From Longimicrobiales bacterium (GTDB taxonomy: Bacteria; Gemmatimonadota; Gemmatimonadetes; Longimicrobiales; Gaopeijiaceae): a DNA stretch of 64,000 bases. Below the pieces are notes generated by a model. It was not told where the DNA came from and ran no database searches. It saw nothing but the letters and a program-made list of their open reading frames with translations. Both the position numbers and the translations under genes were made by a program. Below, one piece after another: positions 1 to 64,000 of the stretch. Position 1 is the first letter of the stretch, and each line of letters begins with the position of its first letter. The stretch spans positions 2,336,001 to 2,400,000 of the forward strand of contig OZ241892.1 of assembly GCA_965203485.1 (NCBI GenBank), written 5' to 3'.

Positions 1-2
1 TG

Positions 3-992
3 GACATGGAGGACTACGTTCGCGCGACGGCGCACAAGTTGTTGGATCAAGCGGTTGCGGCGGGCGCATGTTTCGACTTGATGTCCACGTTCGCCAGACC
101 ATTGCCCGTGCGGGTCATCGGAGGCATGGTCGGCTGGCCCGAGAGCGACTTCGCGGTCCTCCAGGGCTGGCTCGACAGCCGCCGCGCATACCACGAGAGC
201 GGCGGCGCGGCGATGCGCACCATGTCGATAGCTCGGTTTCCTCCTCCGGCGGGCAGGTGCGCAAGGGAAGAATGGCGTGACATGATTCGCGTTGAGATCC
301 GGTTCAGGCGGCGCCTCGCGGAACTTGTTGAACGGCGGCAAGCCGAGCCCCGGGACGACGTGGTCTCCAGGCTCGTCCGCGCAGGAAGCGAAGACGCCCA
401 ACTCGACCTCCGCGAGACGCACGTCATGTTGCAGATGTTGCTCGAGATCGGCAACACGACAACCACGAACCTGATCGGCAACGGCCTGCTGGCTCTCTTG
501 CGCCACCCGGAGCAAATGCAGCTGCTGCGCCAACGGCCAGCCTCCTCCCGGAACGCGGTCGAAGAGCTGTTGCGTTACGACGCGCCGGTACATGTGGACC
601 TGCGCGTTTGCCGCGGAGACGCCGAAATCGCAGGCCGGCGCGTTCCGTCTGGTTCGCGGGTGGCCTTGCTCTTGGGCGGCGCCAACCACGATCCCGACAG
701 GTTCGACCGGCCGGACGAACTGGACCTGACACGCCCTGCCAAGCGTCACGTCTCCTTCGGGCGCGGCATGCACCACTGCCTGGGCGCCCCGCTGGCGAGG
801 TTGCAGGGCCGAATCGCCTTCGAAGTCTTGCTGGAGCGATTCGCCGACATCCGCCTGGCCGCCCGCCCGCCGATCTTCAGGCGCAACGTCATTTCGCGTG
901 GCCTCAAGCACTTGGACGTTCGCGTGGCGCCGCGGCCTCCGGCCTTTCCGAAGAGCCGATCAGGAAAGTCTTCTCGGCCGCCCAGCGGCTGA
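3..992 (+). CDS. Cytochrome P450 (5' end likely outside window)
   Basis: ExxR (EELLR), heme motif FGRGMHHCLG, atypical I-helix LLEIGNTTT; frame open to window edge. Confidence 0.93.
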   Translation, partial: DMEDYVRATAHKLLDQAVAAGACFDLMSTFARPLPVRVIGGMVGWPESDFAVLQGWLDSRRAYHESGGAAMRTMSIARFPPPAGRCAREEWRDMIRVEIRFRRRLAELVERRQAEPRDDVVSRLVRAGSEDAQLDLRETHVMLQMLLEIGNTTTTNLIGNGLLALLRHPEQMQLLRQRPASSRNAVEELLRYDAPVHVDLRVCRGDAEIAGRRVPSGSRVALLLGGANHDPDRFDRPDELDLTRPAKRHVSFGRGMHHCLGAPLARLQGRIAFEVLLERFADIRLAARPPIFRRNVISRGLKHLDVRVAPRPPAFPKSRSGKSSRPPSG

Positions 993-1004
993 AGCTTGCC
1001 GGCC

Positions 1005-1049
1005 CTTGCCCGCAACTTCGCCGAGGCGGTGGCCATGGGTACGCAATGA
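1005..1049 (+). pseudogene. Short remnant of a lasso cyclase paralog C-terminus
   Basis: 1005-1039 matches 4622-4656 at 32/35 nt; LARNFAEAVAMG vs LARNLAEAVAMG. Confidence 0.6.
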
Positions 1050-1348
1050 TTCGGCATCGGCACCTTCTAGCCCCGCGATGGTTGCTATGAGCCGGGCAGC
1101 GGCACGACCAAGCCCGGTCGTTGGCGTTTGGTGTTACGTTCCTGGTCATGTACACCCGATGCCAAACAGGGCCTGATGAACGTCGTCTCCCGCCAAGTTC
1201 CGTCGCGCAGGCGCCAAATCCGTTTGTCCGCGGGCTGCTAGGTGCGCACCGCGACTGACGCGCCTCCCTTCACGATGGACGCCGACATCGGCCTTGGTGC
1301 CGGGGCCGCGCCACGCGTGCGCCGTCACGTCATGCGCCAACTTTCACC

Positions 1349-2311
1349 GTGAACACCAAGGTCGGGACGCAGTGCGTGGCTAGGCCGGTGCCGTTCACCG
1401 TCGGCGCCGACCTCGACTTGGAGCGGGCGGGGCCGCATTGGTTGCGCGACCATGGCAGCGACGTGGCCATCCGGCACGGACCGGTACCCGAATCCTTGCC
1501 GAAGCCGACCTGGACCACTCCGCGGTGCCAGGGCGTCGAAGGCCGCTTGCTCTTCACCACGTGGAACGGCAGCCGCTTCCTGCTGGAGGGCGGCCGGAGC
1601 GTTCGCTACGCATGGCCGCCCGGCCAGGACGCCGCAACAATGAGGCGAATGGCGGAGAACACGATCTTGGGTCCCGTGTGGGCGATGCTAGCCATGCAAA
1701 GGGGTCTGCTTCCGATGCATGCCGGCGCCAACACGGCCCGCGCGGGAGACGAAGTCCATGCCTTCGCGGGGCCGTCCGGGGCGGGAAAGTCCACGATGGC
1801 CGCGGGACTGGCGGCACGCGGACATCCTTTTTTTTCCGACGACGTCTTGATCCTCGACCCGGCCTCGTTCAGCGAGTCCGCCCTCTGCTGGGGCCTTCCG
1901 CGACTGAGGTTGTGGCCCAGCGCCCTGACCATGCTCGGCGGGATCGAATCCGGCCCCCGCGTACGCTCGTTCAGCCCCGCCAAGAAGGCGGACGCCGACC
2001 CGCGACACGTGTCGGCCGTGCCGACCGGCCGCCTGCGAAGCTTGTTCGTGCTGGCAAACCGCGGCGGTGAGGCCGAGGCGAAGGCGATAAACGTTGAACC
2101 CCTACGCGGCGGCCGCGCCATCGGGGCGTGGATGGGCGCCGTCATGAGGCGACCGGTGGCGCGCGCGATGCTGGAACAGCGACAGTTGCTGGAATGGGCG
2201 GCGTCGGCGGTCAAGCAAGTGGACGTGTTTGCTTTGCGCCGCTCGATGGCGCACGAGCGCTTCGCCGACGACACCCGTTTCTTGGTGCAGATGCTGGATG
2301 GCGCCGCTTGA
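1349..2311 (+). CDS. HPr kinase-like P-loop kinase (lasso-cluster kinase type)
   Basis: PMHAG, GPSGAGKST, FSDD, PRLRLW motifs; next to lasso genes. Confidence 0.85.
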   Translation: MNTKVGTQCVARPVPFTVGADLDLERAGPHWLRDHGSDVAIRHGPVPESLPKPTWTTPRCQGVEGRLLFTTWNGSRFLLEGGRSVRYAWPPGQDAATMRRMAENTILGPVWAMLAMQRGLLPMHAGANTARAGDEVHAFAGPSGAGKSTMAAGLAARGHPFFSDDVLILDPASFSESALCWGLPRLRLWPSALTMLGGIESGPRVRSFSPAKKADADPRHVSAVPTGRLRSLFVLANRGGEAEAKAINVEPLRGGRAIGAWMGAVMRRPVARAMLEQRQLLEWAASAVKQVDVFALRRSMAHERFADDTRFLVQMLDGAA

Positions 2312-2377
2312 ATCGACTCCAGCGGCAACTGCGCGTCTGCATGCCCTAAGCCCCACAGGGCTCCGTTCCGCTTGCGG

Positions 2378-2672
2378 TGCGGTCTTCGGCTGGTGGTGGA
2401 TGGCGTTGGGGCAAGTCGACGCTGGCGGCGGCGTTGTCCGGGCGGGTTGTCCGCTTCGGCGACAGCGTCCCGATCGTCGACCAGGCCCGTGCGGAGGCGA
2501 TGCGCTGCGCTGACGTTGCTACGACCTGAAGCTGGGCCCGCGGGGCTTGGCGGCCGGCGGCCTCGGCGATCGGGAACGCAAGCCGGTGCGGGAGGCCGAG
2601 GACTGCGGGAAGTGGCATGTCGCACCGCATGCGCGGTCGCCTCGCGTGTCGGGGTTGTTGCGGACAGTGTAA
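2378..2672 (+). pseudogene. Frameshifted fragment of a second HPr-kinase-like gene
   Basis: GKSTLAAALSGR at 2410, then DLKLGPRG...PVRE...SGLLRTV in another frame from 2523, colinear with the kinase at 1349-2311. Confidence 0.65.
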
Positions 2673-2714
2673 TTTCTTGAGTCGCACAGCTACCCGTCGA
2701 ACCAGGAGGACCGC

Positions 2715-2777
2715 ATGAAATTCGAGCGCGTGGCTGCCAGCGCGGGCGGTTGCACCGACTCGAAATGGCAGCGATAG
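2715..2777 (+). CDS. 20-aa ORF MKFERVAASAGGCTDSKWQR, possible precursor remnant or leader ORF
   Basis: AGGAGG RBS at 2704-2709; ORF overlaps the cyclase start. Confidence 0.35.
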   Translation: MKFERVAASAGGCTDSKWQR

Positions 2778-4687
2778 CAGGCGTCTTTCAGCGCGACGGT
2801 TCGCCCGTGAAGGCCGACCGGTTCGCGAGAGTCGCGGACGCCTTGGCGCTGTTCGGTCCGCGACTGGACCAATGGCGCGAAGGACCGTCCGGCCTTCTCT
2901 GCCGAAGCGCGCCGGGCGTCCGGGCCGACCTGGGCGACTGCCGCCTTGTTAGGTGCGCGGGGGACGGCGTCGTGCTGTTCCACGGCCGTCTCCAAGCCCG
3001 CGACGAGCTGGCGGACGCGGTGCAGGCGAGCCGTGGGGCGGACGAGCTGGCGGACGCCGAGCTCTTCGCCCTGGCCTGGGATCGTTGGGATGAAGAGGCG
3101 CTCGAGAGAGCGCTGGGGAACTTCGCGGCCGTGGCCTGGGTTCCCGGTCGGCGCCGACTCCTGGCCTCCTGTTCGTCGATCGAGCCGCCGCCGCTCTACT
3201 ACTGGGTGGGCCGCGATTCGGCGGTCGTAGCCACGGCGCCACGAGGAGTGCTGGCGTGGAACGGACGCCCGCGCCGCTTGAACGACGAACACTTGGCCGC
3301 CTGTCTGGGCGGCGACCTGAGCGACGTGTCCGGAACCTGCTGGCACGACGTCGATTCTCTGCCTCCGGGCGAGACGCTGAGCGTGACTCCCACCGCGCAC
3401 AGGATCCGCCGCTGGCACGTCCTGGACGAGCTGGACGGCGGCCGCCCGAGCACTGTTTCGTCTGCCGACTGCGTCGAGGCGACCTGGGCGATGCTGCGCC
3501 GGGTGGTCGGCGACGCGGCGGCGGCCCCCGAGGCGACGGCGATCATGCTGAGCGGCGGCCTCGACTCGGCGGCCGTCGCCCTGGCGGCGCTCGACGTTCT
3601 GGCAGGGCCGGGCGCGGCGCCGCTCCTGTCGGTCACGATGCGTCCTGCGCCCGGGTGGGACAAGGCCGCGTTCCCGGGCGCGCTGACGGACGAGTGGCCC
3701 CTGGTTCGCGCGCTGGCGGAGATGCATCCGCGACTGGACGCGCGCTTTGCGGATGCCGCGAGCACGAGATGGGACTGCGGGTTGGAGCGCCGCTTCGAGC
3801 TCGCCGAAGCGCCGCCGGTGCGGTACATGGGCATCGCGTTTGACGGCGTTTGCCGCGAACTCGCCCGCGAGGAGGGCCGGCGCGTCCTCTTGGACGGCAG
3901 CGCCGGCAACGCCACGTTCAGCTTCGACGGCTGGCGGCGCCTGGCGGAGCTGTTGAGGGCCCGTAGCGCTCTCTCCCTCTGGAAGGAAGCGCGTGCCGCG
4001 CCCCGGCTGCTTTGGGGCCAAGCGCTCCTGCCGTTGTTGCCGACCGCAGTCCAGCGGTGGTTTCCGCATCGGCGTCATGGCCACCTGATAATGGGGGAGC
4101 GGACTGCCCTGCATCCGGCCTTCGCCCGTCGTGTCGACTTGGCCGAGGCGGCTAACGAGAGGCGCCAGCGCGCGCTGGCGAAGTCGGTCCGGGAGGCGCA
4201 GTGGGTCATGGTCAACGGATTCGCCGCGCAGTCGTGCGAAATCCGCTCGAACCTCTTGGCCTCGCAAGCCGCCCTGGGCGTTGCCAGGCGCGCGCCGTTG
4301 CGCGATCGCCGCTTCGTCGAATGGTGCCTGAGCCTTCCGTCCGCGCAGTACATGGAGAACGGCGTGACGCGGTTGCTGGCGAAGCGGATGTTGCGGGGCC
4401 GCGTGCCCGACGAGGCGCTCTCCGAGCGAAGAAGGGGGGTCCAGGACGCGGATTGGCATATGCGGCTGACTCCGGACATTCCCGCCATCCGAGAGGAGAT
4501 ACGGGAATGGAGGCGCGACCCGGCCGTGGCCGAACGACTAGACGTCGGGCGGCTGGCGCGGGTCTTGGAAAGGTGGCCGGATTGGGCTTCTTGGTTGCGG
4601 CGAGACCACCCGGACTGGCGGCTCGCCCGCAACCTGGCCGAGGCGGTGGCCATGGGCCGTTTCGTCCGGTGGGCGGAACGGACGTGA
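2765..4687 (+). CDS. Lasso peptide cyclase / asparagine synthetase-like protein (C)
   Basis: N-terminus MAAIAG lacks the Ntn Cys; MLSGGLDS ATP-PPase motif; RAPLRDRR; clustered with B1 and B2. Confidence 0.88.
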   Translation: MAAIAGVFQRDGSPVKADRFARVADALALFGPRLDQWREGPSGLLCRSAPGVRADLGDCRLVRCAGDGVVLFHGRLQARDELADAVQASRGADELADAELFALAWDRWDEEALERALGNFAAVAWVPGRRRLLASCSSIEPPPLYYWVGRDSAVVATAPRGVLAWNGRPRRLNDEHLAACLGGDLSDVSGTCWHDVDSLPPGETLSVTPTAHRIRRWHVLDELDGGRPSTVSSADCVEATWAMLRRVVGDAAAAPEATAIMLSGGLDSAAVALAALDVLAGPGAAPLLSVTMRPAPGWDKAAFPGALTDEWPLVRALAEMHPRLDARFADAASTRWDCGLERRFELAEAPPVRYMGIAFDGVCRELAREEGRRVLLDGSAGNATFSFDGWRRLAELLRARSALSLWKEARAAPRLLWGQALLPLLPTAVQRWFPHRRHGHLIMGERTALHPAFARRVDLAEAANERRQRALAKSVREAQWVMVNGFAAQSCEIRSNLLASQAALGVARRAPLRDRRFVEWCLSLPSAQYMENGVTRLLAKRMLRGRVPDEALSERRRGVQDADWHMRLTPDIPAIREEIREWRRDPAVAERLDVGRLARVLERWPDWASWLRRDHPDWRLARNLAEAVAMGRFVRWAERT

Positions 4688-4825
4688 GTTCGTTGACGCG
4701 GCGCTAGTTCGCCGCAACCACGACGTGGCGTCGCCCGCCAAGCCGACTTGGATGCCCACGTCAAGCCCTGCTGGGCGACATGCCGCGGAAGGAACGCGGC
4801 GTTGCAGGAGGCCAGCACGGCCAAG

Positions 4826-5020
4826 TTGCCGCTGGTGCACGCCTACCCCGCCTACGGGCGCGTCAGGGCCGATCCGCAGGGACGCTTGTGGGTGGAGGAC
4901 TATCGCTTGCCCGGAGACGAAGCGCGGACATGGACGGTCTACGACGGCCAGGGATGCGTTCGCGAGGTGGTCGAGTTGCCGGAGGGCCTGGAGGTCTACC
5001 TAGTTGCAGAAAGGGCCTAT
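4826..5020 (+). pseudogene. C-terminal fragment of a 6-bladed beta-propeller-like protein
   Basis: YPAYGRVRADPQGRLWVEDY...WTVYDGQG...VELPEGLEV resembles propeller C-termini; no intact N-terminus; boundaries approximate. Confidence 0.5.
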
Positions 5021-5216
5021 TGTGTTGTCGGACGCCGTCTTGTTCGTGGCGCTGCCCGGCTCGAAGCAACCATCGCCAGGATACATGGCGCCGACGCCGA
5101 TTATCACGTGGCTGCGATTCAGCTTGGGCGGCGTCCGCCGGCGCTCTAGGATCCTTGGACGATCGGTCCCTCTGGGTCTGCACGCTCGCGTGACGCCAGA
5201 CCGCTCGACGAGCAGC

Positions 5217-5245
5217 TTGACGCCCCTGCTCGCCTTCCCCATTTT
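5217..5245 (+). promoter_or_regulatory. Possible sigma70-type promoter for B1-NTase-B2
   Basis: TTGACG-17 nt-CATTTT upstream of the PqqD ATG. Confidence 0.35.
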
Positions 5246-5283
5246 TTCCTGTGATCCCGTAGCCGTTGCCCGTCACCGCATCC

Positions 5284-5577
5284 ATGCCGATCACCGCCAA
5301 CACCAAGGTGCGACGCACGACCGACGACTTCGTGCAAGCGGAAGTGGACGACGAGCTCGTGCTGATGGACGTGGAGCGCGGCTTGTTCTACGGCCTCAAG
5401 GAGACGGGGCGGGCGGCGTGGGACTTGATGGACGAAGGTGCCGGTTGGCATTCGGTGGGCGCATTGGTCTCGTCGCTGTGTGGGGAATTCGAGGTGGACG
5501 AGGAAACATGCCTTCGGGACTTGGCCGCCTTGGTCGACGAGCTGGAAGAGGCGGGGCTCGTCGAAGTCGCCGAATAG
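5284..5577 (+). CDS. PqqD family / RiPP recognition element (lasso B1)
   Basis: EVDDELVLMD...FYGLKETGRAAWDLM...LCGEFEVDEETCLRDL...LEEAGLV. Confidence 0.92.
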   Translation: MPITANTKVRRTTDDFVQAEVDDELVLMDVERGLFYGLKETGRAAWDLMDEGAGWHSVGALVSSLCGEFEVDEETCLRDLAALVDELEEAGLVEVAE

Positions 5578-5618
5578 GACCCGCGGCTCGGGGTTCCGGC
5601 GTGGGGCAGGCGGGAGAG

Positions 5619-6725
5619 ATGGCGGCTCTCCTTGCGGGCGTGCGGCTGGGCTTTGCGTCGATGGCCCACGCCCGCATCCGAATGGACGCCGGCAGCTTCG
5701 AGCGAAACGCCGAAGCGCTGCAGCGAACGAGGGAATGGACGGCGCTGGCTTCCTTGGCCCAGCTCCATGGGGTGGCGGGCTTCGTATGGCAGGGCGTGCG
5801 CGCCGCTGGCGAGCTTGTTCCACCGTCCGCCGCGCGGCCGCTTCAAGTGGTTCGCGACCGGTTGGTGCGGCGCTCGGGGCGGCAACTGCACCAGTTGAAG
5901 CGGGCCGTGGACGTCCTTCGCGACCACGAGATTCCGTGTCTGGTCCTCAAGGGCCTGCCCCTGAGCCAGAGACTCTACGCGCACCCGTGGATCCGCGGGT
6001 CCGTGGACATCGACTTGATGATCCCGTCCGGCAGCATTCTGGCCGCGGACCGGGCGTTGGGGGCAGCCGGCTGGAACAGGAAGTACCCGGTGGTGCCGGA
6101 CCGCATGATTCGGAACCGCTGGCACCGCCGGTACGGACAGCACCTGGAGCTTCGGGGTCCGGCGGGCATGCTCGAACTGCACTGGCGGTATTCCCACCCT
6201 TCCTACCATCCGGCGACCTTCGAGACGCTTCATGCCCGTAGCCGCTCCGTGCGCGTGGGCAACGCGGCGTTCCCGGTGCTGGAGGACGACGACGACTTCA
6301 TGTTTCTGGCCGCCCACGGCGCGCGCCACTTCTGGAGCCGGCTAGTGTGGTTGTGCGACGTGGTCTTGGCGCTCGCCGGCATGGAACCGGACGGGGCCCG
6401 GCGCGCCTTCGCGAAGTGTGCCGACGCGGGCCTGGACGGAGCTCCGGCAACGGCGCTTCGGCTTGCCGGCGATTGGCTGGGCACGACGATTCCCGGCGTC
6501 CGTCCGGCCTCCCTGCGTGCCGGTCCGCGCCTCGTCGTCCGCCACGCGCCGCGGGGGTGGACCGGGACGCCGGAATCCAGGCTGAAACGACGGCTCCGGC
6601 GGAAGTTCGGCGCCCTGGCGGTCAAGCGAAACGCACGTGCGACCATGGAAGAGCTGGGGGCGTGGACGGCCAACTCGATCGTGCGATTCGCGCACCGCCG
6701 GGGCCAGAAAGGCCCGAGCGCATGA
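5619..6725 (+). CDS. Nucleotidyltransferase family protein (lasso-associated NTP_transf_5 type)
   Basis: LVLKG, RGSVDIDLM, ELHW, RLVWLCD motifs. Confidence 0.85.
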   Translation: MAALLAGVRLGFASMAHARIRMDAGSFERNAEALQRTREWTALASLAQLHGVAGFVWQGVRAAGELVPPSAARPLQVVRDRLVRRSGRQLHQLKRAVDVLRDHEIPCLVLKGLPLSQRLYAHPWIRGSVDIDLMIPSGSILAADRALGAAGWNRKYPVVPDRMIRNRWHRRYGQHLELRGPAGMLELHWRYSHPSYHPATFETLHARSRSVRVGNAAFPVLEDDDDFMFLAAHGARHFWSRLVWLCDVVLALAGMEPDGARRAFAKCADAGLDGAPATALRLAGDWLGTTIPGVRPASLRAGPRLVVRHAPRGWTGTPESRLKRRLRRKFGALAVKRNARATMEELGAWTANSIVRFAHRRGQKGPSA

Positions 6726-7213
6726 CGAGCCCGCCGCCAGCGAGCAACCGGCGTTGCCGCCTTGTCCGAACGTTCCTTCGCGCGCCGGCCGGCTTCAGCG
6801 TTGCGATCCTCGAGGCGGCGCTGTTCCTCTCAGTCGCCCGCGTCCTCGTCAAGTGGGTGCCCTTCGGCCGCTGGCGCCGCACCGTGGCCATGCGGGACGC
6901 GGCGCCCATGTCCAACGGCAACGCCCGCGCGGCCGACGCTCAGTCGATCGCCCGCGCTCGCAGGCTCGCTCGGGTCGTGCGCCGAGTCGCCCGCCTGATG
7001 CCCTTCGAGGCCGCTTGTCTTCCCCGGGCCGTCGCGCTTCAGTGGATGCTCCGCCGCAGGGGCGTCGCCAGCCGGCTGGTCCTCGGAGCCCGCCGCAATT
7101 TGGAGAACGACGAGCTTCAGTTGCACGCATGGCTCACGTCGCCCGGCGGCGTGGGGCTGATCGGCGCCCGCCAAGCAAGCCAGTACACGGCGCTCCCGAG
7201 CTTCGGCGACTGA
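6722..7213 (+). CDS. Lasso peptide B2 leader peptidase (transglutaminase-like)
   Basis: CLPRAVALQWMLRRRG...LVLG...HAWL; ATGA overlap with upstream gene. Confidence 0.9.
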   Translation: MTSPPPASNRRCRLVRTFLRAPAGFSVAILEAALFLSVARVLVKWVPFGRWRRTVAMRDAAPMSNGNARAADAQSIARARRLARVVRRVARLMPFEAACLPRAVALQWMLRRRGVASRLVLGARRNLENDELQLHAWLTSPGGVGLIGARQASQYTALPSFGD

Positions 7214-7271
7214 CCCCGGAACCCCGGCCGGGCGACCAAGCCATCTTGCGCACCTGTCCTCAACCAAGAAT

Positions 7272-8168
7272 CTAGGCTTGGGGGCCAGCCCCCGCCATCA
7301 GCGCCGTGATGACCGCAACGGCGGCGACGTCTTGCTCGGACGCCCCGCGGGAGAGGTCGTTCGCGGGGGCGGCCAGGCCTTGCAGGATCGGCCCGAACGC
7401 CGCGGCGCCCGCGAGTCGCTGGACGAGCTTGTAGGCAATGTTGGCCGCGTCCAGGGTGGGGAAGACTAGGATGTTGGCTTCGCCGCGGACGGTCGAGCCG
7501 GGCCATTTCGAGCGGGCGACGGCGGGCGCCAGCGCCACGTCGGCCTGCATCTCGCCGCCGGAGGGGACGCCGGGGTGCGAATCGCGGAAGAGTCGGGCGG
7601 CCGCGCGCATCTTGTCGACGAAGGGACCTGCCGCGCTGCCTCGGGTCGCGTAGGACAGGAAGGCCACGACGGGGTCGTCGCCGACGACCAGGCGGCGCAG
7701 GCGCACGGCCTCGGCGGCGATCTCGGCGAGTTGGCCGGGACGGGGGTCGGGGACGACGGCGGGATCCGCGAAGGTGAGCACTTCGCGCCCGCGCCCGCGG
7801 AAGTCGTGCAGGTCGAGGAAGAAGCACGACGACAGCGTGCGCGCGCCTGCGCGCAGTCCAACATGGCGAAGCGCGGCCCGCGCGACCGCGGCCGTCGGGT
7901 GAACGGCTCCCGCCACGACTCCGTCCACTGCGCCGTCCGCCAGCATCCGCATGGCCTTGGCGAGCGTGTCCTCGGCGGAGGCGGAGCCGCTCTCGGCGTC
8001 GCCCAGCGCGTTCAGGAGGACAGGTTCCACGATGCCGCGGCGCTTCAAGGCGGCGGCGGCGCGGCGCACGCGCGGATCGGCGGCCTCGGGGAAGCCGATC
8101 CTGCGCCGGAGCGGAGCCGCCCGGGCCGCCAGGATCTCCGCAAACGACCGGGAGGCGCGTGCGGTCAC
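7272..8168 (-). CDS. pta: Phosphate acetyltransferase family
   Basis: IGFPEAADPR, FPTLDAANIAYKLVQ, GPILQG, NDLSRG. Confidence 0.85.
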   Translation of the reverse strand: MTARASRSFAEILAARAAPLRRRIGFPEAADPRVRRAAAALKRRGIVEPVLLNALGDAESGSASAEDTLAKAMRMLADGAVDGVVAGAVHPTAAVARAALRHVGLRAGARTLSSCFFLDLHDFRGRGREVLTFADPAVVPDPRPGQLAEIAAEAVRLRRLVVGDDPVVAFLSYATRGSAAGPFVDKMRAAARLFRDSHPGVPSGGEMQADVALAPAVARSKWPGSTVRGEANILVFPTLDAANIAYKLVQRLAGAAAFGPILQGLAAPANDLSRGASEQDVAAVAVITALMAGAGPQA

Positions 8169-8671
8169 CCCGGTTCGGACTTGGGCGATCCGCGCAGGCG
8201 GTCGAGCACGGGGGCGGACACGAAGCGGCTCACGTCGCCCCCCAGGGCCGCGACCTCGCGCACAAGCGACGCGGACAGGAAGGAATGCTCCACTTCGGGC
8301 GCGAGGAAGAGCGTCTCCATGTCGTTGCGCAGTTCGCGGTTCATCTGGGCCATCTGGAACTCGTACTCGAAGTCGGAGACCGCGCGCAGCCCGCGGATGA
8401 TGAAGCGGGCGCCGGCCCGTTCGGCGAAGTCCACCAGGAGACCCGAGAACGACACGCACTCGATGCGCGGCTCGGCGGCGAAGACCTGTTCCAGGAGCTC
8501 GAGGCGCTCGGCGATCGGAAAGAGCGGATTCTTCGCCTGCGACGACGATCCGGCCACGGCCACGACGAGGCGGTCGCAGAACCTGAGCGTCCGGCGGGCG
8601 ACGTCTTCGTGTCCCAGCGTCACCGGGTCGAAGGAGCCCGGATAGACGGCGACGATGGGGCGCACCGTCAT
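8165..8671 (-). CDS. coaD: Phosphopantetheine adenylyltransferase
   Basis: YPGSFDPVTLGH, RGLRAVSDFEYE. Confidence 0.97.
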   Translation of the reverse strand: MTVRPIVAVYPGSFDPVTLGHEDVARRTLRFCDRLVVAVAGSSSQAKNPLFPIAERLELLEQVFAAEPRIECVSFSGLLVDFAERAGARFIIRGLRAVSDFEYEFQMAQMNRELRNDMETLFLAPEVEHSFLSASLVREVAALGGDVSRFVSAPVLDRLRGSPKSEPG

Positions 8672-8747
8672 GGCCCGGCGACGCGGCGGAGGAGTGCCCG
8701 CAGGCTGGCGGGGCGGCCGGACGCGGGCGGGGCGGCGTGCGCAGCGG

Positions 8748-9281
8748 TCATGGCGGGACGGCGAAGGAGCCGGTCAGGGCGGTGCGGCCGTACCGGCGGC
8801 GGACGGCGCGGGGGTCGTCCGGCAGGGCCTCCGCGGCGTCGTGCTCGATCCAAAGCTCGGAAGCGAAGGGCGCCCGCCGGTAGAGCGCGAGAAGTTGCGC
8901 GGCGAAGCCTCGCCCGTACGGGGGATCGGCGAGAGCCAGCTGGTAGCGGGGCGCGTCCCCGAGGCCGCGAAGATGCGCAACCGCGTCTCCGCGAATCACC
9001 GCGCAAGCGCCGCCTGCGCCCAAACGCCGGATGTTGCGCTCCAAAGCTCGCGCCGCGAAGGAGCTGCGCTCGACGAACGTGACGTGCGACGCGCCCCGGC
9101 TGAGCGCCTCCAGCCCCAGGGCGCCCGATCCGGCGAACAAGTCGGCGACGGCGGCGCCCGCCAAACGCGCGCCGAGGATCGACATCCACGCCTCGCGCAC
9201 GCGGTCCGCGGTCGGCCGCACGCGAACGCCGACGGCGGGCCGGATCCGCCGACCCTTCCATTTTCCTGCGATGATCCGCAC
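8748..9281 (-). CDS. rsmD: 16S rRNA m2G966 methyltransferase
   Basis: RIIAGKWKGR, RPTADRVRE, DLFAGSGALG, DPPY; AGGAG RBS. Confidence 0.93.
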   Translation of the reverse strand: MRIIAGKWKGRRIRPAVGVRVRPTADRVREAWMSILGARLAGAAVADLFAGSGALGLEALSRGASHVTFVERSSFAARALERNIRRLGAGGACAVIRGDAVAHLRGLGDAPRYQLALADPPYGRGFAAQLLALYRRAPFASELWIEHDAAEALPDDPRAVRRRYGRTALTGSFAVPP

Positions 9282-9363
9282 GTGCGGCTCCTGTGCAAGC
9301 GGCGCGGGCGCAACGGACGGCCGTTCCGGACGGCGGTCCACCGCGAACGACGGGAAGTGGCGG

Positions 9364-11397
9364 TCAGCGGGCGGCGGCGTCCCGCCTGCGGGCGCGACGG
9401 ACGCCGACGGCCCTCGCTTCCATCGTAGGGTAAGGCCCACGGCGGTCCTGAGCCAACGTGAAGGCGACGTCCAGGGAGCTGGACGCCAGGTCCTCGGGCG
9501 AGAAGCGCTCGCCCAGGCCGAAGCCGACCGCGGGCAGGCCGAAGCGGTCCTCGGCGATGCGAAACCTGACGTGCGCCCCGTCTCCGAGGCGGCGCGGTTG
9601 CCGGGCGCGCACGTTCCTGACCGCGAAGACGGGCTCCGGATTGCCGCGGCCGAACGGCGCCAGGTAGCTGCACCAGTGGGCGAAGCGCCCGCGCAGGTCC
9701 TCGACGGCGACCTCCAGGTCCACATCGATGGAAGGACGGAGGTCGGCGGCGGCCAGCCGCGCTCGGGCATGGGCGTGGAAGGCTTCGCTGAACGCCGCGA
9801 CGCGGTCCGCCCGGATGTCCATTCCCGCCGCCATCGGATGTCCGCCGAACCGGCCGAGGTGCTCGGCGCACGCCTCGAGCGCCTCATGGACGTCGAAGCA
9901 CGGCACCGAGCGCGCGCTGCCCCGCCCGCTGTCGCCGTCGAGCGCGAACAACAGCACGGGCCGGCACACCCGTTCCACCAGCTGAGACGCCACGATGCCG
10001 ATGACGCCCGCCGGCCAACCCGTCCGCGCAAGGACGACGGCCCGGTCGCGCTCCAGATCGCGACCGCGCAACTCGGCCAGCGCCTCGTTCAAGGTCCGCT
10101 TCTGGAGCGCCTTGCGCGTCGCGTTGTCGCGCTCCAGCGTCTCCGCCAAGCTTCGGGCTCGGGCTGGACCGTCGGCGAGAAGAAGCGCGAGCGCCGTCGC
10201 GGGATCGCCCACTCGGCCCGCCGCGTTGAGGCGAGGAGCGATGCGAAACACCGCATCCTCCCAGTCGGGCCGCCCAGCGCCGGGATCGCCGCACGCGTTG
10301 CGGACCAGCTGGAGCAAGCCCGGCCGCGCGGTGGCGCCCACGGCCTGCAATCCCAGCCTCGCCAGAACCCGGTTCTCGCCCACGAGCGAGACTTGGTCGG
10401 CCAACGTGGCCAGTCCGACCAAGTCCAGCCGCCGCCACGCCTCGGCGGCGGGACGGCCGAGCATTCGCGCGGCCAACTGCACGACCTTGAAGGCGACGCC
10501 GGCGCCGCAGAGCCCCTTGTTCGCGTAGGTGCAGTCCCGCTGGTTCGGGTCGACGACGGCAAGCGCTTCGGCGGGAGGCGAGCGGCCGGGGCGATGGTGG
10601 TCGGTCACCAGCACGTCGACGCCCTGCTCCGCTGCGCGGCGCACCCAGTCGTGAGCACGAATGCCGCAGTCCACCGTCATCAGCACCCGCGCGCCGACCG
10701 CTTCGGCGCGCTCCAGTCCCGGGCGCGAGAGATCGTAGCCGTCGCGTCGCGTCGGCACGAAGCCCTCCGCCTTGCCGCCCAAGCCGCGGAGCCAATGAAC
10801 CACCAGCGCCGTTCCGGCGATTCCGTCGACGTCGTAGTCGCCGTGAACAAGCACCGTCTCTCCGCGCTCGACGGCCTGGGCCAGCCTACGGGCCGCCTCG
10901 GGCGCGCCGTGCAGGTCCGCAGGCTCCAGCAGGTGGGACACCTGCGGGCGCAGAAAGCACTTCGCATCGTCCGGAGACCGGAGGCCCCGCGCCGCAAGCA
11001 GGCGGCAGAAAGCCGGCGGCAGGCGAAGTGCGGCCTGCAACCGTCTCACGTCGCCGGGTTGCGGCTCGGAGGCGAGGTTCCACCGCGGCTCCGGCGCCTG
11101 AAGGCCGTCGCGCGGCCTTGCCCGCTCGCGGACCCGGCCCTCTGGAGCGGAGTTCCCCGGCGGCCCCGGCGCCCCAAGGGCGCTCGAACGTGGGTCTTCG
11201 CCAAGGGGGACCCGAGCGGAGTTCCCCGGCTCCGCCGCCTGTGGGGCGCGCGGATGGGACGTCGCGTCGCCGGCCCGCGCCCGCTCGCCTGTTCGCGCCT
11301 TCTTCGGCCGCGCGGCCCCGGGCGGGGCGGTGAACAGATCTAGGGACGGCGGCAAGAGAGCGGCGCGGGTCTCGTCAGGTCCCCGCGCGTCTCCCAC
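9364..11397 (-). CDS. recJ: ssDNA exonuclease RecJ with low-complexity N-terminal extension
   Basis: HGDYDVDG, DCG, TDHH, PRLNAAGR, GGH; start uncertain. Confidence 0.95.
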   Translation of the reverse strand: MGDARGPDETRAALLPPSLDLFTAPPGAARPKKARTGERARAGDATSHPRAPQAAEPGNSARVPLGEDPRSSALGAPGPPGNSAPEGRVRERARPRDGLQAPEPRWNLASEPQPGDVRRLQAALRLPPAFCRLLAARGLRSPDDAKCFLRPQVSHLLEPADLHGAPEAARRLAQAVERGETVLVHGDYDVDGIAGTALVVHWLRGLGGKAEGFVPTRRDGYDLSRPGLERAEAVGARVLMTVDCGIRAHDWVRRAAEQGVDVLVTDHHRPGRSPPAEALAVVDPNQRDCTYANKGLCGAGVAFKVVQLAARMLGRPAAEAWRRLDLVGLATLADQVSLVGENRVLARLGLQAVGATARPGLLQLVRNACGDPGAGRPDWEDAVFRIAPRLNAAGRVGDPATALALLLADGPARARSLAETLERDNATRKALQKRTLNEALAELRGRDLERDRAVVLARTGWPAGVIGIVASQLVERVCRPVLLFALDGDSGRGSARSVPCFDVHEALEACAEHLGRFGGHPMAAGMDIRADRVAAFSEAFHAHARARLAAADLRPSIDVDLEVAVEDLRGRFAHWCSYLAPFGRGNPEPVFAVRNVRARQPRRLGDGAHVRFRIAEDRFGLPAVGFGLGERFSPEDLASSSLDVAFTLAQDRRGPYPTMEARAVGVRRARRRDAAAR

Positions 11398-12207
11398 TCA
11401 TTCGCCGGTCGCCGTCTGCTCGTCGCCGCCGGGGTCGCCGGTCTCCGGCGCCGTAACGATGACGCCGCAAGCCTCGCAGATGACGAGCGGCGTCGATGCG
11501 CGCCCATGGTCCGGACCGGCTGGCGAGTCCCGCCCGCCCGCGGCCGCCCTGATCTCGTGCTGCACCTGGAGCGGGATCACGGAGAAGCACACGCCGCAAG
11601 CGCCGTCCTCCGACATCGGGGCCACCGCGGACTCGCGCCCGCTGCGGATGAGGCTGTCGTACACGCGGAGCCAGCGCGGATCGACGCCCATGGCCGCCGT
11701 CTTCCGCTCGTCGCCCAGGGCGGCAAGCTCGACCGCGGCCGCTTCCTTCTCGGCGAGGATCTCGCGGCGGCTCGGCTCGGCGGCCGACCGCGCCTCCTCC
11801 AGCGCGGCCTGCTGGTCGGCCAGCCGCGCGTCCAGCCGCTCGATCTGCTCCAGCAAGCCCATCGCCTCCTGCTCCTCGGACTCGAGGACGCGTCTCACGA
11901 GGCCCGTTTCCGTCTGGACGGCCGCCTCCTCGCGAGCCGTCTTCACTTCGCGAAGCCGCTCGTCGAGCTTCTGCAGGCGGAGCCGCTTGTCGCTGGAGGA
12001 CCGCTGCAGCCGCCGCTCCTCGGCCCGCAGTTCCTCGACGCGGCCCGACGTGGTCTCGGCCTGCGCCTCCAACTGCTCCACGGTCGCGCCGACTTCGGCC
12101 AGCCTGGGATCGCAAGAACCGATGCGGACTTGCACTTCGCGGACCCTCAAGTCGACCGCCTGGAGCCGTTGCAGAGCGGCCGACACGGGCATGGTCTCGG
12201 TGGTCAC
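11398..12207 (-). CDS. Coiled-coil protein with C4 zinc ribbon (CT398/DUF164-like)
   Basis: Long coiled coil, CGVC and CEAC. Confidence 0.85.
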   Translation of the reverse strand: MTTETMPVSAALQRLQAVDLRVREVQVRIGSCDPRLAEVGATVEQLEAQAETTSGRVEELRAEERRLQRSSSDKRLRLQKLDERLREVKTAREEAAVQTETGLVRRVLESEEQEAMGLLEQIERLDARLADQQAALEEARSAAEPSRREILAEKEAAAVELAALGDERKTAAMGVDPRWLRVYDSLIRSGRESAVAPMSEDGACGVCFSVIPLQVQHEIRAAAGGRDSPAGPDHGRASTPLVICEACGVIVTAPETGDPGGDEQTATGE

Positions 12208-14003
12208 CTCGCGCCGAACCTCTCTTGGCGGACGTCCCCGGCGACGCGGGCAACCTTCCCCCAGTCGGGGCACACCGCATTCTTCTGCTTCACCAACTCC
12301 TCCTTTTCCTTGGCGAGCCTCGCCTTCTCGGCGTCGTCGGCGCAACTCGGAACGGTGACGTTGCGGCGGTCGAGCTCGCGTGTCCGGATCTTCGCGACGA
12401 CATCGTGGAAGACCCGGCTCGCCGGAACCAGCTCTTCCGCATCGGCCATCAACTCCTCGAACCGCCGCCCGGCTTCGGGGTCGGCTCCCTGCGGCCACGC
12501 CTTGAGTTCCGGGTCGTCGATCAGCGTCTCGAAGATGGCACGGCAGGCGCGATCTTCCAAGTCGGCGGCGCTCACCATCTCGGCCGCCCTGTCGATCCAC
12601 GTGCGGTCGCGCAGCAAGAGCAGCAGCAGGGTTCGGTCGGGCCCGCGTCCATGGAGCCGGCCGGCCGGCCGACGGCGGGTCCGGGGCGCCGGCCGAGCAG
12701 GGACGCGCGCAATCTCGCGGGAGCGCTCTATCTCGGCCGCCAGCGTCTTGGGCGCCACGCCGGTCAGCTCGGAGACCTTGCCCAGGTACATGTCGCGCAA
12801 CGCGGGATCGCGAACGGCGCGCAACGTGGGCAGGAGGCGGTCCAGGGCCGCGCGCCGCTTCTCGATCGACGAGAAGTAGTCGCGTTGCTGGAGGATGGCG
12901 ACCTTCCTGTCCAGAACGTCCACCGCTTGGCCGACGAACTCCTTCACCGCGGCCGCTCCGCCGGCTCGGGCCACGGAGTCGGGGTCCTCGCCGTCGGGCA
13001 ACGTCGCCACCGAGGGATGAACGCCGTGGGCCAGCAGCACGTCGGCGGCCCGGAACGTCGCGCGCAGTCCGGCCGGGTCGCTGTCGAAGAGGATGCGGGT
13101 CTCCTTCGCGTAGCGCGACAGGAGCGCCGCGTGCGCTTCGGTGAGCGCGGTCCCGAGGGGCGCCACAGCGTGCGAGACGCCCACGGCGTCCAGCGCCACC
13201 ACATCCATGAATCCCTCGACGAGCAAGGCGCACTCCTCGCGGCGGACGTGGTTCTTGGCGCGATCCAGCCCGTAGAGGACCTCGCCCTTGTGAAAGACAG
13301 GACTGTCGGGCGAGTTGAGGTACTTGGGCGCGCCCTTGCCTTCCTTGCCGAGGAGGCGGCCGCCGAAGCCGGCCACGCGGCCTCCCACGGTCTTGATCGG
13401 GAAGACTACGCGGTTGCGCAGCGCGTCGTACGCGTCTTCGCGGCCCTCGCTCTTCTTGAGGAGACCGATTTCCAGCAACAGGCTCTCGTCGAGGCCGTGC
13501 ACGGCGACGGCTTCGCGAAACGCGCTCCAGCCGTCCGGAGCGAACCCCAGGTCCCAGCGCTCCGCAACCCGGCGGTCGATCCCCCGGCGTTCCAGGTAGG
13601 CACGGGCTTCCCGGCCCTCGGCGGAGAGCAGGCTCTCGCGGAAGAAGCCCGCCGCGAAGGCGAGCGTCTCGTGGTAGGGGCGCAGCACGTCCTCGGCGTC
13701 CGCGCCGCGTCTCTGTTCGACGACCTTCACGCCGCAACGGGCGCCGACGTGCTTGACGGCGTCCACGAAGGACATCCCCTGGTGCTTCATCAGGAACTTG
13801 AAGACGTCGCCGGACTCGCCGGACGAGAAGTCGTGGAAGAACGCCTTGGACGGCACGACGCAGAACGACGGCGTGCGCTCTTGCTTGAAGGGACTCAGGC
13901 CCTTGTACTCCTTGCCGGCCTTCTTGAGGTGCACGAACTGGCCGATGACCTCCACGATGTCCGCGCGGGCCCGCACCTCCTCGACGATGCGGTCCGGGAT
14001 CAC
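12204..14003 (-). CDS. dnaG: DNA primase
   Basis: FGGR, PKYLNSP, VEGFMDV, FDSDPAG, DPD; Zn ligands substituted. Confidence 0.96.
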   Translation of the reverse strand: MIPDRIVEEVRARADIVEVIGQFVHLKKAGKEYKGLSPFKQERTPSFCVVPSKAFFHDFSSGESGDVFKFLMKHQGMSFVDAVKHVGARCGVKVVEQRRGADAEDVLRPYHETLAFAAGFFRESLLSAEGREARAYLERRGIDRRVAERWDLGFAPDGWSAFREAVAVHGLDESLLLEIGLLKKSEGREDAYDALRNRVVFPIKTVGGRVAGFGGRLLGKEGKGAPKYLNSPDSPVFHKGEVLYGLDRAKNHVRREECALLVEGFMDVVALDAVGVSHAVAPLGTALTEAHAALLSRYAKETRILFDSDPAGLRATFRAADVLLAHGVHPSVATLPDGEDPDSVARAGGAAAVKEFVGQAVDVLDRKVAILQQRDYFSSIEKRRAALDRLLPTLRAVRDPALRDMYLGKVSELTGVAPKTLAAEIERSREIARVPARPAPRTRRRPAGRLHGRGPDRTLLLLLLRDRTWIDRAAEMVSAADLEDRACRAIFETLIDDPELKAWPQGADPEAGRRFEELMADAEELVPASRVFHDVVAKIRTRELDRRNVTVPSCADDAEKARLAKEKEELVKQKNAVCPDWGKVARVAGDVRQERFGAR

Positions 14004-16369
14004 GCCACTCGGCCCGCGCCGCCGGCGCTCCGGCGCCCGCCGCTCACGGCCCCGGGACGCGAGCCGGCGCGCGAGACACGGGAAACGGCGCCCTTCTTGG
14101 CCGACAGGACCCTGCGCGCAACCGGCCGGCTCGGTCCCGCGTGCGAGGGCTGCAACCGGTCGAGCGGCACCGTGATGCGCAGGCCGGCCGCGTCCACGAC
14201 GGCGCGGCCGCCCTCGACGGCCACAACGCATCCCCTCGCGCCGGAGCCCGCCACCGTCACCCAGTCGCCGGGCTCGGGAGCTTCGCCGGACCACGCCTGG
14301 GCCGGGCTCGGGACGTCTGCGAGCAACTCCCGGGCGGCGCTTTCCACCGACTGCCGCGCCTCTCGCGCCGCCGATTCCAGCGCCTGTCCGGCGTCCACCC
14401 GCGCCTCCAGACCCGCGATGGCCTTCTCCACGTCGCGCCTGGCCTCCAGCAACAGGCGGCGAGCTTCGACGCGCGCCTCGGCCAGCCGCGCCTCCTCGGC
14501 CTCCCGGAGGGCCGTCTCGCGCCGCTCCAGCTCCTCGCGCAGGCTCCGGGCGCCGGCGCGTTCGCGTTCCAGCTCGGCCGCCAGCCGCGACGCGCGCCGT
14601 TCCTGGCGTTGCAGGCTCGACAGCAAGTCGTCCAAGCGGGCGTCGGCGCCGTCCCGGCAACGCTCGGCGCGGTCGAGCACCGCCGCCGGAAAGCCCAGGG
14701 CGCGTGCCATGGCGAGTCCGTAGCTGCGGCCCGGGCGCCCCCAAAGAAACCTGTAGGTGGGGCTCATCCGTTCGGCGTCGAACTCCAGCGAGGCGTTCGC
14801 GATGCGGTTCCCAGGCGCGGCCAGGCGCTTGAGCCCTCCCAGGTGCGACGTGATCACGGCCGCGCAGCCGCGCTCCGCCAGCGTCTCGACGAGAGCTCGC
14901 GCCAGCGCCTCGCCTTCTCGGGGGTCGGTGCCCGCTCCGGGCTCGTCGACCAGTACCAGCGCGTCGCCGGCGGCGCCGGCCAGCACGTCCCGCAGGTTGC
15001 GCAGGTGGGCCGAGAACGTCGAGAGGTTGTCGGATATGGACTGCTGGTCGCCAATGTCCGCGAAGAGGGAACGAAAGGCCGGCAACCGAGTGCCGGGGCC
15101 CACCGGGGGAACGATCCCCGCTTGCGCCATGGCCGAGATCAGGCCGACCGACTTGAGGAAGACGGTCTTGCCCCCCGCATTCGGCCCGGTAACCACCACG
15201 ACAGCGCCCTGCGGCGGCAGGTCGAGGTCGAACGGCACGGGATCGGCGCCCGCGGCGACGAGCAGCGGATGGCGGCCGCTCCGGACGGTCAGGCCGGCGC
15301 CGGCGGCGACTTCCGGCGCGTGCCCGTCCCACTCGTTCGCGGCGGCTGCCAGCGCGACCCGCCGGTCCATCTCCACCAACGCGGCCAGCGAATCGGACAG
15401 CGCGGCGCGAAACGGCCGGCACCGCCCGGTCAGGCCGCGCAACACGCGCTGGACCTCGCGCGCCTCCGCGCGTTCCGTCTCGCGCAACGCGTTCGTCATC
15501 GCGATCGCCGAGGGCGGCTCCACGAAGACCGTCGCGCCCGAGGCGGACTCGTCGTGGACGTAGCCGCCGACGGTCCGCCTGCCTTCCCGCCGCACGGGGA
15601 TCACGTAGCGGCCGTCGCGCACCGCCACCGACGCGTCGGCCACCCTGTACCGCTCGGAGAGGCCCCCGAGCACGGACTCCAGGTGCGCGACAACTCGCTG
15701 GTGCGCGCCCGCCAGCCGCGACCGCAGGCGGACCAGCTCCTTGCTGGCCGTGTCGAGCACGCGACCGTCCCCGCCCACCGCCCGGGCCAGCGCCGCGGCC
15801 AGGCCGGCGTCGGCGAACAACCGGTCCCGCAACGCCGCCAAGCCCGGCAGGTCTTCGCCGCCGTCGGCCAACGCGCGGCGCAGGGAGCGGGACGCGGCCA
15901 CCAGCGCCGCCAGCCGCGCCAAGTCCGCCCCCGCGAGCACGGACCCGTCGAGCGCCAAGCGGGCCAGGGCCGAGGCGGGGTCGGCGAAGGCGTCGAGGCT
16001 CCACTGGGGGCTCAGGGCCAGGAAGCGCCGCGCCTCCGTCACGTCGCGCAGGCGAGCCGCGGCCTCGCGGGCGTCGGCGGCGGGCCGAATCGCGAGCACC
16101 GCGTCCCGGCCGGCGCCGGTCGTCGCGAACGACGCCAAGTGTTGCAGGACGCTGGGAAACTCGAGCGCCGACAACGCTCGCGCGGTGGGCCCGCTCCCGG
16201 CCGACGCCGCGCCCAGCCGGCCGGTCGGCGAGGATCGGGCGGCGGCGCAGGCGCGAAGGGGCGCCCCGCTCCGAGCCGGCGCCCCGGCGAGCCGACGTTC
16301 CGGAGCCCCGGCGCCCGGCGCGGACGAGCCGCCGCCCGACGCTCCGGCCGGGGACGGCTCGCTAGCCAA
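14000..16369 (-). CDS. mutS2: MutS2 family ATPase lacking C-terminal Smr domain
   Basis: TGPNAGGKT, DIGDQQS, STFS, DEPGAGTDP, KOW-like segment, then stop. Confidence 0.9.
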   Translation of the reverse strand: MASEPSPAGASGGGSSAPGAGAPERRLAGAPARSGAPLRACAAARSSPTGRLGAASAGSGPTARALSALEFPSVLQHLASFATTGAGRDAVLAIRPAADAREAAARLRDVTEARRFLALSPQWSLDAFADPASALARLALDGSVLAGADLARLAALVAASRSLRRALADGGEDLPGLAALRDRLFADAGLAAALARAVGGDGRVLDTASKELVRLRSRLAGAHQRVVAHLESVLGGLSERYRVADASVAVRDGRYVIPVRREGRRTVGGYVHDESASGATVFVEPPSAIAMTNALRETERAEAREVQRVLRGLTGRCRPFRAALSDSLAALVEMDRRVALAAAANEWDGHAPEVAAGAGLTVRSGRHPLLVAAGADPVPFDLDLPPQGAVVVVTGPNAGGKTVFLKSVGLISAMAQAGIVPPVGPGTRLPAFRSLFADIGDQQSISDNLSTFSAHLRNLRDVLAGAAGDALVLVDEPGAGTDPREGEALARALVETLAERGCAAVITSHLGGLKRLAAPGNRIANASLEFDAERMSPTYRFLWGRPGRSYGLAMARALGFPAAVLDRAERCRDGADARLDDLLSSLQRQERRASRLAAELERERAGARSLREELERRETALREAEEARLAEARVEARRLLLEARRDVEKAIAGLEARVDAGQALESAAREARQSVESAARELLADVPSPAQAWSGEAPEPGDWVTVAGSGARGCVVAVEGGRAVVDAAGLRITVPLDRLQPSHAGPSRPVARRVLSAKKGAVSRVSRAGSRPGAVSGGRRSAGGAGRVA

Positions 16370-16832
16370 GTTCCTCCTTCGCGATGGCTGCCGCGGCCTT
16401 GCCGTCGAAGCGGCCCCGCACGCGGGGCATCAGCCGACCCATGACCGCTCCCAGGTCGGCGGCTCCCTCGTTCACGATCTCGCGGACGACGGCGCGCACG
16501 TCTGCGGCAGTCAGCGGCGCCGGCAGGTACGCCTGCAACACGGCCGCCTGCTCCTCTTCCTTGCGGGCCAGCTCTTCGCGCCCAGCGGTCCGCATCTGGC
16601 CGGCGGCCTCGCGCCTCTGCTTGACCGCCTTGGCCAACACGGCAACGACCGCGTCCTGGCCGAGTTCGCCCCCGGTCTCGATCTCCCGGTTCCGCACCTC
16701 CGCGAGCGTCGTGGACAGCACGAGGATGCGGGCATGGTCCCTGGCCCGGCGCGCCTCGGCCATGTCGGCGCGCAACCTGTCCTTGAGGGACGGCATGTTC
16801 GGCGATGACGGATTCTTCGGCCGGGCGCCCAT
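16362..16832 (-). CDS. GatB/YqeY domain protein
   Basis: KQRRE...YLP...DLGAVMG...GRFDG; GGAGG RBS. Confidence 0.92.
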   Translation of the reverse strand: MGARPKNPSSPNMPSLKDRLRADMAEARRARDHARILVLSTTLAEVRNREIETGGELGQDAVVAVLAKAVKQRREAAGQMRTAGREELARKEEEQAAVLQAYLPAPLTAADVRAVVREIVNEGAADLGAVMGRLMPRVRGRFDGKAAAAIAKEELG

Positions 16833-17082
16833 TGTGGCTTCCTCCTGCGCTGGAGCCTCGAAGGCTCCAAATATCGCCGCGCGCGAACCGGCGCCGCAAA
16901 GGAGTGTCCCATGCGGCCATGGGAAACGCCCGCCGGAGAAGATACGCTTAAGCTGGACGGCCCCGCCGTCGCTCGCCCGCCGTCCGACGCGCCGGTTGTG
17001 GACGCGCTCCGCCGGCGTGCCGAAGCCGCCGCCCCGACCCCGTGCAAGACCGCCCATCGTCCATCCACATGTAGAAGAGGCC

Positions 17083-17532
17083 ATGACCAGAAGACTCGAA
17101 GACGTAGTCGAGCTGCTGCGGCGCAGCGGGGCGGGCGCGCTGCCCGTTTGCCAGATCCGAGCGGAGCTGCGGCGCCGCGAGCCGCAGGCGCTCGCCACGA
17201 CGGCAATGCTGCGCGCCCTCGCGGAGCGGTCGAACGGCAGGTTGCTGCTGCTCGAGGCGCACCTGGACACCCCGCCGTCCCGGCAAGACCGTCACAGCCG
17301 GATTCTCGTCGCCTGGATGGTCCTCATGTCGCCCGACGACGAGCCAGACCAAAGCCGGCTCGCCAGCCAGCTCTGGAGGAGCCTCGCCGCACTCGCCTCC
17401 GCCATCGACCCGGTCTCCCGGGGCGACATTTGCCGCTGGGTGCTGCAGGCCCGGCAGGCGCACGCCGCCTTGCGCCGGACGCTCCCGGCGGCCCGCCGCC
17501 GCGGCGCCCACGAGCGGAAGCGGCGGCCCTGA
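17083..17532 (+). CDS. Hypothetical protein
   Basis: 149-aa ORF with GAGG RBS and protein-like composition, filling the gap between yqeY and dnaJ. Confidence 0.55.
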   Translation: MTRRLEDVVELLRRSGAGALPVCQIRAELRRREPQALATTAMLRALAERSNGRLLLLEAHLDTPPSRQDRHSRILVAWMVLMSPDDEPDQSRLASQLWRSLAALASAIDPVSRGDICRWVLQARQAHAALRRTLPAARRRGAHERKRRP

Positions 17533-17602
17533 GCGGACCCCGGGCCCCGATCCTTGCGGCGCCGACAATCCCGGCGCGGAACGCCCGGCAACCGACCCCG
17601 GA

Positions 17603-18742
17603 TCAGCCCAGCGCCTCCTTGACCTTCGACCAGAAGCCGCGCCTCCCCTCCCTGTGCGCGGCCCGCGGAGGAGGATCCTCCAGTGCGCCCAGCGTCCGCA
17701 CGGCCTCTTCCTGCTTCGGCGTCAGCCGGTCGGGGACCCACACCAGAATGCGGCACAACAGGTCGCCCCGCCCGCGGCCGTTGAGGCCGGGCACCCCCTC
17801 GCCCGCCAGCCGCAAGACCGCGCCGCTCTGCGTGCCCGCCGGCACGTCCACCGACGACTCGCCGTCCACGGTCGGCACGGCAACGCGCGCGCCCAGCGCG
17901 GCCTGGCTGAACGTGACGGCGACGTCCGTCGTCAGATCGGCGCCGTCCCGCGCGAAGCGCTCGTCTTCCTGCACGTCGAGCAGGACGACGATGTCGCCCC
18001 TGGGGCCGCTGCGCCTTCCCACGTTGCCCTCGCCCCGCAACGTGATGTAGTTCTGCGAGGAAACGCCCGGCGGCACCTCGACGCGCACCTGCCGCTGCAC
18101 CCGCACGCGCCCTTCGCCCCGGCATTCGCGGCACAGGTCGACGACCACCGCGCCCTCGCCCCGGCACCGCGCGCACGTCACCACGGTCACCATGTCGCCG
18201 AAGACCGACCTCTGGACCCGCCGTTGCTGCCCCGAGCCCCGGCAGTCCGGGCAAGCCGCCGGCTGGGCGCCCCCCGCCGCTCCCGTCCCCCGGCACCCCG
18301 CGCAAGAGTCGAGCACGGCGATGCGCACGGCCTTGGTCGCGCCCGAGCACACTTCCTTGAGCGTCACCGGTATCTTGACGCGCAGAGACTGGCCGCGTGC
18401 CGGTTCCCCCGATCGCCTGCGCCGGCCGCCGAAGAGCTCCTCGATGCCTCCGAAGCTGCCGAAGTCGCGCATGAACACCTCGAGCGCGTCGCCGAAGTCG
18501 AAGCCCGCGAATCCGCCCGATCCCTTCACGCCCTCCTTGCCGTACCGGTCGTAGCGGGCCCGCTTCTTGGAGTCGCGCAGGACCTCGTACGCCTCGGTGG
18601 CCTCCTTGAAGCGCTCCTCCGCTTCCTTCGAGCCGGCGTTGCGGTCGGGGTGATGCGCGAGCGCGACCTTCCTGTACGCCTTCTTGATCTCTTCCGGGCC
18701 GGCGTCCCGGGAGACGCCCAGCAACGAATAGTAGTCGGCCAT
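17603..18742 (-). CDS. dnaJ: Chaperone DnaJ
   Basis: HPD J-domain, four CxxCxGxG repeats. Confidence 0.97.
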
Positions 18743-18753
18743 GGCTCGGCTGC

Positions 18754-19812
18754 TCAGGGCTCCAGCATTCGGGTGACCAGCGACGACGTGTAGTCCACGA
18801 TCGCCACGACCTTCTCGTAGGACATCCGCGTGGGTCCCATCACCCCCACGATGCCCCGCTGGCCGCCCAGCCGGTAGCCGGACGTGACGAGCGTGAACCC
18901 CGCGAGTTCGGGACCATGCTCCGCCCCGATCGTCACGCAAGGGCCGCTCGCGGTGGCGCGGTCGCCCAGGATGGCGGCCAGCATCTCCTTGCGTTCGGTG
19001 AGTTCGATCAGGTCCATGAGGCGCTCGCTGCTGGCGAACTCGGGCTGGGTGGCGATCGCCGAGGTCCGGCCCAACACGACGTCGTCGCGCCCGCGCGGCG
19101 TTGCGCCGAACACTTCGTCGCTCGACTGAATGAAGAAATTCAGCATGTCCTGCGTGGCGCGGTCTTCGGCGGCGTCCCGGAGACGCTCCCCGAACGAAGC
19201 GCGTATCTCCCGGAAGGCGAGGCCGCCCAGGCGCTCGTTGAGGACGCGCGCGAGCTCGGCCAGCATGGACGGCGGCGCCGCTCCCGGAAGATCGACGTAC
19301 ACGGTGCGCGCCATGCCGCCCAGCACGGTCACCACCATGAGCACCTTGTTCGACGAGACGGCCACCAGGTCGAGCTTGAGCAGGCGGGCGTCGTCGAGCG
19401 GGGGCACGGAGCCGACGCCGAGGCCGCTGACGAGGACGCCCAGCGCCCGCGTGGCGTTTCGCACGACCCGCTCGACCGACGAATCGCCGAGGCGCACCTC
19501 GTCCTTGATCCGGGCCTGCTCGGAGGGAGTGAGCGCTTCCGGCTGCATGATGCGGTCCACGAAGAAGCGGTAGGCCAAGTCGGTCGGAACCCGCCCTGCG
19601 GACGGGTGAGGGTGGGTCAGGTAGCCCTTCGCCTCCAAGTCGGCCATCGTGTTGCGAATCGTGGCCGCCGAGACGCCGAACGCGTAACGGCGCGCCAACG
19701 TGCGGCTCCCGGCGGGTTCGGCGGTCTCGACGTGCAAGCGGATGACCGCTTCGAGCACGTGCTGCTCGCGCTCCGACAGGGAGCAGTCTGCGGGTTGCTG
19801 CACAAGTTCCAT
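18754..19812 (-). CDS. hrcA: Heat-inducible transcription repressor
   Basis: [27 protein letters not shown]. Confidence 0.96.
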
Positions 19813-19865
19813 GGCTGTGGGCCGCACGCTCGGGCGGGAATGCGTCTTGGCGAAGGCGTCCGGCC

Positions 19866-21074
19866 CTAGAAAAATCGCCGCAGACGCGGGCGCGTCAACG
19901 GGGGCGAGGCCGTGTCGGCCGCGGCGTCCAGTTCAACCGCCAAGCCGTCCAGCTGGAGCCATCCTTCGGGCGAGAGGCGCACCGTGCCGTCGTCCACGCT
20001 CGCCAGTCCGCGGCGCGCCCACCGCTCCGCGGTCCTCGCCGCAACCGGGCCGAGCGAGGCGGCGTCGAATCCGTGCTCCGTGCGAAGTCCGAGCCAGACG
20101 GCTTCCAGGCGCCTCTGCTTCGGGGCGAGGTCTTCCTCGCCCTCTCTGCCGCTTCCATGCCGGTCCACCGACCGGGCGTAGGTCTGCCAATCGCGCTCGT
20201 TCCAGGCGCGGCGCCCGTTCAGGTAGCTGTGGGCTCCGTTGCCCAGGCCCAGGTAGGGAGAGCCGTCCCAATAGGCCCGGTTGTGGCGGGACTCGAAGCC
20301 CGGACGAGCGAAATTCGACACTTCGTAGTGCGCGTAACCCTCGGCGGCGAGCATCTCGGCGGCAACCAAGTACTCGTCTCGGTAGCGCTCGGTGCGCGGG
20401 CGGGCGGCGGCGCCTTCCCCGATGCGGCGGGCGAGCGGGGTGGCCGGTTCCACCGAGAGGCCGTAGATCGAGACGTGAGGAACGCCGAGCGAGAGCGCGC
20501 GCTCCAAGTCGTGCTTCCACGAGCGGCGCACGTCGTCGGGCAACCCGAAGATCAGGTCGACGGAGAGATTGGACAGGCCGGCGGAGCGGGCTGCGGAGAC
20601 GGCGGACAGCGCGTCTTCGGGGCCATGGAGCCGTCCCATCCACTCGAGCGCCGAAGGCGAGAAGCTCTGGACGCCGAGCGAAACGCGGTTGACGCCCTCG
20701 GTTGCCCAGCGGCCCGCCAGCGTTCGGTCGAAGGACTCCGGGTTCGCCTCCATCGTCCACTCGAGCCGGGACGGGACGAGGCGTTTCCTGCCGACCGACT
20801 CCGCGAGCGCGCCCACGACGCTGGGATCGAGGAGCGAGGGGGTGCCGCCTCCGACGTAGAGCGTGTCCAGCGCCGAAGCCAGGGCGGCGCCGCCCGAGCC
20901 GAGGAGCGTGGAGAGCTCGCGGCCGACGGCCGTCGTCCAGCTCCGGTGGTCCGGCGACCGGTCCACCTCGACGGCAAAGTCGCAGTAGACGCAACGGCGC
21001 GCGCAGAAGGGCGCATGCACGTAGACGTTGCGGACGAGCTCCGGCGCGGCGGCGCGCTTTCGCCGACGGCTCAC
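19866..21074 (-). CDS. hemW: Radical SAM heme chaperone HemW
   Basis: [35 protein letters not shown]. Confidence 0.93.
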
Positions 21075-22375
21075 GTCCACACTCGCCGCGGCCACCGTTG
21101 CCGCATCGCTCCTGTTCGCCTGCAACCAGGCGCCTCCACGCCGAACAAGCCCGGGGGACGCCGTTCCCGCACCACTCCGTTCCGCCCGGAGCCGGGTGAC
21201 GCCACGGTGGCCGAGGCCGGGCAACGCCGGGGCCGCCGCTCCCGCACCACACCCGGTCGCCCGCCCGGCGTCCGCATGAAGCGGCCGTCACGGGTCGCCG
21301 CCACGAAGCCCTGCAACTGCAGAACGGTGACCGACGCCGCCAGCGTCTCCACCGGCTGGCCGGCCAGCGCGGCGAACTCGTCGAGGGAGACGGGGCCGGC
21401 GGGAAGGGCCGACAAGAGCTCGCGCAACTCCGGGTCGCTGGGCATCGCCTCGTCCGGCGCGGCTCCGGCGCCAAGGGAAGCGTCCAGCACGACCCCGGCG
21501 CCGTCCGCCAGCAGCCGGTTCGTCCCTTGGCTCGTGGGACGGTCGATGGGACCGGGCACGGCATGAACCTCGCGTCCCAGGTCCAGCGCGATCTCGGCGG
21601 TGATGAGAGCGCCGCTCCGGGCGGAAGCCTCCACGACCACGACCTCCGCCGCCAGCGCGGCGATGATCCGGTTGCGGGCGGGAAAGTGGCCGGGCGCGGC
21701 GTCCGTGCCGGGTGCGTACTCCGACGCGACGGCTCCGCTTGCGGCGATTTTGTCGTAGAGGCTCGCGTTTCGGGCGGGCGCGGCGACGTCCACTCCCGAT
21801 CCCAGCACCGCGACCGTCGGCCCCGGCAACGCCCCCCAATGAGCTTCGGCGTCGATCCCCAAGGCCATCCCCGAAATCACGCAACCGCCCCGCTCGACCA
21901 GCGCGGCGCCGAGCCGACGGGCCACGCGGCGGCCGTACGCCGTCGCCCGCCGCGAGCCCACGACGGCGGCGCAGTCCCGGTTCAGCAGCCCGGCCCGCCC
22001 AAGAACGAAGAGGACCGGAGGAGGATCGGGCAGATCGCCGAGACGGGCCGGGTACTCGGGGCCGCCGTATGCGAGGACCCGGGCGCCCAGTTCCGCGCAC
22101 CGCTCGGCGAGCGCGCTCGCTCGGGCGGCGGGCGCGTCCGCCCTGCGCGCATCCGACGCCTCCCGGCCCGCGATCTGCTCGAAGGCGCGGGCGGGCGCGG
22201 CGAGGGCGCCGCTTGGACTGCCGAACCGGTCGACCAGACGGCGGAACCGCACCGCGCCGACGCCCGGAAGGTCCCGGAGCAACAGCGCGTGAAAGGTCTC
22301 GGACGCGGCGTCCGCCGAGGAGCCGCCCGTCGCCGCGTCCCCGGGCGCTCGCGTTCGCCCGCCCCGCACCGTCAC
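21071..22375 (-). CDS. dprA: DNA processing protein DprA
   Basis: [28 protein letters not shown]. Confidence 0.94.
21090..21262. repeat. Degenerate tandem repeat, about 3 copies of ~70 bp
   Basis: Units start near 21090, 21156, 21231 with core ccg(t/c)t(c/g)ccgca(c/t)c; gives GVVRERRP twice in the DprA tail. Confidence 0.55.
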
Positions 22376-23373
22376 GCGCACTCCCCGGCGCCGTCGCGCG
22401 CGGCCTCCACTTGCCGCCAGCACCCCTCGAGCATCTCCGCTACGCCTCGGCCGGTCGCCGCGCTCGCCGCATAGACCGCCCACGCGTCCGAGGCATCCAC
22501 GCGCGGCGGAGGCGCCCCGCCCCGCAAGTCCATCTTCGAGATCATCACGGCGAACGGAAGGCGGGCCAGCTCCTCCGAGTACTGCCGGAGCTCGGCGCGC
22601 AGACCAGCCAGCGTCGCCGTCGGATCGGGCGCGTCCGCCGGGACAAGCAACAGGAGCGCCCGCGTGCGCTCGATGTGGCGCAGGAAGCGATGGCCGAGTC
22701 CCTTGCCCCGGTGCGCGCCCTCGATGATGCCGGGGATGTCCGCCGCAACGAACGACCTGAAGTCGGGCAGGTCGACCACGCCCAGCACCGGCGACAGCGT
22801 CGTGAACGGATAGCCCGCGACCTTCGGACGCGCGTCGCTGATGCGCGCCAGCAAGGTGGACTTTCCCGCGTTGGGCTCGCCGACCAGGCCGATGTCCGCG
22901 AGCAGCTTGAGCTCCAGCCGCAACCGCCGCTGCTCGCCCTCCTGCCCCGGCTCCCAGCGCCGGGGGGCCTGCCGGGTCGGGGAAGCGAAGCGCGCATTGC
23001 CCCGGCCGCCGCGCCCGCCCGTCGCCACGACCAGGCGTTCGCCCGTCGCCATCAGAGCGCCCAGCTTCGCCGAAGTTCCGTCGTCGAACACCTCCGTGCC
23101 CGGCGGCGCGCGGAGCTCCAGGTCCCGGCCGCTCCGTCCCGTGCGATTCGACCCCTCCCCGTGGCGCCCCCTCTCCGCCTCGTGGCGCTTGCGATACCGA
23201 AAGTCGCTCAGCGTCGAGAGCGCGTCGTCGCCGACGAAGACGACGTCGCCTCCGCGGCCCCCGTCGCCTCCCGAAGGCCCGCCCCGCGGCACTCCCTTCT
23301 CGCGCCGAAACGCCTCCGCCCCCGCGCCGCCGTCCCCCGCCCGCACCTCGATTGTCGCAGAATCGACGAACAC
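22372..23373 (-). CDS. obgE: GTPase ObgE
   Basis: Gly-rich Obg domain, [18 protein letters not shown]. Confidence 0.97.
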
Positions 23374-23708
23374 TCCGCCCTCCCGACCGGAACGAGGACC
23401 GCGCCGCGGCGGCGCCCGCCCTCCTTGGACCCCGCGGCCCTCGCCCGCGCGGGCCGCCCCCGAAACCTGTGCGAGCGCGCGCGCCGCCGCCATGGCCGGA
23501 TCGGACCCCTGCGGCGCGACTTCGTGGATGGCTCGGCCGACTGTTGCCGGGGCGCTCGACCGACTGTCCGGGAGGATATTTTGAGCGGCACCGGGTCGGC
23601 AGACGCTGATCCCGCAAGCGCAATGCCCCGGTGCCAGCGCGGCCGCGCGGTCACGACCGCGCCCCTCTGCGGCGTGCCGGATATCTTGCTCCGGCGCGCC
23701 GCATCGAC

Positions 23709-23731
23709 ACTAGACTAGACTAGATCACTAG
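23709..23731. repeat. ACTAG microrepeat cluster (4 copies)
   Basis: actag actag actag atc actag. Confidence 0.7.
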
Positions 23732-23945
23732 GGTAGACGCCCCTGACACTATTGCCCCCGCCAGCATGGCCAGCCACAGGCGCCATGCCAGTTCTCGTCT
23801 CGAGGAAGCGTCAGGCTCGCACTTCCGCGCCCACAAATGGAACACCCGCGACGACCCGGCGACAAGCCCGAAAGCTACGGTCGCGCGGGGCGATATCGAC
23901 TTGGGGGGGACAGGAGGCGCGTCTCCATCCGCATCGAGACCGTCC

Positions 23946-24146
23946 TCACGGCAACCCCGGCTCGTTCCTAGCGCGACGGCGCATCACATCAAGCGCCAAC
24001 GTCGCAACCGCCGACAGCAACACGCCCGTGATGCCCACCCAACGGACCGCCGGCGCCCAGTGCCAAAGCCAGCCCATGCCCGGCGCGAACGTGGCAGCAA
24101 CCAAGCCGAAGGCGACAGGCGACACCTTGTCGCACGGCACCGCCAC
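23946..24146 (-). other. Small hydrophobic ORF or membrane-protein fragment
   Basis: 66 aa with two hydrophobic stretches; no clear RBS. Confidence 0.3.
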
Positions 24147-24461
24147 TGCCTTCAGAACTACTAAAGCCTGTCGGAGTGTTCAATGTCCGTCCCTCCCGTC
24201 CCCGCCTTCGTCGCGGCGGTTGTCGTCGTCATGGCTTCCGGCTCTCGTGATCCTGCAAAAGGACGATGGGCAAGCCGACGCGCAATGGCAAGTGGCCGAT
24301 GTCCCGAGACGCCCGTGGGGATATTGCGAAGGTGCCAATTCTCCTTGTTGCGCAAGCGTTTTCGACGGCAAGGCTCCGCGAGGGATGTCGGCGGCGGCTG
24401 GCAACGGACCTCCTCGCGGCCCTCTTCCGGCAGTCGGCGCATCGCCTTCGGGCGCCACACC

Positions 24462-26099
24462 CTAGCGTACCCTACCCCCTTCGGCAAGCGGTGTGCCCGC
24501 GGCCGCAAACAGCTCCTCCGGCGAGTTCGCCCCGGCCAGCAGCTCGCGCGCTCGCCGCAAGGGTGCGTCGTAGGCTGCCTGAAGCTCGAAACGGCCCCGG
24601 TCGCCCCAGGCTTGGTGGGCGATTTCACCGGCTAGGCGCAGAAGCAGGTAGCGGCGCGCCGCCACCAAGTCGTCGAGGGCCAGGGTCGCGGTGTCGGCCC
24701 GGGCGGCCAAGGCGGCGTGGAAGTCCTCGAGGTCGCGGTCCGAGAGGGAGAAGCCGGGTGTCAGGCCGGGATGGTCGTGGCGGTAGCGCACGGCCCACTG
24801 GCGGAGTTCGGCCAAGAAGCCCGTGCCGGCGACGTTGAACACGGCGTTCACAGCGGCCGCCTCGCGCTCGGTGAGCGTGTCCGCGGCGGCCCAGAGATCG
24901 GGCTGGACGCCGCCGCCGCCGTACAGGGTGCGGCCTCCCGGCGAACGGAACTGGGGCAGCAACGACAAGTCGGCCGGGGGCTCGGCCCAGCCGCCCAGAA
25001 GCGCCGGCACGCGATGCGGCTCCGTGGAGCGCTCCTCGGCGTCCACGTGAATGCGCCGGCCCGCCGGGGTGTACCAGCGCGCGGTCGTGAGGCGAAGCAC
25101 AGCGCCGCCGGAGAGCGGAAACAGGCTCTGCACCAGCCCCTTGCCGAAGGTGCCCGAGCCGATCAGCAACGCACGGTCGTGGTCCTGCAACGCGCCCGCC
25201 ACGATCTCGGCGGCCGACGCAGTGGCAGGCCCCACCAGCACCGCAACCGGCAGGTCGGGGTAACGCTGGGCAGTCTCGGTCCGGTGGACGGCGGGCTCGA
25301 CGCCGCGGCCCCGTATCTCGACGACTTCGCGGCCTTCGTCGAGGAACACGTCAGCCAGTTCCAGCCCTTCTTCCAACAGGCCACCCCGGTTGCCGCGCAG
25401 ATCGAGCGCCAGCGCGCGCATTCCCACGCCCGCCAGCGAATCGACCGCCGCGCGGACCGCCGCCGCCGCCGTGCCGCCGAACGCCGCCAGCGGGACGTAG
25501 CCCACCCCGTCGTCCAAGAGCGCCGCGAACGGCACCTGCGGCACCTGAACGCGCTCGCGCACGACATCGAACGACAGGACCGGCTCAACGCCCCAACGGC
25601 GCACGCCCATCGTCACCGGCGTCCCAGGCTTGCCTCGAAGCAAGGGTACGGTCCGGTCGGTGCCCCAGCCGTCCACCGACTCGCCGTCCACTTCCACGAT
25701 GCGGTCGCCGGGCAACACGCCCGCCCTGGCCGCAGGCGTTCCGGGAATCGGCGCCAGCACGGTGATGTGGCCGTCCTGATCGACGACCTCCAGCCCGACG
25801 CCCCCGTAGTCGCCCTCGACGCGAATGCGCTGGTCCTCCCAGTCGGACTGCGCGATGAAGCGCGAGTAGGGGTCGCCCAGGCGCCGAACCAGCTCGTTCG
25901 CCGCCGCGCCGTAGAGCTCGTCCAGCTCCACGTCCTCGACGTAGGCGCCCTCGACGCGGTCCAGGACCTCGGCGAGCACCGAAGCTCCCCCGGGCAAGCG
26001 GGCCGCCGCCCCGAACTCGCGGTGCGCCAGCCATCCAGCGCACAGCGCGGCAACCACAAGGAACATCGTGCGGCTTCGGTTGTGTCCGACTTGCGTCAC
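24462..26099 (-). CDS. S41 family carboxy-terminal processing protease
   Basis: DPYS, PDZ domain, DLRGNRGG, TASAAEI, FGKGLVQ. Confidence 0.95.
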   Translation of the reverse strand: MTQVGHNRSRTMFLVVAALCAGWLAHREFGAAARLPGGASVLAEVLDRVEGAYVEDVELDELYGAAANELVRRLGDPYSRFIAQSDWEDQRIRVEGDYGGVGLEVVDQDGHITVLAPIPGTPAARAGVLPGDRIVEVDGESVDGWGTDRTVPLLRGKPGTPVTMGVRRWGVEPVLSFDVVRERVQVPQVPFAALLDDGVGYVPLAAFGGTAAAAVRAAVDSLAGVGMRALALDLRGNRGGLLEEGLELADVFLDEGREVVEIRGRGVEPAVHRTETAQRYPDLPVAVLVGPATASAAEIVAGALQDHDRALLIGSGTFGKGLVQSLFPLSGGAVLRLTTARWYTPAGRRIHVDAEERSTEPHRVPALLGGWAEPPADLSLLPQFRSPGGRTLYGGGGVQPDLWAAADTLTEREAAAVNAVFNVAGTGFLAELRQWAVRYRHDHPGLTPGFSLSDRDLEDFHAALAARADTATLALDDLVAARRYLLLRLAGEIAHQAWGDRGRFELQAAYDAPLRRARELLAGANSPEELFAAAGTPLAEGGRVR

Positions 26100-26815
26100 T
26101 TGGCTTCCTCGCCCGTCTCGGCGACCGGCGCCCCAGTCGTCGCCCCTTCGCGCACGCCGACTCCCGGCGCATCGCGCGTCTCGGCCAGCCGCGCGCGCAC
26201 AGCCCGGCGCACCCGGCGCTCCACCTCGTCCGGCGGTCCCGCCGCGCTCACGAGCACGGCTCGGTCGTCCGACTCCGCCATCTCAACATACCCGTTTTGC
26301 ACGCGCTGGAGGAACTCCAGGCCGGCGGACTCGATGCGGTCCGGCCGTCCTTCCCCGGCCTTCCGGGCCAAGCCCTGCTCCACCGGCAGGTCCAGCACGA
26401 TGCACAGGTCGGGCTCCAAGGCGTCGGCCGCCCAGCGGTTGAGCGCCTCGATCTCGCCGCGCTCGATGCCCCGCCCGAAGCCCTGGTACGCGAACGTGCT
26501 CATCGCGAAGCGGTCGGAGACCACCCACCGGCCCCGCTTCAGCGCGGGCCTCGCGAGTTCGCGCACGAACGCCGCCCTCGCGGCGAGAACCAGCAGCAGC
26601 TCGGCCGGCGCCCCGATCCGGGAGTCCCGCGCGTGCAGCAGGAGATCGCGAATGCGCTCGCCCACGTCCGTCCCTCCGGGCTCGCGCGCCTCGACCACGC
26701 TCAAGCCGCGCCCGCGCAGCCACGCCGCCAAGCGCGCCGCCTGCGTGGACTTCCCTGCGCCCTCGACGCCTTCGAGGACGACGAGGCGGCCGCGCGCCGC
26801 AACCCCTTCAGCCAC
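26096..26815 (-). CDS. tmk: Thymidylate kinase
   Basis: EGVEGAGKST, REPGGT, DRF...AYQG. Confidence 0.96.
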   Translation of the reverse strand: MAEGVAARGRLVVLEGVEGAGKSTQAARLAAWLRGRGLSVVEAREPGGTDVGERIRDLLLHARDSRIGAPAELLLVLAARAAFVRELARPALKRGRWVVSDRFAMSTFAYQGFGRGIERGEIEALNRWAADALEPDLCIVLDLPVEQGLARKAGEGRPDRIESAGLEFLQRVQNGYVEMAESDDRAVLVSAAGPPDEVERRVRRAVRARLAETRDAPGVGVREGATTGAPVAETGEEAK

Positions 26816-26821
26816 GGGCCG

Positions 26822-28121
<1,300 letters not shown>

Positions 28122-28135
<14 letters not shown>

Positions 28136-28829
28136 TTCGGTCTTCTCCTTGTCCCTTCGCTTCGGGATTCGGCGCGTCGTCCAGGGGCACGCCGGCACCC
28201 CGCCGGAACACCCAAACGATGCGGTGGACGGCAGTCGCGTTGGTCAGCGCGGCCACCACGACGATCAGGACGCTCAGCACCGCCCCGTTCCACGAGAGGC
28301 CGAACAGGAGCGACGCCAAGCCGAGAAGCACGATGCGCTCGGCGCGCTGCATGAGGCCGACGGAGCAGTCGAAGCCGAGGGCTTCGGCCTTTGCCCGAGT
28401 GTAGCTCACCATGAGGGAGCCGCCAAGGGCGAGCGTGATCACGTAGATCATCCAGCGGTCGGCGATCTCGGCGCCGTAGTCGTTGTACAGCGTCATCAAG
28501 CCCAAGTACATGGCGATCTCCGAAATCCGGTCCAGCGTCGAATCGAAGAAGGCGCCGAACTTCGAGGCCAGGCCCGATACCCGAGCCACGCGGCCGTCGA
28601 AGATGTCCAGCAATCCGCCGAGCAGGACGAAGAAGCCGGCAGTGCGGACGTGGTCCTGCGAGTAGAGGACGCCAGCCACCACGGTCGCGACGAATCCGGC
28701 GACGGTCACGAGGTTGGGGTGCACGCCTCTGCGCACGAGCCACTGTGTGACGGGCTCGATCAGGTTGTAGACGGGCCACCGGAGCCCCTTGAGGCCGGCC
28801 TCGCGCTCGGCGGTCTCCGGAGCGGACAA
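28122..28829 (-). CDS. CDP-alcohol phosphatidyltransferase (PIP synthase-like)
   Basis: DIFDGRVAR...GAFFDSTLDR, SYTRAKAE; overlaps ino1. Confidence 0.92.
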
Positions 28830-28843
28830 GAAGGCGTCCCGGG

Positions 28844-29203
28844 TCAGGAAACGACGAGGATCGGGGACGACGCGCCCGCGCGCATGCCCTCCTGCATGGC
28901 CTCGTCGACCTTGGCCATCACCTTCTCGAAGTTGGACTGAGCCGCCACCAGGCTCTGGTACGCCGACAGCGTCTCGAGTCTCTCCATGAGTTGCTGGTGC
29001 CGGCGCTGGTCGTCCGCGGACGGCTCCTGCCCCTGGGCCATCTCCGAGCCCATCGTCTCGAACAGGCGCTCGATCTCGTTCTTGAGCGCCACGAACTCGC
29101 GGTCGTTCTGGGCGGCCTCCATGGCCCGTGCCAGGATGCGGTGCTCGGCCGTGCGCCCGATCGTCCGCCCAAGCGACTCGGCCATTTCAAGGATTTCGGT
29201 CAT
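28844..29203 (-). CDS. YlbF/YmcA (RicAFT-like) family protein
   Basis: Helical 119-aa protein, AESLGRTIGRT...YQSLVAAQSNFEK. Confidence 0.7.
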   Translation of the reverse strand: MTEILEMAESLGRTIGRTAEHRILARAMEAAQNDREFVALKNEIERLFETMGSEMAQGQEPSADDQRRHQQLMERLETLSAYQSLVAAQSNFEKVMAKVDEAMQEGMRAGASSPILVVS

Positions 29204-30192
29204 TCTCGCTCGGTTGTTGCCGCGCAACCGGTCTCCGGGGCGTTGTCCAGCTCGTCCGCCTCGTCGTCCTCGGGCAGTTCCATCTCTCGCTGCGCGAAAA
29301 CATAGCGACGCGTCCCGTTCAGGTCGCGGCGCAAGGCGGGAAGCCCTTTGCCCAGCATGGCGATCAGCATGAGCGCGAAGGCGTTCTGATCCTGGCCGCG
29401 CCCGACTTCGATGCCGACCCACCCCTTCGGCCGCACGAACGAGAGCAGGTTGAGGGTGATCTTCTTCAGCACCGCGTACCCGCTGTAGCCGCCGACCATC
29501 GCCACGTGCGGCTCCCAATTGCGGATCTCCGGCGCCGTGCGCAACCACTGGCGCTCGCTGAGGTACGGCGGGTTGGACAGGATCAGGTCGAACGTCTCCC
29601 CGGCGACGGGCAGCGTGCCCGGACCGCGGCGGAAGTCGATTCCCGGCTGCCCGCACGCCTCGGCGTTGGCGCGCGCGACGTCCAGCGCGTCCTGCGAGAC
29701 GTCGGTCGCGACGACGGACTTGGCCAGGCCTTCGGCCGCCAAGGCAATCGCGATGGCGCCCGATCCCGTGCCGATGTCCAGGGCGGACTCGAAGGGAATC
29801 TCGGACTGCGCCATGTCGATGAGGCAGTCGATGAGCTGCTCCGTCTCCGGCCTGGGGATGGCGACCCGCCGGTCGACGGCCAGTTCGAGATCGCGGAACG
29901 GGGCCAAGCCCAGGACGTACTGAAGCGGCTCGCGGGCGGCGCGCCGGCGCAGCAGGCGCTTGAAGGCGGCCAGCTCGCGCGCGTCGAGCGGCTGGTCGAA
30001 GCGCAGGTACAGGTCCATTCGCTTGAGGCCCAGGACGCTCGCGAGAAGGTGCTCCGCGTCGGCGCGACCCGAGCGGATGCCCTTTTGCTTCAGGTACTGG
30101 CCGCTCCACTTCATCATGTCCACGACGGTCCAGCGGCGGCGCGGACGCGCGGCGGCGGGCGGCGTCTTCGGCTTCGCGGGACGGCGCCTCAA
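29200..30192 (-). CDS. prmC: Release factor glutamine methyltransferase
   Basis: REPLQY, IPRPETE, DIGTGSG, SNPPY; start uncertain. Confidence 0.95.
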
Positions 30193-31316
30193 CGGGCCGG
30201 GAACTCTCTCGCGGGGCTGGCCGGGCCGGGCGAACCGCCGGACGGGGCCGCGTCCCAGCGCTCCTCTTCGCGCGCCAAGCGAAGGGCCGCCAGCATCTCG
30301 TCCAGGTCGCCGTTCATCACGTCGGCCAAGCGGTGCACCGACAACCCGATGCGGTGGTCGGTCACCCGGTTCTGGGGAAAGTTGTAGGTCCGGATCTTGG
30401 CCGAGCGGTCGCCGCTTCCCACCTGCGATCGCCGTTCGGCCGCGCGCTCGGCGTCGCGCTCCGCGGTCCTGCGCTCGAGGAGCCGCGAGCGCAGGACCTT
30501 GAGTGCCCTGGCCCTGTTCTTGTGCTGGGACTTCTCGTCCTGGCAACTCACGACGAGGCCGCTGGGCAGGTGCGTGACCCGAACCGCGGAATCGGTGGTG
30601 TTGACGGACTGGCCGCCGGGGCCGGACGAGCGGAACACGTCGATTCGCAGGTGGGCCGGATCGAGGTCGACCTCCACGTCCTCCGCCTCCGGCAGGACGG
30701 CCACCGTGGCGGCCGACGTGTGGACGCGTCCCTGGCTCTCGGTGTCGGGCACCCGCTGCACGCGATGAACGCCGGACTCGAAGCGGAGCTGGCCGTACGC
30801 GCCCTTGCCCCGAACGGTGAACACGACCTCCTTGAGCGCGCCGGGGATCCCTTCGGAGATGCTCGCCACTTCGATCTTCCACCCCCGGCGCTCCGCCAGC
30901 AACCGGTACATGCGCGCCAAGGCGGCGCAGAACAGGGCGGCCTCGTCTCCGCCCGTGCCGGCGCGCACCTCCACGACGGCAGGACGGTCGTCCATGGGGT
31001 CGGCGGGAACGAGGGCGGCGCGGAGCCGCTTGCTCGCCGCGTCCAAGCGCGCCGCCAGCGCCGACGACTCCTCGGCGGCCAGCTCGCGCAACTCGGGGTC
31101 GGGGGAGCCGGCGAGTTCGCGCGCATCCTCCAGTTCGGCCTCGACCCGGCGCACTTCCGCGGCGGCGGCCACGACGGCGGCCAGCGCGGCGCGCTCCCGC
31201 CCCAGCTCCCGCAGACGGTTGGCGTCGCGCACCGTGTCGGGGTGCGCCAGCTCGGCCTCGACGGTCCGGAGCCGGCCTTCGGCCGTGCTCAGCCGGGCGT
31301 CGAGACGGGGATCCAC
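30189..31316 (-). CDS. prfA: Peptide chain release factor 1
   Basis: GTGGDEA, PDT (PxT), GGQ, RTYNFPQ. Confidence 0.97.
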
Positions 31317-31324
31317 GGGGCGGA

Positions 31325-32371
31325 TCAGCCCACGTCCACTTCGCAGCCCTCGCGGGCCGAGCGGTAGCCCGCCTCGACCAGGGCCGCGAGGGTCGCCTGC
31401 TCGCGGGGCGCCACCGCCGCGGCCTCGCCCGAGGCGACCCTCACGAAGTGGTCGATCAGGCGTCGGTAGCCACTGGTGAACAGGTCCTCGCCGCCCCGCG
31501 GAATCGGTTGCCTGGGCGTGACCTCCATCGGCCGGCCCCCGACCTGCCGGTACACGGACAGCGGCCAGAGGCGCGCAGCTCCTTCCGAGCCGGTCACGCA
31601 GACCTCGCGCCGGTCCCGCGCCGCCTGGAAACGCCGGCTGACCGCCAGCGACAGAGTCGCGCCGCCCTCGAGGACCGCCTGCAGGTGCGCCTCGTCCTCG
31701 CCCGCTTCCGAAGCCCCGTAGAGCGTGGCCGCCACCCGCACCGCCCGCGGATACCCCAGCGCCCACAGGCCCAAGTCCAGCACGGGAGCGCCGAGGTCCG
31801 CGAGGACGCCGCCGCGCGCGCGCGCATCCTCCGGCTGCGGGCCCCACGGACTTCCGGGACGGCGCGCCTGCCGGTCGAGCCACGCCGCCCGCACCGCGCT
31901 CGCGGTCCCCACTTGGCCGCTCGCCACGAACGACCGCAGCGCGGCCACGTCCGGCCGAAACCGGTGCGACATGCCGACGACCAAGCCGCGGCCGCTCTCC
32001 TCGGCGGCGGCCACCAACCGGCGCACCCCTTCCGCCGACTGCGCGAGCGGCCGCTCCACCAGCACGTGCTTGCCGGCGCCGAGCGCGGCCGCGGCCATCG
32101 TCTCGTGGAGCGCCTCCGGGGCGCCGATCACGATGCCCGCAACGCTCGCGTCGGCCAGCAGCGCGTCGTCGTCGAGGATCCGAGGGACGTTGAAGCGCTC
32201 CGCGACCGCCGCCGCCTTGTGCTCGTCGGTGTCCGCCAGCGCGACGAGCTCCACGTCGGCCCGTTCCGCCAAGATGGGAAGGTGCATCACCTGGGTGATC
32301 GCGCCCGCCCCGGCGATGCCCAGCCGAACTCGCTCGCGCCGCCGCTGGGGCTCCTGGACGCGCTCCGGCAC
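31325..32371 (-). CDS. Gfo/Idh/MocA family oxidoreductase
   Basis: [23 protein letters not shown]. Confidence 0.88.
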
Positions 32372-32386
32372 GGACTCGCTCCGCTC

Positions 32387-33082
32387 TCACTCTCCCGGGC
32401 CGCCGAACGCGTAGGCGAGGCCGGCGCGAAAGTCGAAGTACGAGAGGTCGTCCATGATCTCCCACCTCGCCTGCACCGACGCCCGCGCTCCGGACACCAC
32501 GGCGGCCAGTCCGGCGTGGACGTTGACGCCGGGCGCAAGCCGGTTGAGCAGGTCTTCGACGAACGTGTCGCGTATCGCCTCGCCGGATCCCCTCATCACA
32601 TGCAGGGCGGCGCCCGTTCCCGCGAACGACTCGACGTAGGAGCCCAGGGGCGCGACGTACTCCGCGTCCACCGCGAGCGACAGGGCGCTCCACGAGACGG
32701 GGCCCAAGGCGACTTCGGGCGCGGCTCCCGGCTGGCTTCGGCGGATCAGATGGGCGAGCCGCAGCTCCAAGTCCGCCAGCTCGTCGGCCGTGAAGTCCGA
32801 GCGCCAGTAGGACGCGTAAGGCGCCAAGCGGAAGCGTGGACCCAGGAACCCCATGTCGACGTGCACGGCGTACGCGACCGCGGGCTCCAGCTTGTTGGGC
32901 CGGATGGCGCCCACCGACAAGCCGACGCCGCGAAACGACAGGTTCTCGTAGTCGAAGTCCGCCAAGTCCTGTCCGGCGGCCGCGCCGGGGCCGGCAAGCG
33001 CGCACGCCGCCGCCCATGCCGCCGCGACGGCCGCGCGGCCACGGAGCGGCACGCTCGCCGTCCTCGCCGTTTCCTCGCGCAT
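32387..33082 (-). CDS. Exported hypothetical protein, possibly outer-membrane beta-barrel
   Basis: Signal peptide, alternating beta-strand pattern, aromatic residues near C-terminus. Confidence 0.6.
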
Positions 33083-33098
33083 TGGCCGTTCCGCCCGG

Positions 33099-33812
33099 TC
33101 AAGAGGAGCCGATTCGGCGCCCAGGGGTCAACACGCGCGCGCCGGCAGGCACTTCGAAGATAAACGCTCCGGGGTCGGCCGCCGGGCCGAGCGCGACGTT
33201 CGACAGGTCGAGCGTGCGCACGGAGCTGTTGGGGCGGTGCACCCTCACGCGCCGGAGGACGCGCGTCTTCGGGTCGATCCACAGCTTCGCCCGCCGGTAC
33301 GCCGCCGGGCCTCGCGGGAGCAGCTCCACGACGAAGCACGGCACGCCGCGGACGAGCTCCTCGCCCGCTTCCTCCACGTCGTAGCGCACGCCCGGATCGG
33401 CCAGGAACTCGCGGAAGAAGTCGAGGCCGCCCGGACGCTCGGCCAGCGGATGGCGAAGGACCTGCTTCTCGTCCACGCTGCGGTAGTACACCCAGAGGCT
33501 CTCGCCGTCCGACACGACCAGGTCGCCCGGCGGGTCCGTGAAGCGCATCGAGAAGAAGTTGGGGCGTTCCTGGCACACACGGCCCCTGCTGTCGACGGTG
33601 CGCCCGATGAGGCGGACCTCGATGCGCTGCTCGAAGTCGGCGCACATGGCGCGCACTTCCTGGTAGCGGCGGACCGCGCCGTCGAACGCCTCGCGGGGCG
33701 ATTGGGCGGCTGCGGGGACGCGCGCCGGCGGCCCGATAACGAGACCCAGCAGGACCGCCGCGATGCCCCGGGTTCCCCGGCGCGACCGATCAGCCGGGGC
33801 AGATCTCGTCAA
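33099..33812 (-). CDS. lolA: Outer membrane lipoprotein carrier LolA
   Basis: ADFEQ, RPNFF, VVSDGESLWVY; follows ftsK; start uncertain. Confidence 0.85.
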   Translation of the reverse strand: MTRSAPADRSRRGTRGIAAVLLGLVIGPPARVPAAAQSPREAFDGAVRRYQEVRAMCADFEQRIEVRLIGRTVDSRGRVCQERPNFFSMRFTDPPGDLVVSDGESLWVYYRSVDEKQVLRHPLAERPGGLDFFREFLADPGVRYDVEEAGEELVRGVPCFVVELLPRGPAAYRRAKLWIDPKTRVLRRVRVHRPNSSVRTLDLSNVALGPAADPGAFIFEVPAGARVLTPGRRIGSS

Positions 33813-36300
33813 GGCTCTCGGCGGTCGCGGTGACTTCCCGGGGCTTGGAACCGTCCGGCGGGCCCAGCACGCCGGCATCGTGGAGCTGGTCGACGATGCG
33901 GGCCGCGCGCCCATAGCCGATCCGCAACCGCCGCTGCAGAAGCGACGTGGAGCCCGCGCCCTGCTGGATGCAAGCCTCGGCCGCCTCGCGGAACAGGTCG
34001 TCCCATTCTCCCTTGACCGGCTCGGGGCCGTCCTCCCCGGCGCCTTCGATGGCGCGCACGGTTGCCAGGATGTCGTCCTCGCCCGCCTGCGCGCCGGCCT
34101 CGGCCGCTTCGGGCGTGCTCGCCTGCTCCCGGTACCAGTCCATGAGCGCCTCGGTCTCCTCCGTCGAGATGTAGGCGCCCTGCATGCGCACCGGCTCCCC
34201 GTGGCCGGGCGGCAGGAAGAGCATGTCGCCGTAGCCGAGCAGCGCGTCGGCGCCGTTCTGGTCGAGGATCGTGCGCGAGTCCGTCTTCGAAGCGACGCGA
34301 AACGCAATGCGGCACGGGAAGTTGGCCTTGATGAGTCCGGTGATGACGTTCACGCTGGGCCGCTGCGTGGCCACCAGCAGGTGGATGCCGATGGCGCGCG
34401 CCTTCTGGGCCAGTTGCGTCAGCGGCTTCTCGACTTCGGCTTGGACCGTCATCATCAGGTCCGCCAGCTCGTCCACGACCACGACGATGTAGGGAAGCGG
34501 CCCGTCCGTGTAGATCCACCAGTCCTCGCCGGCGTCGTCGCCGCCGCCGTCCTGCTCCCCGGCCCCGGCCTCGCCCGGGCGCTTGAGCGTCACCCCGCGC
34601 GCCACGCGCTCGTTGAACTCCTTCAGCGACCGGACGCCGTTGGCGCTCAGCAACGCGTAGCGGCGCTCCATCTCCAGCACGGCCCACTTGAGGACGCCCG
34701 CCGCGTCCTTGGGATCGGTGACGACCGGATGGCGCAGGTGCGGCAGGTCCGCATAGGCCGAGAGCTCGACCATCTTGGGATCGATCAGCAGGAGCCGCAG
34801 GCGGCTCGGCCCGGCGCGGTAGACCAAGCTCGTGATGACCGTGTTGAGGCATACCGACTTGCCGGAACCGGTGGCTCCCGCGATCAGCGCGTGCGGCATC
34901 TTGGCCAAGTCGGAGACGAAGGGATGGCCGGCGAGGTCCTTGCCGAGCGCGAGCGGCAGCACGCCCGGCGACTGGACGAACGCGGGGGCTTCGAGGATCT
35001 CGCGCAGCCGCACCATCTCCGGGTTGGGGTTCGGGATCTCGACGCCGACGGCGCCCTTGCCGGGGATCGGAGCGACGATCCGCACGCTGTGCGCCTTCAT
35101 CGCCAGCGCCAAGTCGGCGTCGAGGTTCGCGATTCGGTTCACCTTGACGCCGGCCGCCGGCACCACCTCGTACTGCGTTACGGCCGGCCCAGTGGTGCGC
35201 CCGCCCACTTCGCATCGAATGTTGAAGGTTTCCAGCGTGTCGACGAGGATCCCGCCCAGCCGATCCAAGTCCCGCATCATCCCGGCCCGGTCTTGATGCT
35301 CGGGCTCGGTCAGCAGCTCGATCCCGGGCAACTCGTGCTCGGCCTCGGGCGGCGCGGGCTCGGGGGCGACGCCGGTTGCGGCCATTGCGTCGGTGGCGCC
35401 ACGCGGAGCCGGGTCGCCGACCGACGGTTCCTCCTCGTGGCCGAATGCCCCGGCCGGCAAACCCGCTTCGGAGTCGCCGCCGAAGGGGGTCGCGTTCGCT
35501 CCCGAGCCGACCGCACCGGCGTCTTCATGCGACCCGGCGTCCCCGCCCCGCCGCAACCCGCGTCCCCGGGCTCGGCTGCGCCCAAGACGCGCCCACACCG
35601 AGCGCGCGTCCGCAAACCCCGCGCTCGTCCGCCGCCTCGCCACCTCCCAGAGGCGCCCGGTCCCCTCGCCCAGGGTGCGCAACGGGTTGAACCCGAACGC
35701 CGCTACAGAGGTCGTCAGCACGCCGACGCCGACCACCACCCACGCCCCGAGCCAGCCCAGCTGCTCCCGCAAGGGGCCGCCCAACGTCGCGCCGACGAAT
35801 CCGCCACGGTCCGCGACGGCGGCGTCCGCGCCCTCGGACGCCGTTGCGTCCGCCACCGGGGCCGGCTCGGGCAGAAAGAACGACACGGGGACCAGAACGA
35901 GCGCGGCCACCGACACGATCCACAGCCGCTTGCGCGCGGCGGGCGACAACCGCTTGCCCGCGGTCGCGGCCATGGCAAGCAAGACGAACGGCGCCGCGAA
36001 CCGGCCTTCTCCCGCAAACCGCCGCAACAATCCGTTCAAGGCGTCGCCCCAAGCGCCCACGGGGTTGCCCGACGGAAACACGCTGCCCGCCGGGCCGAAG
36101 AGGTCCAACGGGAACATCGCCGCGAGCGACAGCGCCGCCAGAACGAAGAGCGCCAACGGGAGACGCGCCGTCAGCCAGCCCACGACGCGCACCAAGTCCG
36201 TCACCAGCCCTGAACCGGCCTTGCCGGACGTCCGCTTCTTGCGCGCACCGTCTCCGCGCGGGGACGGCTTGGTCTTCCTGCGGGCCCCCTTGGCGGCCAT
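33790..36300 (-). CDS. ftsK: DNA translocase FtsK
   Basis: TM domain, AGATGSGKS, DELADLMM, QRPSV, gamma domain. Confidence 0.96.
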   Translation of the reverse strand: MAAKGARRKTKPSPRGDGARKKRTSGKAGSGLVTDLVRVVGWLTARLPLALFVLAALSLAAMFPLDLFGPAGSVFPSGNPVGAWGDALNGLLRRFAGEGRFAAPFVLLAMAATAGKRLSPAARKRLWIVSVAALVLVPVSFFLPEPAPVADATASEGADAAVADRGGFVGATLGGPLREQLGWLGAWVVVGVGVLTTSVAAFGFNPLRTLGEGTGRLWEVARRRTSAGFADARSVWARLGRSRARGRGLRRGGDAGSHEDAGAVGSGANATPFGGDSEAGLPAGAFGHEEEPSVGDPAPRGATDAMAATGVAPEPAPPEAEHELPGIELLTEPEHQDRAGMMRDLDRLGGILVDTLETFNIRCEVGGRTTGPAVTQYEVVPAAGVKVNRIANLDADLALAMKAHSVRIVAPIPGKGAVGVEIPNPNPEMVRLREILEAPAFVQSPGVLPLALGKDLAGHPFVSDLAKMPHALIAGATGSGKSVCLNTVITSLVYRAGPSRLRLLLIDPKMVELSAYADLPHLRHPVVTDPKDAAGVLKWAVLEMERRYALLSANGVRSLKEFNERVARGVTLKRPGEAGAGEQDGGGDDAGEDWWIYTDGPLPYIVVVVDELADLMMTVQAEVEKPLTQLAQKARAIGIHLLVATQRPSVNVITGLIKANFPCRIAFRVASKTDSRTILDQNGADALLGYGDMLFLPPGHGEPVRMQGAYISTEETEALMDWYREQASTPEAAEAGAQAGEDDILATVRAIEGAGEDGPEPVKGEWDDLFREAAEACIQQGAGSTSLLQRRLRIGYGRAARIVDQLHDAGVLGPPDGSKPREVTATAESLDEICPG

Positions 36301-36302
36301 GT

Positions 36303-37073
36303 TTAGGCGGCCACCAGCGCCCCGCCGCGCATCTCGGGCACGGCCGCGCGGCGGTCCAGGTCCGCGCACGCCGCCAAGTCGCCGGCGAGCCCCACTTCGG
36401 CCAGGGCCCGTCCGGCGGCCGTGCGGGCCAGCATCGCCGCGGAAGGCTCGCGCGCGCCCGCCACGTCGCGCGCCGCCTCGGCCGCGTCGTCCAGCTCCAG
36501 CGGCCCGCGCGAACGCACCTCGACGGCACGCACCAGATGCCCGGCGCACGCCGCGTCGTCCAGCGCGAACGCGCCGTCCTTGCCCGCGCACGCGACGAGC
36601 ACGTCGTCCGCGCCGTCCACGAGCCGGTCCGCCACGGCCCCCAAGTTGACGAACGCCGCCGCCAGCACGCGCTTCGCCCCGGCGACCGCCAAGAACGCGG
36701 CCGTCCCGTTGGTCGTCTTCATGAGCAGGCGCTTGCCGGCCACTGCGTCCGCTCCGAACTCGCGCGGCGAGTTCCCCAGGTCGAACCCGTCGATCCGCAG
36801 GCCGCCGCGTTCGCCGCAGAGGAGCGCGCCGCCCTGAGCGCCGGCGCCCGCCGCCCCGGCCGAGCCCGAGTCCGCAACCGAAGCCGCCGCCGCTTCTTCC
36901 GCCTCCCGGACGGACCCGAACGGCTCCACCGAGCGCGCCCCGTTGGCCAGCGCCTCCACGACGCAGGTCGTCGCCCGAACCACGTCGATCACGACGGCGG
37001 TCCTCCCCTCCGGCCCAGCGCGCCGGGCCGCCGCTCCCGTGAACGCCACGGACACCCGCATCCGGTCAGCCAT
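36303..37073 (-). CDS. comB: 2-phosphosulfolactate phosphatase family
   Basis: [23 protein letters not shown]. Confidence 0.9.
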
Positions 37074-38415
37074 CCGCCGCCCCGGCAAGACGGCTCACGA
37101 ACCCCGTGTCCACGTCGCCCGCCATGAACGCCTCGTCGCGAGTCAGGCGCGCAAGGTAGCCGATCGTCGTCGAAATCCCCTCGACCACGAACGACTCCAG
37201 CGCTTCGCGGCCCCGCACTACCGCCTCGGCGCGGCTGGCGCCCCACACGATCAGCTTGGCGAGCAACGAGTCGTAGAACGGGGGAACGGTGTATCCCGAG
37301 TACGCGTGCGTGTCGACGCGAACGCCCGGGCCGCCCGGCTGGTGGAGCGTGGTGATCGTCCCCGGCGAAGGCGCGAAGCCCCGGTCCGGGTCCTCGGCGT
37401 TGATCCGAAACTCGATGGCGTGGCCGCGATGCACGGGGTCCTCCGGAAACGACAGCGGCTCGCCGGCCGCCACCCGTATCTGCTCCTTCACCAAGTCCAG
37501 TCCGGTCGTGACTTCGGTGACGGGGTGCTCGACCTGGATGCGCGTGTTCATCTCGATGAAGAAGAAATCGCCCGACGGCTCCAGCAGGAACTCGACCGTC
37601 CCGGCGCCAACGTACCCAATCGCCTCGGCCGCCTTGACGGCCGCTCGGCCCATCCGCCGCCGCAGTTCGTCGGTGAGCGCGACCGACGGCGCCTCTTCCA
37701 CCAGCTTCTGGTGGCGCCGCTGGATCGAGCAGTCGCGTTCGCCCACGTGCATGACGCGCCCGTGCGCGTCGCCGAACACCTGGAACTCCACGTGACGCGG
37801 GCGTTCCAGGTAGCGCTCCAGATATATGCCGGGGTCGCCGAACGCGGCCGCCGCCTCGGCGCGCGCCGCCGCGAAGCGCCGCCCAAGGGTCTCGTCGTCC
37901 TCCGCGATGCGGATGCCCGTCCCGCCGCCGCCGGCCGCCGCCTTGATCATCATCGGGTAGCCGATCTCCTCCGCGAGCGCCAGCGCCGTGCCCTCTTCGT
38001 CCACCAAGCCGTCCGAGCCGGGCACCACCGGCACGCCCGCCGCCGTCATGGCCTCGCGCGCCGCCGCCTTGTCGCCCATCGCGCGGATCTGGTCCGGCGA
38101 CGGTCCCACGAACGTCAGATTGGCGCGCTGGCAGACCTCGGCGAACTCGGCGTTCTCGGCCAGGAAGCCGTACCCAGGATGCACCGCCTCCGCTCCCGTG
38201 ATCTCGGCCGCGGCGAAGATGCGGGACAGGTTCAGATAGGACCGCGACGCGCGCGCCGGGCCGATGCACACCGCCTCGTCGGCGAACCGCACGTGCAGCG
38301 AGTCGCGGTCGGCCTCCGAGTACACGGCCACCGTGGTCACGCCCAGCTCGCGGCAAGCGCGCACCACGCGCAATGCGATCTCGCCCCGGTTGGCGATCAA
38401 GAGCTTCTTGAACAT
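37066..38415 (-). CDS. accC: Biotin carboxylase
   Basis: [38 protein letters not shown]. Confidence 0.97.
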
Positions 38416-38438
38416 GGCCGGAGCGCGCCGTCCCGCCG

Positions 38439-38921
38439 TCAGGCCGGGTCGATCCGAAACAGCACCTGTCCGAACTCCACGGGCTCGGCGTTGGGGACGC
38501 AGATCTCCGCGACGCGGCCGGCCGTTTCGCACTCGAGCTCGTTCATCAGCTTCATGGCTTCGATCACGCACAGCACGTCGCCCGCGGCGACTCGGTCGTC
38601 GGCGCTCACGTACGGGTCGGCTTCGGGAGACGGCGCGCGGTAGAAGGTCCCGACCATCGGCGACACCACGTCCACCAGCCGCGCGGCCGCCTTGGCCGCC
38701 CCTTCGGACGCATGGGCCGAAGACGAGTCCCCACCGGCGGACGGATCCGGCGGGCCGGGCGCGGGAGCGGAGGCGGGAGCCGCCACGGGCGGAAGCGCCG
38801 TCGCGGCGGGCGGCGACTTGGACAGAAAGATGCGGGAGCCGCCACGTTCGATCTCCATGCTGGAGAGCGACGACTGGTCCAGCAACCGGACCAGGGACTT
38901 GACGATCTTGGGGTCGATCAT
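38439..38921 (-). CDS. accB: Biotin carboxyl carrier protein
   Basis: [15 protein letters not shown]. Confidence 0.96.
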
Positions 38922-39484
38922 CCGCTGACCCGCGTCAAGTACTTGTGCTCCCGCCGGTCGACCTTCAGGACGTCGCCGGCTTCCACGAAGAGCGGGACCT
39001 GCACCACCGCGCCCGTCTCCAGCGTCGCCGCCTTGGTGGCGCCTTGGGCGGTGTCGCCCTTGAAGCCCGGATCGGTCTCGGCCACTGCCAGCTCCACGAA
39101 GGCCGGCAGCTCCACGCTGATGACGCTGCCGTCGTGGACCAGCCCCTCGCAGGCCATGTTCTCCTTCAGGTACTTGAGCTGATCGCCGCCCAGCAGCTCG
39201 CCGCTGATCGGGATCATGTCGAAGGTTTCCTGGTCCATGAAGTAGTAGAGCTCGCCGTCCGCGTAGGAGTAGTTGACGGGACGGCGCTCCAAGCGAACCG
39301 GAGCGATTCTTTCGCCGGCCCGGAAAGTGCGGTCCACGACCGCGCCCGAGAGGACGTTCTTGAGCTTCGTGCGCACGAACGCGCCCCCCTTGCCGGGCTT
39401 CACGTGCTGAAAGTAGGAGATCGTCCAGAGCGCGCCGCCGATGTCCAGGACCATGCCGTTGCGGAAGTCCGCCGTCGTCGCCAT
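38918..39484 (-). CDS. efp: Elongation factor P
   Basis: [24 protein letters not shown]. Confidence 0.97.
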
Positions 39485-39493
39485 GCGTTCGCT

Positions 39494-40015
39494 TCAGTCC
39501 CCTTCCCCGCGGCGGAGGCTCTTCTCGGACGGCGAAGGCCCGGAGCGGTCCAGGCGGCGTCTCAGGTGGTTGGTGAGACAGCGGAACCCGGAAAGATAGC
39601 TGTCCATGCCGAAGCCTGCGACCACGCCCGCGGCGGCCGGAGCGAGCAGCGACTTCCGCCGAAACGGCTCGCGCGCCGCCGGATTGCTCAGGTGCACCTC
39701 GACGAAGGGCAGCGCCACGGCCTTCAGTCCGTCCAACAGCGCCACCGACGTGTGGCCCAAGCCAGCCGGGTTGACGACGAGCCCGTCCGCACGGCCCAAG
39801 CACGCCGCGAGGAAGTCGAGGATCTCGCCTTCCGAGTTCGACTGGAAGACTTCGAGCGCGCAACCGAGCTCGGCGGCGAGGTCCGCGAGCGCCTCGTTGA
39901 TGCGGGCGAGCGAGTCCGACCCGTACGTCTCGGGTTCGCGAACGCCCAGCAAGTTGAGGTTCGGGCCGTGGACCACGGCGATGCGCAACGGACGGCGGCC
40001 GGTGCTGCCGGACAT
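39494..40015 (-). CDS. aroQ: Type II 3-dehydroquinate dehydratase
   Basis: GPNLNLLG.REP..YG, QSNSEG, EVHLSN. Confidence 0.96.
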   Translation of the reverse strand: MSGSTGRRPLRIAVVHGPNLNLLGVREPETYGSDSLARINEALADLAAELGCALEVFQSNSEGEILDFLAACLGRADGLVVNPAGLGHTSVALLDGLKAVALPFVEVHLSNPAAREPFRRKSLLAPAAAGVVAGFGMDSYLSGFRCLTNHLRRRLDRSGPSPSEKSLRRGEGD

Positions 40016-40194
40016 GGGGGGAGGGCGGTCTCGGGAAGGAGGGGCGCCGCCGGACGGGCCAGCGGGGCAGGGCGTCTCGCGACTCGGTAAACGTACGTTT
40101 CCCGGATGGGCGGCGTCAATCGCCGGAAGGGCGCGCCTGACCGGGTGGCGGCCTCTGCGGCGGCGGCTTGCCGAGCCTCGCGCTTGGCGTCCGC

Positions 40195-40224
40195 TTGAAG
40201 CGCGCTTTGCCGCAACGTTAGCTT
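40195..40224 (+). promoter_or_regulatory. Possible sigma70-type promoter of the PPIase gene
   Basis: TTGAAG-18 nt-TAGCTT in a divergent intergenic region. Confidence 0.35.
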
Positions 40225-40342
40225 CCCAACGGCGGTTGCCGAGACCGAGGAAACGCACCGGCGAGGGACGACGCCTCGCCGCGTGCTCTTTTCCGGATCG
40301 GCGGTTCGGGGTGGGCACGCGCGAGCGAGGGCATATCCGACG

Positions 40343-42184
40343 ATGATGCGGCAAATGCGGGAACACACGAAGTGGATCATGCTCCTGGCGATGCTCGCCT
40401 TCGGGGGTCTGATGTTCTTCGAATGGGGGATGGACATCACGGGCCAGACTTCCGGCGGCTTCGGCGAGATCGGGAGAGTGAACGGGACGCCCGTTCTGTA
40501 CGACCAATACATGGCGACGTACCGAGGCATCTACGATCAGGTGCAGGCGACGCAGGAAGAGCCCGTCACCAACGCGCAGAACCGCGAGCTCGAGGACCAG
40601 GCATGGAACCAGACCGTGGACGTCCTCCTCGTCCAGCAGGAGCTGGAGCGGCGCGGGATTCTGGTGACCGACGAAGAAGTCGTCGCCATGGCGCGGGCCG
40701 CCCCGCCGCCCGAGCTGATGTCCACCCCGGCGTTCCTCACCGACGGGCGGTTCGACCAGACGAAGTACCTGCGCTTCCTGGACAGCGCCGACCCGGAAGT
40801 TCTGTTGCAGTTCGAAGCGTACTACCGCGACCAGATCACGCGCATGAAGCTCTTTCGCCAAGTGACCCTGGGCGTGCACGCCTCGGACGCCGAGCTCTGG
40901 AGGAACTACCGGGACGCGAACGAGACCTCGTCCGTCCGCTACGTGACGTTCGACCCCCTGGTGCGGGTCGCCGACGACCAGATCGACGTCACGCAGGAAG
41001 AGGTGTCGCGCCATTACGCCGACAACCGGGAGGACTTCGCCACGCCCGCCACCGCCCGGATCGTTTCCGTCGTGCTGTCGAAGACGCCCACGCCTGCCGA
41101 CACGGCCGCGACCTTCGAGCGCGCGCGGGCAACGCTGGACGAGCTTCGCGGCGGCGGAGACTTCGCCGAGATCGCCCGGCGGGAATCCGCCGACCCGGGA
41201 TCGGCGGAGGCCGGGGGCGACCTGGGCGTGTTTCCCAAGGGCCGGATGGCCCCCGCGTTCGACTCGGCCGTCTTCGCCGCCCGGCTGAACCGCCCCGCCG
41301 GGCCGGTGCAGACCGAGTTCGGCCTCCACGTCGTCGAAGTCGAGGACCGTTGGGGGCAGGACTCCGCCCGGGCCCGCCACGTCCTGTTGCCGTTCGAGCG
41401 GACGGACGAGTCCGAGATCGCCATGCTGGGCGCCGCCGACTCGCTGGAAGCTCTCGGCGAGATCATGCCGCTCGGCGAGGCGGCGGCGGCACTGGGACTC
41501 TCCGCCGACACGCTGGAGATCATCGAGGCGCGGCCGCTGGCGCCGGGCGCCGGAAGCATCGCGGAAGGCGGCGAGTGGGCGTTCGAGGCCGAGACCGCGC
41601 CCGGCGACGTGAGCCCGGTCTTCGAGAACCGCGCGTCGTTCTACGCGATCGAACTGATGTCGGTGGACCCGGCGGGCTACGTCGCCGCCGATGAAGCGGA
41701 GCCCGCCATTCGCCAGACGCTGGGATTGCGAAAGAAGCTGGCGGCCACGATCGAGGAGGCCCAGGCGCTGGCCGAAGAGATCGGGGCCGGGCGCCGGCTG
41801 GCCGACGTCGCCGCCGAGGCCGGCCTGGAGGTCCGCGAAGCCGGACCGTTCACGCGCAACGACTTCGTGCCGGGCCTGGGCTACAGGACCCCGGCGGTGG
41901 GCACGGCGTTCGGCATCGGAATCGACGAAGTGTCGGAACCGGTCGAGTCGAACCAGAACGTGTTCTTGCTGGAGCGCACCGTCTCGGAAGCGGCCGACAG
42001 CGCGGCATGGGAGGCGCAGGCCGACGCGCAACGGGCGGAAGTCGTCGCGGCCGCGCGCGGCATGCGGATCGAACAATGGCTGGCAGCGCTGCGAGCCGCG
42101 GCGGACATCGTGGACCGCCGGGAGGAAGTGCTCGCGCCGCCCGACGAGAACGCCGCCGCGCCCGGCCTGCCGCCCGTCTTCTGA
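40343..42184 (+). CDS. SurA-N/parvulin peptidyl-prolyl isomerase (PpiD-like)
   Basis: N-terminal TM, SurA-like domain, FAEIARRES.D...GGDLG, TEFGLH. Confidence 0.88.
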   Translation: MMRQMREHTKWIMLLAMLAFGGLMFFEWGMDITGQTSGGFGEIGRVNGTPVLYDQYMATYRGIYDQVQATQEEPVTNAQNRELEDQAWNQTVDVLLVQQELERRGILVTDEEVVAMARAAPPPELMSTPAFLTDGRFDQTKYLRFLDSADPEVLLQFEAYYRDQITRMKLFRQVTLGVHASDAELWRNYRDANETSSVRYVTFDPLVRVADDQIDVTQEEVSRHYADNREDFATPATARIVSVVLSKTPTPADTAATFERARATLDELRGGGDFAEIARRESADPGSAEAGGDLGVFPKGRMAPAFDSAVFAARLNRPAGPVQTEFGLHVVEVEDRWGQDSARARHVLLPFERTDESEIAMLGAADSLEALGEIMPLGEAAAALGLSADTLEIIEARPLAPGAGSIAEGGEWAFEAETAPGDVSPVFENRASFYAIELMSVDPAGYVAADEAEPAIRQTLGLRKKLAATIEEAQALAEEIGAGRRLADVAAEAGLEVREAGPFTRNDFVPGLGYRTPAVGTAFGIGIDEVSEPVESNQNVFLLERTVSEAADSAAWEAQADAQRAEVVAAARGMRIEQWLAALRAAADIVDRREEVLAPPDENAAAPGLPPVF

Positions 42185-42229
42185 CGCCGCGCGCGGGCCG
42201 GGACGCCGGCGAGGAGCCGTTGCTCCGCC

Positions 42230-42721
42230 TCAAGTAGCCTGCAGCGCCTTGCCGGCCTCCTCCCAGCTCACGTCCGCCTCCCAAGTCACTTTCACGGCTC
42301 CTTCCAGGCTCCGGGCGGTCGGGCACTTGCGAGCGTGCGTCTCGAGCGCGCGGTCGACTTTCTCGCGCGGCGTGCCCGCCGGAACGCGGATCGCGTAGCG
42401 CACGTGGATCCCGGTCAGCGTCACGACCCGGTCCAAGACTTCGTTGACGCCTTCGGCCCGCGCGCTCAGGGCATCGGCCGCCGTCGGGATCCCGCGCACT
42501 TCCAGTGCGCCGTTGAGGGTCCCGAGCAGTCAAGCGGCCGCCGCCGCGACCAAGTAGTCGACGGGCAACGGCAGATCGGGCTCGGCGTCGAGCCGGTAGT
42601 GCGCCTTGACGGGGCCATGGACGCCGAACTCGATCGCCGTGCCGTCGGCAAGGGCCGCGCGACGGCGCACGCCCTCGGTCTTGGAGACGCGGGCGCGCGC
42701 CGTGTAGAAGGGCTTGCTCAC
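42230..42721 (-). CDS. OsmC/Ohr-like protein, probable selenoprotein (UGA = Sec64)
   Basis: PVDYLVAAAAA-TGA-LLGTL stays in frame to KCPTARSL; GGAGG RBS; SECIS-like hairpin after TGA. Confidence 0.8.
42484..42525 (-). promoter_or_regulatory. Putative bacterial SECIS element
   Basis: mRNA UCGGGACCC-UCAACG-GCGCACU-GGA-AGUGCGC-GGGAUCCCGA; G-containing apical loop 26 nt after UGA. Confidence 0.7.
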
Positions 42722-43068
42722 TCTGATTCCTCCGGGTTGCATGGTAGTCCGAACAGCGCCGGGTTCGCCGGCTCGATGAACACGTTCATGACGCCCCCGC
42801 ACACGGCGGGACTCCAGGACGTGAAGTCGTCGGTGAGGTCGATGCGGACGACCGCGGGCGGCGCGCCGCGGAACAGCTTGCGTGCCGCGGCCACGACCTC
42901 GCCTTCGCCGCATCCGCCCCCGATGGTGCCGGCGACGACGCCGCGCTCGCCCACCAGCATCGCCGCCCCAGTCTTGCGCGGCGTGGAGCCCCGCGTCGAA
43001 ATCACCGTCGCCAGCACCGCAGGCTCGCCCAGTTCGGCCAGCCGCGCGAACACGCTTCTGTCGCTCAC
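42718..43068 (-). CDS. Stand-alone XdhC/CoxI domain protein
   Basis: GSTPRKTGA, GTIGGGCGE, VCGG. Confidence 0.88.
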   Translation of the reverse strand: MSDRSVFARLAELGEPAVLATVISTRGSTPRKTGAAMLVGERGVVAGTIGGGCGEGEVVAAARKLFRGAPPAVVRIDLTDDFTSWSPAVCGGVMNVFIEPANPALFGLPCNPEESE

Positions 43069-43964
43069 CGGACGGCCGCCGCCTGCCCCGCCGGGCCGTC
43101 TTGGACTCCGAAGTAGCGCTCCACGACGCGCTCCTTTTGCGACAGGGGCACGCCGGTGCCAGCGTGTCTGAACATTACGATCTCGGCGGCGACCGAAATC
43201 GCGATCTCCGCGGGCGTCTGTCCGCCCAGGTCCAGGCCCACCGGCGCGCGGACGCGCAGGAGGTCGCAGGCGGCGAAGCCGTCGCGAACCAGCTGCTCGT
43301 GCGTGGCCCGCACGCGGCGGCGGCTGCCGATCATCCCGACGTAGCCGGGGCCGTCCCGCATTCGAAGCAGGCGAATCAGGCACTCGTAGTCGAATCGGTG
43401 CCCGCGGGTCACCAGCACGACGTGGTCGGCCGGGACCAGCTGCGTGTCGGCAAACGGGTCGCGGAAGTCGACCACGCGGACGGCGGACGCCTCGGGAAAC
43501 CTGTCCGGGCTGGCGAACTCCGGGCGGTCGTCGAGCACTTCGACCCGCAAGCCGAGCATGGCGCCGCACCGGCAGAGGGGCCGCGCCACGTGGCCCGCTC
43601 CCACGACGACCATGCGCGGGGGCGGCGCATGCACCTCCATGTACACGACCGCGCTCGCGGCGCCCCCCGGGGCCGCGAACCGAAACTTCTTCGCGACGGC
43701 GCCGGAAGCGACCCGGCCGGGGAAGACGTCCGGCAACGCCCGCGACACGGCGTCGTCGAGCGACGGATGGCCCAGCGTGCCCTCCGCCCGGTCGCCCGAG
43801 CGCCACGAACGCTTCCCGACGATTCGCCCGTCGGCGGACTCGGTCACCACCGCCGTGACGATGCGGTTTCCTCGAGCGACAGCGTCCAGGACCGCAACCG
43901 CGGCGTCCGCCGCCGACACCGCCTCGCCCCGAGCGACGCGCGGCCCGCTCCACCGCCCGTTCAC
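43065..43964 (-). CDS. XdhC family protein (Rossmann C-terminal part)
   Basis: VGAGHVA, DDRPEF, TRGHRFD, YVGMIGSRRR, PVGLDLGGQTPAEIA. Confidence 0.9.
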   Translation of the reverse strand: MNGRWSGPRVARGEAVSAADAAVAVLDAVARGNRIVTAVVTESADGRIVGKRSWRSGDRAEGTLGHPSLDDAVSRALPDVFPGRVASGAVAKKFRFAAPGGAASAVVYMEVHAPPPRMVVVGAGHVARPLCRCGAMLGLRVEVLDDRPEFASPDRFPEASAVRVVDFRDPFADTQLVPADHVVLVTRGHRFDYECLIRLLRMRDGPGYVGMIGSRRRVRATHEQLVRDGFAACDLLRVRAPVGLDLGGQTPAEIAISVAAEIVMFRHAGTGVPLSQKERVVERYFGVQDGPAGQAAAVR

Positions 43965-44619
43965 TCGCTCGGTCCTTCGCCGTGGGAGCCGAAGCGACGG
44001 CGGTACGCCTCCGGCGTGTCCAAGTCGTCCAGGATGGCGTCGTCCCGCACGACCACTTCCAGCACGCGGCCGGGATCGCGCCGAATCACGGTGCGCGCGC
44101 CTTCCGCCAGTCCCTCCTCGAAGAACTCGTCGGCGATGCGCATGTCGGCGAGCGCCGGATGGCCCCGCCGGCACCCGCGGCGCGGCACGACGGCCGCCGC
44201 GCGCGTCTTCCGCCATGCGGCCACGACGGCTCGCACCGTGGCGACCGCCACCGCTGGATTGTCGACGGGCGAGAAGACCACCGCGCCCGGCGGCTCGCGC
44301 GCTTCGCGAAGGCGGGCCAAGCCCACACGCAGCGAGCCGATCTGCCCGCCCTCGCCGCGCGGGTTGACGACGACCGAGCCGCCGGCCTGCGCCACTTCCT
44401 CCTCCAGCTCGCGCCCGGCCGCGCGCGCCACCACCAGAACCGGCGCGCAACCGGCCTCCGCCAGCGTCCCGGCCAACCGGGCCGAGAAGGACCGGCCGCC
44501 GGCGTCGAGGCCCGCCTTGCACGCGCCCATGCGGCGCGACCGGCCTGCCGCCAGCACCAAGCCCGCCACGCCGGGCTCGGATCGCCGGGCCGCCTCGACG
44601 ACGTCCGAGCGTCCAGCCG

Positions 44620-44623
<4 letters not shown>
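43961..44623 (-). CDS. Mo-cofactor cytidylyltransferase-like NTP transferase (MocA/YgfJ)
   Basis: LAAGRSRRMG..K, PVDNP, RGHP, DLDTPE. Confidence 0.85.
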
Positions 44624-46824
<2,201 letters not shown>

Positions 46825-46864
46825 CCGAGGACTCGCGCGACCGCGCCCCGGTGCGGGAACTCGC

Positions 46865-47638
46865 CTAATAGATCGGCCTGACCTCCGCGGTCGACCGCGA
46901 CAGGGTGATGGTCGCGGGCATGCCTCGCACTAGGGGAAACTCCCGGTTCCAGTACCACTCTTCGCTGGCCACCTCGCGGCGCGCGTAGACCCAGTAGTTG
47001 CCGGGCGCCACCCTGAAGAACGCATTTCCGTCCACGTCGGTCGTGTCCGCATGCACGTCGAGCCCGGACGCGGCGATCTTGGCCGCGACTACTTCGTTCC
47101 AGTCCTGGAAGGCGTCGTCTTCCCAGTTCTCCTTCGCCACGCTCATGCTGTCCAGCCGGTCCGTCGCCGCCGCCTGGAGCGACTCGAAACGGGAGAAGAG
47201 CGACTGGATCCGCGAGTCGAGCCGTTCGTACTCCGCATGCTTCTGCTGGTGCTCGCGGAACAACGTGTTGTACTCCCGCGTGCGCCTGTTGAGTCCCTCC
47301 ATGCGGTCGCTGAGCCTCTGCAGATCGTCGCGCAACGCGTTCCAGCGGGCTTCCGCGTCCGTCCAAGCCTGCCGCGCGGCTGCGATTTCCTCTTGGGCGG
47401 CGGCGAGTTCGGGCGGCATCTCCGGCTCCGGAGTCGGGAAGGCCTGCGCGAGAGAGTCGAACACCCCGTCCCGGTCGTAGGGCAACAGCTGGACCTCCAC
47501 GTCCGCTACTCCGACGGGCTCGCTGCCGTCCTCTCCTCCTTCTACGACCTGGACCGAGCCCTCGCCGGGGCCGCATGCGGCGACCGCCGCCGACACAAGG
47601 GCCAGGCCCGCGACCGAGCCGATGCCGCTTCGCTTCAT
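46865..47638 (-). CDS. Hypothetical lipoprotein with coiled-coil insert
   Basis: Lipobox VAAC; GGAGGAG RBS. Confidence 0.75.
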   Translation of the reverse strand: MKRSGIGSVAGLALVSAAVAACGPGEGSVQVVEGGEDGSEPVGVADVEVQLLPYDRDGVFDSLAQAFPTPEPEMPPELAAAQEEIAAARQAWTDAEARWNALRDDLQRLSDRMEGLNRRTREYNTLFREHQQKHAEYERLDSRIQSLFSRFESLQAAATDRLDSMSVAKENWEDDAFQDWNEVVAAKIAASGLDVHADTTDVDGNAFFRVAPGNYWVYARREVASEEWYWNREFPLVRGMPATITLSRSTAEVRPIY

Positions 47639-47852
47639 CTGTCTCCTCCATGAGGGAACCGACCGTGGCGCCGGGACACGCGCCCGACACGCCCAATCCT
47701 ACAACGATAAGAACGGAAAAAGAAGCAGACAAGGCTCGACCGCGCGGGCGCCCCTGCGAGAGCGCCACATCGACCGAGCCCCTGCCCCGGGGCGCCGTGC
47801 TCGACGCCAAAGAGCCCAGCGGGTCCGCCACCGCGCCCGAGAACATTCGGAC

Positions 47853-49307
47853 TCAGCGCGCCGGGGCGCCGTACTCGACGCGGAGGACCAAGCGCGCAGT
47901 TCGGCCGACGCGGGCGACCTCTTCGGGGCTGGGCGCCGGGCCGCCTCGGACGAGCGCCAAGACCTGGGCCGGCGTGGCTCCGCGCAGCAACGCGTCGGCC
48001 GCCGTCGCGGCCGCCACGGCCGGGTCGGCGACCGCTTGGCTCCGCTTGCTCCGCGCGGCACGCAGAAGAGCCGCAGGTCCCCTGCCGAGGCCGTCCAGGG
48101 TGGGCGCGGCCAGCGTCTCGGCGATACGGGCTTCCCATGCCCGCGCGGCCTCGGGAGATGCGGAGAACTGGACGAGAAGGCGGCCGGCCGGACCGACTTC
48201 CGCGGAGAAGCCGTACACGGTGTCGTCAAGGCGGCGTTCGGTGCGCAGGGCGAGCAGGGCCCGCAGGAAGTCGGCCTGTTGCAGGGTAGTTCCCGGGGCG
48301 AGTTCGAACGCCAGCCCGACCCACGTGGTCACGACTTCCGCGGGCTGCGCGACGCTGACGAGCCCGGCCGGCGCCGTCGTCCCGTGCCCGGACGGCAGGA
48401 CGAATGGCGGGCTGTCCGTCTCCGGCGGCCCGACCGGCCCGCCGACGGGACTCGGAAGGCCGGGGCGCGGGCCGTCCGCGACCACGACCCATGCGGGCAT
48501 CCCCCAAGCGGTCGCGGGCGCCGCCGAGGCGGCTTCCAGCAACGCGGCGCTCGGCGCCTCGTCGGTTGCCGCGCCGACGGCGCTTGCGGTTGCGGCAGCG
48601 CTCGCCGAGTCTCGGGCCGACTCGTCCACGGGGTCCGCCGGTTCGTCGGCGAGCCCCAGTCCGCCGGGTCCCGCCGCACTCAAGCGGGCGGCGAAGAGTT
48701 GCTCGAATCGGTCCTGCGGCGAGCCCTCGCGGAACTCGCGCACCTCGAACGCCCGCGCCATGGCGGATTCCACGTGCCCATGCGGCAACGGTCCGCCCGC
48801 CACGCGCCGCATCACGCCGAGGACGTCGGCAAGATCCTCGGGACGCGCCGTGGCGACGAAGTAGCGCCCCGTTCGCGTGCGGACGGCCTCGACGCTCGCC
48901 GCCACCCCCCCTGCGGCCTCGCGGAGCGCGGCCAGGAACGCCAAGTCCGCGATCCTCGCGGCCGCTAGGTCCCCGGGCGCGAGCGACGCCGAGACGGGAA
49001 GCGCCACGACAACCGCCCCGACCGGCGCCCAGGCGCGCACAACCAAGAGAGGCTCCTGCTCGGACGGCGGCGGACAAGCGCGGCGCTCCCCTTCCCGGGC
49101 GTCCCGGCCGGCCGGGACGCCCGCAGCGCACTCGGGCCGGACAGCGCCCGCGCCGGCTCCCTCGCCGTCCGTCGGCCGATCTTGCCCGGCGTGGCCGACT
49201 TGCGCCGCGGCTTGCGGAGGCCCCGCGGAAGCCGGCTGCCATGTCGCGGTCGCAAACGCGGCCAGCAGAACGATCCTGCGACGCAACGCCGTGTCCGCGC
49301 GGGTCAA
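47853..49307 (-). CDS. Exported M16 peptidase-like protein, degenerate
   Basis: Signal-like N-terminus, weak insulinase-like pattern, no HxxEH; coupled to upstream gene. Confidence 0.45.
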   Translation of the reverse strand: MTRADTALRRRIVLLAAFATATWQPASAGPPQAAAQVGHAGQDRPTDGEGAGAGAVRPECAAGVPAGRDAREGERRACPPPSEQEPLLVVRAWAPVGAVVVALPVSASLAPGDLAAARIADLAFLAALREAAGGVAASVEAVRTRTGRYFVATARPEDLADVLGVMRRVAGGPLPHGHVESAMARAFEVREFREGSPQDRFEQLFAARLSAAGPGGLGLADEPADPVDESARDSASAAATASAVGAATDEAPSAALLEAASAAPATAWGMPAWVVVADGPRPGLPSPVGGPVGPPETDSPPFVLPSGHGTTAPAGLVSVAQPAEVVTTWVGLAFELAPGTTLQQADFLRALLALRTERRLDDTVYGFSAEVGPAGRLLVQFSASPEAARAWEARIAETLAAPTLDGLGRGPAALLRAARSKRSQAVADPAVAAATAADALLRGATPAQVLALVRGGPAPSPEEVARVGRTARLVLRVEYGAPAR

Positions 49308-50650
49308 CCGCCCCCGCCAAGACGGACGAGCGTGGACTCGAATGCTTGGACGGCCGCAACCAGCTCGGGACGCCCCGCGGCCTCCACCCTCGCGAGGACG
49401 CCGCGGACGGAGCCGGGGTGGCCGTGCCAGCGATCCGCGAGCGCCAGCCACCCCGCGGGCGTGGCGGCCGCCGCGACGAGATCCCTTCGGGCCGCCTCGG
49501 CCGCCGCGCTCCACCGGGCGGCGAGCTGTGCCTCGGACATCACGCCGAGCGCGGCGGCCAGGGCGTTGTCCGCGTCTCGCTGCGCCAGCGCCGTGGCCGT
49601 GACCGCCGTCCAGCGCGCATCGCTCCCCAACCCGTGCTGAACGCGCAACACGACGCCCGGCAGCTCCAAGCCGCCGAGCCCCGCGGCCAGAGCGTCCTGG
49701 GCGACCAGCACGCCCGGTCTGCTTCGCGTCCCCAAGCTGAAGAAGGCGCCGGCCCAGGCGGGCGCCGGAGGCAAGAACGCCCCGGGACGCTCCGGCAGTC
49801 CGGCCCCAGCCGGCGCGGCGGACGACGAAGCTCCCGCGGCGGCGGCCCCGGCCGACTCCTCGTCTTCGCGGCCGGCCGCCTGGTCCTTGGCTCCCAAGAG
49901 AGACAGCTCGGCGAGCGCCACCGGGACCTCGACTCCGCCCAGCACGACGACCCTGAGGCGGTCGCGAGCGTGGCTCCGCATCCAGAGCCGCTCGATGCGA
50001 GCGAACGCGGAGACCTCGTCGAAGCCGACGTTCCCGCGCCGCGCGGCCGGCGCCGCGGGCGAATCGAACTCGCGGGAGTCGATCGCGGCCACCACGCGCC
50101 CGTGGGGAGTCTCGGCCAAGCGATCGGCCCGGGCGCGCTCCCGGGCCAGCGCCGCGCGCAACCCTTGGGGCGACGGCCTCCGGGCCAGAATGCGGACGAT
50201 CCAAGCCAGTTCGTCGATGTCCCGGCGGTCGCCGATCACCTGATACGCGATGCGGCCGCCATCCAGTCCGCCCCACAGCGAAGCGCCGATCAAGTCCGCC
50301 AACGGTTGCGCCCGGCCGATTGCCAGCGCCACGAGCGCCCGAGCGTCGTCCAGGCGGCCCAAGCCGCGCGGAGCCGAGATCCGAATCCCGGCCGCCGGCA
50401 ACCCCGCCGCCTCTTCGAAGACGAGCACCGGGCCGTTCGGGACCGCCAGCACACTGTCCGGCGCCAGCGGATCGGAGGGCGCCGCCCCACCGTCTTGCGC
50501 GAGAACGTCCGTTGCGCCCACGGCCGAGACGGCCGAGCGGGCCCCCACGGGAACGGCCGACGCCGCAAGCGCAAGCAGGAAGGCGGCCCGCCGAGACCGG
50601 CGGGCGGGCGACCGGCGCGAAGGCGCGGGTCTAGGGAAGGGCGTCTCCAA
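49304..50650 (-). CDS. Exported M16 peptidase-like protein, degenerate
   Basis: VPNGPVLVF...LP...IRIS resembles an M16 N-terminus; no HxxEH. Confidence 0.5.
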   Translation of the reverse strand: METPFPRPAPSRRSPARRSRRAAFLLALAASAVPVGARSAVSAVGATDVLAQDGGAAPSDPLAPDSVLAVPNGPVLVFEEAAGLPAAGIRISAPRGLGRLDDARALVALAIGRAQPLADLIGASLWGGLDGGRIAYQVIGDRRDIDELAWIVRILARRPSPQGLRAALARERARADRLAETPHGRVVAAIDSREFDSPAAPAARRGNVGFDEVSAFARIERLWMRSHARDRLRVVVLGGVEVPVALAELSLLGAKDQAAGREDEESAGAAAAGASSSAAPAGAGLPERPGAFLPPAPAWAGAFFSLGTRSRPGVLVAQDALAAGLGGLELPGVVLRVQHGLGSDARWTAVTATALAQRDADNALAAALGVMSEAQLAARWSAAAEAARRDLVAAAATPAGWLALADRWHGHPGSVRGVLARVEAAGRPELVAAVQAFESTLVRLGGGG

Positions 50651-51566
50651 GAACGTAGTTCAGCGGGTTGACCGGAGACCCGTTGACGTGGACCTCGTAG
50701 TGCAGGTGGGGCGCGGTCGATATCCCGGTGCTTCCCACGCGCGCCACGACGTCGCCCCGGCGAACCGCCTTGCCGCGGCGCACGAGCAGTTCGGACGCGT
50801 GCGCGTAGAGTGTCGACACGCCGAACCCGTGGTCGATCACGACCGTGTAGCCGTAGCCGCTCCGACGCCCTGCCGAACGCACCACGCCCTTGGCGGCTGC
50901 GACGATCGGGGCGCCCTTGGGCGCGTGGATGTCGATCCCTTCGTGGGGTTGCCGGCGGTCGTGAAGCGGATGACGGCGGCTACGGCTGAAGCGGCTCGAC
51001 AACAGGCCGCGCACCGGGAAGATGGATGGCGTCGCCTCCGCCCGGCGGCGCTGGGCCTCGAAGCTGGACGCCACCTCGTCGAAGCTGGCGGCCAGCAGGT
51101 CCGCCTTTCGCTTCATGAGCTCGAGGTCGTAGTGGATCGCGTAGGCCGTCTCGGACGCCTCGGAATCCAGCATCCACAGCTCGCCGTCCGACGACGACTC
51201 CAGGCCGGGGCCGCCGACGCCCACCTCGAGCACTTCCTGGTCGATCCCCGACAGGCCGGCCAGCAAGCGGACGCGCCGGTTCTGCTCGACCAGTCCTGCC
51301 ACTTGGCCGCCCACGTTCGCCAAGCGCGCCTGCGCCTCCTCGAGCTCGTCCTCCAGGAGGCGGTTCTCCCGCGCCAGCTGGATCACGCGCAACGGATTGT
51401 CGCCTCCCGCGACGACCACGGCCGCGGCGACTGCGCACAGCGCCACCAGCATGGCGCAACCGAACACCCAGGGAACGGCGCGCAGAAGGCCCCCGCGCAC
51501 CGTCCACTGCGCGACGCCCTCCGAGCCGCCGCGGAGCAGCACGAGGGTCCATCGGTTGGTATTCAT
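50631..51566 (-). CDS. M23 family metallopeptidase
   Basis: TM plus coiled coil, HEGIDI, YAHA, PHLHYEV. Confidence 0.93.
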   Translation of the reverse strand: MNTNRWTLVLLRGGSEGVAQWTVRGGLLRAVPWVFGCAMLVALCAVAAAVVVAGGDNPLRVIQLARENRLLEDELEEAQARLANVGGQVAGLVEQNRRVRLLAGLSGIDQEVLEVGVGGPGLESSSDGELWMLDSEASETAYAIHYDLELMKRKADLLAASFDEVASSFEAQRRRAEATPSIFPVRGLLSSRFSRSRRHPLHDRRQPHEGIDIHAPKGAPIVAAAKGVVRSAGRRSGYGYTVVIDHGFGVSTLYAHASELLVRRGKAVRRGDVVARVGSTGISTAPHLHYEVHVNGSPVNPLNYVLGDALP

Positions 51567-51848
51567 CTGCGGAGACACGTTAGGAACTTTTGTTTCCGTC
51601 GTCAAGCGGAGAGGGCTGCGGAGGCCCAAGTCAAGCGCGCGCGCGGCGTGTTCAAGAGCGAGCGTCGCTTCGGTCCAGCCACGATCGGCCGGCGGGCCGA
51701 AGAAACCCCACGGCGCGGACGGGCCGGGCAACATGGGCCGGCTGCCGCCCACCGCAAGCATAGGTCCGGCGGCGCCTCCCGGGCAAGACTGGATGGACCG
51801 GGCGCGGGCCGGGCCGCCGCAAGGTCCGCGGCGCCGATGCTCCCGGCG

Positions 51849-53438
51849 TCACCGGCCGACGTCCACGGAGTCGCCGCCGACCGCCCCGCCGCCGCGCAAG
51901 TCGTCCGGGTCCACGCGGGGGAACAACGGCGGCCCCTGCGCCACGGCCAGTCCCGCCACGTCCACGGCCCTCGCCTCGTCCAGGAGCGGCACGTCGTCCA
52001 GGCCCAGGCGCCCGGCCAGCTCGAGGGCCCGGGCGGGAGCGACGGGCTCAAAGAGGCAGGCCAGCACGACGAGCGCGCGCACCAGCGACGCCAGCGTCTC
52101 GTCCAGCTCGGCCGACCGGGAGGGGTCCCGGGCCAGCGACCAGGGCTCGCGCGCTTCGACGAATCCGTTCGCCCGCCGGGCCAGCTCCATAGCCGCGGCC
52201 AGCCCTTCGTGCAGCCTGTAGTCCTCGAAGCCCGCCCGGTACGCGGCCACGGCCTCGTCCGTCTCGGCGCGAAGTCCGCCCGCCGGCCCGCCCGGCGCCG
52301 TCCCGTCCCGGTAGCGCCCGACCATCGACGCCACCCGGTGGACCAAGTTGCCCAGGATGTTCGACAGCTCGTCGTAGCGCACCATGAACCGGTCGAGCGT
52401 GTAGGACGCGTCCTGGCCCGTGGGCATCTCGCGCATCAGGTACCACCGCACGGCGTCCGTCCCGAACCACCGCCGGAGCTGGAGCGGATCGACCACGTTG
52501 CCCAGCGACTTGGACATCTTGGTGTCGCCCACCACCCACCAGCCGTGGGCCACGATCTTGCGCGGGAGAGCCAAGTCCGCCCCCATCAGCAGCGTCGGCC
52601 AGTAGACGGCGTGGGTGGTGAGGATGTCCTTGCCCATGAGATGGACGTCGGCCGGCCAGCGCGAGCCGGCGAGCGACTCCCCGAAGCCGCGCTTCCCGGC
52701 GGCCGCGCCCGGATCGACGGCGCCCGACGCCGTGACGTAGTTGATCAGCGCGTCCACCCACACGTAGGTCGTCTGCTCGGCGTCCCAAGGCAACGGAATG
52801 CCCCAGTGGATGCGCGAGCGGGGGCGCGAGATCGACAGGTCCTCCAGCGGCCGCTTGAGGAAGCCCAGCACCTCGTTCCTGCGCGCGGCCGGCACGATCC
52901 ACTCCGGGTTGGCCTCGACGTGGCGCACCAGGCGCTCCTGGAAGCGACCCATACGGAAGAAGTAGTTCTTCTCGCGAATGCGCTCCAGCGGCCCGCCCGT
53001 CACCGGATCGACGCGCTCGGGCCCGATCTCCTTCTCCGTGAAGTAGCGCTCCTGGCTCACCGAGTACCAGCCCGCGTATTCGCCCTCGTAGACCAGCCCG
53101 TTGTCCCGCAGCCGCTCCAGCAGGGCGCCCACCGCGGCCCGGTGCTCGGCTTCGGTAGTGCGGATGAAGCGGTCGTGCGAGATGCCCAGCGTGCGCCAAG
53201 CGGCCCGAAAGCGGCCCGCCATGAGGTCGCAGAGCTCCGCCGGGCTCATGCCCTGCTCGGCGGCCGCTTCCTGGATCTTCTGGCCGTGTTCGTCCGTGCC
53301 CGTCAGGAAGAGCACGTCCTCGCCGGCGCGACGGCGGTAGCGGGCCAGCACGTCGCCCAGGATCGTCGTGTAGGCGTGGCCCAGGTGCGGCTCGCCCGAC
53401 GCGTAGTAGATGGGAGTGGTGAGATAGAAGGAGGGCAT
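51849..53438 (-). CDS. metG: Methionine--tRNA ligase (short form)
   Basis: HLGH, GTDEHGQK, YVWVDAL, KMSKS. Confidence 0.97.
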   Translation of the reverse strand: MPSFYLTTPIYYASGEPHLGHAYTTILGDVLARYRRRAGEDVLFLTGTDEHGQKIQEAAAEQGMSPAELCDLMAGRFRAAWRTLGISHDRFIRTTEAEHRAAVGALLERLRDNGLVYEGEYAGWYSVSQERYFTEKEIGPERVDPVTGGPLERIREKNYFFRMGRFQERLVRHVEANPEWIVPAARRNEVLGFLKRPLEDLSISRPRSRIHWGIPLPWDAEQTTYVWVDALINYVTASGAVDPGAAAGKRGFGESLAGSRWPADVHLMGKDILTTHAVYWPTLLMGADLALPRKIVAHGWWVVGDTKMSKSLGNVVDPLQLRRWFGTDAVRWYLMREMPTGQDASYTLDRFMVRYDELSNILGNLVHRVASMVGRYRDGTAPGGPAGGLRAETDEAVAAYRAGFEDYRLHEGLAAAMELARRANGFVEAREPWSLARDPSRSAELDETLASLVRALVVLACLFEPVAPARALELAGRLGLDDVPLLDEARAVDVAGLAVAQGPPLFPRVDPDDLRGGGAVGGDSVDVGR

Positions 53439-54010
53439 CACCGGCCCTGGGCCGCGTCCGCCGCCTTCGCCCTGCCGACGGCCCCGGCGTACCACGACAG
53501 GGTCTCGACGAAGCGCGCGAACGAGGCTTCGTAGTGCGCCTCGCGCGGCTCGCCGTCCTCGCCGAAGGACTTCGAGACGAACGAGACCGGCATCGCCGCC
53601 ACCGGCAACGCCTTGATACGCAGGAACAGCAGCTGGAGCTGGTTCTGCGCGTTGACGCCGCCGAATCCGCCCGACGACACGGTGACGACTCCCACCGGCT
53701 TGCGGTCCCACTCGGCGTAGAGGTAGTCGAGCGCGTTCTTGAGCGCGCCCGGGACGGCGCCGTTGTACTCGGGGCTCACGACGACGACCGCGTCGGCCTC
53801 GGCCACGGCGCGCGAGAAGGCGACCAGCCCCGGCGGCGGATCGTCGCGCTTGGACAGCCTTTCCTCCATGACGGGGAGCGCGATCCGGGCCAAGTCGAGC
53901 AGGGGTGCGTCGGCTCCGGCCTTCTGCAGGCGGTCGCGAGCGAAGCGGGCCACTCGGCTGGACTGCCGGCCGCGACGCACGGACCCGACGACGACGGGTA
54001 TCTTCAGCAT
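53438..54010 (-). CDS. NAD(P)H-dependent FMN reductase
   Basis: GSVRRGR, SPEYNG, LKNALD. Confidence 0.92.
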   Translation of the reverse strand: MLKIPVVVGSVRRGRQSSRVARFARDRLQKAGADAPLLDLARIALPVMEERLSKRDDPPPGLVAFSRAVAEADAVVVVSPEYNGAVPGALKNALDYLYAEWDRKPVGVVTVSSGGFGGVNAQNQLQLLFLRIKALPVAAMPVSFVSKSFGEDGEPREAHYEASFARFVETLSWYAGAVGRAKAADAAQGR

Positions 54011-54188
54011 CGGAGAGCGTTGGAGGGGAAAGGAGCGGCTTGGCCGGAAATCCGGGAGTCCGGGAGGCGGGGGCGCCGAGGGGTCCGCCGAGCGCTTCGG
54101 ATCGGACCGGCTGGGCTCCGGACCGGCGGAGGTCCGCACTGGCGCCGGCGCTCGCGGCTTGCGGGCCGGACTCGACCATCGAGCGTCC

Positions 54189-54216
54189 TTGAGCTTGCAA
54201 GAAAGTACAGTAGCTT
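54189..54216 (+). promoter_or_regulatory. Possible promoter of the rhomboid gene
   Basis: TTGAGC-16 nt-TAGCTT in an AT-richer divergent gap. Confidence 0.3.
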
Positions 54217-54270
54217 GGCCGGAATGGGGATGCTCGCAACGGGGAGGCCCGCGGGGAAGGCAGGCGCGCC

Positions 54271-55053
54271 ATGATGATGACGCCGTGGGTGCAGCGGCTT
54301 CTGCTCGCCAACATCGCAATCTTCGCGCTCACGGCGACCGGGATGCCGCTGGTCGAAGAGTTCGGACTGGTGCCGCTCGCCGTCGCCCGGAGGCCGTGGA
54401 CGATCGCGACCTACATGTTCCTTCACGGCGGCTTCGCCCATGTGTTCTTCAACATGCTGATGCTGTTCTTCTTCGGTCCCAGGCTGGAGGAGCGGCTGGG
54501 CAGCCGGACGTTCGTCTGGTTCTACCTGGCCAGCGGCATCGGCGGCGCCGTCCTCTCGTTCGCGTTCACGCCCACGGCTATGGTCATCGGGGCGTCCGGA
54601 GCCGTCTACGGCGTGGTGGTGGGCTTCGCGCGCTACTGGCCGCGCGAGACGATCCACATCTGGGGCATCCTGCCCGTCCAGGCGCGGATCCTGGCGTTGT
54701 TCATGGTGGGATCGAGCCTGTTCTCGGGCATCACCGGAGCGCAGAGCGGGATCGCCCACTTCGCGCATCTGGGCGGGCTCGCGGCCGGGTGGGGCTTCCT
54801 CAAGCTCTGGGAGCGCCGGAAGACCAAGGCCGTCGCGGTCCCGAAGCGGCAACCCCGATACAAGGCGACCGCCGCGCGGGAGGCCGACGTACTGGAACGC
54901 TGGCAGGCGATTCCGCGCGACCAGCTGCACGAGATCAACCGCGAGGAGCTCGACAGCCTGCTGGGGAAGGCGGCCGAGGCCGGCGTCAGGGCGCTCACGA
55001 ACGACGAGCGCGCGTTCCTGGAACGGATGGCGCAGTCGGTGCAGGTGCGGTAG
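54271..55053 (+). CDS. Rhomboid intramembrane serine protease
   Basis: HVFFNM, GASG, AHFAHLGG; soluble C-terminal tail. Confidence 0.93.
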   Translation: MMMTPWVQRLLLANIAIFALTATGMPLVEEFGLVPLAVARRPWTIATYMFLHGGFAHVFFNMLMLFFFGPRLEERLGSRTFVWFYLASGIGGAVLSFAFTPTAMVIGASGAVYGVVVGFARYWPRETIHIWGILPVQARILALFMVGSSLFSGITGAQSGIAHFAHLGGLAAGWGFLKLWERRKTKAVAVPKRQPRYKATAAREADVLERWQAIPRDQLHEINREELDSLLGKAAEAGVRALTNDERAFLERMAQSVQVR

Positions 55054-55118
55054 GCGCGGTTTCGTCCCCGTGCCGCGCGCGTATTGCGGCGTTGTCGGCG
55101 GATGGACCCGCGCCGGGA

Positions 55119-55850
55119 CTAGCCGCCGCGGACTGGAGATTTCGCCAGCAGCGCCGCCGCTTCCGCCATGCTGGAGACTCGGGCGTCGGCTTCGGCGGGC
55201 GCCGGAGGAGCGGCCCCGGCCGCAGGCGCCGCGCCGGGCCGGTCGACCCACAACGTGGCGTAGCCGAGCGCGGAAGCGGGCGCGATGTCGTGGAAGCGGC
55301 TCTGCGCCACGTGCAGGGTGCGACTCTTCGGCACGCTGGAGCGCCGCGCCATTTCGTGGAAGTGGGCGGAGGCCGGCTTGTAGCTGCCCACTTGCTGGGC
55401 CGTGACCACCCAGTCGAAGGATACCTCCAAGCGTTCGCGGGATTGGGCGAAGAGATCGTCGTCCACGTTGGAGACGATGCCGAGCTGGTACTGGCGGCCC
55501 AGCCGACGGAGCGCATCCACGGTGTCGGGGAAGACGGGCCAGCCGCCCACTGAAGCGGCGAAGGCGCGGCGCTGGGTTGCGGTGGGACGAAACCCAAGGT
55601 CCGCTCCCATGCGGTCCAGCGTGAGCGCCAGCGCTTCGCGATAGGAGCGGAAGCGCTCGGACTGCACCACGTGTTCGTGCCGGCCGAAGGCGCCCAGGAC
55701 CGCCGCCGCCGCCGGGGACGCGCCGTGGGCGGCGCAGATGGGCGCGACGGCTTCGAGAATGCCGCGCTCCCAGTCGACCAGCGTGCCGTAGCAGTCGAAG
55801 GTGAGGAGATCGAACCGGTTGGGGTCCAGGTCGCCCGGCGAGAGCGCCAC
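55119..55850 (-). CDS. HAD hydrolase (haloacid dehalogenase type II-like)
   Basis: FDCYGTL, SN, YKP, HVAQS.FHD. Confidence 0.9.
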   Translation of the reverse strand: MALSPGDLDPNRFDLLTFDCYGTLVDWERGILEAVAPICAAHGASPAAAAVLGAFGRHEHVVQSERFRSYREALALTLDRMGADLGFRPTATQRRAFAASVGGWPVFPDTVDALRRLGRQYQLGIVSNVDDDLFAQSRERLEVSFDWVVTAQQVGSYKPASAHFHEMARRSSVPKSRTLHVAQSRFHDIAPASALGYATLWVDRPGAAPAAGAAPPAPAEADARVSSMAEAAALLAKSPVRGG

Positions 55851-55856
55851 GACCCG

Positions 55857-56363
55857 TTACATCTCGGGAAAGTCGGCCGTCGGGCCGAACGTCTGCGGCA
55901 CCGCAACGCCCGCCAAGCGCAGGTAGACGCCCAGCTGGGCACGGTGGTGAATCATGTGGTCCAGGATGAACGTGCGCAGCACGACGCTCTTCGGCAGCGT
56001 GAAGCGCGGCTCGCCGCCGACCAGCATCGTCCACGGGCTGCGAAGGACTTCGTCCCCCGACTCCTCGATCAGCGCGCGCGCCTCGGCCGCATTCTCGTCG
56101 AGCGCCTTCGCGATGTCCGCTACGGACTCGAAGGCAGGTTGCGGCGGCGGGCCGCCGTCCTTCGGCGAGATGTCGAACTCCGACATGGCGAGCGTGGGCA
56201 TCGTCCATCCGGGAATGCCGGCGAGGTGCCCGGCCAGTTCCCTCATCGTCCAAGACTTCTCGTGGGGACGCCAGTCCAGCCGGTTGTCGGGGACGGCCTG
56301 CAAGACCGTCTTGGAGCCGGCCACGACTTGGTCGAGGGCCGCCAAGGCCTGTTGCGTCGTCAT
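55857..56363 (-). CDS. DinB family protein
   Basis: WRPHEKS, LAGH, HMIHHRAQLGVYLR. Confidence 0.92.
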   Translation of the reverse strand: MTTQQALAALDQVVAGSKTVLQAVPDNRLDWRPHEKSWTMRELAGHLAGIPGWTMPTLAMSEFDISPKDGGPPPQPAFESVADIAKALDENAAEARALIEESGDEVLRSPWTMLVGGEPRFTLPKSVVLRTFILDHMIHHRAQLGVYLRLAGVAVPQTFGPTADFPEM

Positions 56364-56568
56364 GCTTGGGGGATCTCCGTGGTCGATGTCTCAGATGGCG
56401 AATCGAAGCGGTCCGCCGGAGAGCGGGAAGGAACTCGGCGGCGGCGATGTCCGCGTGCCCGCGAACATGCAGAAAGCCGCCGTTCAAGAAACCGCGCCAC
56501 GGCGGCGCTTCCCTGGGCTCGCGGCCTTGCACGTCCTGCAACCGCCCCATTGCGGAACACGCTCGCCG

Positions 56569-56925
56569 CTACGGTTCGTTCGCCAGCATGGGGCCCAGCG
56601 GCCGGCCTCCCAGCAGGTGCAGATGGACGTGCTGCACCTCTTGGCCGCCGTGGTCGCGGCAGTTGACGATGAGTCTGTAGCCGCGTTCCGCCACGCCCTC
56701 TTCGGCGGCGATCCGGGACGCCACCAGGAGCATCCGGCCCAGCGCCGCTTCGTCCTCCGCCGTCACGTCGGCCATCGTGGGAATCTCCTTGTTGGGCACG
56801 ACCAGGACGTGCGTGGGCGCCTGCGCCCGAATGTCGCGAAACGCAGTGACGAGCTCGTCCTGGTACACCATGTCGGCGGGAATCTCGCGCCGCGCGATCC
56901 TGGAGAAGAGCGACCCGCCGGTCAT
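56569..56925 (-). CDS. Histidine triad (HIT) nucleotide-binding protein
   Basis: HVHLHLLGG. Confidence 0.95.
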
Positions 56926-59900
56926 GGCCGGGACGGGTTGCCCGGCGCCGGCGGCCGTCGGTCGCCGGCTGGGACGGGCGTCTGCGCGGGGCCGGTGTCC
57001 TTCGGCGGCCTGGGCCGCGTCATCTTCAGCGTCTTCCCGCCGAAGAACTCGGAGCCGCTGCGCTCGACTTGGTGGGCGCCGGCGTGCAAGTAGTCAAGCA
57101 CGGCTTGGTCCCACGACAGCCCGGCCTTCGCAACCAGCTCGAGCCATTCGCCGTGGGCGGTCTCGTCGGGAGCCTCCGTGACGCCGCTCCAAATGGTCAC
57201 CTTGGGGTTGAGTCTCCTGCCCTCTCCGCCGGCCCGCGAACCCTTCAGCGGCATCTCGATCAGCACGCTGTCGGTCATCGGCAGGCGGAACACGTCCGGA
57301 TCGAAGGCGGCCCCGTAGCGGCGGTAGCGGGCGTAGTTGCGCTGGTTCATCTCGAAGACGTCGCGGTTCGAGTTGATCGCTGCCGTAATGTAGCCGCGCA
57401 ACCTGAACGCGGCGTCCTTGTGGCGCGGCAGCGACGGGTCGTCCACGTATCCGAAGCCGGGCATGAACCAGCCCTTGTTGAAGCCCCAGTTGCGCTCGGT
57501 CACGCGGCCGCGGCGCACCAAGCCGCTGTACTCCGAGAACAACTGCACGACCTGGTGGCTGGGGTAGCCGTGCGGGTTCAGGAAGACGTCGGGCAACCAG
57601 CTGCGCCAGAGCCGGCCGCGCACCCGCGCTTCGGGGTAGATGGGGAAGTCCTCGTCCGCGCCGGAAGTCGCGTCCACGCCGAGCGCGCCCAAGTAGCCCG
57701 CATGCAGGATGTAGTCGGGCGTGACGCGGTACAAGTCGTACGCGAGCTGCGCGCCGTCGGGATTGGTGAACGGGTGCACGACGACGTTCACCTTGTTCAG
57801 CTTGCGCCGCTGGGCGGAGTCGGCCAGGAGGAGCTCGGCGTGGCGAAGGACGTGGCTCGTGGACGACACCTCGTTCGCATGCTGGCGGGCGGAATAGAGG
57901 GCAGTGGGCTTGAAGGTCGTCGCCTTGGCCCGCGACCAGTGGCTCGCGGCGACGGGGGTCATCAGGTCCATCGCCCAGATCGCGCGGCCGAGGTAGCTCT
58001 CGCCGACCCTGTACATGGTTGCGTGCTCGAACGCCCGGCTCAGCTTCGCCATCATCTGGTGGCCCTCGTCGGGCGGTATCGGCTCGTCCCACTGAACGAC
58101 GCGGCCGCCGTCGTAGGTCCACCCGTCCGGCAGCAGGTCCGCCCACGAGGGATGCGCGGCGGGCGACCCGTTGGCTGGAAGCGTGGCGGCGGTGCGCGAT
58201 TCAGGGTCCTGCCGGTGCGTCCACTCGGCCCAGACGCCGACGTCGCCCACCTCGTCGTAGGCGAGGGCCCCGGTGTAGAGGCCGTGCTCGCGCAACTCGG
58301 CCAAGTTGGCGAGTACGGCCGCCACTTGCTCGGCCGAGATCATCCGCTCGTCCACTTGCTCGGGCGGCGCCAGCGCCAGATGGGACGCGCGCTCGTCGAG
58401 TTCGGTGTCCACGCGCACCCGGAAGTCGAGCCGGGAGAGCCGCGGCGACTCGGGCGCCACCACGGCGCGGCGAAGGCTGGGACGCTCCATGGCGATCTTG
58501 GGAACGTCGAGGCGCTCCCGCCCCGTGGTTCCGTCTCGCCTGGTGTAGCGGACGACGACGGCCGGACGGTTGGTGGCGAAGCCGGTGAACGCGATGCGCC
58601 CCTGCCCCGGCCCGCCGTGGCCGCGGGGCCGCATGACGGGCACGACGCGTCCCGGATAGGTCAGTTCTGGGCCGCGCGCGTTGCGTCCGATCAGCTGAAA
58701 GAACTCGATCGTGCCGAAGTAAATCTCCTCGTGGAGCGCGTCCATCGTGGATGCGATCTCGTTGTCCACGCCCAAACGGTAGTCGGGCTCGCTCATCTCG
58801 AGCTCCACCACGAGCGAGCCGAACAACGGCGCGTCCAGCCCGCCGCCTCGGGGGGCGCCGTCGTGGCGGTCCATGACGTAGTCGTAGACGGCGGGCAGCG
58901 TCCGTGCCTGGAAGCGGTCCCAGAACCACTCCGGGTCGGTGAGGATGCGCTCGTTCGCAAGGGTGTCGGGCTGCGCGGCAACCGAGGCGTGGGCGACGGC
59001 GCGGAACCAGCCCGTGGTGACGCGAACCTGCTCGTAGTCGCGGAAGCGATCGAAGTAGGGACGGAGAACCCAGACGGGATCGAAGGCGTCCTCGAGCAGC
59101 GGCGCCCCGGCGGGGCCGACGGCGCGGACCCGGTAGACCGCGTCGGCGGAGTCGGTCATCTCGAAGCGGATCTGCTCCGTCTCGATTCCCAGGTCGGCGG
59201 CGAGAAGTTCGTCCGCGGGAAAGAGTTCGTGGAGCCAGCGCACCGGCGTGTGGATGGCCTGCTGAGGCCATTCCGGGGGCGGGTCGTTGCGGAGGAATTC
59301 GACGACGATCTCCGCGACCGCGCTGCCGCGAAGGCGGGGGACGACGGACTCGCGCAACCACGAGAGTCCCTGCTTGAAGGCGGACAGCACGAGAACCTTC
59401 GATTCGGGGGACGCGCCCGCGGCCAGCAGGCGGCGCTCGGCCTCGTCCTCGATCTTCCGGCGGACGGCGGGCGGCTCCGACAGCCGCGCCTCGACCTCGA
59501 CGCGGGCGCCGGGCGACAGGCGTCCGAGCACACGCGCCTCGAACGCCGACCAGAAGCGGTCCACTTCGGACGGGACTTGGAAGGTGTCCTTGAAGATCGT
59601 GGCGGCCCGCTCCACGTCGCGGTTGTCGATTTCGACCGCGGCCTCGTCCGCGCCCAACGCGGCGGCGCGCCGGGCCACGACGTCGGCGAGGCCGGGATCG
59701 GGGTCGTCGAGCGAGACCAGCACGTCGGCCCGCACCAAGTCCTCGGCGGCCAGGTCGGCGGCGATGCGGTCCAGCTTGTAGAGGGCGGCGGCCGCCTGCC
59801 CCGCAGGCAACCGGCCGGACAGGAAGGCCCAAAGGTCGCGTTCAGCGTCGTCGAAGACCGGCAGGCCGTCGCCGCGCTCGGCCACGTGGGGGAAGACCTG

Positions 59901-61529
59901 CGCCAGCCGCCGGGCCGCCAAGGCCGCTCCCGCGCTGTCCGGGCCGGTCGCGACCAAGCTCGGCTTGCCGCCGAACGCCTCGGGCACGAGCTCCAGCAAG
60001 CCGTGGCCGGGCGGCACGTCCGCCAACGCGACCTTGCCGCTGTCGGCGAGCTCGGCCACCAGCGGATGGGCGGCGCCGACGAGGACGGTGGTCGGCCGGC
60101 GGGCAAGCGGTCCGAGTTCCGAACTGCGCAGGACGAGCGGCACCACCAAGCCGGCGGACTCCAGGCCGATGCGGGCCGCCAGGCCGACGATCTCCGCGCC
60201 TTCGGACGGCACGATCGCCACGTCGACGCGGTCGGGGATCTCGTTGTCGTCGGAGTCCCCGAGGAAACCGTCCGTGCTGTACGTGTTGGAGAGGTCCAGC
60301 GCCTTCTTCGCCGCCGTGCCGGGCCGCCCTGGGACGGGGCCGGGAGGCGTGGCCGCGAGGGTGGGCAGCACGATCTCGTCGTCCGCGTAGGACAGCGCAA
60401 TCGACGCCAGCCGCCGGAAGCGCAGGCTGGCGGAGTCGGGCTGGGAGTCCGGCGCGCGGCGACGGGCGGCCGCCAGTTCCCGGAGTTCGGCGTACCAAGC
60501 CTGGGTCGCGGCGGGGCCGGCGGCGCCCGGGCGGACAATGCCCCCGAGGCGGACGGCGCCGCCGGGTTCCGCCACGGCGCGGGTGAACACGATGGTCGGG
60601 CGAGCAGGCGCGGCGCCGAGGGGAGCGGTCGTGGAGGCGGGGGAGCCGCGCGCGCCGAGCTCGGGGGCGGGCGGCGACGTGGGGAACATGGCCGAGCGGT
60701 GCGTGCCGGGCTCGGGAACGGCGGCGGACCCAGCGGATGCCGTGGGCGGATTGCGGCTGGGCGCTGCGGATTCTGCCGTGTCGCGCGCGGCCGGACCGAG
60801 CGTGTCGGACGCCGCGCCGGCCGTCAGCTCGAGACCGATCTCGGCCAGCGATGGGCCCGAGAGGCTGCCGACGTGCGGAAGCTGGCCAGCCACGAGGCGC
60901 GCGGCCCGCAGAAGGCCGTCCTCGTCCGCGCCGAAGACGGCGACCCAGCGGCGCGCCGGACTGCCCGTCTCCGCCACCGCCACCGCGCCCTCTCCTTGGA
61001 CCAGCGGCTCCACGCCGAAGTCCTCGGGCGACAGCCCGGCCTCGGCGAGCGCGGGCCGACCAACCAGCACCGCCACTCGGCCGGGCGACGCGACCCGCGG
61101 CAGCGGCAAGTCCAGGGCAGTGGTCTCGAAGCCCAGGCGGGCGGCAATCTCGGCGGCGGCGGCGCGCGCGGCGAGCGTCGGCGCGCGGCCCGCGACGATC
61201 GCCGCTCCGAGCCGGTCCGGCACGCCGTCTTCGTTCTCGTCGCGGAGCAGCGAACGGCCGGCGGCGGCGCGCGCGCCGACCTCGAACAGGTCCGCCAAGC
61301 CGAACGGCTCGGGCTCCTGCCGGCGAACGGTCCGAGTCGCCGAACGGCGCTTCGACGAGTTCGCCGACCGTCTCTCCGCGTCTCCCCGGCCGTCCTCGGG
61401 CGGCGGCGGCGCGAGGACGACACCGGCCCCGCCGGAGTCGCCCGCTCCGACCGGAACCACCGTGGACGCGCCGGCTCCAACGGTTGCCGCCAAGGCAAGC
61501 GCGGCCCCCGCCTTCCGTCCGCGCGTCAC
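56922..61529 (-). CDS. Very large exported M14 family metallopeptidase (~1535 aa)
   Basis: C-terminal RQHANE, NPDG, LNPHG; signal-like N-terminus. Confidence 0.8.
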
Positions 61530-64000
61530 CGTCGCTCCAGGCGCGCTTCGGCGATCACCGCCCCTTCCTGCATGCGGTCCACCACGTCCATGCCTTCGAC
61601 CACCTCGCCCAGGATCGTGTAGTTGAAGTCCAGCCGGACGTTGTCGACCAAGTTGACGAATATCTGAGCGTCCCCCGTGTCGCGGCCCCGCGTGGACAGG
61701 CCGACCGTGCCTCGCCAATGCGGCTGCCCGGAGATCTCGTCGCGGCTGTACGGGCCGTCGCCCGCGTACTCGTTTGCGTGGGGACTTCCGCCTTGGACGA
61801 CGAAGTTGGGCACCACGCGGTGGAAGGTGAGGCCGTCGAAGTAGCCGGACCGGGCGAGGCGGGCGAAGCGGTCGGCGTTGGTCGCGGCCAAGTCCGGACG
61901 CAGTGCGATCACGACGTCGCCGAGCCCCTCCATGCGCAACCGGACCGACGAGCGCGCGAGTTCCCGCAACCGTTCGGCGCTGGGCGGTGGGGCGAGCGGG
62001 AAAGGCGCGGGCGCGGGCGCCGGCCGGACTTCGCCCAGCTCGGCGATCAGGTCCGCGGCCCTCCGGGCAACGACGGAGTCGAAGTCCGCGAGGTAGGGAT
62101 CGACGTCGGCGGCGGCGTATCCTCCCAGTCGCTCGACGCCTCCGAGCAACGCCGTCCGCGCGTCCCTCAGGGTCTCGCGCTCGAGAGCCGTGAAGCGCGC
62201 CAGCGCGGCAAGGAGCTCCGAGAGAAGCGACTCCGCGGAGGGGGGCGGCTGGACGGCAGGGGAAGATTCGGCGGCGATGCCGGAGCCGGGCGGCGCGGCG
62301 CGGGGGACGTCGCCGGCCGGCGAGTTGCCGGGCGGGGAAGCGCCGGAGTCCGGCGGCGAAGCGGTGGACCGCAAGCCGGCGGCGGGCGGGGCGTCCAAGG
62401 CGCCGTGCTCCGCCAGAAGGGCCACGGCGGTCATGACCAGCTGGGCGTCGTCGGCTTGGAGTTGCCGGGCGTAGACGTCCAGCGCGCGGGCGCCCGAGAC
62501 GGCTCCGAGCCCGCGCGCGGCGGCCTCCCGCACGTTGGGGTCGGCGTCGGCGGACAGAGCGAGCAACGTCTCGGCGTCCCCGGCCCGGGCGGCGGCGCGG
62601 GCGACCCAGGCGCGGGCGAACGGCGACGGGTGGCTGCGGTTGGCGGCGATCGCAGGCGCGGCCGCGCCAGGGGCCACGGCCGCCAGCGACGCCAGGGCGC
62701 GGGCGGGCAACTGCCAGCCGTCGCGCTCCGGGTCGCGCGGCCCACCGCCGGGGCGCCGGCGGTCCAGCCGGGCGGCCAGCGCCGCGAGCGCTTCCGTCTG
62801 GGCGGCCGGCTCCGGGCAGGGAGCGGCGGCCAGATCGACCGCGACGGCCGCCACGCGCGGATCAGCGTCGGCCAAGCCTTCGAAAATCGCGGCGCACCCA
62901 GCGGCGGGCCGCACCCAGCGGTCGTGGGCGCGCAGGGCTTCCACCCGCACCCTCGGATCGGCATCGGCCAGCGCCGCCGTCACGACTTCGCGTCCCCCGA
63001 GCCCGCTGGCCGCCGCCGCCAGCGCGACGGCCCGGCGCACGCCCCAGTCCTCGTCGCCAAGCGCCGTCAGGGCGCCTCCGTCCGCAAACGCGCCGATCAC
63101 GTCCGCATGCCGTCGCCGGTCCGCCTCGTCGGCCTCGCGATTCGGGAGCTCGTCCACGGCGCGACCCAGCGTCGGCGCCGACCCGCCGCCGCGACCGGCC
63201 CATGCCTTCGCGTCCGCGCCCGCCCAGCGCTCGGCCTCGCGGGCCACGACCGTCGTTGCCAAGCGCCTGACCCGGGCGGCCGTTCGGGCGTCCCCGGCAA
63301 CGCGCAGGCCACGCAACCCGTCCACGGCCTCGAGGAGCGGCGCCTCCAACGGATGCTCGGGCGCCGTCCGCGTCAGCGCCTCGGCTCCGCGCGCCAGCCC
63401 GAGCCGCGCGGCGAGTCCAACGTCGTTCTCCACAGCCGAGAGCAGGGCAGCGATGCCCGCCAGCGCGTGTTCCGCGAAGAGCCGGATGCGGTCGGCGCTC
63501 GTGCGGACTACCGCCAGGTGACCGATTCGATCCGCATCTTCCGGGACGAACGCCGCCGCCCACGCAGAAGGTGCGAAGTCCCCGCCTGCGGTGGCCGCCA
63601 GCGCCTCCGCCACGACCGCCCGTTCCGTCTCCGCGACCGCGCGCAACCGACCCAGGTTTGCGGCGATGGCGCCCAGCACGTGGGGAGCGTCCTCCCGCCC
63701 GGCTCGCGCCGCCAGCGCGTCCGCCGCGGTGGCCCGATCGCGCAGGATGGCGGCGACGCCGCGCAGCACGTGCAGATCGTCCTCCCGCTCGGCTCGCGCC
63801 GTCGGAGCCCCCCTGCGAAAGACCGCCTGCGCCACGGCCGTGGCCGCCTCCTCCCGCACCCAGTCGTCCGGGTCCTCCAGCATCGGCACGATGCGGTCGA
63901 GCAACGCGGGGTCTTCCAGCCGGCCCAGCGCGCGCACGGCGAAGCGGCGCACGTCCGGGTCCTCGCTCTCGAGGTGCACGAGCACGCGTTCGAGTCCCCT
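61526..64000 (-). CDS. HEAT-repeat protein with C-terminal cyclophilin-type PPIase (5' end outside window)
   Basis: D.D..VR repeats; FHRVVPNFVVQGG, RDTGDAQIF. Confidence 0.88.
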   Translation of the reverse strand, partial: RGLERVLVHLESEDPDVRRFAVRALGRLEDPALLDRIVPMLEDPDDWVREEAATAVAQAVFRRGAPTARAEREDDLHVLRGVAAILRDRATAADALAARAGREDAPHVLGAIAANLGRLRAVAETERAVVAEALAATAGGDFAPSAWAAAFVPEDADRIGHLAVVRTSADRIRLFAEHALAGIAALLSAVENDVGLAARLGLARGAEALTRTAPEHPLEAPLLEAVDGLRGLRVAGDARTAARVRRLATTVVAREAERWAGADAKAWAGRGGGSAPTLGRAVDELPNREADEADRRRHADVIGAFADGGALTALGDEDWGVRRAVALAAAASGLGGREVVTAALADADPRVRVEALRAHDRWVRPAAGCAAIFEGLADADPRVAAVAVDLAAAPCPEPAAQTEALAALAARLDRRRPGGGPRDPERDGWQLPARALASLAAVAPGAAAPAIAANRSHPSPFARAWVARAAARAGDAETLLALSADADPNVREAAARGLGAVSGARALDVYARQLQADDAQLVMTAVALLAEHGALDAPPAAGLRSTASPPDSGASPPGNSPAGDVPRAAPPGSGIAAESSPAVQPPPSAESLLSELLAALARFTALERETLRDARTALLGGVERLGGYAAADVDPYLADFDSVVARRAADLIAELGEVRPAPAPAPFPLAPPPSAERLRELARSSVRLRMEGLGDVVIALRPDLAATNADRFARLARSGYFDGLTFHRVVPNFVVQGGSPHANEYAGDGPYSRDEISGQPHWRGTVGLSTRGRDTGDAQIFVNLVDNVRLDFNYTILGEVVEGMDVVDRMQEGAVIAEARLERR

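Follow-up and report, generated by a model that had tools for sequence, protein, structure and literature searches.

The minus-strand gene run fadJ, mocA, xdhC(C), xdhC(N) and osmC, located in a 64,000-nucleotide stretch of a Longimicrobiales genome (contig OZ241892.1, positions 2,336,001 to 2,400,000; hereafter the window), is probably an ordinary mixed operon: a mobile gene for an OsmC-like selenoprotein would have joined it in the ancestor of the genus, probably with no specific partnership between its product and the XdhC proteins. The locus most likely encodes a genuine selenoprotein of an already known kind and reflects a gene move at the level of the genus rather than a new module. The initial annotation had proposed a candidate module in which the selenoprotein could be a carrier of sulfur or selenium or a thiol-redox partner, and had named lack of linkage beyond close relatives as the outcome that would speak against it. 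The neighbourhood survey showed exactly this genus-only linkage (the xdhC link is present in 3/3 genomes of the genus, and in 0/22, 0/80 and 0/80 loci of the three samples from outside it), and operon coincidence, the alternative that the annotation had also considered, fits best given that limited range. The locus adds one member to a clade of selenoproteins that curated models overlook and whose genes a standard reading truncates at the TGA; it also documents a split, reversed XdhC across the order.

Organization of the operon

The 4-nt overlaps between successive genes from fadJ to osmC, as well as the gene identities and the split of XdhC, had been called from the DNA alone. All four overlaps were recovered at their places on the minus strand (ATGA at 44620-23, GTGA at 43961-64, 43065-68 and 42718-21), and the identities were borne out by family scans and by the tiling of the two XdhC halves on full-length 2WE7, on which the N half covers residues 15-111 and the C half residues 117-378 (Table 1). 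The mocA product matched NTP_transf_3 and scored 98.6 bits for MocA vs 34 bits for MobA, both below the cut-off (186 for TIGR03310).

Table 1. Features of the fadJ-osmC run (positions in the window).
Feature	Position	Strand	Description
osmC	42230..42721	-	protein of OsmC/Ohr fold, 163 aa with the TGA taken as Sec; Pfam OsmC 54 bits
hairpin	42494..42510	-	7 bp, GGA loop; starts 19 nt past the TGA; likely SECIS
in-frame TGA	42530..42532	-	residue 64; likely selenocysteine codon
xdhC(N)	42718..43068	-	XdhC_CoxI, 116 aa, with Cys53 and Cys90
xdhC(C)	43065..43964	-	middle domain and Rossmann XdhC_C, 299 aa; precedes the N half
mocA-like	43961..44623	-	predicted molybdopterin nucleotidyltransferase, 220 aa
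fadJ-like	44620..46824	-	enoyl-CoA hydratase / 3-hydroxyacyl-CoA dehydrogenase, FadJ/FadB-like by family scan

Overlaps of 4 nt are a habit of this lineage and are no more than expected here. An in-frame start codon allowing such an overlap, which is all that these counts record, exists in 21/26 relatives for mocA>xdhC(C), in 10/19 for fadJ>mocA, in 12/16 for xdhC(N)>DUF402, and in 27/51 for a small Cys-rich ORF that precedes osmC elsewhere. In the two other genomes of the genus, a 4-nt overlap joins xdhC(N) to osmC, but not xdhC(C) to xdhC(N). Because 4-nt coupling is common across the lineage, the coupling in these genomes is no evidence of shared function. A scan of positions 41900-48200 returned zero promoters and zero terminators, a result that the GC-rich DNA makes uninformative, and an Rfam scan of the window gave zero matches. 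Upstream of fadJ lies a 257-aa ORF (46865-47638, minus strand), lipoprotein-like at its start and coiled-coil-like in its middle, that matches no family above cut-off; it stands upstream of fadJ or mocA in 12/13 fetched loci of the family.

Range and history of the osmC-xdhC linkage

In all three genomes of the genus (3/3), osmC follows xdhC(N); their osmC sequences are 77-80% identical and the xdhC(N)-osmC junction keeps its 4-nt overlap in each of them, while the gene after osmC differs (here surA, which the matching loci in the other two genomes lack). Among the 22 other orthologues from the order, none had xdhC or mocA within 1.5 kb; upstream of them were a small Cys-rich ORF (21 loci) and pgeF (20 loci). 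Neither xdhC nor mocA was found within up to 5 kb of osmC in 80 genome loci, the best 80 of at least 565 relatives, nor beside osmC in the best 80 of 104 metagenome loci, which were found with a paralogue query, belong mostly to the paralogue clade, and span at least 4 kb in 40 of the 80 cases. The metagenome neighbours comprised 74 ORFs from 45 lineages and were of many unrelated kinds. Among the genome loci, those with other neighbourhoods (Palauibacter, Acidobacteriota) were screened with a set of chosen queries. Of 30 loci from the phylum, only two had xdhC, both from this genus.

The survey from the side of xdhC gave the same picture. Twenty of the 54 xdhC loci were fetched, two of them from this genus, and in none of the 18 others did osmC follow xdhC. 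Among the 54 genomes that bear xdhC, 31 had no osmC orthologue, including 12 with selA, although incompleteness of genomes weakens single absences. One family had xdhC and a Mo-hydroxylase in 12/12 genomes, with no selA match and no osmC orthologue.

The small Cys-rich ORF is the most widespread partner of osmC, and a functional link is more plausible for it than for XdhC. It is about 60 aa long with several cysteines, lies between pgeF and osmC and often overlaps osmC by 4 nt (e.g., L033:1034-1219, minus strand); it has no Pfam or NCBIfam match, was also present in 31 of the best 80 genome loci (of at least 565 relatives), and tblastn did not find it in this genome.

We built a quick tree of 116 rows with SH-aLRT support and without bootstrap, excluding rows shorter than 120 aa, duplicates, the frameshifted locus L034 and two distantly related OsmC proteins. 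The three xdhC-linked osmC proteins formed one clade (SH-aLRT 96) nested in a 29-row clade (SH-aLRT 86), whose other members stand mostly beside an msrA block; this larger clade is in turn surrounded by pgeF-linked rows, and the paralogues stand separately. The distance from osmC in this genome is 1.08 Mb for pgeF and 0.49 Mb for the msrA block. Together with the nesting in the tree, these distances suggest that osmC has likely moved at least twice and that the xdhC slot is the latest. The slot is one that DUF402 holds in relatives (DUF402 follows xdhC(N) in 11/13 family relatives and in 5/5 sister-genus genomes), and DUF402 was not found in this genome. We also considered a local deletion that joined osmC to a nearby xdhC, and rejected it: between 83 kb and 1.7 Mb separate the two genes in 5/5 sister genomes.

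The mocA and split-xdhC cassette and its probable Mo enzymes

The conserved unit of the operon is likely mocA plus the split XdhC, serving two Mo enzymes encoded elsewhere in the genome. In 25/25 relatives' loci across the order, the split of XdhC falls after its first domain and the halves stand in reversed order; both Cys53 and Cys90 of XdhC(N) are kept in 25/25. XdhC_CoxI proteins that stand alone are common: at E<=1e-10 there are 1832 clusters of 63-203 aa, some of which are perhaps contig fragments. In 18/18 fetched loci outside the genus mocA, xdhC(C) and xdhC(N) occur together, one N half being 3.4 kb off. Upstream of mocA, fadJ is found in 12/13 family relatives; this functionally unrelated gene is more widely linked to the mocA-xdhC cassette than osmC is.

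As the initial annotation had stated, there is no Mo-hydroxylase subunit in the window; the large-subunit family has two matches in the genome, about 0.74 and 1.0 Mb from it. Its view that MocA and XdhC act on enzymes of this kind agrees with the presence of two Mo-hydroxylase operons and moaA elsewhere in the genome. One Mo enzyme, at genome position 3.12 Mb, is HcrA-like (881 bits, cut-off 995), and a second member of the family lies at 3.38 Mb. The HcrA-like operon (genome 3121197-3124144) is closest to 4-hydroxybenzoyl-CoA reductase, and its 2Fe-2S subunit is 86-90% identical in the sister clade.

In the literature, MocA is described as making MCD, and XdhC as holding Moco during sulfuration by a cysteine desulfurase and then inserting the cofactor (PMC2997495). 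By homology, the mocA and split-xdhC cassette would mature the cofactor of Mo-hydroxylases encoded elsewhere: MocA would make MCD, and XdhC would hold the cofactor for sulfuration by the desulfurase and would then insert it, the probable clients being the HcrA-like enzyme at 3.12 Mb and the second family member at 3.38 Mb. The two XdhC halves may rebuild one chaperone. Cassettes of xdhC and mocA that stand away from their enzymes are described for B. subtilis pucAB, Arthrobacter and Oligotropha (PMC2997495); the present one shares with them the co-location, the probable service in trans and a conserved XdhC cysteine, but differs in that XdhC is split with its halves reversed and in that fadJ leads the operon in one family.

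The OsmC-like protein and its possible functions

The read-through product of osmC has Sec64 in the peroxidatic position and Cys133, 69 residues further on, in the resolving one, and a structure model of it forms one OsmC domain (pLDDT 93.8), with OsmC/Ohr proteins as the top Foldseek matches (E about 4e-9). Arg20, His35, Asp55 and His129 are invariant; Arg20 is at the start of strand 2 in the model. The protein shares with Ohr/OsmC peroxidases the fold and the two catalytic positions, and its invariant Arg20 lies near the site of Arg19 in Ohr (PMC5384416, PMC5962072). These peroxidases use a catalytic Glu and Cys (Glu51/Cys61 in Xylella Ohr; PMC5962072), whereas Val54 and Sec are found here: in alignment with 1UKK, Val54, ten residues before Sec64, falls at the first Glu of NPEE and replaces the catalytic Glu, and the next residue is the invariant Asp55. 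The protein thus has the features that define the Ohr/OsmC superfamily (the fold, and two catalytic Cys/Sec residues about 60 residues apart) and lacks the one that marks the subfamily of proven peroxidases (a Glu ten residues before the peroxidatic Cys). Judged on its sequence, it is an Ohr-like protein as defined in PMC5384416. Not all proteins of this kind are described there as proven peroxidases, and one showed no peroxidase activity (PMC5384416).

The loss of the catalytic Glu leads us to consider peroxidase activity only somewhat more probable than its absence. With similar confidence, the product may be a general selenol-based reductase of peroxides or thiols; the msrA, doxX and bacilliredoxin genes that neighbour osmC in the sister clade are consistent with this. 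In such a scheme the OsmC protein would act as a dimer, in which Sec64 would reduce a hydroperoxide and form a selenylsulfide with Cys133, to be recycled by a dithiol.

It might be argued that the move was selected, the selenoprotein of the genus having been co-opted to serve XdhC(N), either by keeping Cys53 and Cys90 reduced or by relaying persulfide sulfur from the desulfurase. We regard this as unlikely. In its favour, the coupled xdhC(N)-osmC junction persists in all three genomes of the genus despite the differing downstream gene, both XdhC(N) cysteines are conserved in all 25 relatives, the role of the XdhC cysteine is described as unresolved (PMC2997495), and the OsmC-like protein, lacking the catalytic Glu, may have a function other than that of a peroxidase. 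However, the 22 + 80 + 80 other loci have no xdhC link, the same split XdhC with its cysteines occurs in the 31 of 54 genomes without an osmC orthologue, and fadJ, coupled to the same degree, has the wider linkage. In R. capsulatus, moreover, NifS4 binds XdhC directly and no carrier is described in the available text of the two sources (PMC2997495, PMC13653126). If true, the co-option would provide a testable partner for the XdhC cysteines and tie selenoprotein chemistry to Moco sulfuration.

Two other cases in which osmC lies near genes of the xanthine-oxidase family also speak for co-option. In the sister genus, the HcrA-like Mo gene is 6.1-8.4 kb from osmC in 5/5 genomes; a random gene would be equally near a Mo gene about 2% of the time, a figure to be read in the light of the fact that this is one inherited event, noticed after several candidate neighbours had been tested. 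Five or six unrelated genes stand between osmC and the Mo operon (brxA, doxX, DUF1707, a channel gene, msrA and often a PALP enzyme gene, the last on the strand of osmC), and the Mo operon points away on the other strand, an arrangement that argues against co-option. The 2Fe-2S gene of an HcrA-like Mo-hydroxylase was within 5 kb in 10/80 genome loci (the best 80 of at least 565). In the second case, a paralogue osmC is directly upstream of xdhAB on the same strand (L224, L226), in one lineage of 45. At these loci (L226:5001-10405 and L224) the paralogue osmC(Sec) precedes xdhA-xdhB and, on the same strand, a guanine-deaminase-like gene (named from its sequence), and msrPQ-like genes were observed nearby on the other strand.

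The missing peroxidase Glu and the nearness to xanthine-oxidase-family genes in three separate settings lead to a more specific proposal, namely that the Sec-bearing Ohr-like protein acts in Moco sulfuration as a selenium-based relay of sulfur or as a redox guard, and that in this genus it was recruited for the XdhC(N) cysteines. This is a speculative reading, to which we give slightly less credence than to co-option in general; it would make the protein the first selenoprotein partner of XdhC and offer a handle on the role of the XdhC cysteines. In the text of the open-access literature, supplements aside, we found no paper joining OsmC with XdhC, and nothing on XdhC in Gemmatimonadota or on operons of OsmC, xanthine dehydrogenase and MocA.

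It is very improbable that the selenoprotein supplies labile selenium to a selenium-dependent molybdenum hydroxylase. The marker of the labile-selenium trait is described as SelD, YqeB and YqeC together (PMC9312934). The genome resembles those with the trait in having selD, mocA-like and XdhC-like genes and Mo-hydroxylases, and osmC lies beside mocA and xdhC, but its enzymes are HcrA-like, and the co-occurrence that the initial annotation had suggested checking was incomplete: selD is present, while yqeB and yqeC were not found in this 95%-complete single-contig genome, in which the positive controls matched, and the trait is therefore unlikely. Furthermore, both Mo enzymes are far under the cut-off of the model for Se-dependent XDH (347 and 153 vs 830 bits), and the Sec system accounts for selD. 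The mixed operon joined by a mobile osmC remains the preferred reading.

The probable selenocysteine codon of osmC

The TGA of osmC very likely encodes Sec, as judged from comparison of the sequences, in agreement with the initial annotation, which had called the gene osmC(Sec). The column of codon 64 holds TGA in 104/104 orthologue loci and a stop in 80/80 metagenome loci (the best 80 of 104), the halves of osmC on either side of it are conserved across both sets, and distant OsmC proteins have Cys at this column. The pairing of the downstream hairpin is kept in 98.8% of 420 cells (60 sequences), compared with 16-71% for slid controls, and the fold of the hairpin region has a z of -2.1. Covariation was confined to one pair, where 10 cells show a double change from A-U to G-C, and is support rather than proof because the sequences of kin are not independent. 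The genome encodes tRNA-Sec, selA, selB and selD. Among 61 genomes 25 have an osmC orthologue, and selA is present in 23 of these; the two without selA are 78% and 88% complete. That the TGA is a real stop, with osmC broken or made up of two small genes, has next to no probability: DNA searches gave no Cys-bearing member of the osmC clade, as this reading would have it, but the codon at the catalytic column with conserved halves on both sides, the covarying hairpin, the presence of selA in nearly all orthologue genomes and the predicted folding of the read-through protein as one OsmC domain all oppose it.

OsmC-like selenoproteins were reported in 2005 from the Sargasso Sea survey (COG1765, PF02566, motif UxxT; PMC1088965) and are still included in current lists (PMC13188914, PMC9312934). 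The protein described here shares with them the OsmC fold, a Sec where the first catalytic Cys would stand and a hairpin past the UGA, but its motif is U-L-L-G-T (UxxG) rather than UxxT, and it scores 33.6 bits against NF041052, for which the cut-off is 95.

A paralogue of osmC elsewhere in the genome (3181783-3182256, plus strand; 42% identical) belongs to the broader paralogue clade, has no NCBIfam match at 1e-5 and has an in-frame TGA at the corresponding position. In the osmC orthologue of one relative (L034, G029:C49) there is an apparent frameshift near residue 116-119, which may be an assembly error or a sign of decay. A single in-frame TGA occurs close to the start of the selD gene (genome 2795274-2796197), which is what a Sec-containing SelD would show.
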